A stretch of 64,000 bases of DNA, taken from Callorhinchus milii (Eukaryota). The stretch spans positions 118,172,001 to 118,236,000 of the forward strand of contig NW_024704742.1 of the NCBI RefSeq assembly GCF_018977255.1. The letters are read 5' to 3'. The notes beneath the pieces were generated by a model. That model did not search any database. It saw only the letters and a list, made by a program, of their open reading frames with translations, and had not been told where the DNA came from. Made by a program: the position numbers and the translations under genes. Every line of letters starts with the position of its first letter. Position 1 is the first letter of the stretch. This document shows, one piece after another, positions 1-64,000 of the stretch.

Positions 1-527
1 TATTGATTATGTTGCTGAAATAAAAGGCTGAATCCAAAGTGTAAGATTTCAGTTATAGACATGTGGGATATGCTCAGAATCAATATGGTACTCATCTTCC
101 AGTATATTTGAAAGAAGCCATTTCTCTCTCGTAATTATCTTAACAGAACCTAAAAATCTAGTTGCTAGTATTGACTGGACAATATGTAACAATATGTAAC
201 TAACCCAATAGATCTAAAAACAGATTATTCTATGCAGCAGATGGCCTCAATCAAGGCATCTTAATTTACAAGTCGCCCGCGGAGAATTGCCCCTGATGAA
301 CTCTGAAGATCCCCTCTTTGTCAGATGGTGTCAACCCATCATTGGGCAGCTTCTGTCAGAAGCACTGAAACAGAGGTATCTCCAAATTAGTTTACATAAC
401 CCGGTTATTTAGGCACAATTTGTCATAAAAAGTCATATAAATTAGGATTCCTCTTTGTGCCATCAGCACACTTATTTAAGTTGCACTTATTTAAAATGAA
501 TAGTAATAATCATGTTAATTTTTTTAC

Positions 528-603
528 CCCAACTATTCTCTTCATAGCCTCCAGTTTAAGGGAATCCTTGCTGCTCTCCAACATCTGATGCAGATCTTCA
601 TTT
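528..603 (-). CDS. AP3B1: AP-3 complex subunit beta-1, coding exon 2 (gene continues beyond left edge of window)
   Basis: Minus strand reads ccag|A AAT GAA GAT CTG CAT CAG ATG TTG GAG AGC AGC AAG GAT TCC CTT AAA CTG GAG GCT ATG AAG AGA ATA GTT GGG|gtaaaa = (K)NEDLHQMLESSKDSLKLEAMKRIVG. This matches human NEDLKQMLESNKDSAKLDAMKRIVG. 76 nt, AG/GT flanks, phase-2 start fits exon 1. Confidence 0.96.
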
Positions 604-899
604 CTGGAGTAAAAAAGGAAAAAAGATTACTCCTACACCCACATATTCAACTACACAGAAAATAAGGAATAGGAAATTGCTTAAGGGTTCAAAAATGGCT
701 CCCACAATGCCCTTAATGGGTAAGGTATTAACAGGTACAATACTGGACTACACAATAAAAGATTGCAGGTACGAAATTTGGGTGTGTGTTAGTTTGCTGA
801 TTCTAGTGACCATGGAAGATTGAAGGGCAAAAATCAGTCAGGATTTCTGCTACTGATGGCTATCGAGAAAGTACTCCCAAAAGCTGAACCGTAAGTAGA

Positions 900-1848
900 T
901 ACAATACAAAATTACATTTGTATAGTACCTTTCACGTCAGGAGGACATAGCAAGGCGCTGGACAGTCAGGGATTTGGACCCGGGCTGGGGGTCGGGATCA
1001 GAGAGGGTAGAGGTCAGGGTGGGTAGCCAAAGAGGAGGGTTTTTAGACGAGCCTTGAAGGAGGCAAGGAAGAACCGAGGCGAAGGGAATATGGGATTGAT
1101 ATTCCATAGGGTGAGGGCAGCAAGGCTGAAGGCCCGACCGATGATGGTGGGGCGGGCTGGGAGGGGGAATTGTGGAAAAGGCCACAGCCTGCTGAAAGGA
1201 GGGAGTGGATAGATTGATATGGGGTCAGCAGGTCACAGCGTTAGGGAGGAGCAAATCGTGGAGGGCCTTGAAGGCGAGGACGAGATTTGTGAACTCTATC
1301 CTCTGGGGGATGGGGAGCCAGTGGATCCGGACAAGGGTGGGATTGATGGGGTCACGGAGCCTGGTGCGGGTGGACGCCAACTGCAGACTTCTGGATGATC
1401 TGTAATTTGTGGAGATTTGGGGAGGTGGACAAGCAGTGAATTGACATAGTCGAGCCTAGATGTGATGAATGCGTGATGAGGGATTCAGCGGCCTGTGGGG
1501 TGAGGCAGTGGTGGAGCCGGGCGATGTTGCGGAGATGGGGGTTATGGCACTGATGTGGAGTAGAAAGGACAGTTGAGGGTCAAACAAGACGCCAAGGTCC
1601 TGGACTGGCTCAGTGAGGTGGAGTGTTCACCTCTGGATATCATGAATGCGTGGACGAGGGTTTTGGCGGCCTGAGGTCTGGAGGCGGTGACAACCAGGAG
1701 AGCCTCGGTTTTGTGGACATTCAACTGTAGAAAGCTAGCTCTAATCCAGGACTTGATGTCTGACAGATATTCTGTCAGGACAGCAGTGGTTCTGGAGTCG
1801 AGCATGTAGGCAGAGATATAAAGTTGGGTGTCATCTGCATACATGTGA
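900..1848 (-). mobile_element. L2-clade LINE 3' fragment(s), internally deleted
   Basis: MYADDTQLY RT motif at about 1844, SFLQLNVHKTE, and the family 3' tail at 900-965. Confidence 0.9.
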
Positions 1849-2518
1849 AGACAAGATTATTGGGCAATGACATTTTTACACAAAAAATGGCCAATTTCAG
1901 GGTTATTGGGTCGTCATCGATGTCACTTCTTGCTATGCGCATGCGCAGTAAACAAAAAGTGACTCCAGCAATGACACAATGACCTAAGTCATCAGGTCTT
2001 GATAAACTTTCTTCCTCAATGAAGTGCTGTCCATGATGTCCATTATTTCTGAGAAAGAAGGAAGTTTCTCCCAGTGCCCTGGCCAAACAATTCCCTAAAT
2101 AAATTCATCCCTCACTCCCTGGCTGTTTGTGGAAGATTCCGTACGGAAACTGGCTGATGCATTCGCCATCAAAATACACACAGTCACTGCACTTTGCAGT
2201 ATATCCTGAAACGCGTTTTGAAACAACAATGAAATAAGGTGCTACAGTACAAAAGTACATTTGTAAAGTGCTTTTCACATCGGGAGGACGTCCATTTTGC
2301 TATATCAAAATGCAAGGATTATTATTTATAACATGTGCAGCCAACAGGAAATGACCATTTCTTAACTGTGCCACAGTGCTGTTCCCGATGGAAAAATCTA
2401 AAATGTCTGACAAATTCTCAACAGGGATATTTTGTAGCGATCTGAAGAAAGAATATTAACAGTTAAAAGGTTAGCTTCAACATAATGACCACAATCATTT
2501 GATCTAGCATAAACATAC

Positions 2519-2643
2519 CCAATCAAACACGGTTCATTTCCGCAGTTGCTCTCACTCAGTCCCTGTTCCTCTGGACTCTGGGATGGGCTCAGCGTTAGTT
2601 GAAGAGTATCTGCAACCAACAGCATATTCTTCACCGAAGCCAT
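2519..2643 (-). CDS. AP3B1: Candidate alternative first coding exon of AP3B1 (MASVKNMLLVADTLQLTLSPSQSPEEQGLSESNCGNEPCLIG)
   Basis: Strong Kozak context GCAATGG at 2643; open for 41 codons + 2 nt; ends at a GG|GTATGT donor in phase 2, the phase exon 2 requires. Non-repetitive sequence. No transcript evidence available. Confidence 0.5.
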
Positions 2644-3914
2644 TGCATCTAGTCAGACTGGTCTTAACTATAGGAATGGGTTTCTGAATCCTACTGCTTC
2701 TCCAACAGCATACTGTGCATGGCACAGTATCAGTCACATGATCATACAACCTGTGATAGGTTAAAACACCCTACATTTACAGTAGCGCCTTTAAAATATT
2801 CCAATTCTTGGAACTGCTTCCCTTTGTAAACATTCCACTGCTATCACTAAGTCACAATATCCCTTTTGCACATTTTGGAACTTAATCAGAACAATTCTTC
2901 CTGTCTCAATGACCTCTAAAATCTGAGTTTTAAAAATATACGGCAACTAAGTGCAATTTGCTAGATTATGTTGCAACAATGTTGTATAAAGAAAATGAAC
3001 ACTGATAAAAGTTTTTTTAATTTCAACTAAAAGCACTGAGAATATTAAAATACTTGATGAAATCAAATTTGTTTGCAGAACTACCCCTAATAAAGCAATC
3101 AGTAAAAGTTATCGGTTTTGATCAAAAAACAAAAAAAGGTCGTAAAACCACCACAAAGTAACAAAGCACTGAAACAAAAGACGCTTTCTAGAAGCAACAG
3201 CAGGGAGTGTTCTGAATATGTGGCCTGCGAATTGTTCAACAGGTATTGCACAATAAATAAGGTGAAGGCTTGGTCCAATTTAATAGACAAGCGACTCAAA
3301 CTTTTCTGCATTCCTGTAAAATAATTATTAGCTTATCCACAAGCCACTGCTTTCATTTTGCTGCTTCATTACACTTATCCTTCTCAGACATCAGAGTCTG
3401 GTTATTATTGGCTGCCTGCCATGTTTGCCTACAGAAAGCAGTCACTCCACTTTAGAGGAAGTCCTGCGAAATGCTTTGAAGTGGTTTCCCAAGGTGTAAT
3501 ATCACTTTAAGGGTTAAAGCACAATTAAGAAAAAGCCAATGAGACAAAGACAGGAAGTATAAAAGATTTCTGGGAGTGGAATAAATATGTTTATGGTTAA
3601 TGGTTTGGAGAGCTTTGAGTAGAGAATAAAGAAACTTAAGATCACACTTGTATGTACTCTGGATTGGGTGTTATTACAAAAGGCACCAAGGATATCATCA
3701 GACTACAAGATGAGAGAAAATCACGTGGATTATTTACAAAAAGGTTTTCATGCGCTGAGGGTAGAAAAAGATCGGGAAGTGAGCAGAGTTCCAGCTGACA
3801 GGCCTGAGAGACATCGAACATCTAAGCAGTTGCTGGAATTGCAAGATGCAAATCCTTTTGCGTATCTTGGAAATTAGACTCCATTGCACCCGTGATTTCC
3901 TGATCTTGTAGTTG

Positions 3915-4991
3915 AGAACAGGCTTACCCTTAGGTAGTTAACTTCCACATGTATGCGGATGACACCCAACTCTACCTTTCCTCCTCTACTCTCAACTCCA
4001 CGACCACCGATGTCCTGACAGCTGCCTGTCCGACATCGAGTCCTGGACGATAGACAACTTTCTTCAGCTCAACGTGCGTAAACCTGAGGCCCTCCTGATT
4101 GGCTCACGTCAGCGCCTCCGCACCTCAGGCGCTGACAGCATCAGCATCCAAGGCTGCACTCTCCACCTCTCAAAGACAGTCAGGAACCTTGGGGTTCTGT
4201 TCGACCCTGAGCTGTCCTTTCTCCCTCATATCCGCTCCACAACTGGCACCGCCTTCCATCACCTCCGGAACATCGCCAGATTACGGCACTACCTCACCCC
4301 TCACGCTGCTGAAACACTGGTCCACGCCTTTGTCACCTCAAGGCTGGACTATGGGAACTCTCTCCTCGTCGGCCTTCCCGCCACCTCCCTCCACAAGCTG
4401 CAGGTCATTCAGAACTCTGCAGCTCGTGTACTGTCCCGCACCAGGCTTCGGGACCACATCACTCCCACCCTCGCTCGCCTCCACTGGCTCCCCATCCCCC
4501 AGAGGATCGAATTCAAGATCCTCATCCTCACCTACAAGGCCATTCACGGCCTTGCTCCCTCCTACCTCTCCAACCTACTATCCCCCTACCCACCTGCCCG
4601 TACCCTCCGTTCCTCTGGCTCCGGTCTGCTCCACATCCCCCGCCCCAACCGCCCTACCATCGGTGGTCGGGCCTTCAGCCTCTCAGCCCCAGGCTCTGGA
4701 ACTCCATCCCCCAGTGCCTTCGCCGCCTCCTCCCTTTCCTCCTTCAAGGCCGGTCTCAAAACCTTTCTCTTTGACCGTGCCTTCAGCTCCCCTCTCGACT
4801 CTCTACCCCTCCTCGCTCCCTCCCTTCCCTCCCCTCACCCTGACCATTTCCCCCTCCTCGCTCCCTCCCTTCCCTCCCCTCACCCTGACCATTTCCCCCC
4901 TGCTCGGGTCATGACCCAACTGTGCAGCGCCTTGGGACGTCCTCCTGATGTGAAAGGCGCTTTATAAATGGAATCTTGTTGTTGTTGTTGT
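3915..4991 (+). mobile_element. Young 5'-truncated L2-clade LINE (CmiLINE-like)
   Basis: FHMYADDTQLY at about 3944; long ORF 4074-4967 with RNLGVLFDPELSF, SRLDYGNSLL, LHWLPI; stem-loop tail plus (TTG)n. Confidence 0.95.
4806..4895 (+). repeat. 45-bp tandem duplication in the L2 3' UTR
   Basis: cccctcctcgctccctcccttccctcccctcaccctgaccatttc occurs twice here and once in the sister copy near 20655-20700. Confidence 0.9.
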
Positions 4992-5809
4992 TGGGTCAAC
5001 TTCTCAGAAACCAAATATTTTTGATGGTTGCCCAGGCATGCAAAATAAGACCTTACTGTAGAGCAAGTGCATTCGCAGCCGTCAACCACAATAGAAATGT
5101 GCCATCAGATTTGTCAATTCTTTTGAATTGGTGCATGAGGCACCCATGTGGATTGAACTTTGCTAGTGGTACTTGCAATAGAAAACTCAACAAAACACAC
5201 TCCACTGTTCACTTAGCAATGCATTGGTCAGAAATGTATTCGCTCAATGTTTTATCAGCACATAAAGCAAAGTTATCTAAAACTGTCCAAACCTTTGGCC
5301 AATAGGTATGCTTTGTTCCCTCCCCTATATCAGTGATCTCCACTACTCTTGTTTTTTCAGCATTTATCAGCTTCTTTCAGACTGCAAGTACTACTTTCAT
5401 TGCTCTTACAAAGCAGTGGCCAAGTCACTAACCAAACGGCTATTTCTTACCTTTGACTACTCAACTCTTAGCCCTTTATCATCTATAAAATAGATAGTGG
5501 GCAAGGTTCACTGCCTCCTCAGATCTCAAGTGTAATTCCTGTTGTTAAAAGAAGCTTTCATGAAGCTTAGTTTTCTTTTGTTCCAACCACTCCCTTTCCC
5601 TTCAACAACAATGACTCTTGTCGGGCTCTGGAGGGTATCATATGTATTTTCCACGTGAAGTCACGGGATAACAATTGGAGCAGAAACCCTGGCTGATTTT
5701 ACCACATTCAAAGCAGAGTGCAAAAGCCAACTGCAGAACCCCAATGTTGTGCTGGTTCAGATAATTAACTCAGCACATAAAAGAATTCCAACCGCGAACT
5801 TTTGATCCA

Positions 5810-6125
5810 CAAGACAACCTCGTTAAAAGATGCCCCCTTATAAGCCAACCTACTTATAAGGCAGGTACCCCGGAGCTTCTCATACGCTAAAAAAGGCAAT
5901 TTCTGGGGTTTTTTAAGCCACTTCACAAAGTTTTCAGCCACTTCACAATGGCGATCTCACAACCCATAAATCAGCGTCTTTCAGCATGGGAAGCTGGTTG
6001 GAACATACAGGACGTGACATCGGCAACAACCTGATCACCCTAGATTCAGCCATTTTTTTCACACAATGTTATAACTCAGGACCCCAAGCCATTCGATTAT
6101 GATATAACAGAGTTGTGTTTTATAT
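5810..6125. mobile_element. Degenerate Tigger/pogo-like MITE
   Basis: Imperfect terminal inverted repeats acaacctcgttaaaa ... tataacagagttgt with recurring ttataa/ttataac motifs. Confidence 0.4.
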
Positions 6126-6591
6126 GACTGAGTGGTACACTATTCCCCACAAAATCATTAGAACAGTTAATTAATAATCTTCTACACACAAGTTCCACTG
6201 CTTCCCCTCTGTTCGCCTCAAAAAATACAGTCACAATACTTCACAGTAACCCCTGTGAAACAGATATTCTTCTGACTTGAATGTGCTACATCAAATGCAA
6301 ATATCTTTATTATTAATAATAATAAATAATATTTCTATCCAGATCAAAGTGCTTCACACTGGGAACTATAATCCATTGATTGCAAAAATGTTTATAGTTA
6401 AGTATTCATAATGGAAATTCCACTCAAAAGGAGTATGGGGAAAGGGTAGGTCAATGGGACTTGAAAGGTTTGCCCTTAAAAGAGCCACAAATGGCCTTCT
6501 TTTGTGCTGTAAATTTATATGGTTCTAAAAATGTTTTTAAAAAATGCCATTACAGCATTAGCATCAAAGAGATGATCTTCCAATGTCCTCT

Positions 6592-7056
6592 GCAGGTAAC
6601 TCTGCAGCTCGTATGCTCTCGCACACCAGGCTCCGTGACCCCATCACCCTCGCCCGACTCCACCGGCTCCCCATCCCTCAGAGGATCAAATTCAAGATCC
6701 TCGGTCTCACTTTCAAGGTCATCCATGGCCTTCTCCCCTCCTATTTCTCTGACTCCCTACCAACCTGCCCGCTCCCTCCGTTCAGTGGACTCCAGCCTGC
6801 TCCATGTCTCCCAGCCGAACATCGGTGGCCGGGCTTTCAGCCTCTCTGCCTTCATCTCGCTTCCTCCCTTGCCTCCTTCTAGGCCGGTCTCAAGATCCTC
6901 CTCTTCGATCGTACCTTCAGTCCCCCTCCCACCTCTCTGCCTTCCCTCACCCCTACCCCACCCCTCCCCCATGCTCGGGTCCTGACCCGACTGTCCAGCA
7001 CATTGGGACGTCCTCCCGACATGAAAGGCACTCTATAAATGTAATTTTGTTGTTGT
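6592..7056 (+). mobile_element. L2 LINE 3' fragment
   Basis: NSAARMLSHTRLRDPITLARLHRLPIPQRIKFKIL plus family tail ending ttgttgttg. Confidence 0.9.
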
Positions 7057-7139
7057 CCTTAAAGACTCCCAACTTGTCTGCTATTATCTGTACTTCCCAA
7101 CTTGCCGCTCACTCTAGCCCCTGCTGTTGTATGAATAAA

Positions 7140-10100
7140 TATATTCCAGTGTTCAAAAAACTAATGCACATTAACCAAACTCTCACCTATTTCTAACCAG
7201 AATCAAACCTATAGTATTTACTTGAGATTCCTTGGGTGTTGTTCACTCTCCAATTTAACTTAACCAACCTGCTGCACTGTGGAATGCTCTCGGAATAAGA
7301 GTGGCAGGGAGATAGTGTGGGCAAACTCAGGACTTGCTTCGTCTTATTTATAGATTATATTTAACAGATGATTTTATTGATAGGTTATTTTATTATGTAA
7401 TTGAGAGCTGCAATCAACCTCAGGCTATAATAGAATTTAATTTAATTTTTGACAAAATCATTGAATCAAATCTAACCCACATTTCATTTCTTCATATTAT
7501 ATCCCCCATTATCTTACTGTAATTAATCTTCACCATATGTTTGAAAGCATACTCACCCAATCCCTAAATATTTAATCTGTTTCTCCTTCCATATGAATCA
7601 ATCCGCCTTAATCACTTCTCATTGGTGACTCTCAGTTATGCCTGAGGTTAACAGAAAATCTTTTTGAACCAAGAGTTCAAATGATCTTCAAAGCTGGGCT
7701 TATGAGAAATGGTTGTGTTACAATCATACAATTCCCTGGAAAATGGCAAGTCAAAAATAATTTATTTATATTGATTCTCCTCATTGCATCCTACAATGTA
7801 TTCCAATTGAGCTGAATGAATTAATACATTTCAAAAGACAAACCAATTCCAGTGTTCAAAGAACTCCTAGAACACATTAACCAGACTCGCACCTATTTCT
7901 AACCAGAGTCTCGTCTTTTGTATTTACTTGAAGTTTCCTTGGGTTCTGATAACTCAATAAGATGTACAGAACAGCTATTCCTCTTGAGAGTCGTCACTGG
8001 TGAGTGAGTTGGAGGGAGAGAGTATCAGAAAAGCTGGACACCTACTTCTGTTGAGTACATTTTCTAGTAGTGCTCAAACTAAACCACAAATCACCAGCAT
8101 TTTGTTTTAACTAACTAAATTTGATGAAGAATTTTTCTAAGTAGGTATGGTGAATTCTTGTTTATATAAGAATTCTTCAACCAAGTATTTTTTTCACACT
8201 GGGTGCCTCAACGATTCAATGGTCAGCTTGGCTAAGTTGGTACCATTCTTGCAAATCGGTTGCTCTTTGTAAGATATGCTACCTTTTTGCAATGGTTTGA
8301 CTGCCATCTTCTCCAATGTTATGATACTTTCCAATCTTTCACCGCTTTCTATATGAATGGGCTTCAGTCTTTACCACTCAGTGACCATCAAACTTCAATT
8401 GTCAAACTTGGAATTTAAAAGATCACAATCAACAGCACTAAACATACAGGCCAATTATCGCAGTTAACTATGCAAGTGTAGGCCATGAAATATTCATCAT
8501 GAAGATAAAATTACATTCTAATTGTTGAAACTATTTTTCCTTTTGTTCAGTCTGCATTTAGAATGGCTTGAACGTTCTGCAATTTTCCAAAGAAGAAATG
8601 CATCCAGTAATGAGATTGTGCTAATGTGACAAAACATATTAAAAGGGAGTAGGGAAAGAGAGAGGAGAGAAAACTCAGAATACAAATTAGTCTTGTGATA
8701 ACACTCAGTTGTTGGTCTTTAGAGAATAGCCACCATCTTGCAATTTTCTCAGCTGAGGGGAGTAAACAGTGAGTAATATAATTAACCTGAACAATTAGCG
8801 TGAGAACTTAATACAGAGAAAAAAAATCGAGTGTGACAATGGCCAGAAAAGAAAACAATATTAGAAATGTGGTACTGATGATTCTATAAACACTGGACTA
8901 GAGTTCAATGTTTGGCAATGAGGAGGAAAGGAAGGAACCGTTGAACATTTCCAAATTTCAATCTTATAGGATGTAAAATGTTTTCACATGCTTATGATAC
9001 TCGGGTAGCATTTAAATTTCTTGCTTTACAAACTGTACTTAACAGCTGAGGATGTAAAGGACAAAAAAGTCTTAAGAAGAAACTTGATTTGAATGGTTTC
9101 CTATCTCAGCACAGTCATGATAATGTGCAAAAACACAATACTGGCATTGATACAGTACTCCATTGTAATGTTATTCAAATCTCTGATATGGAGCTACAGT
9201 TGAGCACACAAGTTATTCAAAGGATGAATTCAGAAATATGAGAGAAAGGCGTCACTGCATTGCGATAAGGAGAAAATCCAGTATAGCACAACTCTGGCAC
9301 AGGAGAACAGATAGTCAGAAAAAAAATCTTATTCATGCACAGTGGAAACCACATTCTGTAGTTGTGAATGAAGCTACATATACACTGAAGGTGAGCCAAC
9401 TAACTTGCTTTATCTTTTATGTTGTATTAGACACTGGATTTTTCTTTTTCCAATCTCTCCTCCAACTTCTCTTTTTCTGAAGCCATTTGGGATAGGATTC
9501 TACAAGCAACAACTGTTCAGTAGATGGCTCAAGTAACTTGGTTTCATGTGTAAACATGCAAACCATGCAAGTTTGTAGGTTAGTTAATCCAACCACTCTT
9601 ACCTTTACATTCAATGGTAAAGTTACATATATTTTTATAATAATACCAAATATGAAAGCCCTAACTGGTGTAGTTTGACGAGCAGCAGAAAGCTTGCCAA
9701 ACAGTGCTATCAGTTTTATATAAGTCTTATATAAAACTGATAGCGCTGCTTTTGTCATATAAAACTGATACCCCATTTGCCTGTACTTGGTCTTGAAAAA
9801 CTGAATTCCTGTTGTTCATTATTATATCTGCCATCCAACTACTATAGATCCCAGTGCTCTACTATCAGAATTAAGTTCACAAACCGTTTTTCTCAGTTGA
9901 ATAAACAGCCCTCCTATCACCTTGCTTCCTTTCATCATATATTCTTTCAGGTATATTCTTACAATGATGGTATTATTAGGCTTTTTATTTTACATTCCTT
10001 ATAAATCTACTAGTATTGGCTGATTCTGCAGTCAATTGGCACCATCTTGTGGAAGAACAGAAATCTGCAATTTATGCTTTTTTGATTGTGTGAAACAGTT

Positions 10101-10720
10101 AAGATATCATTCACTCCTAATAGTGAAACACAACTTATAATATCCCGGTCCACACCTCATTGGAGACAAAGAACATCCACCAACAGAGCTACTAAATATA
10201 GATTTTAGAAAAAGTAAACATTACAGATTACTTGTATAATATGTAGAAGAGAAACACAATTTACAATTCGATTCACAAATCTCAAAATACTACTTGTAAA
10301 TTATACAGCAGTTCTGTGCAAATCCCACAAAACAATGTCATAGCTTGCCAAAGATCACGGATGGTTCATAACAGGAAAAAAAGGGGAACTGCTAAGAAAA
10401 TATATTCTATAGAAGAACTTCAGAGTTTAGACTTTAAGTTCAAGCTTTACCTGTACCAGCGTGACATCTAATCTCATTCTGTTGCTGCTTTTAACTTATG
10501 TCTTCTCATAGATCTCAAAAAAGTGCCAACATTTCTCATCGTGATAAAGCCAGTTACTAATAGAAGGAAGCTGCAGCCTGTTAAAATGTAAACCAATTCT
10601 AGATTTTTTCTGAATATAGAAATGTGTTTTTTTCTAGATCCCAGGAGTTGAAGGAAGATAGTTTGTGGAATGTCATAGGGGTGTGTGCTAAGACCTTTTT
10701 TTATACATAACCTCAACTCG
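7140..10720 (-). mobile_element. Very old, fragmented L1/Tx1-like ORF2 relics (at least two pieces)
   Basis: Minus-strand remnants: SRI(G)YIL endonuclease-like motif near 10590, RT-like segments at 9430-9760, C-terminal-like VTEW*RLKPIHIE...IITLEKM near 8300-8385, and a clear FIWKEKQIKYLGI at about 7560-7598. Many stops and frameshifts. Confidence 0.5.
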
Positions 10721-10754
10721 GAAATATGTTTGTGGATTATACCACACTAGTATA

Positions 10755-11410
10755 GTGAATAGTGATGAAGATGGCAAGAGACTGCAAGAGGATTTCAACA
10801 GATCAGCGCAATGGGCTAATCAGTGGAATGAAATTGAATGAAATGAGAGGCAATTCATTTTGGAAGAAAAAATGAGGGGAGTGTATATTGAATGGCAGCA
10901 TCTTACAAGCAGCTTGGAGCAAAGAGATTTGGAGTGCAGGAAACTAAGGCATCGTAAGTGGTAAAGGCTATAAAGAAAGCTAATAGCATCCTGGGTTTTC
11001 TTCACAACAGCATAGAGTACAAAAGCAAAGCAATAATACCAAAGTTTGTACAAACTATTGGTTAGTACACAACTGGAGTACTACAATAGTTTGTACAACC
11101 TTGGGCATGTTTCCTTATTCCACTACATTTCTGTTTACCGAGCAGTAAGTAGAAACCCAGTTATTAGTCGATGGATCGCTTTTCCGGGGGTAATAATCCG
11201 GGGGTAATGTGGGACACCTCTATGCACAATTGGCTGCCACGTTTCGCCCACAAAATATAAAGACAATTGACTTTACAGTATATTCTGTGATGCGCTTTGA
11301 GGCGTCTAGAAGATGGGATCAGGTGCTATATCAAATGCAAGGATTATTATTATTGGGACAGAGAAGGCTGAGGGGGAACCTGATAGAGGTGTGACAAAGT
11401 GATGAGGGTG
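10755..11410 (+). mobile_element. CR1 LINE fragment interrupted by a SINE (11097-11353)
   Basis: CR1 RT C-terminal motifs (LQED, EQRDLGV, IKKANSILGF, LVxxQLEY) resume after the SINE with RRLRGNLIEV. Confidence 0.8.
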
Positions 11411-12044
11411 TTTTATATGGCAGGAGCTCTCAAGCTTTGTCATAGTGAGCCTCCCTAAGCTTAGAAAAAAAACATTCCACTTCCCCATAGCTTACTAAGA
11501 CAATTCCAGGGCTGCATAATGCAATTTCCTAGAACTTCACCACATACACACTATTTTCGCCTTCTGGGGTTTGCTAGAACCTCTGCTGCTGACAATTTTC
11601 TCTTGTGAGATATCGGTACGTTTGTCTTCCTTTGTCACAAAACGATCCATTTCTGCAAAATTTTTCTTACAACTTTTTTTTTAAATCTTTCTTTAAAAAA
11701 GGATCCCCAACTGCATACGTCCCATTTTTTAAAAAAATCTGAATCTGTGAGCGCGGAAATCGTCTGGGCTGTCTGCATGCATGTGCCAGCCTCGCAAGAA
11801 TGGTTCTCGTATTAACCTTGAGGGAGGCCGGCGCATGCTCACACAGCCCAGCTTCTTCCCTGCTCCAAATGAATGGAGCCCGTTGTGTGTTAAAGATTAG
11901 CAACACGAGTAGTTGAGATGTCATAAACTAGTACAGATAAAATGCTTGAGCTGAACATCTCAATTCTGAAGTTTGTCTGTTGAATACAGAATTATATAAA
12001 ACCCTTAACTTCTCTGCATTCCCACTTTCTCATATGAAATTGCT

Positions 12045-12600
12045 ATGGCTTCTTGAGAAGTCACCTCCTGCCTCGACTACTCAAATACCCTCCTTGCCAG
12101 TCTCCCCAGCTCCATTATCCACAAAATTCCAGTTAATTCAAACTCTGCCATCCATATACTCACCCGCACTAAACTCTGCACCCCCATCACACCAGTTCTT
12201 GACAGGTTCCATTGGTTCCCTATCCCCGAACAGATCGATTTCAAAATCCTCACATTCATCTTCAAATCCCCATCCCACCTTTCCAACCTGCTTACTCCCC
12301 AACTCAAGACCCGCTGCCTCTGCTTGACTGGCTCGGGCCTCCTGCTTGTCCCTCGTGCCCCCCGTTCCACCTGCAATGGCTGCGTTTTCCACCACTACGC
12401 CACAAAACTCTGGAACACTCTTCCTTTATCCCTCTTCTTGCCCCCTCCTTCCCCATCTTCAGGTCACGCCTTAAGATCTTCCTCTGCGACTGTGCCTACA
12501 ATCACCTCCCCCCGGGTTGGGATCATGCTCTGCCACTGTCAAGTGCTCTGGGACGCTACCCTGCATTAGGGGCACGATATAAATGCAGGTTGTTGTTGTC
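12045..12600 (+). mobile_element. Older L2 LINE 3' fragment
   Basis: KFQLIQT, HWFPIPEQIDFKILT, KLWNTLP and tail ataaatgcaggttgttgttg. Confidence 0.8.
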
Positions 12601-14286
12601 TTGAACAGATGATGCTGCTTCCATTTTATTCTCAGATAAAGTTAGTTACTTCAAAAATCATTTCATCACTGACACATCACCAGTTTTAAAATGTGACCAG
12701 ACTGATACATTTTCAATGAAGAAGCTAGACAAGCTTGTAAAAAAATTCCTTCAGTTAAGAGAATATGCAAAGATCTACTGGAGATTGTATCGCTCATTAA
12801 ACGATAATTCACCTGGAAAAGGTAGTGCCAACATACAACAATGAACAGAACTGATTCTAATCTTCAGAAGGCATTGACAAAGTTCCATAAGCGAGTCTTT
12901 TAAAGAAGATTAAAGTTCACAGAATTAATGACAAATTAACTTAGATTGAAAACTACTTACTTTAAGAATATTAATTTAAGCCATTAAATCAAATGTAAGT
13001 ATTATTACGAGATACTATGGGCATGAAAAGATAAATATCACAAGTTAATGGAATAATAAACAAGGGTAACCAACCTACATTTATTTTGCTGTAGATTGAA
13101 TCATTTTGCTATGACACTGCCCTGTTATAATGTGCTTCATTATGGTGTGAATTTGGTTACAACACAGTTGCACTGTGAAACCCATTCATTGCCCATGTGC
13201 TGATCCAGCCCACTAACTTCCCAGCTGACTTTCTGTGCGAAAGTGTATTGGTAATTAGATTTCTACCAACATCATTTCCTGCTTTGCTCCACATGTGCAA
13301 AGTATAAATTGACATTGGTGGCAACATAATTAACTGGCATCAACCAGACTAATGTCCTGCACTAAAAAAAAACCACTTTCTGAGCCATCGGGTTGCTGTT
13401 GACATCAGCTCCTGCTAAGAATTGCAGATATCTGGAAAGAAAATTCTCCCTGTATTTCAGGCTTGTGACTTTTTTAAAAAAACTGAAGCCACACAATTCG
13501 TGCACCACCCCCACCCTACACCAACATTGCAACCCCGATAAGAGTTCTGTTGGGGGCAGTAACAAGCGATATCCACAAGGATACTCTTTGGATCCTCTTC
13601 TAATCACTCTTCGTGTAAATTATTTGGAGAGCAATTCTTGAAATATTAAGATTGATGTATGTAATGCAGGCAGGCGATAAGAAGATGGGCTAAGGTGTGC
13701 GCAACAACTTTTAATTGAGCTAAATGTATGACAATGTAATGCACTAAGAATCGAAAAAGCTAGTAATACAAAGGCCTGAGAAGCAGGAGGAATGGGAGGA
13801 TAAAAATTAAAGATTTCCTCAATCACACTTCTATTCAGCTCAAATATTAAGGCAACATCCCATTGTTCTAGATTTGTTTACCAGAAGGAAGAGTTGGTCC
13901 ATGACACCTTGTCAATTTCCTTCACTATTTTAAACACATCAATCAGATCATCCTCAACTTCCTCAGCTCATGGCAATATAACCAAGGTCAATCCAACCCA
14001 TTAATAGCTATGTACCTTCATCCCAGGTGGCATTCTGGTGAATAGACTTCCTTTTAAAACAAAGATATCATATCCCCCCAAAAGTGAAACACCCAAAACT
14101 GAATGCAGATAAAGGCTTTTTTATGGATTTCTTGTGAGAAGCCAACAACATATTTTTAATTGCTTTATACACCTATTAAATAAGTTCCGACTTCTGAGTG
14201 TCAGGCAGCGATCCTCTTAGACCTACGCTTTTCATGCTGTACAGTAGAACACAACTTTTAATGGAGCTAAAAATATGGTCAATCAG

Positions 14287-14592
14287 TAATAATAATAATC
14301 CTTGCATTTGATATAGCACTTTTCACGTCGGGAGGACGTCCCAAAGCACTTCACAGAACACACTGTAAAGTGAATTGACTGTATATTTGTGGGCGAACGC
14401 GGCAGCCAATTGCGACAGCAATGTCGCACAATCAGTCGTAGATTGAAAATGACCCATTTATTATTGTTTTTTTTTGGAGGGATTATTATTAGGTGTGTGG
14501 AGTAAGGAAACTTGCCCAAGGTTTTGCCCTGCCTGGAATTGAACTCAGGTCTTTCGCTTGCAAAGCGAGTGCTCTAACCACTGAGCTACAGG
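14287..14592 (-). mobile_element. tRNA-Ala-derived SINE (CmiSINE-like)
   Basis: Head cctgtagctcagtggttagagcactcgctttgcaagcgaaagacctgagttcaattcc (A and B boxes), family body, LINE-like stem-loop and (TTA)n tail. Confidence 0.9.
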
Positions 14593-15912
14593 ACTCCAAG
14601 TAGTGGACTTATAAAGCTGATGAAGCATGAAGAATGTGCAGATAAAAATTAAACGTCTCCGCAATCACGCTTCTAACCAGCTCAGCTCTAATTTCAAGGC
14701 AACGTCCCATTGTTATGGATTCGTTCACCAAAAAGATGGTGCACATCACCATGTCAATTTCCTTTACTATTTTAAACACATCAATCAGAACAAGAGAGAA
14801 ACAGGCAGAGGGAGAGAAACAGAAAGACAGAGGCAGAGGGAATCCTAGCCAACAATCCCCCATTAAAACTGATCATTCATGGTTGCTTGTGGGTGCGCAA
14901 ATTAGCTGCAGTGGTTGCCCAAAACAGCTTATTCCGCTTTATAGTAGATCCTGTGAAGTGTTTTGAGGCTTCCTTCAGAATACCAAACGAAAGTATTATT
15001 TATTATTACATATAGGGCACAGAAAGTGAATGCTATACTTCCTAAGCACAATGCAAGTGAAGAAGCATCCAGGATGCAGCATCACTCCTCTCCTAAAAAA
15101 AACACCCTCAATCCCTGCAAACTCTCCAATCTCTGGCCCATCTCCAACCTGCCTTCCTACCTCAAGACCTAGAAAGCAATATTTCTCCCTGGCCTCTCTA
15201 TCAAACTCACCAAATTAGTGCGCAAATCCGGATCATGCTCCACCACTCTCAAGTGTTCTAGTACTCTACCCTGCTTGAGGGGTGCTATATAGATGCAAGT
15301 TGTTGTTATTGCTGCTGGTGTTCGGTTAGATTCTCAGTTTTCCTTCCTTCCATTCGGCCAAGATTGTTTTTTTCCCCCAATTTCACTACTTTGCCTGGCT
15401 CTAGCCCCATCTCACATCAAATCTACCAAACCTTTCCTTCACTTCTTTGTTAAGGCCCAACCTTCTCAAATTAACTCTCCTAGTTCCACCATTCATAGCT
15501 ACACCTCACTTGCACCAAACCCAACAAGCCCATCTCCCTGGCCCTTTCTTTTTAAAAGGAGTCAAGTGTGAAGAATCCCTACCCCCAATTGGCCACTCCA
15601 AGCCGTGCCAATAAGCCAAGTTGGCTGGTCTGTTATCAGCCGTATCTATGGATTCACCAGGCTTAAGAATCAGGATAGTCACTAGTTGCAAAGTAAGTCA
15701 TCCTGTGAGGTGAGATCATAATTTCAAATGATGAATTGATTTTATTTTAAAATCAACTTGTGCTATCTACGAAGATGCCACCTGCCTGATCTTTTACTGA
15801 ATTAGTGACTCAAATATGAACTTACACTGTCCGTGCTTTAACCAGAAGGTATATTGTAGCAACCAGTGGATTTGGTTCAGTAAAGATGAAGAGCCACGTC
15901 ATGTGATTTTGT

Positions 15913-16460
15913 AGAATAATAATCCTTGCATTTGATATAGCGCTTTATCACGACTTTGAGACGTCTCAAAGTGCTTCACATAATATATTGTAAAGCGACT
16001 AAAGGGAACTGACCCTCTGGAACTCCATCTCGCAGTCCCTCCACCTCACCCCCTCCCTTGCCACCTTCAAGACCCTCCTCTTCGACCGTGCTTTCGATCC
16101 CCCTGCTTCGCCTCTGCCCTCCGCCCTTCCCGACCCCGACCCCCTGTTCAGGTCCGAAACTCTATCTGTCCAGCGCCTTGCGACGTCCTCCTGACACGAA
16201 CGACGCTCTACAGATGTAATTTTGTTGTTGTTGTATATTTTCTGGGCGAAACCTAGCAGCCAATTGGGATTGTGAGACCAATTTTTTTTAAAGGGATTAT
16301 TACCCCCAGAAAAGTAATCTGCCAATAGACTAACAACCGGGTTGCTGTTTACTGCTCGGTAAACAGAGGCGTGTGGAGTAAGCAAACTTGCCTAAGGTTT
16401 TGCCCTGTCCGGGAATCGAGCCCAAGTCCTCTCGCTTGCGAGCGGAGCGCTCCAACCAAT
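15913..16460 (-). mobile_element. SINE split by an opposite-strand L2 3' fragment (about 16005-16233)
   Basis: SINE tail 15913-15995 and body/head 16234-16460 flank a plus-strand L2 end with (TTG)n. Confidence 0.85.
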
Positions 16461-16649
16461 ATATAATAATGATAATCCTTGCAGTTGATACAGCACCAAT
16501 ATGCTACAGGACTCCTTGCAACTATGCAGAGCCCAACACAAACACACTGAAAGCTTTGCCCAACTCTTTCACGGAACCTGTTCCCCATTCGCCTGCAGCA
16601 GGGCAGCGACAGCGGCCAAAACCAAAACAAGACACAGAACAAAGTTCTT

Positions 16650-17330
16650 TGAAGTCGCGCCCGAAAACCACCGCCGGCCGACCCGACGTGTCCGTGTCAC
16701 TTACTTCTTGAAATCTGAGCTGAAGAGGCCAATCCCGGGAGCACCAACTCCCGAAGTCACCGCAGTTGCATCTTGGCCCAATTCGGTGGTCTCCCCTCCC
16801 AGGCCCCGGTCTCCTTGGTCGTTGTAAGACACGTTGTTACTCGCCATGATTGCCTGAAGCTGACTTCCTGGGGATCTGTCGGTCGGTCGGTCGGTGGGTG
16901 ACAAGGCCGCGGCTGATTTGGTTGCGAGTCGCTTTTTTTGTTTTCGGAGACTTTTCTTTCAGCCCGAAAGTGACTCTCAGACACACACACACACACACAC
17001 GCACCACCGCCCGCCCGCGGCTACCGGAAGTGTGACAGGGAGTCACCTGACTCGGGATCACATGACGCTGCGGCTGCCAAGGCGACCACGGCGGGTGACG
17101 CCACGTGCCAATCGCAGCTCGGCTTCCCGTGGGACTCGCGCACGCGCAGGAAAAGATTCCCACCCCCTCCCCCTCCCCCCCCCCACCTCACCACCACCTC
17201 ACCGATTGGGCGGAGAACACGTCACCAGGTGGCCACGTGGCGGGAAGCCCTACCCGGGAGACCTGGGGCGGGAGCGGAGGCCATTGGTGCGCTGCAGTGT
17301 CAGCCCCGGCTCCGTGGGCAGTGCTCTCGG
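16650..17330 (-). promoter_or_regulatory. AP3B1 CpG-island promoter
   Basis: CpG-rich block around exon 1. ETS CCGGAAGT 17024-17031, GTCACCTGAC 17042-17051, TCACATGA 17058-17065, CACGTG 17102-17107 and 17234-17239, several CCAAT/ATTGG boxes, GC box near 17265, (CA)n 16981-17001. Confidence 0.85.
16705..16847 (-). CDS. AP3B1: AP-3 complex subunit beta-1, coding exon 1
   Basis: MASNNVSYNDQGDRGLGGETTELGQDATAVTSGVGAPGIGLFSSDFK+AA|gtaagt resembles human MSSNSFPYNEQSGGGEATELGQEATSTISPSGAFGLFSSDLKK. Lies in a CpG island; strong GTAAGT donor, phase 2. Confidence 0.95.
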
Positions 17331-17504
17331 CTCTCAGTTAGAAGGCTGCGGTTCTGTGAAGCGCTTTGGGACGTCCGCCCGACGTGAAAAGCGCTATATC
17401 AAATGCGAGGATTATTATTATTATTATCATCATCATCGTGGGTTCAACCCCACGTCATCAGGACTTTGAGCTCACAGCGACGTTAGACGCACTCAACAAG
17501 AATC

Positions 17505-18950
17505 TACCGATCAGAATTGAACAAACAGCAAGAAGAGGACGCGAGTGAAAAGAGAGATATGCAGGTGTGCGTGAATAGTATGCAAATGTGCATAACTAAA
17601 TTGAGTTCGCTGGTAGATAACCAACAAGGTATGGTTAACTTAGCAGCTGCGGATAGGGTAAGCAACGTGAAACAGAAACAGTTGGTGAAAAGCTGACAGA
17701 GGAAAACGTCCAACTGAGGAGGCAGCTGGAGGACGCGAGGAGAGCATTGCGTGAGGCTGTAAGAAGGAGTCAGGAACATGATGGAATAAACCATGAGCTG
17801 TGTCAGTGGCAAATCAGTCTACTGAAGCAACAGTTAGGAAGGAGTAAAGCAATAGCAGAAGCTGTCACCTATGGGACAGTAGGAAAGTCTGATATGCATA
17901 ACGATGATGATATGGACTGGGGGTGTTTGGATGAAAAGGGAGCCCAATATCACTATGATAGATTCCTGAGCGGTGCAAAGGGATTGGTAGAGGTGGTTTA
18001 TCAAACTATACGTACTAATCCTCAGGGAGGGGTAACTGCTAGTTATGAGGCAAATCGCCCGCTTACTCACCCTGAGTGTGAGGCTCTAGCCCAGGAGCTG
18101 GGAATCATTGAAGGGAGGTGTCCCCTCGAGCTCAGTACTACTTGGAACATTTTTGTACAAAGCCATCCTGAGTTGAGTGATCAGGATACAGAAAGTGGTT
18201 TTGATGGCAACAGTATTAAACGTTAAGGGACAATTGGGAGCGTCGATATTTGGTGCAACTACGATAGCACAGGGAACGGTTGATGCCATTAAAGCGATAC
18301 TCGGGGTAGTAAGTATTGATGTACATGCTCAAATTGGGAAGTGTGAGCAGGGGAAGACAGAAAATCCAGAGATTTTCGAACAGAGGTTACATAGTTTATC
18401 TGAGCTTTCTCAGGCCATTGCTCCTGTCACGACCGTATTCCGGAACATTGCCAATTACAAAAACCTTTTTCTAAGGAAATTACAACCCCGAGTTAAGACA
18501 GCTTTAGCAGTAGCGGTGAATGGAGACACTCCATGGGGGGAAATAATGGATAAATTCATGCGGACATGGAGACAGTCTCAGCTCGCGCAGGCTGATCCCG
18601 TACTGAACAAGGTAAAGAAAGAAGTCTGTGAGGTTGACGGACCCTTCCCAAATCAGTGGAATATTAGGGGAAGAGGCCGACCTTACAGAGGATGAGGAGG
18701 AAGGGGTAGTAATTGGAGTAATGCCTCTAGCGAATGCTATAAATGTGGGGGTAGAGGGCACTTTGCTTGTGATTGTCCCAGCGAGCCACAGCCGGGGTCT
18801 AACCAAATTTAAAATTTCCCCTATATCACCTGTAAACTTTCGCCCACTGACCAAAGATTGGATAAATTGATTGCATTATTAACCCTCCAGCCGGTGACTG
18901 GAGGCAGTCCTCAAATCAGTAAAACCTCCAGTTCCTTATCCTTAAAAGCT
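17505..18950 (+). pseudogene. Decayed endogenous retrovirus / LTR-element gag (coiled-coil N-terminus, capsid MHR, CCHC nucleocapsid knuckle)
   Basis: Frameshifted ORFs 17747-18226 and 18177-18695 contain KCEQGKTENPEIFEQRL (major homology region pattern Q-x-x-x-E-x-x-x-x-F-x-x-R-L). An RG-rich segment with an in-frame TGA at 18693 is followed, in the same frame, by CYKCGGRGHFACDC (CX2CX4HX4C) at 18735-18776. Confidence 0.85.
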
Positions 18951-18971
18951 ACTGTAAAAACACAGGCAGCT

Positions 18972-19651
18972 ATGGCCAGGGAATCTAGAGAGGGGATCCT
19001 GTGTCACATGTACAGTGTCATAAAAAGGTACTGCAGTTGGAGAAACAACTTAAATGTAAAAGAGTGATGTTAGAACGAGCTAAACATGAATCTGAGAAGT
19101 TTAACTCAGAACGAGATGAAGCAAGAAAAGAAATTGATAGAATTAAACATGAGAAAGATGAAGAAGTGGACAGACTTAAAGCACAAGTAGCAGCCTTAGT
19201 GGAGAAAGAAACTGAAAAAGTGCAGGAGAACAAGGGTTCACTGCAAGGTTTAAAGACAAAACGGGACAAATTCATTCTGCAGGTAAAAGAAGGGGCAAAG
19301 GTAAAGGGATAAACTCAAATCCAATGACAAAACCATCAATACCGAAGGATTATAAAGCTGAAATTACGAAAAGGTACTAAAGAGTCAAATTTGGAAGAAA
19401 GATTGGGACAAATGGTTACTTCTGAATTTGAAAGATTACAGAAGGAGTTAAAAACAATGAGACAACTGATTGAGCAATGTATAGATCCTTATGTCTCACC
19501 GATATGCCTCCAGACCAAACAGGGAGATGACTTATTGGCTAATCTGAAAGCCCTCAAACAGTTTAGTCTGCTTGATACTTGTGAGGAGTCAGGAAAGGTC
19601 AAAATGCTGTTCTCTCAAATAAAGAGATTAACAAAAGTTGAGAGAGAGTAG
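18972..19651 (+). pseudogene. Decayed coiled-coil ORF directly downstream of gag (probable accessory ORF of the same element)
   Basis: ORFs 19001-19312 and 19391-19651 share one frame and are E/K-rich heptad-like (HVQCHKKVLQLEKQL...EARKEIDRIKHEKDEEVDRLKAQVAALVE). Purine-rich composition is continuous with gag. Confidence 0.55.
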
Positions 19652-19984
19652 GATGGGTTAATTGAAAAGAACAAGAGAAAAGAAATTTATACAGCACAGC
19701 AACTTTAAAAATCACTGACTAGCCACCAACTGAGCAGTTTAAATTCACTGACTGCTCGCACTCTGGTTTGTGTAAACAAACGGACATTGCTTCATGCTGA
19801 CCAGCACAGGCTGCTCAGAGAGAGTTAAGACTTTGGTTTCCACATAAAAGTGAAACTGTTTTTGCAGCTAATGATCTACAATTGAAGCTACAATTGAATC
19901 CCTGGTAAAGCTAGTAGTGCAAGTATTTTGAGGCAGGAGCACAAATAGATCAAATTTCTATTCCCACTTCACATGATGGTCACC

Positions 19985-20800
19985 AACAGCATCCAAGGCT
20001 GCACACTCCACCTCTCAAAGCCAGTCAGGAACCTCGGGGTTCTGTTCGACCCTGAGCTGTCCTTTCTCCCTCACATCCGCTCCACAACTGGCACCGCCTT
20101 CCATCACCTCCGGAATATCGCCAGACTACGGTACTACCTCACCCCTCACGCTGCTGAAACCCTGGTTCACGCCTTTGTCACCTCAAGGCTGGACTATGGG
20201 AACTCTCTCCTCGCCGGCCTTCCCGCCACCTCCCTCCACAAGCTGCAGGTCATTCAGAACTCTGCAGCTCGTGTACTGTCCCGCACCAGGCTTCGCGACC
20301 ACATCACTCCCACCCTCGCTCGCCTCCACTGGCTCCCCATCCCCCAGAGGATTGAATTCAAGATCCTCATCCTCACCTACAAGGCCATTCACGGCCTCGC
20401 TCCCTCCTACCTCTCTGACCTACTATCCCCCTACCTACCTGCCCGTACCCTCCGTTCCTCCGGCTCCGGTCTGCTCCACGTCCCCGCCCCAATCGCCCTA
20501 CCATCGGTGGTCGGGCTTTCAGCCTGTCAGCCCCGAGGCTCTGGAACTCTATCCCCCAGTGCCTTCGCCTTGCTTCCTCCCTTTCCTCCTTCAAGGCCGG
20601 TCTCAAAACCTTTCTCTTTGACCGAGCCTTCAGCTCCCCTCTCGACTCTCTTCCCCCTCCTCGCTCCCTCCCTTCCCTCCCCTCACCCTGACCATTTCCC
20701 CCTGCTCGGGTCATGACCCAACTGTGCAGCGCCTTGGGACGTCCTCCTGACGTGAAAGGCGCTTTATAAATGGAATCTTGTTGTTGTTGTTGTTGTTGTT
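19985..20800 (+). mobile_element. Young 5'-truncated L2 LINE, same subfamily as 3915-4991
   Basis: Near-identical by eye to 4143-4991; ORF 19973-20716; (TTG)n tail. Confidence 0.95.
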
Positions 20801-21829
20801 TACTGCAATCATATTAACCAACTAAAGTGTTTAAAGAAACAGGAGATTTCACTTTGTGATTTAGTTCCTACAGATACCGACAATGGCTTGTTTCACCCTA
20901 TGGAGGTCGCTTTCCTTCCAGCGACTTCTTCTGGGACAACTTATACTTTGCTTACCCTCCCATCCACAAAGCCGGTCTTCACATTCAATTTCAGCTCAAC
21001 CGTCTTGGAGGGGAGATGAGTGGACAAGTACAACCCAATCAATCGTCTACTTCACAACAGTGGCCAACAGCTGCAGAGGACAGGGTCTATATTGGCAACC
21101 GCATGTGTTTTGTATGCGTCGGGTGTGGTAGAGGGCTCAGTGAAGGGGTCGAGAGGTAGACACTGACAGTTCAAGATGGAGAAGTGATAGTATTAAAAAT
21201 GTCATTGTTCTGATTTATTTTATGTAATATTTACTTTGTCTATTCCAATATTTCAGTAATGCTCAAAGACAGCAGGCAAGGATAGTGAGAACATCCACTG
21301 AAATAATATTTAAAATTTCTGTAGCCATACTATTTGTTCATCATGATATTATTGATAATGTGTGCTGTAATTACAGATGCTAATATTAGTTGAAAGGATT
21401 GATGTGGCTGAGGTAAAAGGGAGTCGTGAAGATTCTGATGGTGTTAGTCGGCTGTGTTGTCAGCTTGACCCACTCAAGGTAGGTACTGGACATTTTGCAA
21501 ACCCAGAATTCTGGTTTGTCTTAAGTTGTTCAAAAAGAATATTGCGAAGACTCATGACTTGTTTTGCTGAAATAGAACTGATTCTATGGACTCTCAAGGA
21601 CATTGGTAATATCAGTACATAAAGGTTGCCAAGATCAAAAGGAAGTTTGGGAACGAAGAAGACAAGTCTAACTGATCTTAAGAAGAGATATTCTACAATC
21701 AACATTGATCAAGCCACGTTAACAAGTTGATTCCTAATCACAGCCGCTGTATCAATCTAATTAAATTGCACTGAGCTTTATGTCTTATGCTTTTGTGATT
21801 GCCGAAGCCGTAATTTTGAGTGGAGGGAA

Positions 21830-23200
21830 CGAGTAGGATGGTAGGGGGTTAGAAGATCGCAGAGATAGGTGGGAGCAAGACCGTGGAAGGCTTTGAAGGT
21901 GAGGACCAAAATCCTGAACTGTATCCTCTGTGTAATGGGAAGCCAATGAAGTTGGGCAAGGATGGGGGTAATAGGATTGCGGAGTCTAGTGTGGGAGAGG
22001 CACAGGTTGCGGAGTTCTGGATGATCTGCAGCCAGTGGAGGGAGGAGTTGGGGAGGCCGACAAGCAATGAGTTTGCATAGTCGAGCCTCGGTGTAATGAA
22101 AGCATGTATGAGGGTTTCAGTGGCCTGCGGTGTGAGATAGTGGCAGAGCTGGATGACGTTGCGGAGGTGGGGGAAGGCAAAGCGGGTCATGGCGCAGATG
22201 TGGGGTAGAAACGATAGTTGAGAGTTAAACAAGACCCTAAGGTTCCGGACTGGCTTAGCAAGGTGGAGTGTGCAACCATGGATAATGATGCTGTCAGCGC
22301 CTGAGGTGAGGAGGCACTAACGGGAGCCAATTAGGAGAGCCTCGGTCTTGTTGACATTCAACTGAAGAAAGTTAGCTTTCATCCAGGACTTGATGTCTGA
22401 GAGACATTCTGTCAGGACAGCAGTGGTTCTGGAGTCGAGGGTGGAGGAAGAGAGTTAAGAGTTGGTGTCATCCGCATACATGTGGAAGTTGACCCCATGT
22501 TTGCGGATGTTGTCACCTAGAGGGAGCATGTAGATATTGAAGAGTAGGGAACCAAGGACAGAGCGCTGAGGAACACCGCATGAGACGGTGCGGGGGCTAG
22601 AGGAGAAACCGTTTGTGGAGATGAAGTGGAGACGGTGTGAGAAGTACGATCTGAACCAGTCAAGGATAGAGCCGTGGAGGTTGTGGTGAGAGGAGAGGCA
22701 GTGGATGAGGATAGAGTGGTCGACGGTGTCGAAAGCAGCAGAGAGGTCAAGGAGGATGAGCTCTGTGAACCCATTACCCTCATCCTCGCCCTGCTCCACT
22801 GGCTCCCCATCTCTCAGTGTGAGGAGGAGGATCTTGAATTTGATCCACTGGGGAATGGGGAGCGAGCCTTGTCCGGGAGAGGACACGGGTAGCAGAGTTC
22901 TGGATGGTCTGCAGCTTGTGTAGGGAGGAGTCGGGAGTCTGGCAAGCAGACCTGTGGGTGACGACAATGTGAATGGGAGTCTCAACGAAACAAATTACAT
23001 TTGTATAGCGCCTTTCACATCGGGAAGACGTCCCAAGGCGCTGGACAGTCAAGGATTTGCACCCATGCTGGGAATTGGGATCAGGAGGGGTGGAGGGCAG
23101 GGAGGATGTGGGTAGGAATGTGACCAAAGGCGTAGTCGAAGAAGAGGATCTTGAGATGGGTCTTGAAGGAGACAAGGAAAAGGGTGAGGTGAAGGGAAAT
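21830..23200 (-). mobile_element. Cluster of L2 fragments including RT core
   Basis: LLDLSAAFDTVDH, GVPQRSVLGSLLFNIYM, FHMYADDT; separate tail at about 22985-23200. Confidence 0.9.
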
Positions 23201-24099
23201 CAGAGCTAGAGAAAGTCGGATATAGGTTTGAAGGATATCTGGGGATAACTGGAGCAAGAGAGTGGGGTTAGATGAGGGAGCTTGTGTGGACAAAACTAAC
23301 AGTGCAGATTTGATGGACTGAATGGGCTTTTTTTCTGTGCTTAGCATTCTATGATTCTGTAAAGTTCACTTGGAGCTAGATGACCATAAGAGGAATAATT
23401 AGAGGTAGCTGGGCGACTGGTGAGGAATGAGTCAGAGCTGAATTGCCACTGAGTGCTGATCACAAATTCCCAGTGAGTCATAAGTAGTGAGGGTCGAGAC
23501 AGCAATCAGAGATTCAGGGATTACCTTAAGATCACAGCAGCCGAGAGTAGATAGGCATCAGAAGATGCCTTAGATAACAATAATAATCCTTACTTTTCAT
23601 GTAGTGCCTTTCATGTCTGGAGGACGTCTCAAAGGGCTTCACAGTATTTTTTGTAAAGTCCAGCAACTGTATATTTTGTAGGCGATGACAACAACAAATT
23701 ACGTATTTTTAGTGCCTTTCATGTCAGGAGGACATCCCAAGGTGCTGGACAAATGTAGGTAGGGATCAGATGATGCCTTAGAAAACAACAATAATCCTTG
23801 CATTTGATATAGTGCCTTTCATTTCGTGCTTCACAGGATTTTACTGTAAAATGCAATAACTGTTTATTTTGTAGAGAAACAACAACAACATATTACAAAT
23901 TGCAGCAGCCAATTTGCACACCCATAAAGTGAATGACCAATTTTATCCGAGACGATTTTTGGCCAGGACACAGGGAGAAACTCCTTTCACTTTTTCAAAT
24001 AGTGCCACAGGATTTTTAACATCCACTTGAAGACACAGACGGGACCTCGGTTTAATGCCTCACCCGAACTATTAATCCATGTACGTTTTCAAGAGGGAA

Positions 24100-24650
24100 C
24101 TAACAACAACAACAACTTTGATTTATATAGCGCCCTCCACGCCAAACGGCGTCTCAGAGCGCTTTACAGTAACGGATCCCGGGGCCGAGCCAGGAGGAAG
24201 GGGAGGAAGGTGACCAAAGGCGCGGTCGAAAAGAAAGGTCTTCAGCAGAGAACTGAAAATGGGAAGGGAGGGAGCAAGACGAAGGGAGTGAGGAAGGGAG
24301 TTCCAGAGTTCGGAGAGTTTTAGGGAGAGGTCGGGTAGGTGGAGGAGGTGAGAGCCGTGAGATTTTAGACGTTGACGAGAGCCAAGGAGTATGGCGTCCG
24401 TCTTGTCAACGTTCAGCTGAAGGAAGTTTGCGCTCATCCAGCTCCTGAGATCTGACAGGCAAGCTGACAGAACATCAGGGGACTGGGGGTCGCAAAGAGA
24501 GGTGGAAAAATAGAGTTGGGTGTCACCTGCATACATGTGGAAATGTACCCCATGTCTTCGGATGATATCCCCAAGAGGGAGCATATAGATCAGAAAGAGG
24601 AGGGGGCCAAGGATGGATCCTTGGGGTACTCCGTAGGTAACCGGGTGAGA
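24100..24650 (-). mobile_element. L2 LINE of a second subfamily, internally deleted
   Basis: GVPQGSILGPLLFLIYM, FHMYAGDTQLY, jumping to LWNSLP and a variant tail. Confidence 0.88.
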
Positions 24651-25369
24651 GCGATATATAAATAGATCGATATATAAATAGGAGTCATTTTTCAAGATAT
24701 CCTGGAAAAGACAGGTAAATGGGCTTGAAAGGATTGTTTTTTCAAAGAGTCAACACAGACACGATGGGCCGAATGGCCTTCTTCTCTGCTGTAAATTTCT
24801 ACAGTTCTCTGGCTTAACAAACTAAGATCACAAGATTGGTTTGGATGAAGAAGGCACATTTTACCTTATCCTTCCTGAATATGAATCCTACCATCTTCCC
24901 ATCACAGTTTCAACCTGTTTGGTAAATGAATCCACTGTCCTGGCCTCAAACTCTCTGCCTGACAATCTGTTACAATCATTAATTATCCTCTGGTTAAAAA
25001 AAAACTTCCTGGTGTCTGTCCTGAAATTGCCCTTTGCAACTCTAAACCTATGTCCCCAAAATATATAGTCACTACACTTTACAGTATATTCTGTGAAGGG
25101 CTTTGGGATGTCTTGAAGACCCGATAAGGCGCAATATCAAACGCAAGGATTATTATTATTTATTATCATTATGTCTTGTTCCACTCACTTGGTACAGCTA
25201 AAGTGTTGGTCTGGGTTTACTTTTTCAATCCCATTTAAAATTTTATACACCTCCTTAAGGTCCCCTCTGGGATGTGTTCTCTTTGAGAACTGAAGAGCCC
25301 GTAGCTTGTCTAATCATTGCTCACAGCTCATTCCACTCACACTGGAGATCATCCTCGTTGCTGTACTTG

Positions 25370-25790
25370 TATGATCTGAACCAGTCAAGGACAGAGCCAT
25401 GAAGGTTGAGGTGAGAGAAGAGACAGTGGATGAGGATAGAGTGGTCGATGGTATTGAAAGCAGCAGAGCGGTCAAGGAGGACAAAGAGGCAAAAGGAGCC
25501 CTGGTCGCAGATGGATAGAATGTCATTTGTCACTTTGACCAGGGCTGTTTCTGTGCTGTGGGCGGCACGGAAACCCGAATGGAGGGGTTCAAGAAGGGAG
25601 TGGCGGGAGAGGAAGAGTGAAGCTGAGAAGCAACAACTCGTTCCAGGACCTTGGAGAGGAAAGGGAGGCTGCAGATGGGTCGGTAGTTTGGGAATAGAGA
25701 AGGGTCCAGGGAGTGTTTTTTAAGGATAGGAGTCATGATGGTTTTTAATGTTGTGGGAACAGTACCGGAGGACAGGGAGAGGTTTATGAT
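25370..25790 (-). mobile_element. L2 RT N-terminal fragment
   Basis: TPILKKHSLDPSLFPNYRPICSLPFLSKVLERVVASQL, LLDRSAAFNTIDH. Confidence 0.88.
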
Positions 25791-25875
25791 GTCCCAAATA
25801 AAAGGTAAAGTAATGCAGATGCTGGAAATATGGTATAAACACAGAAGTCGCTGGGGACACGCAGCAGGTCAGGTG

Positions 25876-25912
25876 AGTTAACGTTTCAGGTCTATGGCCT
25901 TTCATCAGAACT
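25876..25912 (-). ncRNA. Minimal type I hammerhead ribozyme motif (Penelope-associated type)
   Basis: Minus strand: AGUU-CUGAUGA-A-AGGCC-AUA-GACCU-GAAA-CGU-U-AACU. Stem I AGUU/AACU, intact CUGAUGA and GAAA cores, stem II with one mismatch, loopless palindromic stem III (ACGU), GUU cleavage triplet. Confidence 0.7.
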
Positions 25913-26257
25913 GGGGGATGTTGGAAGGGAGCAGATTATAAGGAGAAGCAGAGAAGGGGGCGGGGAAAGAAAGACAAAGGAAACATTTTTAGATGGAGAT
26001 GAGATTAGAGGATGATAATGCAAGACAAAAGTCAATAGGATTATAAAATGAACGCATCTTCGAATATAAAATAGATGCATCTGTTAGTTTTATAATCCTC
26101 CTACTGCCCCTTTTGCCTTGCACCATCAACATCTCTAATCTCATTATTTTCTATTCTCCATCTAAAAAGTCTCCTTTTTCTTTTCCCGCCCCCTTCTCTG
26201 CTTTCTCTTTATAATCTGCTCCCTTCCAACGTCCCCTAGTTCTGACAAAAGGTCATA

Positions 26258-26640
26258 CCCTCGTAAGCGAGAGACCTGAGTTTGATTCCCAGCATGGCAA
26301 AACCTTGGGCAAGTTTCCTTACTCCGCAAGCCTGATAATGTGGAGTTCTGTAGCTCAGTGGTTAGAGCACTCGCCTCGCAAGCAAGAGACCTGGGTTAGA
26401 TTCCTGGCAGGGTGAAACCTTGGGCAACTTTCCTTACTCCACACACCTGATAATCCTTCAAGAAAAAAAAGAATAGTAATGTGGTCACACAATCCATGAC
26501 TATTTGTGGGACACTGTTGTGTGCAATTGGCTGCCACATTTCACCCACAAATATACAGTCAATTCACTTTATATTCTGTGAAGTGCTTTGAGACATCTTG
26601 AAGATGTGAAAAGCGCTATATCAAATGCAAGAATTATTGT
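26258..26640 (+). mobile_element. tRNA-Ala-derived SINE preceded by a partial second head
   Basis: Partial head 26258-26340, full head from 26345 (tagctcagtggttagagcactcgcctcgcaagc), body and tail to 26640. Confidence 0.9.
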
Positions 26641-28593
26641 TATAGATCTGAAATGTTAATTCATTTTCCTCTTTCCATGGATGCTGCCTGACCTGCTGCG
26701 TGTCCCCAGCGATTTCTGTGTTTAATCTCCTAAATAAATTGGTCATTCACTTCATAATAATAAGAATAATCCTTGCATTTGATATAGCTCTTTTCACGTC
26801 TTCTAGACGACTCAAAGAGCGCACAGAATAACTTCATGGCCATTTATGAGACATTGCTGGGTGCAAATTGTTTGCTATGTTTGCTCACAAGATACAGTAT
26901 ACCAATTAATTGTTTTGAGATATCCTTCTGATGTGAAAGGCCCCATATCAAATGTAAGATTTGTGTTATTTACTATTATAATAATGTATTTCTGCATAAT
27001 TAAATTGATTCATCCAGACAAAGAAGTGCAAAAAGGCTCTGATATCCCCCCACCCCCCATTCCATCGCTCAAAAGCACAATTCCCATTTCTATTCTCCAG
27101 AGTAGAATCGACCAACAACTATCCTCCTGGGAGGCTAAGGAGGTCTTCGTGGAGCTGAGCAGACTCCCAAGGTGATGTGCTTGGCAGGGGAATGTTGGAA
27201 TTGACTCAATCCTCTGTAGCAGTCTCAGTTGTCCAGTTACTGAGACAGTCGGATCCACAGTACTCCAAAGCACTGCCGATGACAGCCCAGCCAGCCTGGC
27301 TCATCAGCAGGACCAGGAAAGGCAGACTAGAAGCAGAGATTATTCCAACTCAACTCCCGTTAATCCTGCAACTCTAAGTCCTTCAAATATGTGACTTCAC
27401 CAACAACAATCAGATGTGAAAGGCAATATCCCAAATATAAGAATTATTATTAATTTTATTGATTCAGATTGGCGCTCAGAGTCAAATCTCTCCCTTTATA
27501 ATGTACCCTATAGCGTCTGGTCAATGTGAAAATTAATCAAATAGAGCTAAACATGAGGTCTAAATGGAGACCATTAGTTTTATTTTTCAATTCAATTTAT
27601 TTCAACAATTCATAGTGTATGGTTTACATCTCCTGTAAAATTTATGAATAGGAAGTGTTTTCTCTGAACGTTAAATCGCTGTTTCACATTACATTCATTT
27701 GACTTTAGCCATTATCCTTCAAAAGGCACAGTCGAAGTACTTGCACACTCAGCAGTTTTTTTTATATATATGCAGGAAACAAATGACTTGAAGCACATTG
27801 AAAGCAAAAATAAGAAAGATGCAATTTGTGAGACATTACTTATATCTTCCCTAAGTCTTTAGCTCCACTGAGAACACAAGTAGAATATAAATCTATGCTT
27901 AAAGATAAAGACTAGAAAAAGGCTTCCAAATGTTCATTAAAAAAAATGTCAGTTGAGCTGATAATGCTCTTTCAATTAACTCATTAAAAAAGGATACATA
28001 TCTACTTTAGAGTTGTGTGGGAAAATGAATGAACAAAATGCTGCTTGTTGCAAAAACTTTGTGGGTAAATGCCCACTATAATAATAATAATCCTTGCATT
28101 TGATGTAGCACCTTATCATGTCTTCGAGACGTCTCAAAGCACTTCACAGAATATACTATAAAGTGGATTGACTATTTTGTGGGCAAATCACTCATGTAAC
28201 CATCTCAGAAATAGAGTACAACTTTGAATATCTACGAAAGGCGCTATCAAAAATGTAATTTTGTTGTTATTGTATTAATATTTTAATGATTTCAGTTACT
28301 TCATATTTGCATAACATGTACATATTGGATTTTTAAACTTAAATTTGAAGCTGCAATATCACATTTTGGTGTGTCAGCCTTGCTCATTTGGTAGCACTCC
28401 TGCTTTGAGTCAGAAGGTTGTGTGTTCGAGCCCCATTCCATCGCTCAAAATATTCTAACACAATTCGCATTGTCATTATCGTGCATAGTACCAACCAGTG
28501 ACTATTGTCTTGGGGGGGATAAGGGGCCCCTGGAGCTGAGCTGGCTCAAATGCAAGGATTATTATTAGTTGTTTCCAATACTAACATCACATT

Positions 28594-28932
28594 ACTTGCC
28601 TCGCGAGGTCCTAGGTTTGAATCCCGGCAGGGTGAAACATTGGGCAAGTTTCCTTACTCAACATGCCTCTGTTCACACTAGCAGCGAGTAGGAACCTGGG
28701 TGTTAGATGGTTGGTGGATCAGTTTTTCTGGGGATGATAATCCTTGCCAAAAAAAAATTTGGTCTCTCAATCCACGACTGTTTGTGGGACGCTGCTGTGC
28801 ACAATTGGCTGCCGTGTTTCACCCACAAAATATACAGTCAATTCACTTTACAGCATATTCTGTGTAGCACTTTGAGACGTCTCAAAGACGTGATAAGGCG
28901 CAATATTATATGCAAGGATTATGATTATTATT
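28594..28932 (+). mobile_element. tRNA-Ala-derived SINE
   Basis: Same head remnant, body (ttgggcaagtttccttactc, gtgcacaattggctgcc) and tail. Confidence 0.88.
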
Positions 28933-29196
28933 ACATAACTGGGTACACAACAGTCTGTTTCCAATGTGGGAGAATGCATTAAGGGTGGGAGGAACAATTC
29001 CCTGAGCAATTGTTTCATACTCACTATATACATTGCAGGAAACGAGTTCTTCAAAAGAGAGGATGGCATTTAAGAACATTTGATGGAAAGTAGTTGTTAT
29101 TGTGGGATTTGAGTGGCCCAACAGAGGGAGCCAATGTGTAGCTTAAAACCAAAGCAAGACAACCGATGATGATGATGAAGAGCCGGCACAGACATG

Positions 29197-29455
29197 ATAA
29201 TAATAATAATAATAATCCTTGCATTTGATATAGCGCTTTTCACGTCGGGAGGACGTCCCAAAGCGCTTCACAGAACACACAGTAAAGTGAATTGACAGTA
29301 TATTTGTGGTCGAACGCGGCAGCCAATTGCACACAGCAATGTCTCACAAACAGTCCTAGTTTGAAAAATGACCAATTTATTATTGTTTTTGGTTTTGGAG
29401 GGATTATTATTAGGCTGTGTGTGGAGTAAGGAAACTTGCCCAGGGTTTGGCCCTG
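29197..29455 (-). mobile_element. SINE (5' truncated) upstream of SCAMP1 promoter
   Basis: (TAA)n, intact stem-loop, family body. Confidence 0.88.
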
Positions 29456-29619
29456 ACCTGCCCTGACCCAATGGGCTCCTTCTGTGCGGCATCATTCCAC
29501 GGCTTTGTAAGGGTCGGAGCCGGTGACACAATAGCTCGAGCGCTGCCACAACCTTTCCTTGTGTCTCTGAAGCCCGTTTGAAAACTTAAGAGCGATTCTG
29601 AGCCGAACTGCTCGTGTCG

Positions 29620-30250
29620 CAATTCAAACAACAGCGGCAGAAAAGCCGAACGCGAACCGAACGGCGTAACCGGACAGTTTGACTGTCAAACAGCTAACGG
29701 CCGCCCCCGCCTGGCGACGAGCAGCTCGAGCGTCACCTGACACCCCGCTCGCTCGAGCTTCACCCCACGTGACCGGCAGGGGGGCTCGCTCGCGGGGCTG
29801 ACGTACGGCTGGTCGCGTGACCCACGCGGCGTCACTTCCGGAGCGGCCATCTTCTTGTTGTCGGATGTGAACCGAGTGGTGGTTTAAAGGGGGGGCGGCG
29901 GCGGCGGCGCTCACAGACAAGAGAAAGGCGTCGGTAATCAGCGGAGATCGGCTGTTGTGTGACAGACGCAGAGACAGGTGCTCAGGATCATCCACTATGT
30001 CGGACTTTGACAGCAACCCCTTCGCTGACCCCGAGTTCAATAATCCCTTCAAGGTAAAGCGAAGCCGACAAGCATCTGTTTTGTGTGTTGAGGTGAGGCC
30101 GAGGCTCCAGGGCCCTCCTCCCCGTCACTGGACAGACCCTGAGCCCCGGCCCCGGGCCCTCCGCGTCCCTGGCAGCAGGTGACAGGAGCCGCCCAGCTCG
30201 TCCCAAACCCGCTGCCGAGCTGAGCTGCATCACCCGCAGCGAAAACATTC
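29620..30250 (+). promoter_or_regulatory. SCAMP1 CpG-island promoter / 5' UTR
   Basis: CpG-rich. GC box CCGCCCC at 29701, GTCACCTGAC 29732-29741, CACGTGAC 29766-29773, GTCACTTCCGG (ETS) 29831-29841, YY1-type CGGCCATCTT 29844-29853, all upstream of ATG 29997. Confidence 0.85.
29997..30053 (+). CDS. SCAMP1: Secretory carrier-associated membrane protein 1, exon 1
   Basis: MSDFDSNPFADPEFNNPFK|gtaaag; two NPF motifs, nearly identical to the human SCAMP1 N-terminus. Confidence 0.97.
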
Positions 30251-31659
30251 CCGACCAGGATTTATTGGAAGTTTTGGTTTCTGTGTTCCGCTGTGTCCTG
30301 TCTGTACAGAGGCCCCGACTTCCACCACCTTCCGCTTGTCTCCTCTTTTCCCCTTTCCCTCCGATCCCTGATTTTTCTCTCTCTCTTCTGACTCGACCCC
30401 CTCCCATCTTTCTTGCCCCTGATCCCTCCCACCTCGCTCTCTTTTGCCTCTGTTCCCTCCTCCTCCCCCTGGCCCCTCCCACTCCCTCTTTTTTTGCCTC
30501 TGATATCTCTCTTCCTGCTGTTTTCTCCCTCTGATCATTTACAACAACAACAACAAAATTACGTTTGTATAGCGCCTTTCACGTCGGGAGGACATCCCAG
30601 GCGCTGGTTTACACCCTTCATCTCTTTCATGTCCCAATCCCCCACATATTTTGTGCCCCTAATATCTTCATCCTGATTTTTTTCGCTGATTGTACCCTTC
30701 ATCTTTCTTTCCCTGATCTCACATTTTCTTGCCCCTGATATCTTTATCCTTTTTTCACTCTCTGATCATACCGTTCATCTCTTGCTTCCCCGTCTCTTTG
30801 TTGCACCTGATCCCGTGTCTCTCTTGCCCCAATCCTGCCCTCTTCCCCCCTCCCCCCCCAACAAAAACTTTTCCTGTGGGCCCTGCTTGTTTTCTCCTTC
30901 TAGCTCATAGAAGCTCCTCTCACCATCTACTACTTTGCTCACCTTTTTGCCCCTTTTTGTTTGTGGAAATGAGTTTATGTAATATCTTTAGCAACAGATT
31001 AAAGTGCAAATGCTATTTTGAATGATTTGGTCACAGCGAGGCTTTAAAATAGATCTTTAGGGCATGGTGTTTTAAAACAGCAACTAAGGCATCATTGAAG
31101 TGTAACTTCAATGTTATAGTCTAAGGTTGTAACTGGTAAGGGTTAAGTAAAAATAAAAGCCAAGGACTTTAAAATGTCTATATGGAGGTGAGTTGGGGAG
31201 AGAGAGATCAGTGGCAAAGATTATTTTTGGATAATTATTCTGAAATGGTGCTTAATTTTCTCATACTTTAGAGGCTGCTACTAAAGTGGATCTTTAGCAT
31301 TGTTTGGAAGTGTGTAACACTTTTCATTCTGTATTGAAATGAATTCAACTTATGATGCATTTCCTAGAAATAAATTGGCTTCTGAAATAATTTTGATTCA
31401 AGACGAGATTAAGCAATAACTGGGAATCAATGGGATGTGTTAGGACAGTTGTTCTTCAGATGTTCTTGTCATTTGTAATTTCATTCAAGATTTGCATACT
31501 CATTCCATACATAAAGAAGGAAATAGAAGGATAAGGAGGAGGGTAGGCGTATGTGGGGGATGTCTGAAACCTGGAAATGCATTGATCTTTCGATGTACAA
31601 AGAATGTACAGCATGGAAACCAGTCACTCAATGTTGGTGTTTATACTTCACATGAGTCT

Positions 31660-32750
31660 CCACCCATTCCTTTAGTCTTGAGCCTCTCATGCGGCACTTT
31701 ATCAAAGGCCTTTGTGAAAGTAAACTACATCAACTGCATTTCCCTCGCCTATTGGTTACATCTTCAAAGAATTTGATAAGCTTGGTCAAGCATGACCTTC
31801 CTTTCATAAATCATGCTGGCTGTGCTTAATTATATTTTTCTTCTCCAGATGATTAGTTACTTCATCTTTTAAAATAGATTTTAATACCTTACCCACAACC
31901 GACATTAAACTGACTGGCCTTTAGTTTCCTAGATTAGCTTTATCATCCTTTTTAAAAATGAGTATTACATTGGCCATTCTCCAGTCTTCTAGCCCAATTC
32001 CTTTCTCTGCAGAGTTCTTGAAATATTTTTTTTATCTATATATACACATAAATATAGATAAACCTGTCTTCAAAAACCACTCGAGGGACTGGGCCAAAGT
32101 GGCCTTTATATAAGGTCTCTGAATAAGGGCTCATTGACATGTGTAGAATTTCTAAGTGCATAGAAAATACTGAAAAGGGTGTTGGTAAAAAGGCACAGAT
32201 GTAGAAGAACTAAAGAAGAGTGACTGCTGGTTGCATTAGACAGGTGGTTGCTGCATAATAGTTTGGCAAAATTGATCTAGATTGTTCTAGGATGGTTGTT
32301 TACAAGGGTGGTTGTTGAATGGGAGTGGTTTCTGGAAAAAATTGACTGTATGCTGGAGTCTCTGCTATCTCCTCCCTGGTTTCCCAGAATAGCCTTGGAT
32401 GCAGTCCATCTGTGCCTTTAAGCTTGTATAATTTATTTAATACCTTCCTTCTCCCAATCTAAACTGTTGCAATTTTAGACCCTGCCCCTTCTGTCCTTAC
32501 TAAATTTTCTTTATCAGCTTCCTTTGTGAAAACTGAGGCAAATATTAATTGTATTATTTCTGCCATTTCCTTATCTACTGTGAGTTTATCACCTTCTCTC
32601 CTTGATGGTCCTATCCCTACTTTAACCATTCTTTTATTGCTAACACCTAAACACTTTCTTTTTATATTTTTTGCTCTGTCCTCCTCGTGGTTCCTCATTG
32701 CCTTCCAAATTGTCTTTTTAATTTCTTTCTTAAATTTGCTGAGATAACCC
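31660..32750 (-). mobile_element. CR1 LINE RT fragment interrupted by a Tigger/pogo-like MITE (about 32050-32350)
   Basis: Minus strand gives EMAEIIQLIFASVFTKE, DWRMANV, NLGN*RPVSLMSVVGKVL, FTKAFDKVPH. The insert begins tatagataaacctgtc and ends ttgactgta. Confidence 0.8.
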
Positions 32751-34209
32751 TGTAGTCAATAAAGTGCCAATGCTCAATGTTGAGTTACACACAAATGGCC
32801 ATTTCTATGTAGCATAGGAACTGTTTACCCCTTCCTTCCCCCATCATGGAAAAGTAAAATATTAAATGCCTTCAAAGACAGAATAAGGAAATTGCCAAGG
32901 GAAAGCCAAGGAAACATCACTGTTGCAGACGGTAGTTATCACTATCATCTGAAGTAGGTTTTTGTCCTGCTTCTGGAGGTTACAGCAAGATGAATATCTA
33001 GTCTCCTTGTAGCTTAGGGTGTGTTGTTTTTCTGGTTGTGGGCACTAGTCCTCCCCTCCTGTCCAACTGTAGAGGTGATGTAAAATATAATGGCAGAGTA
33101 TAAGAAGGAATTGAGCCATGTTGATGACACCAAGGAATATAGCCATGACAAGTAGTGGGTAGATGGGTGCCATTCAAAAGGAGCAGGGCACAAACCTTTT
33201 AGCAGAGGCATGGCGACTGGGGAAGTCAGATTAAATCTGTTGCTTGCTTGCACAGACATTCGCCTGGAGATCCTGGAAGATCTGTGGCCAGAAAATTAGT
33301 AACATAAAACTGCACCAGTGCAGTTTCAATGTTCCTGCTGGCAGATCAAGTAACGCCTGGACAGTAAACAGTGGAATCCTACCATCAGCAGTACTGCATC
33401 GTGGGAGGTGCCATCCTTCAGATAAGACATTAAACCAATAGTGGCCAACCTGTGCCTGTGGGCCGGAAGTGGCCCCCAAGCCCATCAAAGCGGACCTATG
33501 AACATTCGCGCGATTCTAGGTGAGTCCATGTTTGATCAGTAGTGTGTTTTCAGTTTTTCTTGATTGAATAATTCTTGATTTATGGCATTAATCAAGAGAT
33601 ATTTAATCAAGAACATTTATTTTGTTGGCCAACCATAAAGTTTGGCCACCAGTGCACTAAACTAAGGTCCGGTCTGCCTCGCCAGGTGGATGTTAAAGAT
33701 CCAGTGGCACTATTCAAAACTAGAAGAGAGTTAACCTTGGTGTGCTGGCCAACAGCTTCCCAAACAAAATAAGTCATTTTGTTGGCTGTTTGTGTCACAT
33801 TTCTTTCAGCAAATCGCTTGTTGTATTCGCCCACAAAATATGGTTACTATGTAGTATTCTGTGAAGTACTTTGCTTGTAATAATAAATAATCTTTGCATT
33901 TCATTTTTGTTTTATCACATCTTTAAGACATCACAAAGCGCTTCTGGATATACTGTTCGGTGGATTTGAATGTAGCAGCCAATTGCGCCCAGCAATGTCC
34001 CACAAACAGTCATGGAATGAGTGACCAATTTTATTTGGGGAAATTTGTTAGCGAGGATAGAAGGAGAAACTCCCCTCCCTTTTTGAATAGTGCTATGGGA
34101 TCTTCAATGTCTACCTGAGCAATGTGGCTCTTTTGTAGTTATGAGACTTAAAATCAGAATTATACAGTAAATGGACTATTTCATTGGTTAGTCAGTGAGT
34201 TAAACAGAA

Positions 34210-34523
34210 GATGCGAGAGATTTCCGCAGGGCGAAACGTTGGGCAAATTTCCTTACTCCACACGCCTGTTTACCCAACAGTAAGTAGGAACCCAGTTGTT
34301 AGTTGTTTGGCAGATCGCGTTTCCGGGGGGTAATAATTCCTTTTTTAAAAAAAATTGGTCACTCAATCCATGATGGTTTGTGGGACACTACTGTGTGCAA
34401 ATGGTTACCACGTTTTACCCACAAAATATACAGTCGATACACTTTACACTATATTCTGTGAAGCACTTTGAGACGTGTTGTAGACGTGATAAGGTTATAT
34501 ATGAAATGCAAGGATTATTATTA
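34210..34523 (+). mobile_element. tRNA-derived SINE in SCAMP1 intron 1
   Basis: Family body and aaatgcaaggattattatt tail. Confidence 0.85.
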
Positions 34524-35529
34524 AGATAGGAATCATATAAATGATTATATTTTTACTCGGGCTTCAACTTGTATTGATATATTGCACTACACATAGGACA
34601 ATGTCTGAGTTGCTGGGTGGGGGTGAGATGTGTGTGTGTGTGTGTGTGCCTCTCTCTGAGTGTGTGCCGCTCTCTGGATATAGGCACAGCCCCATCCTAC
34701 AGTAGCAACACAGCAAGGTTGAGCAAACAGCCGGCAGCAGTGCGCAGAGGCCCAGGCATTGAGCAAACTTTGTTTTTAGCAGAAGGAGTTTTTAAGCGAA
34801 TTCTGCAGAAAAATTGCACCTCATTGCCTCATCTTAATACTTTGAAACCCTTCAAAGTGCAGTGGCTGCTAGGAAGTAAATGTCCAATCTAATTGGAGCA
34901 TTGTTGGCCAGGATACAAGGAAAAACGCTTTGAATAGTGGTACTGATTCTTTAATGTGCACTTGAGCAAACAGATGAGATTTTGGACCGTACCCTTGACA
35001 ACGCAGGGCTCCTCCATCGTCTTCCTTCCCCCCCCCCCCCCCACTCCCCCAAACACTGCACTGTTCAGCCTAGGCCATGAGCTGTGAGATTTTGCAAAAG
35101 CTGATCCCACAAATTGGTAACTGAAACTTTTTATATATTAAAAAAAAGTACTTCGATACTTAAACTCTTAAATATTTTCATGATTGATCTGGTCTTGTAT
35201 TTAAATCCCCTTTCTATTCCTGCTTCTGTAATGAAACTACTGTCATCATGTTTCATACAATGAGTTTTACTGTCCTGTTGAACCATCAGAATGCAAAATA
35301 AAGTTACCTGGGTTGAGTCACTATAACTATTTTTTGCATTTTGCGATGGGTGTTTATTGCATTGCGTCATTATGTATGTTTTGGCAGATCTCCAGGTTTA
35401 AGTGTTATTTATATTAGGAGTGCCTCCAAATAGCCAGCGAAGCATCTAAAATAACCCAAACTACATAGCCATAAAATGCAATACTTGGTTTAACAAACTC
35501 ATGTAAGGTTATTTGCTTTTTTCCCGGGG

Positions 35530-36920
35530 GGAGGTTTCAGTTGGCATGGTTGATGAGGAAGGTCTTGAAGGGCAATCTGAAGATGGGGAAGGAAGGGGCA
35601 AGGTAGAGGGATGGAGGAAGAGTGCTCCAGAGTTTCAGGGCAAGAGAAAGTTCCATGTGTAAATGGTATATATTATGTGAAACTCTTTCTCGTTTGGTCA
35701 TATTGGTAGCCTGACCTGCCGAAAAGAGTGCAAAGGTGACTGAAAGCATAGTCGTAAAAATAGTTTTTAAGGGAGTGTGAGATGGAGGGATTATACGATG
35801 GAGTTCAGAGAGAGGGGTCAGAACACTTGCCCAATATTGGACTTCAACAACAACTTGAATTTTATATAGCGCCCTTCATGCGGGATAGTGTCCCGGAGCT
35901 AATTTGCCCGCATATCATACATAGTTCATTGAGCGGTGGGAGCAGTCAGGGCATAGGAGGATTTGAGTGTGAAGACTATGATGTTGAATTTGATCCATTC
36001 CTATGTGGAGACGAACAAGGATGAGGGTGATGGGCTCACAGAGCCTAGTATGGGAGAGGACAGGCTGCAGAATTCTGGATTGTCTGGGGAGGTAGGAAGT
36101 AGGTTTCAAGGATAAATTGTATATTTTGAAATAGGGTTTCAGTGACTATAATGTGGTCCACTTGCAGCAATGATTGCTAAAGTCCTGGAACACATTGTTG
36201 AAGGTCAACTTCGGTCACACTCCCCCTCCACTCCCTCTTTGAGCCCTCGCAGTCTGGTTTTCACACTGCCCACAGCACAGAGACAGTGCTTGTCAAAGTC
36301 ACAAACGATGTCCTCTCTATCTGTGACTAGGGCTCCCTCTGCCTGCTCATCCTCCTGGATCTCTGCTGTGTTCGACACAGTCGACCGCATCATCCTCCTC
36401 TCCTCCATCATCCATCGCACTCGCATGGTTCGAGTCCTAATTAACGAACTGCCTCCACTTCATCTTGGCAAGTGGTTTCTCTTCCTGCCCCCCAGTCACC
36501 TGCAGGGTACCCCATGGCTCCATCCTTGGCGATGTCATCCACAGACCTAGGGTAAACTTCCACATGTATACGGATGACACACAAATCTACTTTGCCTCCT
36601 CCAACATCAACTCCAGGTCTGCCGATGTTCTATCAACTTGTCTGCAGACATCAGGGCCTGGATGAGTATAAACTTCCTGCAGCTGAATGTGGACAAGACG
36701 GAAGCCATACTCTGGTTCTCGTCAATGCCTTCTCTCTTGCAGATCTAAACGCCTCAACCTTTCAGCCACTCCGCCCCCAAACTGTGGAACACTCCCTTAA
36801 ATCCTGTCACCCTTACGTTGCCCCCCCCCCACCCACCCCCAGCTTGAAGTCAGGCTCCGCCACTGTTAACCGCTCTGTGATGCCACGTGGAGGGTGCTAT
36901 ATAAGTGTAACTTGTTGTTG
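35530..36920. mobile_element. Two old L2 fragments in opposite orientation (minus 35530-36090, plus 36170-36920)
   Basis: KVLEHIVEGQL, SAVFDTVD, FHMYTDDTQIY on plus; LWSTLP and tail pieces on minus. Confidence 0.75.
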
Positions 36921-37552
36921 ATTTGCTGGAGCATGGTTGTAACTGGCACCTGGAGTTTTTTCAGACTGATGTTTCTACCCCCAAAAAAACTCTACTTAGC
37001 ATTTTTGAATTGATAATTGATTTGACAAATCCCACCTAATTGTTCAGTGTAAATAGTGACCTTTTCACTCTTAGTGAGGGTAAAAGAAGCAGACATGTGG
37101 AAATGTGAGAGCCAACTGAAACCATTGTTGTAAAGGGACTAGATGATGAATCCAATAACATTTGGGGAAGCTCTGGCAAAAAGATTTCCACATCTTTAAA
37201 ATAGAGAGAGATGTAACATGTGATGCAATAGATTAGTGTAAGTTTAGCTCAGTAGATTTTAAAGGTAGAATGATCCTAGGCCTGTGCTGTTTAAATGACT
37301 ATGTGTGGTATAATGGCATTGTTGTTGCCATCATTGAATAGATATTATCTTGGTATAGTTGATCGCACTGTTTGTTTTAGAAGATTGTAGGTTCACGTTG
37401 GGACTTTGAGCTCACAGTCTAGAATGATGCTTCAATGTAGTTCTGAGGGAGCCCAGCATCGTTGAAGATACCGCCCTTCACATGAAACATTAAAGAAAGT
37501 TCCTGGCTGCCTATTCAGGGGTATATTGCTCAGTGTAGCTCAGCGTAGCAAA

Positions 37553-38614
37553 GTTCTGTAGCTCAGTGGTTAGCGTACTTACTCGCAGGCGAGAGACCTG
37601 GGTTCATTTCCCGGCAGGGCAAAATGTCGTCCAAATTTCCTTACTCTACACGCCCTGTTTATCTAGCAGTAAGTAGGAATCCAGTTATTAGTTGATTAGT
37701 GGATCGCTTTTCCTCTGTTTTAAAGGAATTAATAATTCCCTTTCTAAAAAAAACATAATAATTTGGTCACTCAATCCATGACTGGTTGTGGGACACTGCT
37801 GTGCACAATTGGCTGCTCAACTGTCTTTTCTCCCCCACATTCAAGTCATGATCCGCTCTGTCTTCCCTCACCTCTGTAACATCGCCCGACTCCGCCACTA
37901 CCTCACCCCTCAGGCCGCTGAAACTGTTGTTCATGCCTTCGTCATCTCCAGGCTCGGCTATGCAAACTCCCTGCTTGTCAGCATTCCCAACTCCTCCTCC
38001 ACAGACTGCAGATAATGCAGAACTCTGCAGCCCGTGTCCTCTCCTGTGCCAAACTCCATGACCCCATCTCCCCCATTCTCACCCGACTCCATTAGCTCCC
38101 TATCCTTCAGAGGATCCAGTTCAAGATCCTGGTCCTCACATACAAAGCCCTCCATGGCCTCGTCCCACCCTACCTCTGCGACCTCCTAACCCCTTACCAA
38201 CTCGCCTGTTCTCTCCGCTCAGCCGGCTCTGGCCTGCTCCACGTCCCCCCGACCCATCCGCCCCACCATTGGCGGGAGAGCCTTCAGCCAACCTCTGAAA
38301 TTCCATCCCCCAGTCACTCCGCCTCGCACCCTCCTTCAAGTCCCGCCTCAAAACCCTCCTATTCGACCATGACATCGGCCACCCCCTTCCCCTCCCCTCC
38401 CGCGCCCCCCCAACCCCAGCTCGGGTCTGAAATGCTTTACTCTGTCCAGCTCCTTGGGACGTCCTCCTGACGTGAAAGAAGCTATACAAATGTAACCTTG
38501 TTGTTGTTTAGCCCACAAAATATACAGTCAATTCACTTTACAATTTATTCTGTCAAGCGCTTTATGACATCTTGAAGATATAATAAGGCACTATATCAAA
38601 TGCAGGTATTATTA
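37553..38614 (+). mobile_element. SINE with an L2 3' fragment (37818-38508) inserted in its body
   Basis: SINE stops at gtgcacaattggctgc and resumes at gcccacaaaatatacag after the L2 (TTG)n tail. Confidence 0.88.
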
Positions 38615-39082
38615 TGTAAAATATCTCAAAAAAGGAAAGGAGTTTCTCCTGGTATCCTGGTTAGATTATATTAGTCATCCACTTAATGGCTGTTTATAGG
38701 CCATTGCTGTGCGCACATTGGCTGCCACGTTTTGCCTGCAAAATATCCAGTCACAACACTTCACAGTAAATACTGTGAAGATCTTTGAGGTGTCCTCTCT
38801 TCGTGAAAGGCACTCGTTTTTATTATTTGGATGTGCCCTGCAGTAATGCTGTTTTAAATCCAATTACTCAAGCCAAAAACCGAATCCGGTTTTCATGCAT
38901 TGTTTGCAAATCTCTCAGCTTCAAAATAGATGGGTAAATCTGTGAGTCATTAAAATAGTGTATGGAATAATTTTGATGTTTAATTTTTAAGAAAGGTTAC
39001 AGACAGTCTAGCATTGAGACAATCATGTAGGAGAAATGTTTCAAAATGCTTTAAGGAATGATATTAATTAGAAATTAATGTT

Positions 39083-39362
39083 ATAATAATCCTTGCATTT
39101 GATATAGCACCCGATCATGAAATATTACTTCATGAAATATACTGTAAAGTGTAGTGACTGTATATTTTGTGGGCGAAACGCGGCAGCCAATTGCGAACAG
39201 CAGTGTCCCACATACAGCCGTGGATTGAGTGACAAAATTATAAATTGTGTTTTTTTAAGGGATTATTACCCCCAGAAAAGCAATCCGCCAATCAACTAAG
39301 AACTGGGTTCCTACTTACTGCTTGGTAAACAGAGGCGTTTGGAGTAAGGAAACTTGCCTAAC
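39083..39362 (-). mobile_element. SINE, 5' truncated
   Basis: Reverse complement of the family body and tail. Confidence 0.85.
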
Positions 39363-42334
39363 ATTTTATTTAAGAAAATATGAGTTATTGTGGTGGGAGC
39401 GGAAGGAAGTACAGGATTCTGCCCCACACACATGCGGGTTTACGGACAAACATGGAAGTTGTTATCTGTCAGTAAAGTCCTACAAACAATGGATGAGTGG
39501 TTAAAGTGCTTAGATAAAGGGAAGATATAAATCCAAATAACCAGTGGGAAAACATCAGTTTGAAGTGGCAGAGAAGAGGGACAACTTCCCTTATTGGAAC
39601 AAATACGTAATGAGAGAATTTGAGGAAGTGAAATATGCAGGAATTTTTATACTTAAAACTTTTTTTAGGGTTTTAATCGTATTGAATTGAATCTGATCTT
39701 TTAGTACCTCTTAATAGTTGTCTTTTGCAGCAATAATGGTTGTGATATGAAAACAGAATTTTGCAAAATAATGGCTGTCTCAGGGAGCCAGGGTTTCACA
39801 TGATCTTCTGATAATCAAATAGTTAAATGTTTAAAATGTATTGATATGTTTTAATGGTGTCATTCAAATATAGAAACTATGTTATACAGGCAACCAACAT
39901 GAGATCTAAATTTATCCTCATTCCCACAATCTTTTGATGCAACTTGTATATGTTTGATGAGAATCAGAGAAACTTACAGCACACAAGGAGGCCATTTGAC
40001 CCATATTGTCTGTGCCGGCTCTTTGAAAGAGCTATCCAACTCGTCCTCCTTCGCTCTTACCCTGTAAGCTCTGCAATTTTTTCCTTTATCTCTGGGATTT
40101 CTATATGTAGTTGGGATGCATGGAAATCTCGGCTTGGTTTGGATACACTTAAGCATGGTGATGGGTTTCCACATGTGTCAGACACCCAGCTGAGCAAAAA
40201 AACAATAGAACACTTTATAATGGGGCTGCACTGAAAAATGCTGAGATTCTAGTAATAATGATAATCCTGGCATTTGATATAGTGTCAGATAGGCTCCCTT
40301 GAGACATTTTCTCCTCAACTATGAGTCCAATTGTAAAATTCTGCTGAACAGAACATGAACAGTGCATGAAATTTTGATTGTCAAAATACCGAGGACTGCA
40401 TAGGCCAATTGCTTTTGGTTGTGTAGTATTGTACTGTACAACACAACTTTCAGATTTCCAACAATGCCTTTCTTGTGACAGGTATATGATGAGTTCAGCT
40501 TTGTGTGACTTGGCTAACCTTCTAATTGTGCAACTTACAAGGTTAGATCCTCTATTTTTGAGTAGTTGCAGCCTTTTAATGTTGAATCTGTTTCTTGACA
40601 TTCCAGGATAATCAACTGATATTTTATTCAGAATAGTAAAATCAGTTTGAGGATCCTGAATGTGAGCATCTGCAATAGTTACAGTCGTCATTCTTTTTGA
40701 AAAAAACCAATTGACTTTTCCTAGTGGGAAGATAGAGGGGTGTTTAGGTCGAATGTGCATTCCCAAGTAGGTTAGCTCTGTAAAGGTTTCGGTATGTGGG
40801 AAATTATGACTGGGACTATCTGAAGAGAGTTTTTAAGAAAAAAATTACTAGCCTCTAATTTACTTCCTCCTAAAGGAGCTGATTCCTGTTTGGGTACAGT
40901 TCCATAGATTAATATTCCCTTATGCACTGTTTTAGTTGTATGTCAACCCAGTCCTCTTTCTGATAGCATTCTATCTATGCTGTTGCTTGGAAATTGGGGC
41001 TTTCTGGGGCAGTTGACCATTTTTGTTTCTCGCTAGTACTGTCGTTCTCTAGGCCCAATGGAGACCCGTTTGGCTGCCTGAGGTCATATGAAGGTCATTT
41101 TGATCCTTCAAAGGTTGTATGATCTGGGTTTCTTTGTGAATAAAGGAACTTATAACTACACGTTATTGATGATGGATAGCAGACGAAAGTCTTGCAAGGG
41201 GGAGATGGCAATGTATATTTCTAGTTTAACCGGCTTGGTGTTCACCATCTCCAAGTTTTATTACAGTTTTGTATTCAGATGTGCTTAATCTGCAATGGCC
41301 AGAGAAGTACATGCAGCAGCAATAAATTTCCTTGCAGTACTAGTAATAAATCTTGCAGTACCCATCAACTGAATTAGTAGCATCACAATTGATTTTTGTT
41401 GAAATGCTTAATGATTGTGCTGAGGTTAGAGAGATCCAGTCTTTCTTCTTAGGAAGTGCAGCCCTTTGCTGCTGTGCCACTGCATAAAATTTGCAAAATA
41501 TTGCAGTGGCGTATTATTTTGTCACTTTGTCCAGCTGTTTGCCATACATGTGAAAGAGTATAATTTAAAGTCTCACGTCTTATAGCAGCTGCTGTTTATG
41601 TGGCAGCATTTTCTGGCAATTTTATGCATTTATAATTATTCCACTGATGTTGTGCTTTTAATCAATTTAATTTTAACTAGAGTATTTTCACACTTCACTA
41701 TTTTGATTACTGCACTTTGGGTTCAGGAAAAGATAATTAATGCTAGAGTTAGTCCTTCTTGAAAACTTAATTTTACATTACGGTGGGGAATGTAAAAGAT
41801 AATACCCAGGTTGTCTTGAAGAGAATGACTGGTTGTGAATATGCCTTTGACTTGTGTTGCTTTTACCTTGCAGTTCTGGAAGTTTTTTTTTAAATAGTCA
41901 CCGTGTCCCCAGTGTCTTTATATGGCTGCCGTGCTATTAGAGATTGCTTTCCATCACTCAAATAAACAAGCCATATCTATGAGATGCACCTGAAAGCCAT
42001 GCGACTTTCCTCCTAGCTTTTTATTGCAGTTATTGCTACAGTTATTTGGTGAGCAGAGATCACAAAATTATTCTCATAGTGGTGCTTGTGCATGAAGTCT
42101 TAATATTAACGCTGTCGAGACGGCTAGATCAACTCATTCTGACTGCAACCTTTATTGAGTTGGATCTTATGTCCAACGGTAAACGACTGTAGTACTATAA
42201 TGTAAAAACAGTGCTCTTTGCAGAGATTTATTTATTCAGCAGTGTGAATGAACCAGATTCGAGAGGACTTTGCTGGAAGTCATGTTTACACTGTTGATGA
42301 TGGTCAGCTAAATGATTGTTTTCTTCTATTGCAG

Positions 42335-42412
42335 GATCCATCAGTTACACAGGTGACAAAAAATAATCCACCAGGACTGGAGGAATATAATCCTTTCACA
42401 GATTCACGAACG
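42335..42412 (+). CDS. SCAMP1: SCAMP1 exon 2
   Basis: tgcag|[26 protein letters not shown]|gtatga; third NPF motif; 78 nt, phase 0-0. Confidence 0.96.
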
Positions 42413-42519
42413 GTATGAGAATTCTAATACACCTACAGCATTTTATATCTATGTAGTCTGGGTCCCCAAATTCTAACCTGCCTTGTAACTGTGTAATAGA
42501 GCACAGAAACCTAGTCCAC

Positions 42520-44395
42520 AAAAATAACAACTTGCATTTATTTATATAATGTCGTTCACATAGGAAAAGGTCTTGGAACTCTGTTCAGTGGCAGTGTGGG
42601 ACACTGAGTAAGGGGAGGTTTTCAGGTGGGATTTAAAGATGGCTGGAGAGGGAATGAGCCATAGGGATTGAGGCAGGGATCAGGGGCACAGTAGCTGAAG
42701 GCTCAGCAATCGATGGAGGGGTCTGGGGACATGCACTAGGGTTGGGTTAGCTCAGTGCAGGAGGAAGGAGTGTTGCATGAGCATGTCGGAGAGGTCGGGA
42801 AGTGCTAGGGTGTGAAGGGTTTGTATCTGAGGATCTTGAAGATCCTTTCGGAGATGGGGAGCCTGGGAAAGTTTGGGGCGATGAACATGCAGAGTTTGGT
42901 GCAGTTGAGAATATAGGTGGCTGAGTTTTGGATGAGTTGGACCTTGTGGATAGTAGAAGTAGGGAGACCAGTGAGGAGTGTGTTTGAGAAATCAAGATGA
43001 CAAGTGTGGATGAGAGTTTCAGCAGACCTCGCTTTCATTCAAAACCCAGACTTATTTCAGATGTTCAGAACCATATCAAATGGGTGTGTGCCCAATGATA
43101 GCTCATTTGCAAATTTGTAGCAAGTTTCTGCCTTCCACCACCCATGTAGCTGAAATAGCAGACAAACTGCTCACTTCAAAGATAAGATAGCACTCAATCA
43201 TTAATGGTTTCAAATTCAAAATGTCTGCATACAGGCTGCAGAACAAAATGCAAAACGTTCTTCAGTATAAAATAATTTAGTACTTGGACTTAATTTGAGT
43301 GAACGTGTATTGGTTGGTGTGAAACAACCGGAATGATTTCTCCTCCCGCTCCTGCCCAGGGACCTGCGGATTACCCCAGGGCTCCATCCTTGGCCTCTCT
43401 TATCTATATGTTCCCTCTTGGCGATGTCATCCACAGACACGGGGTAAACTTTCACATGTATGCAGGTGACACACAAATCTACTTTGCCTCCTCCAGTACC
43501 AACTCTAGATCTGCCAATGTTCTATCAGCCTGTCTGCCAAACATCAGTGCCTGGATGAGCGCAGACTTCCTGCAGCTGAATGTGGACAAGACGGAAACCA
43601 TACTCCTTTGCTCCCGTCAATGTCTTCACTCCTGCGGATATGAACTCCTCAAGCTCCCTGGGCTCTCCCTCACCAGTGCGCAATCTAAGCATCTGGATTG
43701 ATGCGCAGCTGTCCTTCCTCCCTCACATCCTTTCCCTAACTAGTACCGCCTTCTTCCACCTCCACCACATTACCCGCCTCCGACCATACCTTACCCCAAA
43801 TGCAGCCAAAACCCTCGTGCATGTGCTTGCCACCTCCTGCTTGGATTACTCAAACACACTCCTTGCTGGTCTCCCCAGCTCCACTATTCAAAAAACCTAG
43901 CTCATTCAGAACTCTGCCCCCCCCCCCCGCATACTGATCTGTACAAAACTCAGTGCCCACATCTCACCAGTTCTGGCCAGCCTCCACTGGCTCCCCATCA
44001 CTGAACGGTTCGACTTAAAGATCCTCACACTCGTGTTCAAATCCCTTCACTCTCTGGCACTTCCCTACCTCTTCGACCTCCACACTCGCCAATCCACCAC
44101 CTGGCACCTCTGCTCGACTGGCACCGGCCTCCTGCTTGTCCCTCGCACCCTCCACCCCACTATCGGACATCGCATTTTCAGCCACAACACTCCGAAATTC
44201 TGGAACACTCTCCCTCAATCCCTTGGCCTTGCCCCCTCTCTCCCCTTTTTGAAGTCCCACCTGAAAACCTTCCTCTTCGACCATGCTTACGGCCACCTCC
44301 GCCCACCTCCACCCCACTTGGAGTCAGGCTCTGGCACTGTTAAGCACTCTGAGACGCTACATAAGAATCACTGTATAAGTGCAAGTTGTTGTGAG
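42520..44395. mobile_element. Two L2 copies in SCAMP1 intron 2 (minus 42520-43030, plus 43335-44395)
   Basis: FHMYAGDTQIYF, FLQLNVDKTE, CLDYSNTLLAGLP on plus; HLDFSNTLLTGLP on minus. Confidence 0.85.
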
Positions 44396-44528
44396 AAAAA
44401 GATTCTCGGGCACAAATGATTTTGAGTGTAATTGAATGTGAGCACTACATAAAGGCTCAGTGAAATTGTGTTGGTGTACATTGTATGAAATCTACCTTAT
44501 TATTCCTGTCTTAATATTTATTACTCAG

Positions 44529-44627
44529 GCACCACCAAGGGATGTTGAGAAACCTCCTGTGCCCAGTACGCAGCCAGCCATTATGAACCCCACAGAAGAG
44601 CCACCGGCATATTCGCCACGAGCACAG
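44529..44627 (+). CDS. SCAMP1: SCAMP1 exon 3 (followed by non-canonical GC donor)
   Basis: ctcag|APPRDVEKPPVPSTQPAIMNPTEEPPAYSPRAQ|gcaagt; 99 nt, aligns with human [33 protein letters not shown]. Confidence 0.92.
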
Positions 44628-44721
44628 GCAAGTTCAAATGTAATTGTTACCTAATTTCAGTGGGAATTTGATGTTGGGGGTGCAAACACATCTATAAATA
44701 ATTTTGATACATGAAACTTTC

Positions 44722-45140
44722 AATAATAATAATACTTGCATTTGATATAAGTGTCATACCACATGGTCAACTTCTCAAAGCACTTCGCAGGATGTACTGT
44801 AAAGTGGATTGACTGTGCATTGTGTGGGTGAACGCAGCAGCCAGTTGCACCCAGCAATGTCCCACATACGGACATGAAGAGAGTCACCATCTTTTTTACT
44901 TTGAGGGATTGCTTGTCAGAACACTGGGGAATCTCCCTTCTCTTTTTGACTGGTGCCATTGGGATCTTTAAAGTCGAGCTGAACAGACTCTGTTTAATGT
45001 CTCATCCGAAGGATGGCACCTTCGACAATGCAACACACACCCACCACTACATTGGAGTGTCATTTTAGACTATGTGACCTGGGGTTAAACCCACAGCCTT
45101 CTGACTCAGAAGCTAGAGTACTACCACTGAGCCAGGCAGA
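44722..45140 (-). mobile_element. Deu-domain-type SINE (SacSINE1/AmnSINE-like core) with the same 3' half as the Ala-SINE
   Basis: Head gcctggctcagtggtagtactctagcttctgagtcagaaggctgtgggtt; core (read on plus) tttaatgtctcatccgaaggatggcaccttcgacaatgca; shared body and (TTA)n tail. Confidence 0.75.
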
Positions 45141-46667
45141 CATTTTAACTGGAAGAATCAAATGCAGGAATTCCCACAGCGCTCTGTTTTAAAAGAAACG
45201 CCTATGGGTTGATATTAATGTGTCTACCATTTTCGGTGAATGCACTGGTATCCCCATGATGTTCTCAGATATGGGGTGGGCTGGGTGTACTTCCTTGCAT
45301 GCAACACACTATTTTGGTCTGGTCTGTTCTTTGTTTTGGGTAATCTCTATCCTGTTCTGGGATGTTAATTGTCTTGTGGTGGTTAAAATATCAAGGTTAT
45401 CGACTAGTTCACTGAAGTTATAGCATGGTTTAAAAAAAGCAGTCAAAATTCAAGTGAATAACATTTCTGTGAAAAGCATCTGAATTTGAAAACTGAAATC
45501 CCAGAAGTATCTGACATTTCAGTTCATAATTCTAAATTTGAATATTAAATTTTAGGTAGTTGAATTGAATATCTAATTGGATTACTTTTGTCAGTGTGAT
45601 GAGGAGCCTACTAAAATGATATAAAAAATGTTTCCCGAAATCCTTTATTTCTTGCTTCAAAGCTTGCTTTATATAATGTTTTATTCGATGCATTTAAATA
45701 AAAGTTCTTATTTCATATTTAGTTTTAAAACAACATGGTGGATTTGCTCAGTCTGCTTTGAATCTGCATAGAGTCAATACAGTATATCCCAGGGGTGTCA
45801 AACTCTTCTGGCTACAAGGTTAGCACTGTTCATTTAGTGGGCCATACTGTTCAAAAAAATGATACATCATAATGTACCTGAAAATGTCTTGTGTGTGTGT
45901 ATATTTGCGCATATACGAATTAGCACAAAACATTTCCCCCGCTGCATCAAATTCCTAGTCGTAAAAAAAAGTCTGCAGGTTAATGCTAATTCTCAATAGA
46001 TAAGTCCAAATATTTAACTTACATTCCAAAAATAAAACGGTTTTTAACATCATTAAAACAAAAAATACTGGCAGGCTATGAAAATGCCATTTAGTACCTC
46101 TATGAAATTTAGCTTTCTGTAACTTCTGGACTCTTGGTACTTCTTTAAATGAACCAGTTTTGTGGTATCTGCGCTGCATCCTTAGCTGTGGTTACTTGCA
46201 ATACGCCAGCCAAGTGTTATTCTGTAAGCCTTGATCTGGCTTTGATTTGTTAAAGCTCATTGTCGAGAAGAGCTGCTTGTAAATGTAAGTGCTTTCAAAT
46301 AAACTCAGGATTTTGAGTTCAAATTCTGACAATTTAAGGAACTTGTTGACTGGAACATACCGTTAGATATCTTGTGGGGCACTTTGATTTTCAGTGCAAG
46401 GGTAAAAATTCAACAGTCAGCTCAATTTGAAGATCTGGCAGGGCTGTTGTCATACCAAAGGTAAATGGATTTGCAAATAATTGAACAACGTTTTGATGAA
46501 ACTGGAAGTCTTAAAATTGACAATCGTTATGAGACAAACTGACATTAGCAAAATGTTGTCTTGTTTCAGGGATGTTTTAAGCATGCACCTTTTAACAAAT
46601 TTGTCATCTGTACCAAATATTGAGGAAGCTATTAGGTTTTTGAAATGTTGAAATATTTGTTGTTCAG

Positions 46668-46776
46668 GAAGCTGCTGCAGCACAGGCTGAACTACTGAGA
46701 CGTCAGGAAGAATTGGAGCAAAAGGCAGCAGAGCTTGACCGGCGGGAACGTGAGATGAAAAATCTCAGCTATGATC
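46668..46776 (+). CDS. SCAMP1: SCAMP1 exon 4 (coiled coil)
   Basis: ttcag|[36 protein letters not shown]+C|gtatgt; 109 nt. Confidence 0.96.
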
Positions 46777-48013
46777 GTATGTATTGTCTATGGGCAATCC
46801 TTTCACTAAGTCGGTTTGAGAATCACATTGGCTTGCTTAGCCTAATTAGTTTTTCCTGTTTTTTTGTCTTATTGATAGCGATAGCTGATGTAGTTCATTG
46901 ATAACAAAATATTTGGGCATAAAAGAACGGAAGATTCAGATAAATAGTATTAAAAGCTTATTCAGGTCCCAGATGATTCACTTGATAAAATCATTGCTTA
47001 GCGTGAAACTGAGCCATGCATGCCTGAGGACCCTGGTCTGTGTTGACTCAACTGATGTAAGCCAGAACAGAGTAAATATAAGATTTGATTGCGGTGTTTC
47101 TGGGCTAGAGGTGGAAAAATCAGACCAGGTTCCTTCCTGCTTCTATTTATCACTCAGTGTCCCCTGTTGCACACATGTGTTGCTCCCAGGTGAGGCTCAA
47201 GTTCAACTGTGATGCTTTCCTCAATTCAGTAACATACCAGAATCTGCTGTCTAGACTAACCTGAACAATTGTTCGCTTAGATGAGGTATTGAGTGTCAAG
47301 TGTCTGTGAAACAGAATCTCTTTGTGCCTTCAGGAGAGGAAATTTGGATTCAACATATGTAACAACCATTTACATCAGTTATTAACGCACTTATTCAAAG
47401 CAAGCTAACCCAAATAATGAAACAATTTCTCAAAGCTCCAGTAATAACATTTCAGAACAGACTAGAGGTCTCAAGGAAGCTATTGTAGCAAATTGAGATC
47501 TTAGTTTGACTGGTCATTGACTGTAAACCTCTTTCTGCTATTCTGTTTCTCTTATTTTATAGTTTAAGAATGTTTTCATGTGTTTCTCAGCTTCCAAAAA
47601 AAATTGGTTGTGATGAAAGAAATTGAAGTCAATTTAATGGTACCATGGATAACCTTCATCCAGGATCATAGCATTTCTTGTTGGGAGAAATCTTTTAATT
47701 AATCTGCAGCATCAAGATAAACCTAATTATCCAGTATTTTGTGTATTCTAAGCAACTAGTTGATATGGCTATCTTTACAGATTTTTGTAGGGTAACTTAA
47801 TTTATACTGTACTATTGATGAAAACTCTTATGTATAAGGTGGTGTGTGTGTGGTGGTGGGGCAGGGGGGTGCGAGAAACAAACACTAAAGTTCTATTTAC
47901 ATGATTTTCTTCCTTGAGAAACTTTCTGTGGGATAGGAGAAAGATATTTTGAATTATGCTTTATTCGTAATTCACTTGGAACACAATAAGTGATTATTTG
48001 TTTCCTTTTGCAG

Positions 48014-48142
48014 CTCGGAAGAATAACTGGCCTCCACTTCCTGAACGATGTCCTGTAGGACCGTGTTTCTATCAGGATTTCTCTGTAGACATCCCTGTGG
48101 AATTTCAAAAAACAGTGAAGATGCTGTACTACTTATGGACGT
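48014..48142 (+). CDS. SCAMP1: SCAMP1 exon 5
   Basis: tgcag|(P)[42 protein letters not shown]+T|gtatgt; SCAMP NNWPPLP / PCFYQD signature; 129 nt. Confidence 0.97.
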
Positions 48143-48554
48143 GTATGTAAATTTTACTATCACCAAGCTGTATTGGCTCGTAAGATTTAGTTGTTCCACC
48201 GCATGGTAGAATAATTGTTGTAATACACTAAACCCCAGGGTAGCTGGACTAATGGGGAGGAGATCTGGTCAGAGCTGGAATTTCTGGCTAAATGTAATTT
48301 AAATGATAGTGTAGTTGTTTGACTCCCATGAGCAGAAGGTAGTGAATAAGTTGTCTTCTGCTTGTGGGATTACCAATGAGTTAAAGTCGATATCTCTGGC
48401 CACTGAAGGCCAGTGGTGAGGTGGTGGCACGAGCGAGCATAGTTGACTGGCTCTGCGTGCGAGGGTCCGCGGAAATATTTTTCATTTTTATGTTTGAGAC
48501 CCAGTCCGGCTAAATAGGAATTCTGGATACCCGCAGTCTGATAAGCTGGGGGGT

Positions 48555-49750
48555 TACAACAACAACATTACATTTGTATAGCCTCTTTCATATTGGGAGG
48601 ACGTCCCAAGGTGCTGGACAGACAGAGTTTCAGACCTGAGCTGTGGGTCGGAGAGGGTGGAGGGCAGAGGGGGACGCAGGGAGATCGACAGCATGGTCGA
48701 AGAGGAGGGTCTTGAGATGGGTCTTGAAGGTGGCAAGGGAGGGGGCGAGGCGGTGGGATGGAGTTCCAGAGGGTGGGGGCAGATTGGCAGAAGGCCGGCC
48801 CGCCCGCCAATAGTGGGGCAAGTGAGGTGGGGACTTGTTGCAGGCTGGAGCCCGCTGAGCGGAGGGAGAGAGCAGGATGGTAGGGGGCTAGGAGGTCGCA
48901 GATGTAGGGGCGAGCAAGACCGTGGAGGGCTTTGAAGGTGAGGACGAGGATCTTGAACTGTATCCTCTGTAAGATGGGAAGCCAGTGTAGTTGGGTGTGC
49001 TTGGGGGTGATAGGTTCGCGGAGCCTAGTGCAGGAGAGGACACAGGATGCAAAGTTCTGGATGATCTGCAGCCTGTGGAGGGAGGATTTGGGGAGGCTGA
49101 CAAGCAGTGTGTTTGCATAGTCAAGCCTCGACGTATTGAAAGCATGTATGAGGGTTTGGGCGGCCTGCGGTGTAAGACAGTGGAGGAGCCGGGCGACATT
49201 GTGGAGGTGGGGGAAGGCAGAGAGGGTCATGGCGCAGATGTGGGGTAGAAAGGGTAGTTGAGGGTCAAACAAGATGCCAAGGTCCTGGACTGGCTTAACA
49301 AGGTGGAGTGTGCAACCATGGATGGTGATGCTGTCAATGCCTGAGGTGTGGAGGCACTGACGGGAGCCAATCAGGAGAGCCTCAGTCTTGTTGATGTTCA
49401 ACTGAAGAAAGTTTGCTCTCATCCAGGACTTGATGTCCGACAGACATTCTGTCAGCACAGCAGTGGTCCTGGAGTCAAGGGTGGAGGCAGAGAGATAGAC
49501 TTGGGTGTCATCCGCATACCTGTGGAAGTTGACCCCATGTTTGCGGATGCTGTCACCTAGAGGGAGCATGTAGATATTGAAGAGGAGGGAACCAAGGACA
49601 GAGCGCTGAGGAACGCCGCATGAGACGGTGCGGGGGCTAGAGGAGAAGCCGTTTGTGGAGATGAAGTGAAGGTGGTGTGAGACCTACAATCTAAACCAGT
49701 CAAGGACAGCCGTGAAGGTTGAGGTGAGAGGAGGTGGGTGAGGATAGAGG
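48555..49750 (-). mobile_element. L2 LINE 3' part in SCAMP1 intron 5
   Basis: 333-aa ORF 48568-49569 with RYADDTQVY, DLGILFDPQL, SRLDYANTLL, LHWLPI; tail at 48555-48620. Confidence 0.95.
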
Positions 49751-52566
49751 GAGGGAAGGAGTTTACAAACTTCAGGGCATGGGAATGAATGAGTTAAGAT
49801 ATGAGACCGTGCAATTGAGTTTTGATTTCCATTCTGTGAGGATGCAGCAAAAACTACAGAACCTAATTAGCATATTAAAAATTGCACAGCTACACTCATG
49901 ACTACTAAGACATAATTGGGAGTTGACTCAAAATTGTTAAACAATCTCAGTTTGGAACTCTTGTGAATGGATGTTTAATGTTTTACTTGTCATCAGCTTT
50001 TAGAAATCTAATATTTTTGCACAATCATATTTTAAAATATGAGGTTTTGCAAAATCTCATTTTATGTTTGATCCATGCTTTCAGAATGCATTCATATTCA
50101 ATTGCTTAAAATGGCACTCATTCAGAATGGTAATGTGGTATTTGCAACTGTCATTTCCAACTATTTTGATCAGAGGAAAAAGAAATCCCTATTTTAATTG
50201 TTATAATGCATCCTGAGTAATAATCAAGGCTTTTCTTTACTTCTTCCCCACAAATTATAGACTTCATATGATGAGGTACACAGAGCCCAAAACAAGGCTG
50301 TGGGTTTGGATATCAGGAGGACATTTGCTGTCCTTATGTATTTTACACTTTTGTAACCTTAAATGTTTAATCACTGATTTTGAACAACTAATCTACATAA
50401 CTGAAACAAATAGTTGTGTTGTTTAGGACCTCATAACTATGCATCATATTCACCATTTGTTCTTTTCATCCTTTATTTATTCAAATTCATGTGCCATTTC
50501 TCATCTATTGAATTGTTTCAAACTCTTCTGAATATTCTTAACCTGCAATCTACTAATTGACAAATATAAGACCACTTAGCCAGCTTGAGCTTTACAAACA
50601 CTGTAAATGACAGGGACTCAGAACTTATCCATGTGGATGTTGGTTTCTTCTTCCCAGACAGAATATTTGTCATTTTTAATCAATCCATCTTGTCTTCTGA
50701 AACAAATTGTGAATCCAGTTTTCAATTTTTTAAGCTATCAAGTATCTTTGTCCCATCCTTATCCAATTTGCCAAGTACTAAAGTAATTCCACAGTATGTC
50801 CTCTCCCGCACCAAGCTCTGTGAACTATCGTGCTCCTTGCTCAGCTCTCCCTTCCCCAGTGTATCAAATTCAAGATTCTCACCTTCAATCACTCAATCTC
50901 GCCCTACCCTATCTCCATGACCTTTTTCAGTACAACTGACCCAGCCACTTCCTTACCTTGGTGAACACTAGCCCTGCTTCATGTCCCCTGCCCTATTTGC
51001 CCTACCATCAGTAGGTGAGTTTTTTTTCGCCATTCTGCCTGTATTCCCTTGAACTCCAACCCAGAGATTCCTCTGATTCTCTCCCTGCCTCTCTCCTCAT
51101 TCAAGGCACCTCTCAACATGCCATTCCACTGGCCTCCCATCTCCCTGGGTTACGGTCATCGATCCCCTGCAAACCTCCTTCAGCTTCCACCCCATCTTGG
51201 GTGCCTAGGCACAGTGTAAAGGGCTTTGAGACATCCTCCTGATGTGAAAGGCTATGTAAATTTTAATGCAGTACATAACATTAGTGTGTTTCCCAAATTT
51301 GGCCACTGGCTGGTGCTGCAGAGAGCTACATTGAGTATTGTACATTGATGTTCTGCACGATTCCAGTGGTCAGACTCTGGTAATTGGCCTCTTTACCTTG
51401 CTGTTTTGAAGTAACTTGGGGTCACTAGTGCTAGGTTAGCACTCCCATTAACATGGGACAGAATTAACAGTAGTAATAGTAATATGGAATCAACTGCCAA
51501 AATTAAACTGATATTTGAGTCCCCAAATCTTCCTCAATATCTGTGGAAGCCCTTAGAGTTCAGCAAACGTAATATCACATTACTGCCCTTTTTTAAAAAA
51601 AAGACAACAAGTCATGATTCATTTCATCCCGAGGAGGTGGTATCTATCACCTTGGACTGAATGAGTAAACCAATTAGTTTTAGTACTCTTTGTTGGTATA
51701 ATACTGACCTTCCCGATTGATTGCACTCCCTCACCTGAAATACCATGAAAGTAACCTGAAATTCAATGCTTGTGTTGTTTTTTTATTACCTCCAATCTGT
51801 ACAAAATGCAAGTGACCTTTCCCTGGAAACGTACAAATCAACAACCACTTGCATTTATGTAGGGCCCTTCATGTGTCTTGGAGCACTACTGTTGTAGTAA
51901 CTACCCTGTATTCAAACTTCATATAAATCTATATTTTACTGATTTGGGGTATAAGTGCATAAGGATCCCAATAGACATCACTTTAAAAAAAAGTGTTTTG
52001 TTTTTAATTCTGTGGCGTTTGAGTGTACTACTTGGATGCATAACAGAGGCCTCTGGTCTATTGGAGGGCCAAAATATGGCCTCCCACTCTATCCTGTCAC
52101 AGGATAGTGGAAGGTGGAGAGGAAGGCCATAGCACCGCCCTCCAAAAGAGCAGAGGACTCTGTAATGCAATTGAGCATACACTTACCTACAAACTGCCAT
52201 CAAGCACCTGCACCAGCCACATAGTAAAGCGGGAGGCCTCTGAGATCAAGACACGTAATAGGACATGTTATCCGAAGTAAGTACTTATGAGAATTTCTAG
52301 AATATAACTAGTTACATATTAAGCGGAGTCCCTTATTAACATTTTGCATTGGAAGCAGCCGAGATATTGATAGTATAGCTACTTAAGGGGTAGTGACAAG
52401 TTAAACCAGGGTCCTATCAGGAATTTACTGTATACTGTTCGACTATATATTTTGCAGATATGGTTCTAGTGGGGAACTGCCAAAGACAATAGACCTAATA
52501 AATCATTTGATGTGCTTCTAAAATTGTTTTACCAATTAGCTTAACTTTGTTCTTTTCTTTCCGCAG

Positions 52567-52726
52567 TCCACGCAGTAACGCTCTTTCTAAATATGTTTGG
52601 TTGCCTAGCCTGGTTTTGTGTCGATAGCTATAGAGGGGTGGACTTTGGATTGGCAATTCTCTGGTTCTTGCTTTTTACCCCGTGTTCATTTATTTGTTGG
52701 TACAGACCACTCTACAAAGCTTTCAG
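52567..52726 (+). CDS. SCAMP1: SCAMP1 exon 6 (TM region, E-peptide)
   Basis: cgcag|(F)[52 protein letters not shown]+AG|gttagt; contains the [12 protein letters not shown]-peptide; 160 nt. Confidence 0.97.
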
Positions 52727-53569
52727 GTTAGTAAATTGCAAAATTTTAATATAATTCTAGTGTTTCAAAAGGTGAACTTCATGTTGTAAGGTATGGTCAC
52801 TGAATAGTGACTATGTCAGAGGGTGAGAGGGATTCTGATAGAATCATTGGCCTCTGTTTTGAACTTCCTAATTTTCTGCTACAAAATGGTAGAAAACTAA
52901 ATATCTTTTGGCTTTGGAAATAGTATTTGATGTTAAAACAATCTTAACAGTGAAGAGGACCTTTGTTTAAAAATGGTTGTGAGAGTATTTAACCAAGTAG
53001 CATGATAAAATATTCCCATTGGAATTGTGCTTAGAGATTTGAATCACAAGAATGCCTGATTTTCATTCCATCATTTGCTTGATCAGCAAAGGCTGATGAA
53101 TTCACCTCCAGAGAGAGGCTGAAGAAACTTCATTTGGATTTTAACTGTTCATGGAAATGTGTGTGGCTCTATCTGGTCTGCTCGAATCTTGCAAATTTCC
53201 AGATATCTGGAGAGGTTATAGCTTCAGGAATATTGTGTCTCTGTCTACAAAATAACTTGTAGATTTATGATGAAAATGTTTCTGAACAGTTGAATTGATT
53301 GCGGTCAAGTATAGTCATTTTTTTTTGTAGGCAGAAGTAGCATCGTTTTGTGTTAACAATATCCAACAAACAACCATGGAGTTAAATCAATTAATTGGGA
53401 GGACTATTGACCAAGACAGATTGTTGAGAAACCCCATTTTTTAAAATCGGGTCATAAGAGATTCATCTGCAGGAGCAGATCTTAGTTTAAGATCTCACCC
53501 GAAAATCTACATTGTGAAAAACCTTTAATTATATTGGGAACATTCTAATTAAGATTTGTTGTTTTGCAG

Positions 53570-53671
53570 GAGTGACAGTTCCTTCAGCTTCTTTCTCTTC
53601 TTCTTTACATTTATCTGTCAGTTTGCCGTGCACGTATTGCAGTCGGTAGGAATTCCACAGTGGGGAAACTG
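53570..53671 (+). CDS. SCAMP1: SCAMP1 exon 7
   Basis: tgcag|(R)[33 protein letters not shown]+TG|gtgagt; 102 nt. Confidence 0.96.
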
Positions 53672-53928
53672 GTGAGTGCTATTACCAAAATTTCAGAATC
53701 ATTTCTAGGTATGTTAATGCAACGGCATTATTAGGATATTGAGACAAATGCATTCCCTCTGCATAGAGGCTTGAGAGTGTTTATGATGTGTATGAGGAGG
53801 TGGAGGGTACAGAGAAGAGGATGGTGAAGAATATATGAAGTAATTGAAAATTGCATTCCAAATCCTAAAATTTGTTTTTTTTAAAAAAAAATTTTTTTTG
53901 AAGTTTCTTTGGTGCATAAGCATTTGGT

Positions 53929-54302
53929 GGGGCCTGTAACTCAGTGTATAGAGCACTCTCCTCACAAGCAAGAGACCTGGGTTCAATTCCCAGCAGGGTG
54001 AAATGTTGGGCAAGTTTCCTTACTCCACACCCCTCTGTTTACCGAGCAGTAAGTAGGATCCTGACTGTTTGTTGATTGGCAGATCTCTTTTCTGGGAGTA
54101 ATGATTCCTTCAAAAAGAATAAGAATAATAAATTGATCACTTCAATCCACGAATGTTTGTGGGACACTGCTGTGCGCAATTGGCTGCTGCATTTCACTGA
54201 CAAAATATACAGTCAATTCACTTTACAGCATATTCTGTGAAGTGCTTTGAGACCTCTCAACAACATGATAAGGCGCTACAATCAAATGCAAGGATTATTA
54301 TA
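53929..54302 (+). mobile_element. Full-length tRNA-Ala-derived SINE in SCAMP1 intron 7
   Basis: gggcctgtaactcagtgtatagagcactc head with B box ggttcaattcc, full body, tail. Confidence 0.9.
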
Positions 54303-54444
54303 TACATGCATTATAGAAAATCTATAGTGTTAACGGCTGCATCAGTTTGGTATAATAGTAGTGAATAACAGTTTAGCTGCATAATAGGATTTAAAATTTG
54401 TGGAATTTAATCAGTAATGTATACGTGGATCTTTACTTTTTCAG

Positions 54445-54562
54445 TGGATGGATTTCAGCACTTACAGCACTTAATAAGAGCATTCCTGTTGGAGTTCTGA
54501 TGATGATTGTTGCAGCAGCTTTTACTGGCTCAGCTGTTGTCTCACTAATTATGTTCAAAAAG
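54445..54562 (+). CDS. SCAMP1: SCAMP1 exon 8
   Basis: ttcag|(C)[39 protein letters not shown]|gtaagt; 118 nt. Confidence 0.96.
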
Positions 54563-56951
54563 GTAAGTAACCTCTACAGTGCCTTTGCAAAAATGCTGCG
54601 TTTGCAACTCTGTGTGTACTTAAACTTCCCAAACAGCGAACTAATCATAAAAATTGTTTACCTTCCATAAGTTTGCATTTCTTATTTTAAATGTATATCA
54701 TTTTTGCTTGAATGTGGATTTTTTTTAATTTGCTAGAAGGAGCTGCTTAATATGATTTAAAATTAGTGGCGTTAATACAGTAATATATATATACATGAAA
54801 TACCAAAGATTTAAAAAAACAAAAATGGGAAAATCATGATATGACTCCTGACTATAATTTAAGGCTTTCATCTAATTGAGGCATTAAGCTGATGTTTATG
54901 GCTTTGATCTGGTTGCTTTGACAACCCTAGGTTAGTTGACTAGCTTGAAATCATTCCACATTTCTTTCAACTTTTGGGGGGAAATTTTACAAAGAGCAGT
55001 GACAATAATAAATGCCAAAAAGAGAGAATTTAATGCAGGTTGGAATTTTGCAGTCTACACGGAGCAGGGAAATAAGATTTAAAAATGTTAGTCCAAAGTA
55101 TGGCCATAGAGATGTTTTTTTCTAGGTATTTGAGGTCAAGAAGATAAGTTCTGAAAGAGTTGTTTACCGTATACCATTCTTTGGTCCAAAGAACCAAACT
55201 AATAGATAATCTGGGTCTTGCCAATGAGCTTGAGTCAAGGGGTATGTTTTACAGTCAATTTCTAAAAATATCTTGAAAACAAATTTCAAATGCATTAGTT
55301 TCTTTGTAAGTTGAACAGATTTGTGGTAAAACTGTTTACTTTCATGAGTTGTAAGAGATGAGCTGATCATTCTGTTTTGATTATGTTGTGGATAATACCT
55401 TTTATTAATAGGGCATAATGTTTCACTGGGTCTTTTCAGTAGGTGGCAGTCTAGTCTCAATTGTGGACCATAGCAGCTTGCTATATTTTGCTGTTATAAA
55501 AATGATTTATCTGAGGAGTTGTTTGAAGATTAAGTAGTTATTGGTATCTGGTTTACTTGAAAGAGAAGGCAGAAGTACAGATCTTCAGAGGGGAGAAAGA
55601 GCATATGTACTGGTAATAAAGAGGAGAAACAATCCAAGAGGTTACTACAATAACTGGTTACAACTTACACTAGAGGGAAAAAATAATGATTTTGTTTAGT
55701 AATTGTGTAGATGTATTTGTGTTCGACAGACCCAAAATAACTTTGCTTCAGCAAGGGTTGATTTTGCAAGAATAATTTGAGAAAACTATTAAATGCATCT
55801 AAAATGTTGTATACAGAAACCTTCCCTCAAGAACTGACTTCTTAAATGTTAATGAAAGCATTTTGGTACATTAGAGCATGTTTTGAGGATTTAATGGATT
55901 TATTTTAATACAAAATAAATTGCCTTTTATAATGAGAGAAATTTTCTTTTAAATGTTATCCTTATTGGATGATTCTAAGTGACGGGTAACATGAAATCTA
56001 GGATGGTATAAGCTAATTTAACATTTGATTTGTATTGAGGCATTAAGGTCATCTTAGTCTCTGCAAGAAGATGATAGTGTGTTATTTGCAAATTGTTTCA
56101 AATTAAAAATGAGATGTGTGACCATATTTATCACAGTTACAATGAAAGAATAAACTAAATCTTGAGCCAATATTTTAGAGTGGAGGCAATTGCCATTCAC
56201 ATCTAAGGACATTTCTTAAGTGTTACTGATCAGAAATGTTGTCGGATGGGAGGTGAGGTCCATAAAATTCTGACTGGTGCTATAACAGAACGTGTAATCA
56301 GTCAATGCTTCAGCATTTACTGTGCATGTGCACAGGTATGTGGTCAGCTGTGTCAGCACTTCAAAATTTCTCTCATTATAAAAAGCAATTTACTTTGTAT
56401 TAGGATAAATTCGTTAAATCCACAAAACTCTGGCCAGCATTTGAAGTTCCAATGGAGCTGGTGTACATTTGGGATTTCTTGGGGAAGTAAATGTCTAGAT
56501 CGATACTCATGTTATAATAGGAATTCTACTGTATAGCTTTCTACTTCTAATGCTCCCAAAACTGGTTCAATGAGAATAGACATCTTGAATGAAAATTGAA
56601 CAGATTGTTAAGATTTCAATACTATCGTGCTGTATGGATGATGGCTATATTCCAAGCTTTTTGAAAATTTATATTAGAACCTAAAGTAGCAGTTTTGGTT
56701 TATATGTTGTATTTGGCCTTGACGATCTTGTTAGGATGATAGAAACTAGAACACAGAAGGAAGCCATCCTGCACCGAACCTATCCTGCCTGGTATTAGCT
56801 CCTCTACTGAAGCTGTTACTCTTAATCCCAATTACCTGCTGTTTCCTTGTGCCTTTTTTAATGTGTATTTTAACAATTTCTTAATTGTTGTGGTCTCAGA
56901 TTCAATAACTCCTTGTGGCAAATACTAGTTAAAAATTATTTTCCCTCTCAG

Positions 56952-57104
56952 GTTCATGGCATGTATCGTACCACAGGAGCCAGCTTTGAAAAAGCCCAGC
57001 AAGAGTTTGCAACAGGAGTCATGGCGAACAAAACTGTACAGACCGCTGCAGCAAACGCAGCCTCGACTGCAGCTCGTGGCGCATTCAAAGGCAACCAAAT
57101 TTAA
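56952..57104 (+). CDS. SCAMP1: SCAMP1 exon 9 (last coding exon)
   Basis: ctcag|[50 protein letters not shown]. The nine exons sum to 1005 nt = 334 aa + stop with consistent phases. Confidence 0.97.
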
Positions 57105-60100
57105 GACCCAGTAAAATCATTTCTCTCCCCCGCCATCACCTTCATCTAGTCCATAGACGTTATACCACTTCAGTCATTACACACATACCAGCTTCTAACA
57201 TGATTTCACCATAACCACAGCATGAACCTTAAAACGAAAAATCCATGTAGCCCTTGAATTAGGCTTTCGCATGGGCTAAAAAAAACTAATAAATCGTACT
57301 TTTACATTTGCTTGACAAATGTCACATTTTCTGTTTAAATTGTTTTACTTTCCCTGGTTGGTATGGATTGTTCTTACTGGCTATTAGTTTTTTTTTCTCT
57401 TGTAAAACTGTAAATAGCATGCTGTCACTGCTTTAATATTATACTCCCAAATTACTGGAGATCCTTATGTTTTCTGTGCTACACTGGACTGATAACTGAC
57501 ATGGTTCTTTTTGATTTGCACGCGACTTTGTGACAAATATGATCTTGGAGAATTGTGAGGAATGTGCTGCCAGAGTACATGGGATTTGAAACTCTTTTAT
57601 TTCTCTTTTCAAGTCCCTCCCCCGTGAAACATCTGTAACTGCCTTATAAAAAGCACTATCAAATGACAATGTCAAATTTCATTTATTTGTTAACGTTTCA
57701 CTGATCTATTTTATTGCACAACTAACTGAAAATTGGTGGCATCATTCTTGTGATTTTATCACTATGTTCAGTTGTTAGTTTACTATTTTATTTAAATAAT
57801 TGTTGAATTGTGGACTGTGGTACAGTGTCACTCATCATTGCAGAATACATGTAGAGAAAACACTAAATGCTAACACTGGACATCTAAATCTATTAGATCA
57901 TGTGTGGTTCAGGGTGGTTTTGATCTTAACTGAAATCCCTTTTGATTTTAACCTGCGAGCTGATCAATTGTGAAGCTTACATGGATAGATCACAATTGAA
58001 TTGACTACTTTGCTTAAAAAGAGATATTGCGTGAGTGAAGCAGCAAATTAAACTCCTGTTAAATTTGCCAGTTTGTGGGTTGATGAAACCTTCTAAAGCT
58101 TACAATCTAATTATTGCAGTTGAATGATGTTTCTGTGTATGAGCCTTTTTTACAGGCCTGTCCCAGAAGCTCTGTTGCATGTAGTTTTTGTTCAGCACCA
58201 TTGGTGAAATTCTGCAATCCATTTTTTAAAAAGCATTGACCAAACTGCACAAAAATCAATGCTATTCCTTGAGATGAACATGGACCTCAAAGAGGATCAT
58301 AAGGCTTAACTTTTTTTATGAAGTTAAGAGCATTCCTTACCATTTGACATGAGCTGGTAAGTTGAGTACAAAGCATACACACTTCGTGAAAAAGGGAAGT
58401 ATACAGTTAAGTAATTTATGGAATTCTTCCACATTTAAGTCGATGTAAAAGTGCTTTACAGATACAGATGTTTTCAAAAGCAGATTCCAGATTTTAACAC
58501 CTATGGTTTTGTTGTACAGTATTTTGTGTGTGGATTGTGAATGCTTTATTTTTGACTTCTGCAATTCTGGTGATTATGTGGTGTGAAGGTGCGATTGTTC
58601 AGTGTACATCTTACAGATTTCTACACTGTTGGAGTTGGCAGAATGTACGCCTTCCATTTTAGTTTGTTTTAGAAAAGCCTTTGAAGTGAGCATTTGTGTG
58701 TCACTCATTCCTTGTCCGTGTTAACTTCTTACCGTTGAGTAACAACTAACGGTACATTGTGATGGTCGGGTGAGCCACTCAAAAGTGTTTTTCGTTGCCC
58801 CCCTCACCCCCCAAATTCTGTCATGGGTTTAACATTTATGTCCTGAAATACTGTATTTCAAGATAAATGTATATACCGTACTGCTTTGTTCCCCGAGGGT
58901 GGTTGTGATGTTTTTCCACAGAAATTCTACCAAATGTGATTTACATAAATGTTGGAAATTAATATTGCATAAAAGAATGTCCCAGTGTCAAGGCTCTGAG
59001 ATAAACAAAAATCGAATTTAAAAGTCATTGCTGTTTTAATTTTCAATGCTTCAAAGTTTTGTGTGTTTAAAAAAAATAAAGATGTTGCCATTCATATTCC
59101 ATCACTGAACTTAAATTACCACTTGTAGAAAGATTGAGGAAAGGTGGAGATTATTAGCTTCAACACTACACAACATTATGTGCAGCTGTCAGTAAATGTG
59201 ACACCAGCTATTTTTCCAGGATTCGGAGCTATTATTTTGCAATGGATAGGTTAAATGCTAAAACTTCTGTAATTTTAAAATTCATATCCAAAACATTGAA
59301 CAATTGTGCATTGCCCAATCTTTACTAATGAAGGGCCAATTCCTTGTTGGCAAGTTTTTTGAATCAATTTGGCAGCTCAAATATTTTCTCTTCCACATGT
59401 AGAAAAAGATGTTTTAATTATTTCATTCAAATGTTGGAGTTATAAAAAAATTAACTGCAATATTAGGTTATATAACGGTTCTGACCAAATGCACTAGAGA
59501 TTTGGGGGCTAAATGTTTACAATTGGCTTTTTAAAGATCAGAGACTTCTCTTGGGTGAATTGCCTTTAGCTGGTAAGTAATTGTCAAATGTAGTTGGGCA
59601 TTAAAAAATACTTTCATTTTTGTTTAAATATAGCATTTTAAAACATCTTCACAATATAAAAGGCCCTGAAATCATCTTATGATTTTCTTTGTCATTACTG
59701 TATTCAGTACATCACATAAGAAAATAGGTCATTCTGTAAATGGAGTACTTCACAGAATATACTTCGCAAGTGTTGTGGTGCATCATAACTGAATTGTGAT
59801 CCGTGTTTTGTGCATCAATCAGTTGTGATGAGCAGTTTTTATATTAACAGTATTTTGAGAAAATGCTGTTACCCCTCATTAATGTTGATGGCAAAACCCC
59901 ATAGCAAATATTTGAACAAAAGTGAAGTAACATTCTCTTCTGGGCTCTCGGCAGTGCTTGCACTCAGTGAGGAGCTCGGTTTGATTTTCTTTCAGAATAT
60001 TGAAGGCTGCTGTTTAAACAGTGGATTACGTGTGTTAAATATGACGTATTGAAAATATGACTTATTGACTAGATTGAATTGTGTTACTTCTGGTGTTGAT

Positions 60101-62920
60101 AGTTATATTTATAGATTTTTGGAAATTTGTATTTGTTTTGAGTTGTGAAAAACTACAGGCGTGATGAAGAAAACTCGTGTATGTTTCTGTGAACAATGGG
60201 GCAGTGTTTGTTTTTATTGATTTAAAAGTGTTGAATATAGTGTTATTTTTAACCTGCATGTGAAGAATGAGATGAAGTCCGAGCTAGTTTAATGAAGTGG
60301 TTGAGTGTAAGAAGTAGAACTATAATAACCTTTCTACATTTAATAATGTAGAAAGAAAAAAACTAATCTTAAGTGGGAGCCGGTGCCTAATTATGAATCT
60401 GTAATGGACCCTCTTAATAGCCTTCTGCTAAGCACTCAAACAAATGGTGCGAGAGGTACAGATAATGCTGAGGAACAGTGGAGAAATTGTTTGTTGATCC
60501 AGGAATTCCATCTTGCTTACTGAATTTGAAGAAATGAGAGAAAACCCTTTTGCAGTGAAGCCTTTTTGCTTTCAAAAATATGTAGATTTCTCCTAGTTGT
60601 AAAGTGTTGAACTAAGTTTACTGGGAATGATCCAATGCTTTTCACTCCATTGTGTATAATTAAACACAAGGCGTAGCAAAGCGAGTAAAATTAGAGTGAG
60701 GAGGAAATTGGAGGTAGAACTGCAACTGAAATCAAAGCTGCGAAACAGTATGAAAGAAAACCACGCACAAACAGTATGCAAAAAAACTAAACATTAAATT
60801 GAAATTCTGAACATAAAGCAAGAAAACTGTAATGCAACACTGAGACTGGGGTTCCTATGTTCAATCCGTGGTCTGTGCTGAGTGACCCGGTGATTGTAAT
60901 GATTTCCACTTCCACTAATGGCCACAGTATTGCTGAGCTCAGATGGGGATAATCAACCAGGATCCTGTTCGGAGCATTTCTGTTAATTTTGGAATCGACC
61001 TCTGAGGTAAATTCGTCCATTGTCTCACAGTATCCTGATACCCAATGCCCAGGCTCAAATATTCATATAGAACAGCTGCTTGTGAAAGGTACTACAAATT
61101 GGTGCCTTGCACAAAATAAAATTGAGCAAAGTTGCATTATTTCAAGCTAAAGGAGTAAACTGTGACAAAAGTGCTCTTATTTGAGTATAATGCAATCATG
61201 ATTCAGCTCTCCATGGAAGTCATTTAATTCACATAGGATGACCATCATAGCGTATATCATTTATTACAGCATCAGGTTAGGTGAATATCGAGAAACCGAA
61301 GAAATCCTGCATATTATTGTGTTAGGAAGGGTTGACTTAATTCAGCAGTTAAACACCAAAACCTACCAAGATTAGCATGTTTTGTTCATTTTTTTTGTTG
61401 TAAACTTGATTAATATTAAAACTACAGTGTTGGTGATATTGTTAATACTGATTTTTTATGTTGTTTGATTATGTGCACAGTTAGTTTGGTTTGTGTGGCA
61501 GTAACATTTCAATGGGAGCGTGCAAAATAAAAAGCTTTTTAGAAAATTCTTGAGCAAAATGAAGTAAAATCGTTTGATCTTTTCATCTGACCTGAAGAAG
61601 CTGTATTTCACAATTACAGTATTTCTATTCCATATACATTTCAGAAAGGTACATTTATTACATGGTCCCACATCAGCAGAGTAGGTCTCCATACTTGCTA
61701 GAAAAAACTGTGGAAGCAAACTACTACAAGATTCTTTTGTGCTTCATTTTCTAAGTAACTTTTATAATACATCTTGTGCAGACTTAATTTTGTGCTGTAG
61801 AAGTGTAAGGCAAGTTTTTTTTAAAAGAAGCTGGTTTCGTAAATTCTTGACTGCATGGGTAATGCCTCTCAAGTTTTTTGACATGTGAGGAGATTAAGAT
61901 ACTGTACTTTCAAATGGAGAACTCCTGACAAACAAAAATCTGAGAAACACATCTGGTTTTCTCCCTGCCTAGACAGCTGTGTGTTAAAGTCTTCCATCAC
62001 TATTAGCTTGCATTTAGCAGTTACTCTGCTACTAACCCAATGACTGAATTGCATAGAAATAGGATGCAGTGGATACTGATTCTCACCATGTGACTTAATA
62101 CCTGAATGTCACACCAGATGGTTTGAAATGGCTAGTAGCTGAGAATTATTTTTTATATTTAAAAAAAACAAGGCTAGAAAGCTACAGGTGCAAATGCAGG
62201 TCAAGTTCTGTGGAATCTGTTTGAAGAGTTGTGGAAATCACAAAAAACAGTACATTACCGATGCTTGAATCTAAAAATGTGCAAGGAACTCTATTTCAGA
62301 AAAGGATCATATTAAGTGATGCAATATCTGATGGTTAAGGGATTTTCAAATGTGTTTCGCGTTCATATTCTAATTGGACAGAATTAACAAAGTTCAGTTT
62401 GTACAGAGCTGCCTCACACTTCAGAATTCTGTTTTGTATCTGATTTCCAAAGATTATGGAATAATTAAAAAGTAAAATCTGCTTTAATAAGTGGTTGATA
62501 AAGTTACTTTATTTAAAAAGTAAAGTATTGAATAAATGTAACCCGTGTTTACCCCTCTCACCATGAAAGGCTGATATTGCCCTTATAGTTTGTTCATTTG
62601 ATGTGTTCTCGAACTGAAACAAATTTGATCTGAACATTTACAAGGCATTTAGTTACAACGTTACTTGAAGATGTAGATTTCCAAGGTCATTTTGCAATTG
62701 AGGGTTTGGATCTAGTCAAAGTGAGAAATATTTATTTGTATATTTTGTAAATGACTTGACATTCTGCTGTTGTTTTGAGTTTCAGTATACTGTACAAATG
62801 CACTTGCTTTATGCCCTTCCATTTAGCATGTCTTGTAGTTCCTTAGTTTTGTATATAATATATATATATATGTTCTTGTAGCATTACAAGGTCTCAATAA
62901 AAAATGCAACCCACTGAAAC
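57105..62920 (+). other. SCAMP1: Probable long SCAMP1 3' UTR with alternative poly(A) signals
   Basis: AT/U-rich, no recognisable L2 or SINE copies for about 5.8 kb; AATAAA at 59075-59080 and 62896-62901. The distal extent is inferred. Confidence 0.55.
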
Positions 62921-63379
62921 ACGGTCCCAAGCACTCCTATTTTTGTTGCTTTCCCCCTTCTTAGGGTACTTGATAGATCTACCAACCTAATTTGAAGATA
63001 CTAGGTCAGAATGTCTTCTTTGCATTCAATTCTTATTTCTTTGGTTTCAGAAAAAATCTCGCATTAGAAATCGAGAGGTGTTTCTAAATTGTGAAGGCTA
63101 CAAAATAATAAATAATCCTCAGAAGCCTTATCACATGTTGAAACATCTCAAAGTGCTTACAGTTTACCACACCAAAATGCCAGATTTGGAAATGCTGCCT
63201 CATTTATCTTAACATATTCCATGATCGTAGTAGATAGCCCAATATTTTAATAATTTGGGTGTTTCCAGAGGGCCATATGTGTTTTAGCTTGTTCTCAGAC
63301 TTAAAAACACTTTATACCTGGAGATCGTTCAGATGTGGTTACATTTAAGATACAAACCAAAGTTATGGCATTAAAGGAT

Positions 63380-63580
63380 TTAACAAGGGAGGATTAAACA
63401 AATTTAATTAATCAGGCGATCTTGGAAAAAATTAAGAAAAGTACAACTTGATAGGTCACAATCATTTATTTGCTTTTATTATTAAACTTGGTAGCTCATG
63501 TGGAGATAACACACCAGCATGGACTTAATGGGTAACTGGCCCATTTCTTTCTGTTGTATCATTTTATGATTCTATTACAC
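63380..63580 (+). mobile_element. Old CR1 3' end
   Basis: gctcatgtggagataacacaccagcatggacttaatgggtaactggccc...ttttatgattct, a CR1-type 3' terminus. Confidence 0.55.
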
Positions 63581-64000
63581 ACCATAAAGGGTAATTTCTA
63601 TAGTCTTCTCCCATAACTATTCATTCCACAGTTGGTAATGAACCCTGATGCTGCTTGTATTGGAGGTTTGACAAATTGAGTGGTGGTATCACTGAAAAGG
63701 TGGGTCCTGTCCCTACCTCACATCCACTCTCAGTACTTTTAGCAAAAACCCAGATGATGGTTAAGAATAGGAAGCTTGGCCAAATCAGCTAACTCCACTC
63801 CATCCATAAAGTAATTGAATGGTTTATTGGGAATTGCTTGGTTAAATATAGTTAGCTCCTGGTAACTCTTCACTCCAAAGGAAAATGGTTCAGTGATGAG
63901 TTATCTGGAATGGCATATGTTTAAGTCATAAATAAATGTGACCGGGATAGCTTAAAACTGGTTGAGTTATCAGGAGGAACAAATAAAGCAGGTTTATTTT

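What the first reader, a model, noticed from the sequence alone, without database searches (positions are those of the whole stretch)
2519..2643. Hidden alternative N-terminal exon for AP3B1
Seen: in intron 1, 1.9 kb before exon 2, an ATG in strong context (GCAATGG) opens 125 nt ending at GG|GTATGT. The phase (2) is what exon 2 needs, giving MASVKNMLLVADTLQLTLSPSQSPEEQGLSESNCGNEPCLIG-NEDLHQMLESSK.... It begins MAS like the canonical exon and has similar length (125 versus 143 nt). I recall predicted non-mammalian AP-3 beta isoforms starting MASVK(K)LL, but this is unverified. Inference: a second promoter gives an AP-3 beta subunit with a different N-terminal extension, possibly tissue-specific and lost in mammals.
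Basis: partly seen in the sequence, partly recalled or inferred. Interest (0 to 1): 0.7.

Follow-up and report, generated by a model that had tools for sequence, protein, structure and literature searches.

The report
Ancient alternative first exon of AP3B1
In the elephant shark, the gene for a cargo-sorting protein (AP-3 beta-1) has a second, spliced first exon, shared from sharks to marsupials, that replaces the tail known to plug the complex's cargo pocket with a different conserved peptide of untested function.

Summary
Real. The window is Callorhinchus milii AP3B1 (minus strand). The 125-nt frame 2643-2519 is spliced to exon 2 in an RNA-like run (joint 603/2519, GT-AG), beside the canonical exon 1 joint. 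Database AP3B1 models from sharks, ray-finned fishes, lungfish, frogs, lizard, turtle, birds and marsupials carry the same head directly before exon 2 (127 of 133 similarity-selected proteins). It has a conserved core of about 27 residues and a variable linker, and matches no Pfam family or PDB chain. So it is not hidden from automated annotation (UniProt A0A4W3K0V7), but ten paper searches listed nothing describing it. It is not lost in all mammals: marsupials keep it. No placental carrier was found, which is weak evidence. Canonical exon 1 encodes the beta3 tail that cryo-EM shows plugging the sigma3 dileucine pocket, so this isoform swaps that tail (inferred). The new head looks like a partner-binding linear motif with an EExxL pseudo-dileucine pattern. 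Its partner, promoter, tissue and translation are untested.

The parts
2519..2643 (-). Coding part of the alternative first exon of AP3B1: 41 codons plus 2 nt; conserved core residues 4-30, variable linker 31-42
   Evidence: (joint)
2644..2857 (-). Transcribed leader of the same exon as far as the spliced contig reaches (214 nt, seven short upstream ATG frames, in-frame stop 12 nt before the ATG). True 5' end unknown
   Evidence: table 8 record 8 (2519-2857)
604..2518 (-). 1915-nt GT-AG intron between the alternative exon and exon 2
   Evidence: table 5
528..603 (-). AP3B1 exon 2 (76 nt), shared by both isoforms; start of the folded trunk
16705..16847 (-). Coding part of canonical exon 1 (143 nt), encoding the beta3 N-terminal tail that the alternative exon replaces
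   Evidence: joint to exon 2 seen as a loose end in X1 (table 7, matched by eye); aligns to human beta3A chains

Best explanation
An alternative, coding first exon of AP3B1 that dates from the common ancestor of jawed vertebrates. SHOWN: it is spliced to exon 2 in frame, occurs beside the canonical form, and its peptide is conserved from chimaera to marsupials. INFERRED (about 0.9): it is transcribed from its own promoter in intron 1 and translated, so this beta3A lacks everything encoded by exon 1. INFERRED from published structures (about 0.85): exon 1 encodes the tail that plugs the sigma3 dileucine-cargo pocket, so the isoform loses that plug. INFERRED (about 0.7): the new head is a flexible, tethered protein-binding motif (short helix, L-x-L-x-L segment, EExxL) that changes how this AP-3 handles dileucine cargo. 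Two versions: it binds a partner outside the pocket and leaves the pocket open (about 0.4), or its EExxL acts as a tethered pseudo-cargo in the sigma3/delta site (about 0.3).
For: Splice joint with GT-AG ends in X1, none in DNA-like X3. Head present directly before exon 2 in 127 of 133 retrieved proteins; E25 and E26 invariant in 29 of 29 chosen taxa, L29 and L8 in 27 of 29, L14 in 26 of 29. Outside sharks, 8-17 of 27 core residues match the chimaera against 1-3 of 12 linker residues. Unspliced read-through frames end in GY/RY (29 of 34) or stop right after a final Leu (5 of 34), both as a phase-2 GT donor would give. AlphaFold2 leaves residues 1-40 unpacked (block pLDDT 35-44) and starts the confident trunk at the exon 2 boundary. 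PMC11670113 and PMC13178560 report the beta3 N-terminal extension in the sigma3 dileucine pocket and its absence there when dileucine cargo is bound.
Against: No partner, peptide evidence or start site was tested. The joint rests on one contig in one run whose RNA status is a guess. Seven upstream ATGs lie in the 214-nt leader, one overlapping the main ATG out of frame. The residue after EExxL is L or I only in the two marsupials, so it is not a full dileucine signal. The passages read do not name the plugging residues; placing them in exon 1 is my inference. The 133 proteins were selected by similarity to this head and are teleost-heavy. The AlphaFold2 model is mediocre overall (mean pLDDT 59.4, pTM 0.40) and was made on the zebra shark sequence P0002.
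Confidence: 0.6

Rival explanations
1. The exon is an internal cassette (or hybrid) exon spliced after canonical exon 1, so the protein keeps the canonical tail and gains an insert.
For: 8 of 127 motif-bearing models (sturgeon, hake, Gambusia, three Amazona, two Columba) join the end of exon 1 to this exon.
Against: In the chimaera an in-frame stop lies 12 nt before the ATG, none of the four pyrimidine-rich acceptor candidates between 3100 and 2644 gives a length divisible by 3, and the AG nearest the ATG (5 nt before it) gives 130 nt. The spliced contig runs 214 nt upstream along genomic sequence. The join points of those 8 models differ between species, as prediction artefacts would. Most models start with their own Met.
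Confidence: 0.07
2. The head is a membrane-binding amphipathic helix like those of delta and mu3, adding curvature or targeting.
For: AlphaFold2 draws a low-confidence helix at residues 2-12; AP-3 uses such helices; frogs and marsupials reach hydrophobic moments of 0.41-0.49.
Against: Mean moment 0.30 over 29 taxa, 0.04-0.16 in birds; the core is net negative in 24 of 29 taxa; the invariant residues are two glutamates.
Confidence: 0.1
3. The head controls the fate of the protein (stability, assembly, or targeting to a compartment) rather than cargo gating.
For: It is an N-terminal, disordered, conserved motif with no family match.
Against: No positive sign. The start position differs between cartilaginous and bony vertebrates while the internal core is kept, which fits an internal binding motif better than a signal read from the N-terminus.
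Confidence: 0.12
4. Unproductive transcript: a cryptic exon that is spliced but not translated or not functional.
For: Seven upstream ATGs; lower contig depth than exon 2 in X1 (13.7 against 111.5, a poor measure).
Against: Amino-acid pattern, frame and donor phase are kept from chimaera to marsupials while the linker drifts.
Confidence: 0.03

Closest known systems
Canonical beta3A (AP3B1) N-terminal extension, human AP-3 structures (PDB 9C58/9C59/9C5B; PMC11670113, PMC13178560)
   Same: Same position: a flexible tail in front of the first trunk helix, encoded by a phase-2 first exon of similar size, joined to the same exon 2.
   Different: No sequence relationship (profile gives no hit on canonical heads P0111, P0120). 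The new head lacks the G-L-F-S-S-D stretch of the canonical tail and has its conserved core 12-17 residues away from the trunk.
Database models of the same isoform: UniProt A0A4W3K0V7 (C. milii) and NCBI 'AP-3 complex subunit beta-1 isoform X' models of sharks, fishes, frogs, reptiles, birds, marsupials
   Same: Same exon and peptide.
   Different: Automated names only, no function. The chimaera model starts at the second Met (2625) and drops six residues including the conserved V-K; four sharks support the ATG at 2643.
Acidic dileucine sorting signal [DE]xxxL[LI]
   Same: EExx[LIF] in 126 of 127 carriers; a second [DE]xxx[LVI][TS][LFV] pattern in 102 of 127.
   Different: Last position is T, A, N or S except in the two marsupials; it sits on the adaptor, not on a cargo; binding untested.
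AP-3 subunit paralogue switches (beta3A/beta3B, mu3A/mu3B, sigma3A/sigma3B)
   Same: A way to make cell-type variants of AP-3 (PMC8806629 passages).
   Different: Made by promoter choice in one gene and changes only the regulatory tail.

Membership tests
AP3B1 (beta3A) orthologue | Trunk closest to beta3A rather than beta3B | tested here: met
   Chimaera protein P0111 matches human beta3A chains at 1159 bits. Carriers share 477-519 of about 560 trunk residues with P0001 (full-length ones) against 426-437 of about 526 with the beta-2-like P0092.
AP3B1 (beta3A) orthologue | Head-to-head neighbour SCAMP1 | tested here: met
   SCAMP-type frames on the plus strand near 30,000 and 48,020. The human arrangement and the search motifs are recalled.
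Alternative first exon | Spliced to a shared downstream exon | tested here: met
   Joint 603/2519 in X1.
Alternative first exon | No upstream exon joined to it | tested here: inconclusive
   Contig follows genomic sequence to its end at 2857; no in-frame acceptor in the chimaera. Contigs drop rare forms, 456 loose-end rows were not shown, and 8 of 127 models elsewhere join exon 1 to it.
Alternative first exon | Own promoter and start site | not testable with these tools
   Only contigs were held for these runs; no consensus TATA box within 3300-2644.
Alternative first exon | Coding: frame and peptide conserved | tested here: met
   dN/dS not run, since no orthologous DNA was held.
Alternative first exon | Protein is made | not testable with these tools
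   No proteomics or ribosome profiling.
Acidic dileucine motif [DE]xxxL[LI] | Acidic residue at -4 and Leu at 0 | tested here: met
   EExx[LIF] in 126 of 127.
Acidic dileucine motif [DE]xxxL[LI] | Leu or Ile at +1 | tested here: not met
   2 of 127, both marsupials. Not filed as a member.
Acidic dileucine motif [DE]xxxL[LI] | Binds the sigma3/delta pocket | not testable with these tools
Membrane amphipathic helix | High hydrophobic moment with neutral or basic polar face across species | tested here: not met
   Mean moment 0.30; core net negative in 24 of 29 taxa.
Any Pfam family or solved-structure chain | Significant sequence match | tested here: not met
   Best Pfam E 0.058 on 1 of 21 members; best PDB E 0.45 and 3.1; no usable Atlas hit.

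The most novel reading that the evidence does not exclude
Most jawed vertebrates make a second AP-3 whose autoinhibitory beta3 tail is exchanged, by promoter choice, for a conserved motif that resets the dileucine-cargo gate or recruits a cell-type-specific partner; placental mammals lost it, which is why work on human and mouse AP-3 missed it.
Probability: 0.35. Interest if true: 0.8.

Novelty: new variant of a known kind. Interest (0 to 1): 0.6.

Why it matters
How the beta3 tail gates dileucine cargo is an open point in both recent AP-3 structure papers. This exon is a natural swap of exactly that tail, kept across jawed vertebrates, so it offers a ready test of the gating model and points to an unstudied AP-3 form in zebrafish, Xenopus and chicken. 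It also bears on knockouts in those animals: a lesion in canonical exon 1 would leave this isoform intact.

Tried and rejected
No whole genome is held for the window and the cluster look-up could not be made, so the source annotation of P0001 and isoforms hidden inside 90% clusters were not seen. No listed holder was on record as RNA. Runs X2 and X9 cover exon 2 but show no depth over 2521-2924; contigs drop rare forms and tissues are not given, so this is not counted as evidence of tissue specificity. Placental loss: no placental name among the 120 listed of 3056 hits or the 22 hits of 241 candidates with the wallaby query, but one search also missed known carriers (turtle P0079, frog P0006), so the blank is weak; no monotreme, crocodilian, coelacanth or jawless fish name appeared either. 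Profile search of 1.84 billion representatives: 40 hits, 34 are this exon, 6 are repeat-like proteins that I set aside; the library is unnamed. A recalled resemblance to the VAMP7 longin-binding segment of Hrb got no support from PDB sequence searches. Single-chain AlphaFold2 showed no confident packing of the head on its own chain. Atlas search gave nothing usable. Earlier scan notes: none near, none by sequence, three unrelated genes by words. Paper searches listed no paper on this isoform; I judged most listings by title and abstract start only, and subscription journals are largely missing. The supplement of PMC13178560 held only 100 characters of text, so supplementary figures naming the plugging residues were not seen. 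No complex prediction and no fold search were run.

Full report
1. Observation. The gene lies on the minus strand. An ATG at 2643 (GCAATGG) opens 125 nt to 2519, followed by GTATGT; phase 2 fits exon 2 at 603-528, and the joined frame continues into the AP3B1 trunk. Canonical exon 1 codes from 16847 to 16705, 143 nt, phase 2; intron 1 is 16,101 nt. By itself the pattern is modest evidence: it is the only strong-context candidate in the intron, but 12.5% of 200 first-order Markov introns gave one.

2. Identity. The 42-residue peptide hit 1 of 6 candidates: UniProt A0A4W3K0V7, AP-3 complex subunit beta of Callorhinchus milii, 100% identical over 86% of the query. That model is already joined to exon 2 but starts at the second Met. 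The canonical chimaera protein matches human beta3A chains, and SCAMP-type frames lie head to head on the plus strand (the human arrangement is recalled).

3. RNA. Four runs were laid on 400-3400, all as contigs. In X1 (RNA by guess) one 368-nt contig of depth 13.7 covers 2519-2857 and jumps to 603, skipping 1915 nt with GT-AG ends. The same run has a loose end at 603 whose letters match the end of canonical exon 1 (compared by eye), so both forms occur in one run. X3 behaves like DNA (even depth, long unspliced contigs) and has no such joint. X2 and X9 cover exon 2 only; that blank is not counted as evidence. Contigs cannot give the start site, strand or level.

4. Conservation. Searching with residues 1-80 of P0001 gave 3056 hits, of which the best 120 were listed; a wallaby query added 13 more proteins. 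A profile of the head scores at least 28.6 bits in 127 of these 133, always within 70 residues before exon 2; the six others carry canonical or unrelated heads. Named carriers include four sharks, sturgeon, many teleosts, lungfish, frogs, a lizard, a turtle, birds, and two marsupials. The set is selected by similarity and teleost-heavy, so I also aligned 29 taxa chosen across clades: E25 and E26 29 of 29, [VIM]4 29, [TS]17 29, [KR]5 28, L8 27, L29 27, L14 26, A11 25, L18 25. Outside sharks the core keeps 8-17 of 27 residues and the linker 1-3 of 12. The profile search of 1.84 billion representatives returned 40 hits; 34 are unspliced read-throughs of this exon, and their ends fit a phase-2 GT donor (29 GY/RY, 5 ending at Leu-stop), and 6 are repeat-like proteins set aside. 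So the exon predates the split of cartilaginous and bony fishes (roughly 420-460 million years, recalled). Bony vertebrates begin about 13 residues earlier than sharks. No placental carrier and no AP3B2 carrier was seen; the one model labelled beta-2 (P0048) is beta-1 by its trunk. The placental blank is weak, because 90% clustering can hide isoforms and one search missed known carriers.

5. First exon or cassette. Eight of 127 models join exon 1 to this exon, at differing points. In the chimaera an in-frame stop lies 12 nt before the ATG, no tested acceptor gives an in-frame cassette, and the spliced contig runs 214 nt upstream on genomic sequence. A first exon is the better reading. The leader holds seven short upstream frames, one overlapping the main ATG, which may limit translation or mean that most transcripts start further downstream.

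6. Mechanism. AlphaFold2 on 69 aligned isoforms (zebra shark P0002 first) gives residues 1-40 low confidence (block pLDDT 44, 39, 43, 35), with tentative helices at 2-12 and 24-30, and a confident trunk from the exon 2 boundary. So everything in front of the trunk comes from the first exon. PMC11670113 (passages and section 10 read) reports the beta3 N-terminal extension in the sigma3 dileucine pocket of cargo-bound AP-3. PMC13178560 (passages read) calls it a pseudo-dileucine motif and finds it displaced on tubules with dileucine cargo. Neither text that I read names the residues; that the plug is in exon 1 is inference from position. The alternative isoform then loses the plug and gains a conserved, unfolded motif on a variable linker, the usual anatomy of a binding motif. 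It carries EExx[LIF] in 126 of 127 carriers, a full dileucine match only in the two marsupials. I put about 0.4 on a partner outside the pocket, 0.3 on a tethered pseudo-cargo, 0.1 on a membrane helix (mean moment 0.30, mostly acidic), 0.12 on stability or targeting, 0.07 on a cassette, 0.03 on no function. No complex could be folded because no sigma3 or delta sequence was held.

7. Known or new. The head matches no Pfam family, PDB chain or Atlas cluster. The isoform is in automated annotation for many species, so the sequence is not new. Ten paper searches listed no description of it; a review of AP complexes (PMC8806629, 12 of 23 passages read) mentions only paralogue isoforms of beta3 in those passages. 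Other listed papers were seen as listings only. From memory, unverified: human AP3B1 has a variant with an alternative 5' exon and a downstream start; one search did not test this.

8. Verdict. Observation confirmed, interpretation supported with corrections. An alternative first exon is an ordinary device, but one that swaps a structurally defined regulatory tail of AP-3 and is kept from chimaera to marsupials, apparently undescribed, deserves follow-up. Interest 0.6; new variant of a known kind.

Noticed in passing
window ~29,997 onward and ~48,020, plus strand: SCAMP-type coding frames (SCAMP1-like), head to head with AP3B1 about 13 kb from its first exon.
   Followed up: partly
window 2625 versus 2643, minus strand: UniProt A0A4W3K0V7 starts at the second Met; four shark models and the conserved V-K favour the ATG at 2643.
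   Followed up: yes
window 2644-2680, minus strand: The frame just upstream of the ATG reads L-D-A before Met, like V-D-A in the longer sturgeon-type head (P0017, P0134), with two stops; possibly a remnant of the bony-vertebrate extension.
   Followed up: no
window 2858-3126: Run X1 has further depth (1.7-8.7) upstream of the spliced contig; may be longer 5' ends or unspliced RNA.
   Followed up: no
window ~895-1815, 2180-2330 and ~4000-4900: High-copy repeats (very high depth in all four runs for the first two); the long ones look like LINE reverse-transcriptase remnants by eye, not tested.
   Followed up: no
P0048 (Nibea albiflora): Labelled AP-3 beta-2 by its source but beta-1 by trunk identity (485 of 560 to P0001, 431 of 526 to P0092).
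   Followed up: yes
bird proteins P0087, P0117, P0123, P0130, P0133: Bird heads have a one-residue gap and a basic core, unlike all other carriers.
   Followed up: no

What the first reader, a model, noticed from the sequence alone, without database searches (positions are those of the whole stretch)
25876..25912. Minimal hammerhead ribozyme motif between AP3B1 and SCAMP1
Seen: the minus strand reads AGUU CUGAUGA A AGGCC AUA GACCU GAAA CGU U AACU. All core hammerhead nucleotides are present, with a 4-bp stem I, a 5-bp stem II (one C.A mismatch), one extra A after A9, and a loopless self-complementary stem III (ACGU) ahead of a GUU cleavage site. Known: Penelope-like retroelements carry minimal type I hammerheads whose palindromic stem III lets two copies cleave as a dimer, and an extra nucleotide after A9 is tolerated in a viroid hammerhead. 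Inference: this is a catalytic RNA motif spread by a non-coding mobile element, which ORF-based annotation would not show.
Basis: partly seen in the sequence, partly recalled or inferred. Interest (0 to 1): 0.78.

Follow-up and report, generated by a model that had tools for sequence, protein, structure and literature searches.

The report
Worn Penelope retrotransposon hammerhead ribozyme
The motif is real, but it is a mutated and likely inactive copy of the small self-cutting RNA that Penelope-type jumping genes are already known to carry, one of over a thousand in this genome; the only extra lead is that most short copies begin at its first letters, which likely marks where the element's RNA starts.

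Summary
The 37-nt minimal type I hammerhead is there as described (1 of 400 window shuffles gives such a hit). It lies in the end repeat (pLTR) of a protein-coding Penelope-like element (RT plus C-terminal GIY-YIG, Neptune/Nematis-type linker). The genome holds 1,346 core matches and 5,614 tail matches. The locus is one old insertion: two head-to-head pLTR pieces within a 14-bp target duplication, between the divergent AP3B1 and SCAMP genes. The C·A mismatch is decay (family base U) and removes about 5 kcal/mol from stem II. The partner copy is inverted, has G8→A and is split by a SINE, so no cis dimer can form. Such ribozymes are published (PMC4209133). Two subfamilies differ by one compensatory pair (A-U/G-C); inserted copies show no clear extra conservation. 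Side lead: 56 of 94 unbiased copies start within −11..+5 of C3 and only 1 near the cut site, behind a TATA-like box and initiator, so the ribozyme likely opens the element's RNA. The scan noted this family and this pile-up before on other DNA. Cleavage is untested.

The parts
25876..25912 (-). Minimal type I hammerhead motif, subfamily A (A10.1-U11.1). Stem I 25912-25909/25879-25876; CUGAUGA 25908-25902; extra A 25901; stem II 25900-25896/25892-25888 with a sporadic U-to-C change at 25897; GAAA 25887-25884; ACGU palindrome 25884-25881; predicted cut 25880/25879
25800..26052 (-). Copy 1: 5'-truncated Penelope pLTR piece, -165 to about +130 from C3, with the 30-40 nt tail. 240 of 257 aligned bases match the subfamily A majority sequence; 23-nt deletion between 25874 and 25873
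25935..25942 (-). TATA-like box (CTTATAAT), 30-23 nt upstream of the first base of stem I; an AT-rich box sits at the same place in both subfamilies
   Evidence: promoter role inferred
25910..25915 (-). Initiator-like CCCAGT with the A at 25912 = first base of stem I; likely transcription start of the family
   Evidence: sequence; consensus recalled; 5'-end pile-up
25956..25965 (+). GC box (GGGGGCGGGG), about 45-55 nt upstream of the presumed start
   Evidence: sequence; Sp1-type consensus recalled
26072..26257 (+). Copy 2, 5' part: inverted (head-to-head) pLTR piece, -177 to +16; hammerhead 5' half with G8 changed to A at 26247; 163 of 185 bases match
26258..26641 (+). tRNA-derived SINE (with a partial 5' duplicate at 26259-26339) inserted into loop II of copy 2; tRNA-like part 26344-26415
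26642..26724 (+). Copy 2, 3' part: rest of the hammerhead (palindrome broken, C15.2 to U) to +96, without the tail; 79 of 86 bases match
25789..25802 (+). Left target-site duplication (12 of 14 identical to the right one)
   Evidence: 23 of 3000 random pairs score as well
26725..26738 (+). Right target-site duplication
25324..25719 (-). Decayed LINE reverse transcriptase fragment beside the left end of the insertion (context, not part of the element)
   Evidence: RVT_1, E 1.9e-5, below the curated cut-off

Best explanation
This 37-nt motif is a mutated, likely inactive copy of the minimal hammerhead in the end repeat (pLTR) of an old Penelope-like retrotransposon, left here by one head-to-head insertion. 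In the active ancestor, transcription likely began at the first base of stem I, behind a TATA-like box in the upstream pLTR. The element's RT likely primed at two internal sites about 100 and 134 nt downstream of C3. Priming on the 5' repeat would run off the RNA end and give the many 100-140 bp stubs; priming on the 3' repeat would give longer truncated copies such as the two arms here. The ribozyme itself would cut after GUU only as a dimer or with protein help, and most templates that were copied had not been cut. Shown here: the family link, locus anatomy, end distributions and decay. Inferred: the transcription start, priming sites and run-off. Taken from papers: dimer or protein-assisted cleavage.
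For: Family link: the window piece matches copies that sit directly behind a GIY-YIG ORF (L002) and behind RT-GIY-YIG ORFs (L098 470 aa, L100 334 aa). A DKG-type motif was found in 14 of 30 N-terminal loci; linker plus endonuclease in one frame in 8 of 30 loci. One of 30 N-terminal loci (L213) has the tail running on into the ORF start region. Abundance: 5,614 exact tail 19-mers and 1,346 core matches, reversed controls 0. Locus anatomy fits published PLE insertions: inverted 5'-truncated copy, tail on one arm only, TSD (PMC8557442 and PMC3846280 passages). Decay: stem II is -0.1 kcal/mol against -5.2 for the subfamily majority, and the hammerhead-type dimer is +0.5 against -9.7. The mismatch occurs in 17 copies and a compensated form in 1. 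Only 2 of 37 unbiased whole-motif copies are fully intact. Ends: 3' ends are bimodal (+94..106 and +124..136); 56 of 94 5' ends lie at -11..+5 and 1 of 94 at +26..32. Ends per base at risk are 0.077 at -6..+5, 0.0016 at the cut site and 0.0036 at -31..-100. No short copy has family sequence upstream in direct orientation (0 of 79). The anole Poseidon uses uncut RNA and two internal priming sites, and its ribozyme needs protein (PMC11167929).
Against: No cleavage or transcription-start data exist for this family. All catalytic core bases of this copy are intact, and the mismatch is in the outer part of stem II, so slow cleavage in trans with another copy cannot be excluded. Non-CpG core positions are slightly better kept than the flank (15/456 against 83/1465, p=0.05; 13/392 against 77/1436, p=0.11), which could be weak selection or alignment bias. 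The covariation is a single event between two subfamilies (44 of 500 shuffles reach it in an 8-row alignment). The 5' ends spread over about 15 nt with a shoulder to +25, wider than one start site. No intact full-length ORF was found among the 150 candidates scored in each of two searches, so the full unit was pieced together from fragments. The end sample comes from the first 14 Mb of one contig and favours less decayed copies.
Confidence: 0.85

Rival explanations
1. The motif is an active ribozyme of a non-coding, retrozyme-like element that spreads through cleaved or circular RNA.
For: Most copies are ORF-less stubs of 100-140 bp (79 of 94 start at or after -11). 7 of 38 solo stubs have their own TSD, against 28 of 1406 cross-locus controls. 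A preprint links animal retrozymes to PLE pLTRs (10.64898/2026.07.22.740005).
Against: Stubs do not start or end at the cut site (1 of 94 near it). Among the 100 places listed, I count 7 head-to-head pairs and 0 same-strand pairs within 2 kb, so there are no tandem arrays there. Both coding subfamilies show the same pile-up (23 of 34 A, 33 of 60 B), which argues against one SINE-like master.
Confidence: 0.07
2. The 5' pile-up does not mark a transcription start. It marks a 3' splice site (pyrimidine tract + CAG) or an RT stall at the folded or dimerised ribozyme.
For: The upstream sequence is pyrimidine-rich and ends in CAG at the stem I edge. In D. virilis the intron end maps to the 5' end of helix I (PMC4209133). 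The ends have a shoulder inside stem II (16 of 94 at +6..25).
Against: There is no upstream exon: 0 of 79 short copies have direct-orientation family sequence upstream, and the 38 solo copies share no common upstream piece (5 pairwise matches). RT meets the 3' side of the structure first, yet ends are rare there. The TATA-like box at -30/-29 predicts the same base independently.
Confidence: 0.25
3. The insertion has been co-opted by the host, for example as a bidirectional promoter or an RNA-cutting element between the divergent AP3B1 and SCAMP genes.
For: It lies 4.1 kb upstream of the SCAMP start and 9 kb upstream of the AP3B1 start. Both arms keep the TATA-like and initiator-like sequence, pointing outwards.
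Against: Both arms have decayed 7-12% like other copies, one is split by a SINE, and the family has about one exact tail match per 180 kb, so a copy near a gene is expected. It lies outside both CpG islands (16-18 kb and 29-30 kb).
Confidence: 0.04
4. The motif is a chance match.
For: The bare core pattern is at chance level, and the 37-mer does not fold better than shuffles (z 0.05).
Against: The full descriptor is met by 1 of 400 shuffles, there are 1,346 family matches against 0 controls, and the position in the pLTR is where PLE hammerheads are published to lie.
Confidence: 0.01

Closest known systems
Minimal hammerheads (min-HHR) in pLTRs of metazoan Penelope-like elements, including fish Xena, Poseidon and Neptune (Cervera and De la Pena 2014, PMC4209133; parts 1-2 of 4 read)
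   Same: Type I topology, short helix I, extra base between 9 and 10.1, palindromic 15.2-16.2 with no loop 3, thousands of mostly single copies, some pairs on opposite strands 100-700 bp apart.
   Different: Helix II is 5 bp, against 7-8 in the Schistosoma families. Subfamily A has A10.1-U11.1 where the paper calls G10.1-C11.1 highly conserved (subfamily B has G-C). This copy is decayed. Cartilaginous fish are not named in the parts I read; the figures and supplements were not seen.
Neptune/Nematis-type EN+ PLEs (Craig et al. 2021, PMC8557442; passages read)
   Same: C-terminal GIY-YIG, CX2-5CxxC linker between RT and endonuclease, DKG motif, 5' truncation, inverted 5' copy, 30-40 bp tail at one end.
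   Different: Neptune and Nematis were not told apart (no reference sequences, no tree). No intact full-length copy was found.
Anolis Poseidon PAc (Frangieh et al. 2024, PMC11167929; parts 1-3 of 4 read; supplementary figures gave no usable text)
   Same: Hammerhead just ahead of or over the ORF start, two 3' end classes defining a tail, and uncut RNA as the template.
   Different: PAc is in the Penelope/Poseidon clade, described as lacking the linker, and its ORF starts inside the ribozyme. The text does not report a pile-up of 5' ends at stem I; Fig. S2 could not be seen.
Adineta vaga Pen2a pLTR (Arkhipova et al. 2013, PMC3846280; passages) and D. virilis Penelope promoter (Schostak et al. 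2008, PMC2377424; passages)
   Same: Promoter inside the pLTR; TATA plus Inr-like sequence, inverted pLTR, 9-10 bp TSD and tail in Pen2a.
   Different: The passages read do not tie the start site to a ribozyme. D. virilis is TATA-less, with a 75-bp intron between the start and the ribozyme.
Non-LTR retrozymes of animals (bioRxiv 10.64898/2026.07.22.740005; part 1 of 5 and passages)
   Same: Type I hammerhead, PLE pLTR origin, non-coding copies.
   Different: Retrozymes are defined as tandem repeats with a hammerhead in each unit. This locus and the sampled copies are single or head-to-head.

Membership tests
Minimal type I hammerhead (min-HHR) | Core C3 U4 G5 A6 N7 G8 A9, G12 A13 A14, A15.1-U16.1, H17 | tested here: met
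Minimal type I hammerhead (min-HHR) | Helices I and II paired | tested here: inconclusive
   Met in both subfamily majorities (9 of 9 pairs); this copy has 8 of 9, and stem II falls to -0.1 kcal/mol
Minimal type I hammerhead (min-HHR) | Extra base between 9 and 10.1; palindromic 15.2-16.2 | tested here: met
   A at 25901, ACGU; extra A in 66 of 67 sampled copies that cover it
Minimal type I hammerhead (min-HHR) | G10.1-C11.1 pair (typical, not universal) | tested here: not met
   A-U here and in 280 of 1,346 genome matches; A·C in 31; G-C in subfamily B
Minimal type I hammerhead (min-HHR) | Covariation in stems | tested here: inconclusive
   One two-sided change (10.1-11.1) and one U-A/U-G change (2.1-1.1) between subfamilies; A-U 14, A·C 1, G-U 25, G-C 53 in a hand count of the 100 listed (7 others); 44 of 500 shuffles reach the score
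Minimal type I hammerhead (min-HHR) | Self-cleavage as a dimer or with protein help | not testable with these tools
   needs a bench assay
EN+ Penelope-like element | Single ORF with PLE-type RT and C-terminal GIY-YIG, upstream of the pLTR | tested here: met
   L098, L100, L107; DKG-type motif in 14 of 30 loci (motif from PMC8557442). Pfam GIY-YIG hits are weak (E 0.009-0.13, below cut-off), Pfam gave no RT hit, and PDB gave no hit; RT motifs were read by eye
EN+ Penelope-like element | pLTR with hammerhead; inverted 5'-truncated copy; optional 30-40 bp tail; TSD | tested here: met
EN+ Penelope-like element | Full pLTR-ORF-pLTR tandem unit | tested here: inconclusive
   Only L213 (1 of 30) joins the tail to the ORF start region; no intact unit found
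Neptune/Nematis group | CX2-5CxxC linker between RT and endonuclease | tested here: met
   8 of 30 loci matched the linker-plus-endonuclease pattern in one frame (in one of them the first Cys is lost); the other 22 did not match and were not examined
Neptune/Nematis group | RT phylogeny with reference clades | not tested
   no reference sequences fetched; atlas unavailable
Non-LTR retrozyme | Tandem repeats with a hammerhead in consecutive units | tested here: not met
   Window pair is inverted; 0 same-strand pairs within 2 kb among the 100 places listed

The most novel reading that the evidence does not exclude
In this PLE family the hammerhead is the very first structure of the mRNA: a TATA/initiator promoter in the upstream pLTR starts transcription at the first base of stem I. 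The thousands of 100-140 bp stubs are then run-off, strong-stop-like cDNAs from uncut RNA, and cutting after GUU would remove the capped first 33 nt. The ribozyme would be a decapping off-switch for translation or copying, not the tool that makes unit-length templates.
Probability: 0.5. Interest if true: 0.55.

Novelty: new member of a known kind. Interest (0 to 1): 0.25.

Why it matters
The site itself matters little: it is debris of a known ribozyme-bearing retrotransposon. The family matters somewhat, because the job of PLE hammerheads is stated to be unclear (PMC8557442, PMC11167929). Thousands of insertion ends give a fossil map of the RNA's 5' end and of the priming sites, and they say that cut RNA was rarely copied. 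That turns an open question into a simple test (CAGE or 5' RACE, plus cap-dependent reporters with core mutants). The A-U/G-C subfamily pair is also a natural test of the 10.1-11.1 rule.

Tried and rejected
Rfam: no hammerhead family match at E<=10. Free folding does not give the hammerhead for the 37-mer or its extensions, and cofold minima for the window and both majorities are other folds, so the energies quoted are for imposed structures. Closely spaced same-strand core pairs fetched as candidate full-length elements (L061, L062, L065/L066) were a 4.7-kb local duplication, two separate stubs, and two near-identical loci. The 913-aa frame at C4:58.47 Mb was an endonuclease fragment fused in frame to a LINE. 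L102-L106 share their flanks and are duplicates of one insertion, not a young subfamily. No shared sequence downstream of the tail was found among 128 copies apart from host repeats and duplicates (output partly cut). Expression: no RNA holder listed. All runs were contigs, which cannot show ends. Contigs of four runs guessed to be RNA carried family-like pieces, and no listed piece was locus-specific; this says nothing for or against expression. Contigs of four other runs covered the inverted junction 25969-26313 but did not settle whether the stem II change is fixed. The sigma-70 scan is not relevant to a vertebrate. The first core-versus-flank comparison was inflated by subfamily-diagnostic sites and was redone. 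Lunse et al. 2017 is not held; only its title was seen. The protein atlas gave no answer. Homologue and structure searches were not run.

Full report
Observation. The bare core pattern occurs 6 times in the window against 6.3 by chance. A full minimal-hammerhead descriptor hits only this site, and 1 of 400 dinucleotide shuffles gave any hit. Rfam has no hammerhead match here. The site is intergenic between divergent genes: AP3B1 starts at 16847 (-) and a SCAMP gene at 29997 (+), with checks against PDB and Pfam. The genome is 0.99 Gb. From recalled repeat types it is likely a cartilaginous fish; this was not tested.

The locus. The motif sits in copy 1 of a repeat (about 25800-26052, minus strand), which matches the subfamily majority at 240 of 257 bases and has a 23-nt deletion just 3' of the motif (the majority was built from 28 copies, most of them found with the window sequence). 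Head-to-head with it lies copy 2 (26072-26257 and 26642-26724, plus strand). Its hammerhead has G8 changed to A and a broken palindrome, and a tRNA-derived SINE has inserted into loop II. Copy 1 carries the 30-40 nt tail and copy 2 stops at +96. A 14-bp direct repeat with 2 mismatches flanks the whole (25789-25802 and 26725-26738; 23 of 3000 random pairs score as well). This is one insertion with the layout described for Penelope-like elements (PLEs): an inverted 5'-truncated copy, a tail at one end and a target duplication (PMC8557442, PMC3846280, passages).

The family. An exact 19-mer of the tail occurs 5,614 times and the core with a 13-nt stem II region 1,346 times; reversed controls give 0. 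Longer copies carry a GIY-YIG ORF ending about 255-325 nt upstream of the motif, and some carry RT and endonuclease in one frame (470 aa in L098). A DKG-type motif appears in 14 of 30 N-terminal loci, and the CX2-5CxxC linker pattern in 8 of 30 endonuclease loci. That points to the Neptune/Nematis type, not Penelope/Poseidon (PMC8557442). Pfam support is weak, PDB gave nothing and no tree was built. No intact ORF was seen among the candidates scored. One of 30 N-terminal loci, L213, joins the tail directly to the ORF start region.

Is the structure selected? Two subfamilies differ at pair 10.1-11.1 (A-U against G-C) and at 2.1-1.1 (U-A against U-G). Genome-wide, A10.1 goes with U in 280 matches and with C in 31. 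A hand count of the 100 matches listed gives G-C 53, G-U 25 (CpG decay), A-U 14, A·C 1 and 7 others. This is one evolutionary event, and 44 of 500 shuffles reach the score in an 8-row alignment. Among copies chosen by the tail alone, non-CpG core positions differ from the majority at 3.3%, stems at 6.9% and the flank at 5.4-5.7% (core against flank p 0.05-0.11 with wider end margins, 0.016 with the narrowest). Only 2 of 37 whole-motif copies are fully intact. Inserted copies therefore mostly decay neutrally, and the motif was kept in the source elements.

Is this copy active? Probably not. The family base at 10.4 is U. The C here occurs unpaired in 17 copies and compensated in 1. It raises stem II from -5.2 to -0.1 kcal/mol and the imposed hammerhead dimer from -9.7 to +0.5. 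The only neighbouring copy is on the other strand and is broken, so no cis dimer can form. A minus-strand read-through RNA is predicted to fold into a -224 kcal/mol hairpin that pairs the core's 5' half. Published metazoan minimal hammerheads show no monomer activity and low dimer activity (PMC4209133), and the anole ribozyme cuts only with protein (PMC11167929). Against this, all core bases here are intact and no assay was possible.

Where copies begin and end. I took 90 loci around the first 100 listed tail matches (first 14 Mb of contig C1); these gave 94 distinct arms in 87 loci. The 3' ends fall in two groups, +94..106 and +124..136 from C3, like the two priming sites and tail of the anole element. 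The 5' ends pile up at the ribozyme's first bases: 56 of 94 at -11..+5, 16 at +6..25, 1 at +26..32 (the cut site is +28/29), 6 at +33..49 and 15 further upstream. Both subfamilies show it (23 of 34, 33 of 60), as does one arm per locus (51 of 87). Ends per base at risk are 0.077 at -6..+5, against 0.0016 at the cut site and 0.0036 at -31..-100. Of 79 short copies, 37 have an inverted partner directly upstream and none has family sequence in direct orientation. Of 38 solo copies, 7 have a TSD (control 28 of 1406), and they share no common upstream piece. Long copies carry an AT-rich box 30-23 nt upstream of the A of stem I: CTTATAAT in 14 of 28 subfamily A copies, and CTTAAAAA or CTTAAAAG in 11 of 26 subfamily B copies, with near variants in most others. 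CCCAGT at that A fits the initiator consensus (recalled).

Mechanism. The simplest reading is that the RNA starts at stem I, RT primes internally about 100 or 134 nt downstream, and priming on the 5' repeat runs off the RNA end to give stubs. Priming on the 3' repeat gives longer truncated arms such as the two here. Cut RNA was rarely copied, in line with PMC11167929. The start site, priming and run-off are inferred. A splice acceptor or RT stall at the same place remains the main rival (about 0.25).

Novelty. Minimal hammerheads in PLE pLTRs, including in fish, are published, so this is a new member of a known kind and a worn one. A promoter in the pLTR is also published (PMC2377424, PMC3846280, passages). 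I did not find the link between the start site and the ribozyme's first base in the papers returned by searches, of which I read only those named. Lunse et al. 2017 was not held, and Fig. S2 of PMC11167929 is a picture I could not see. Earlier notes of this scan report the same family and the same pile-up on other DNA. They are not independent support, and my own note of it came before I saw them.

Verdict. Observation confirmed, interpretation partly supported, interest 0.25.

Noticed in passing
G000 C1, loci L109-L198: 5' ends of family copies pile up at the first bases of the hammerhead, not at the cut site; 37 of 79 short copies are head-to-head fold-backs.
   Followed up: yes
L174 (G000:C1:10362873-10364873): A solo stub with an 8-bp TSD has one extra G just before the A of stem I, as copying of a cap would give. 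It is a single case; L167 and L194 have 14 and 7 extra bases.
   Followed up: partly
L213:2300-2800 (-): The tail runs on into the ORF N-terminal region. An ATG about 50 nt after C3 opens a stop-free stretch through the tail, so the ORF may start there; the tail also holds a pyrimidine tract plus AG that looks like a splice acceptor.
   Followed up: partly
L009:1479-2175 (-): A subfamily B-like stub is joined in direct orientation to a subfamily A 3' region, with an endonuclease fragment before it; likely a template jump between subfamilies.
   Followed up: no
window 26258-26641 and many others (e.g. 14287-14598, 28610-28925, 53934-54301): A very abundant tRNA-derived SINE family; the copy here has a partial 5' duplication, and inverted fragments follow at 26748-26830.
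   Followed up: no
L097:585-3062 (-): A PLE endonuclease and 3' end lie in one open frame with a LINE endonuclease-RT ORF (826 aa stop to stop in the fetched stretch); probably chance read-through of two adjacent insertions.
   Followed up: no
L102-L106 (small contigs C1257, C730, C1147, C57, C58): One PLE insertion is duplicated with its flanks on several small contigs; L106 also holds a 314-aa frame that looks like a seven-transmembrane receptor.
   Followed up: no
L061, L037/L038, L065/L066: Near-identical local duplications (4.7 kb, 67 kb and 22.5 kb apart); segmental duplications or assembly artefacts.
   Followed up: no
window 16000-18000 and 29000-30600: AP3B1 and SCAMP have separate CpG islands about 13 kb apart, with repeats between them.
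   Followed up: no
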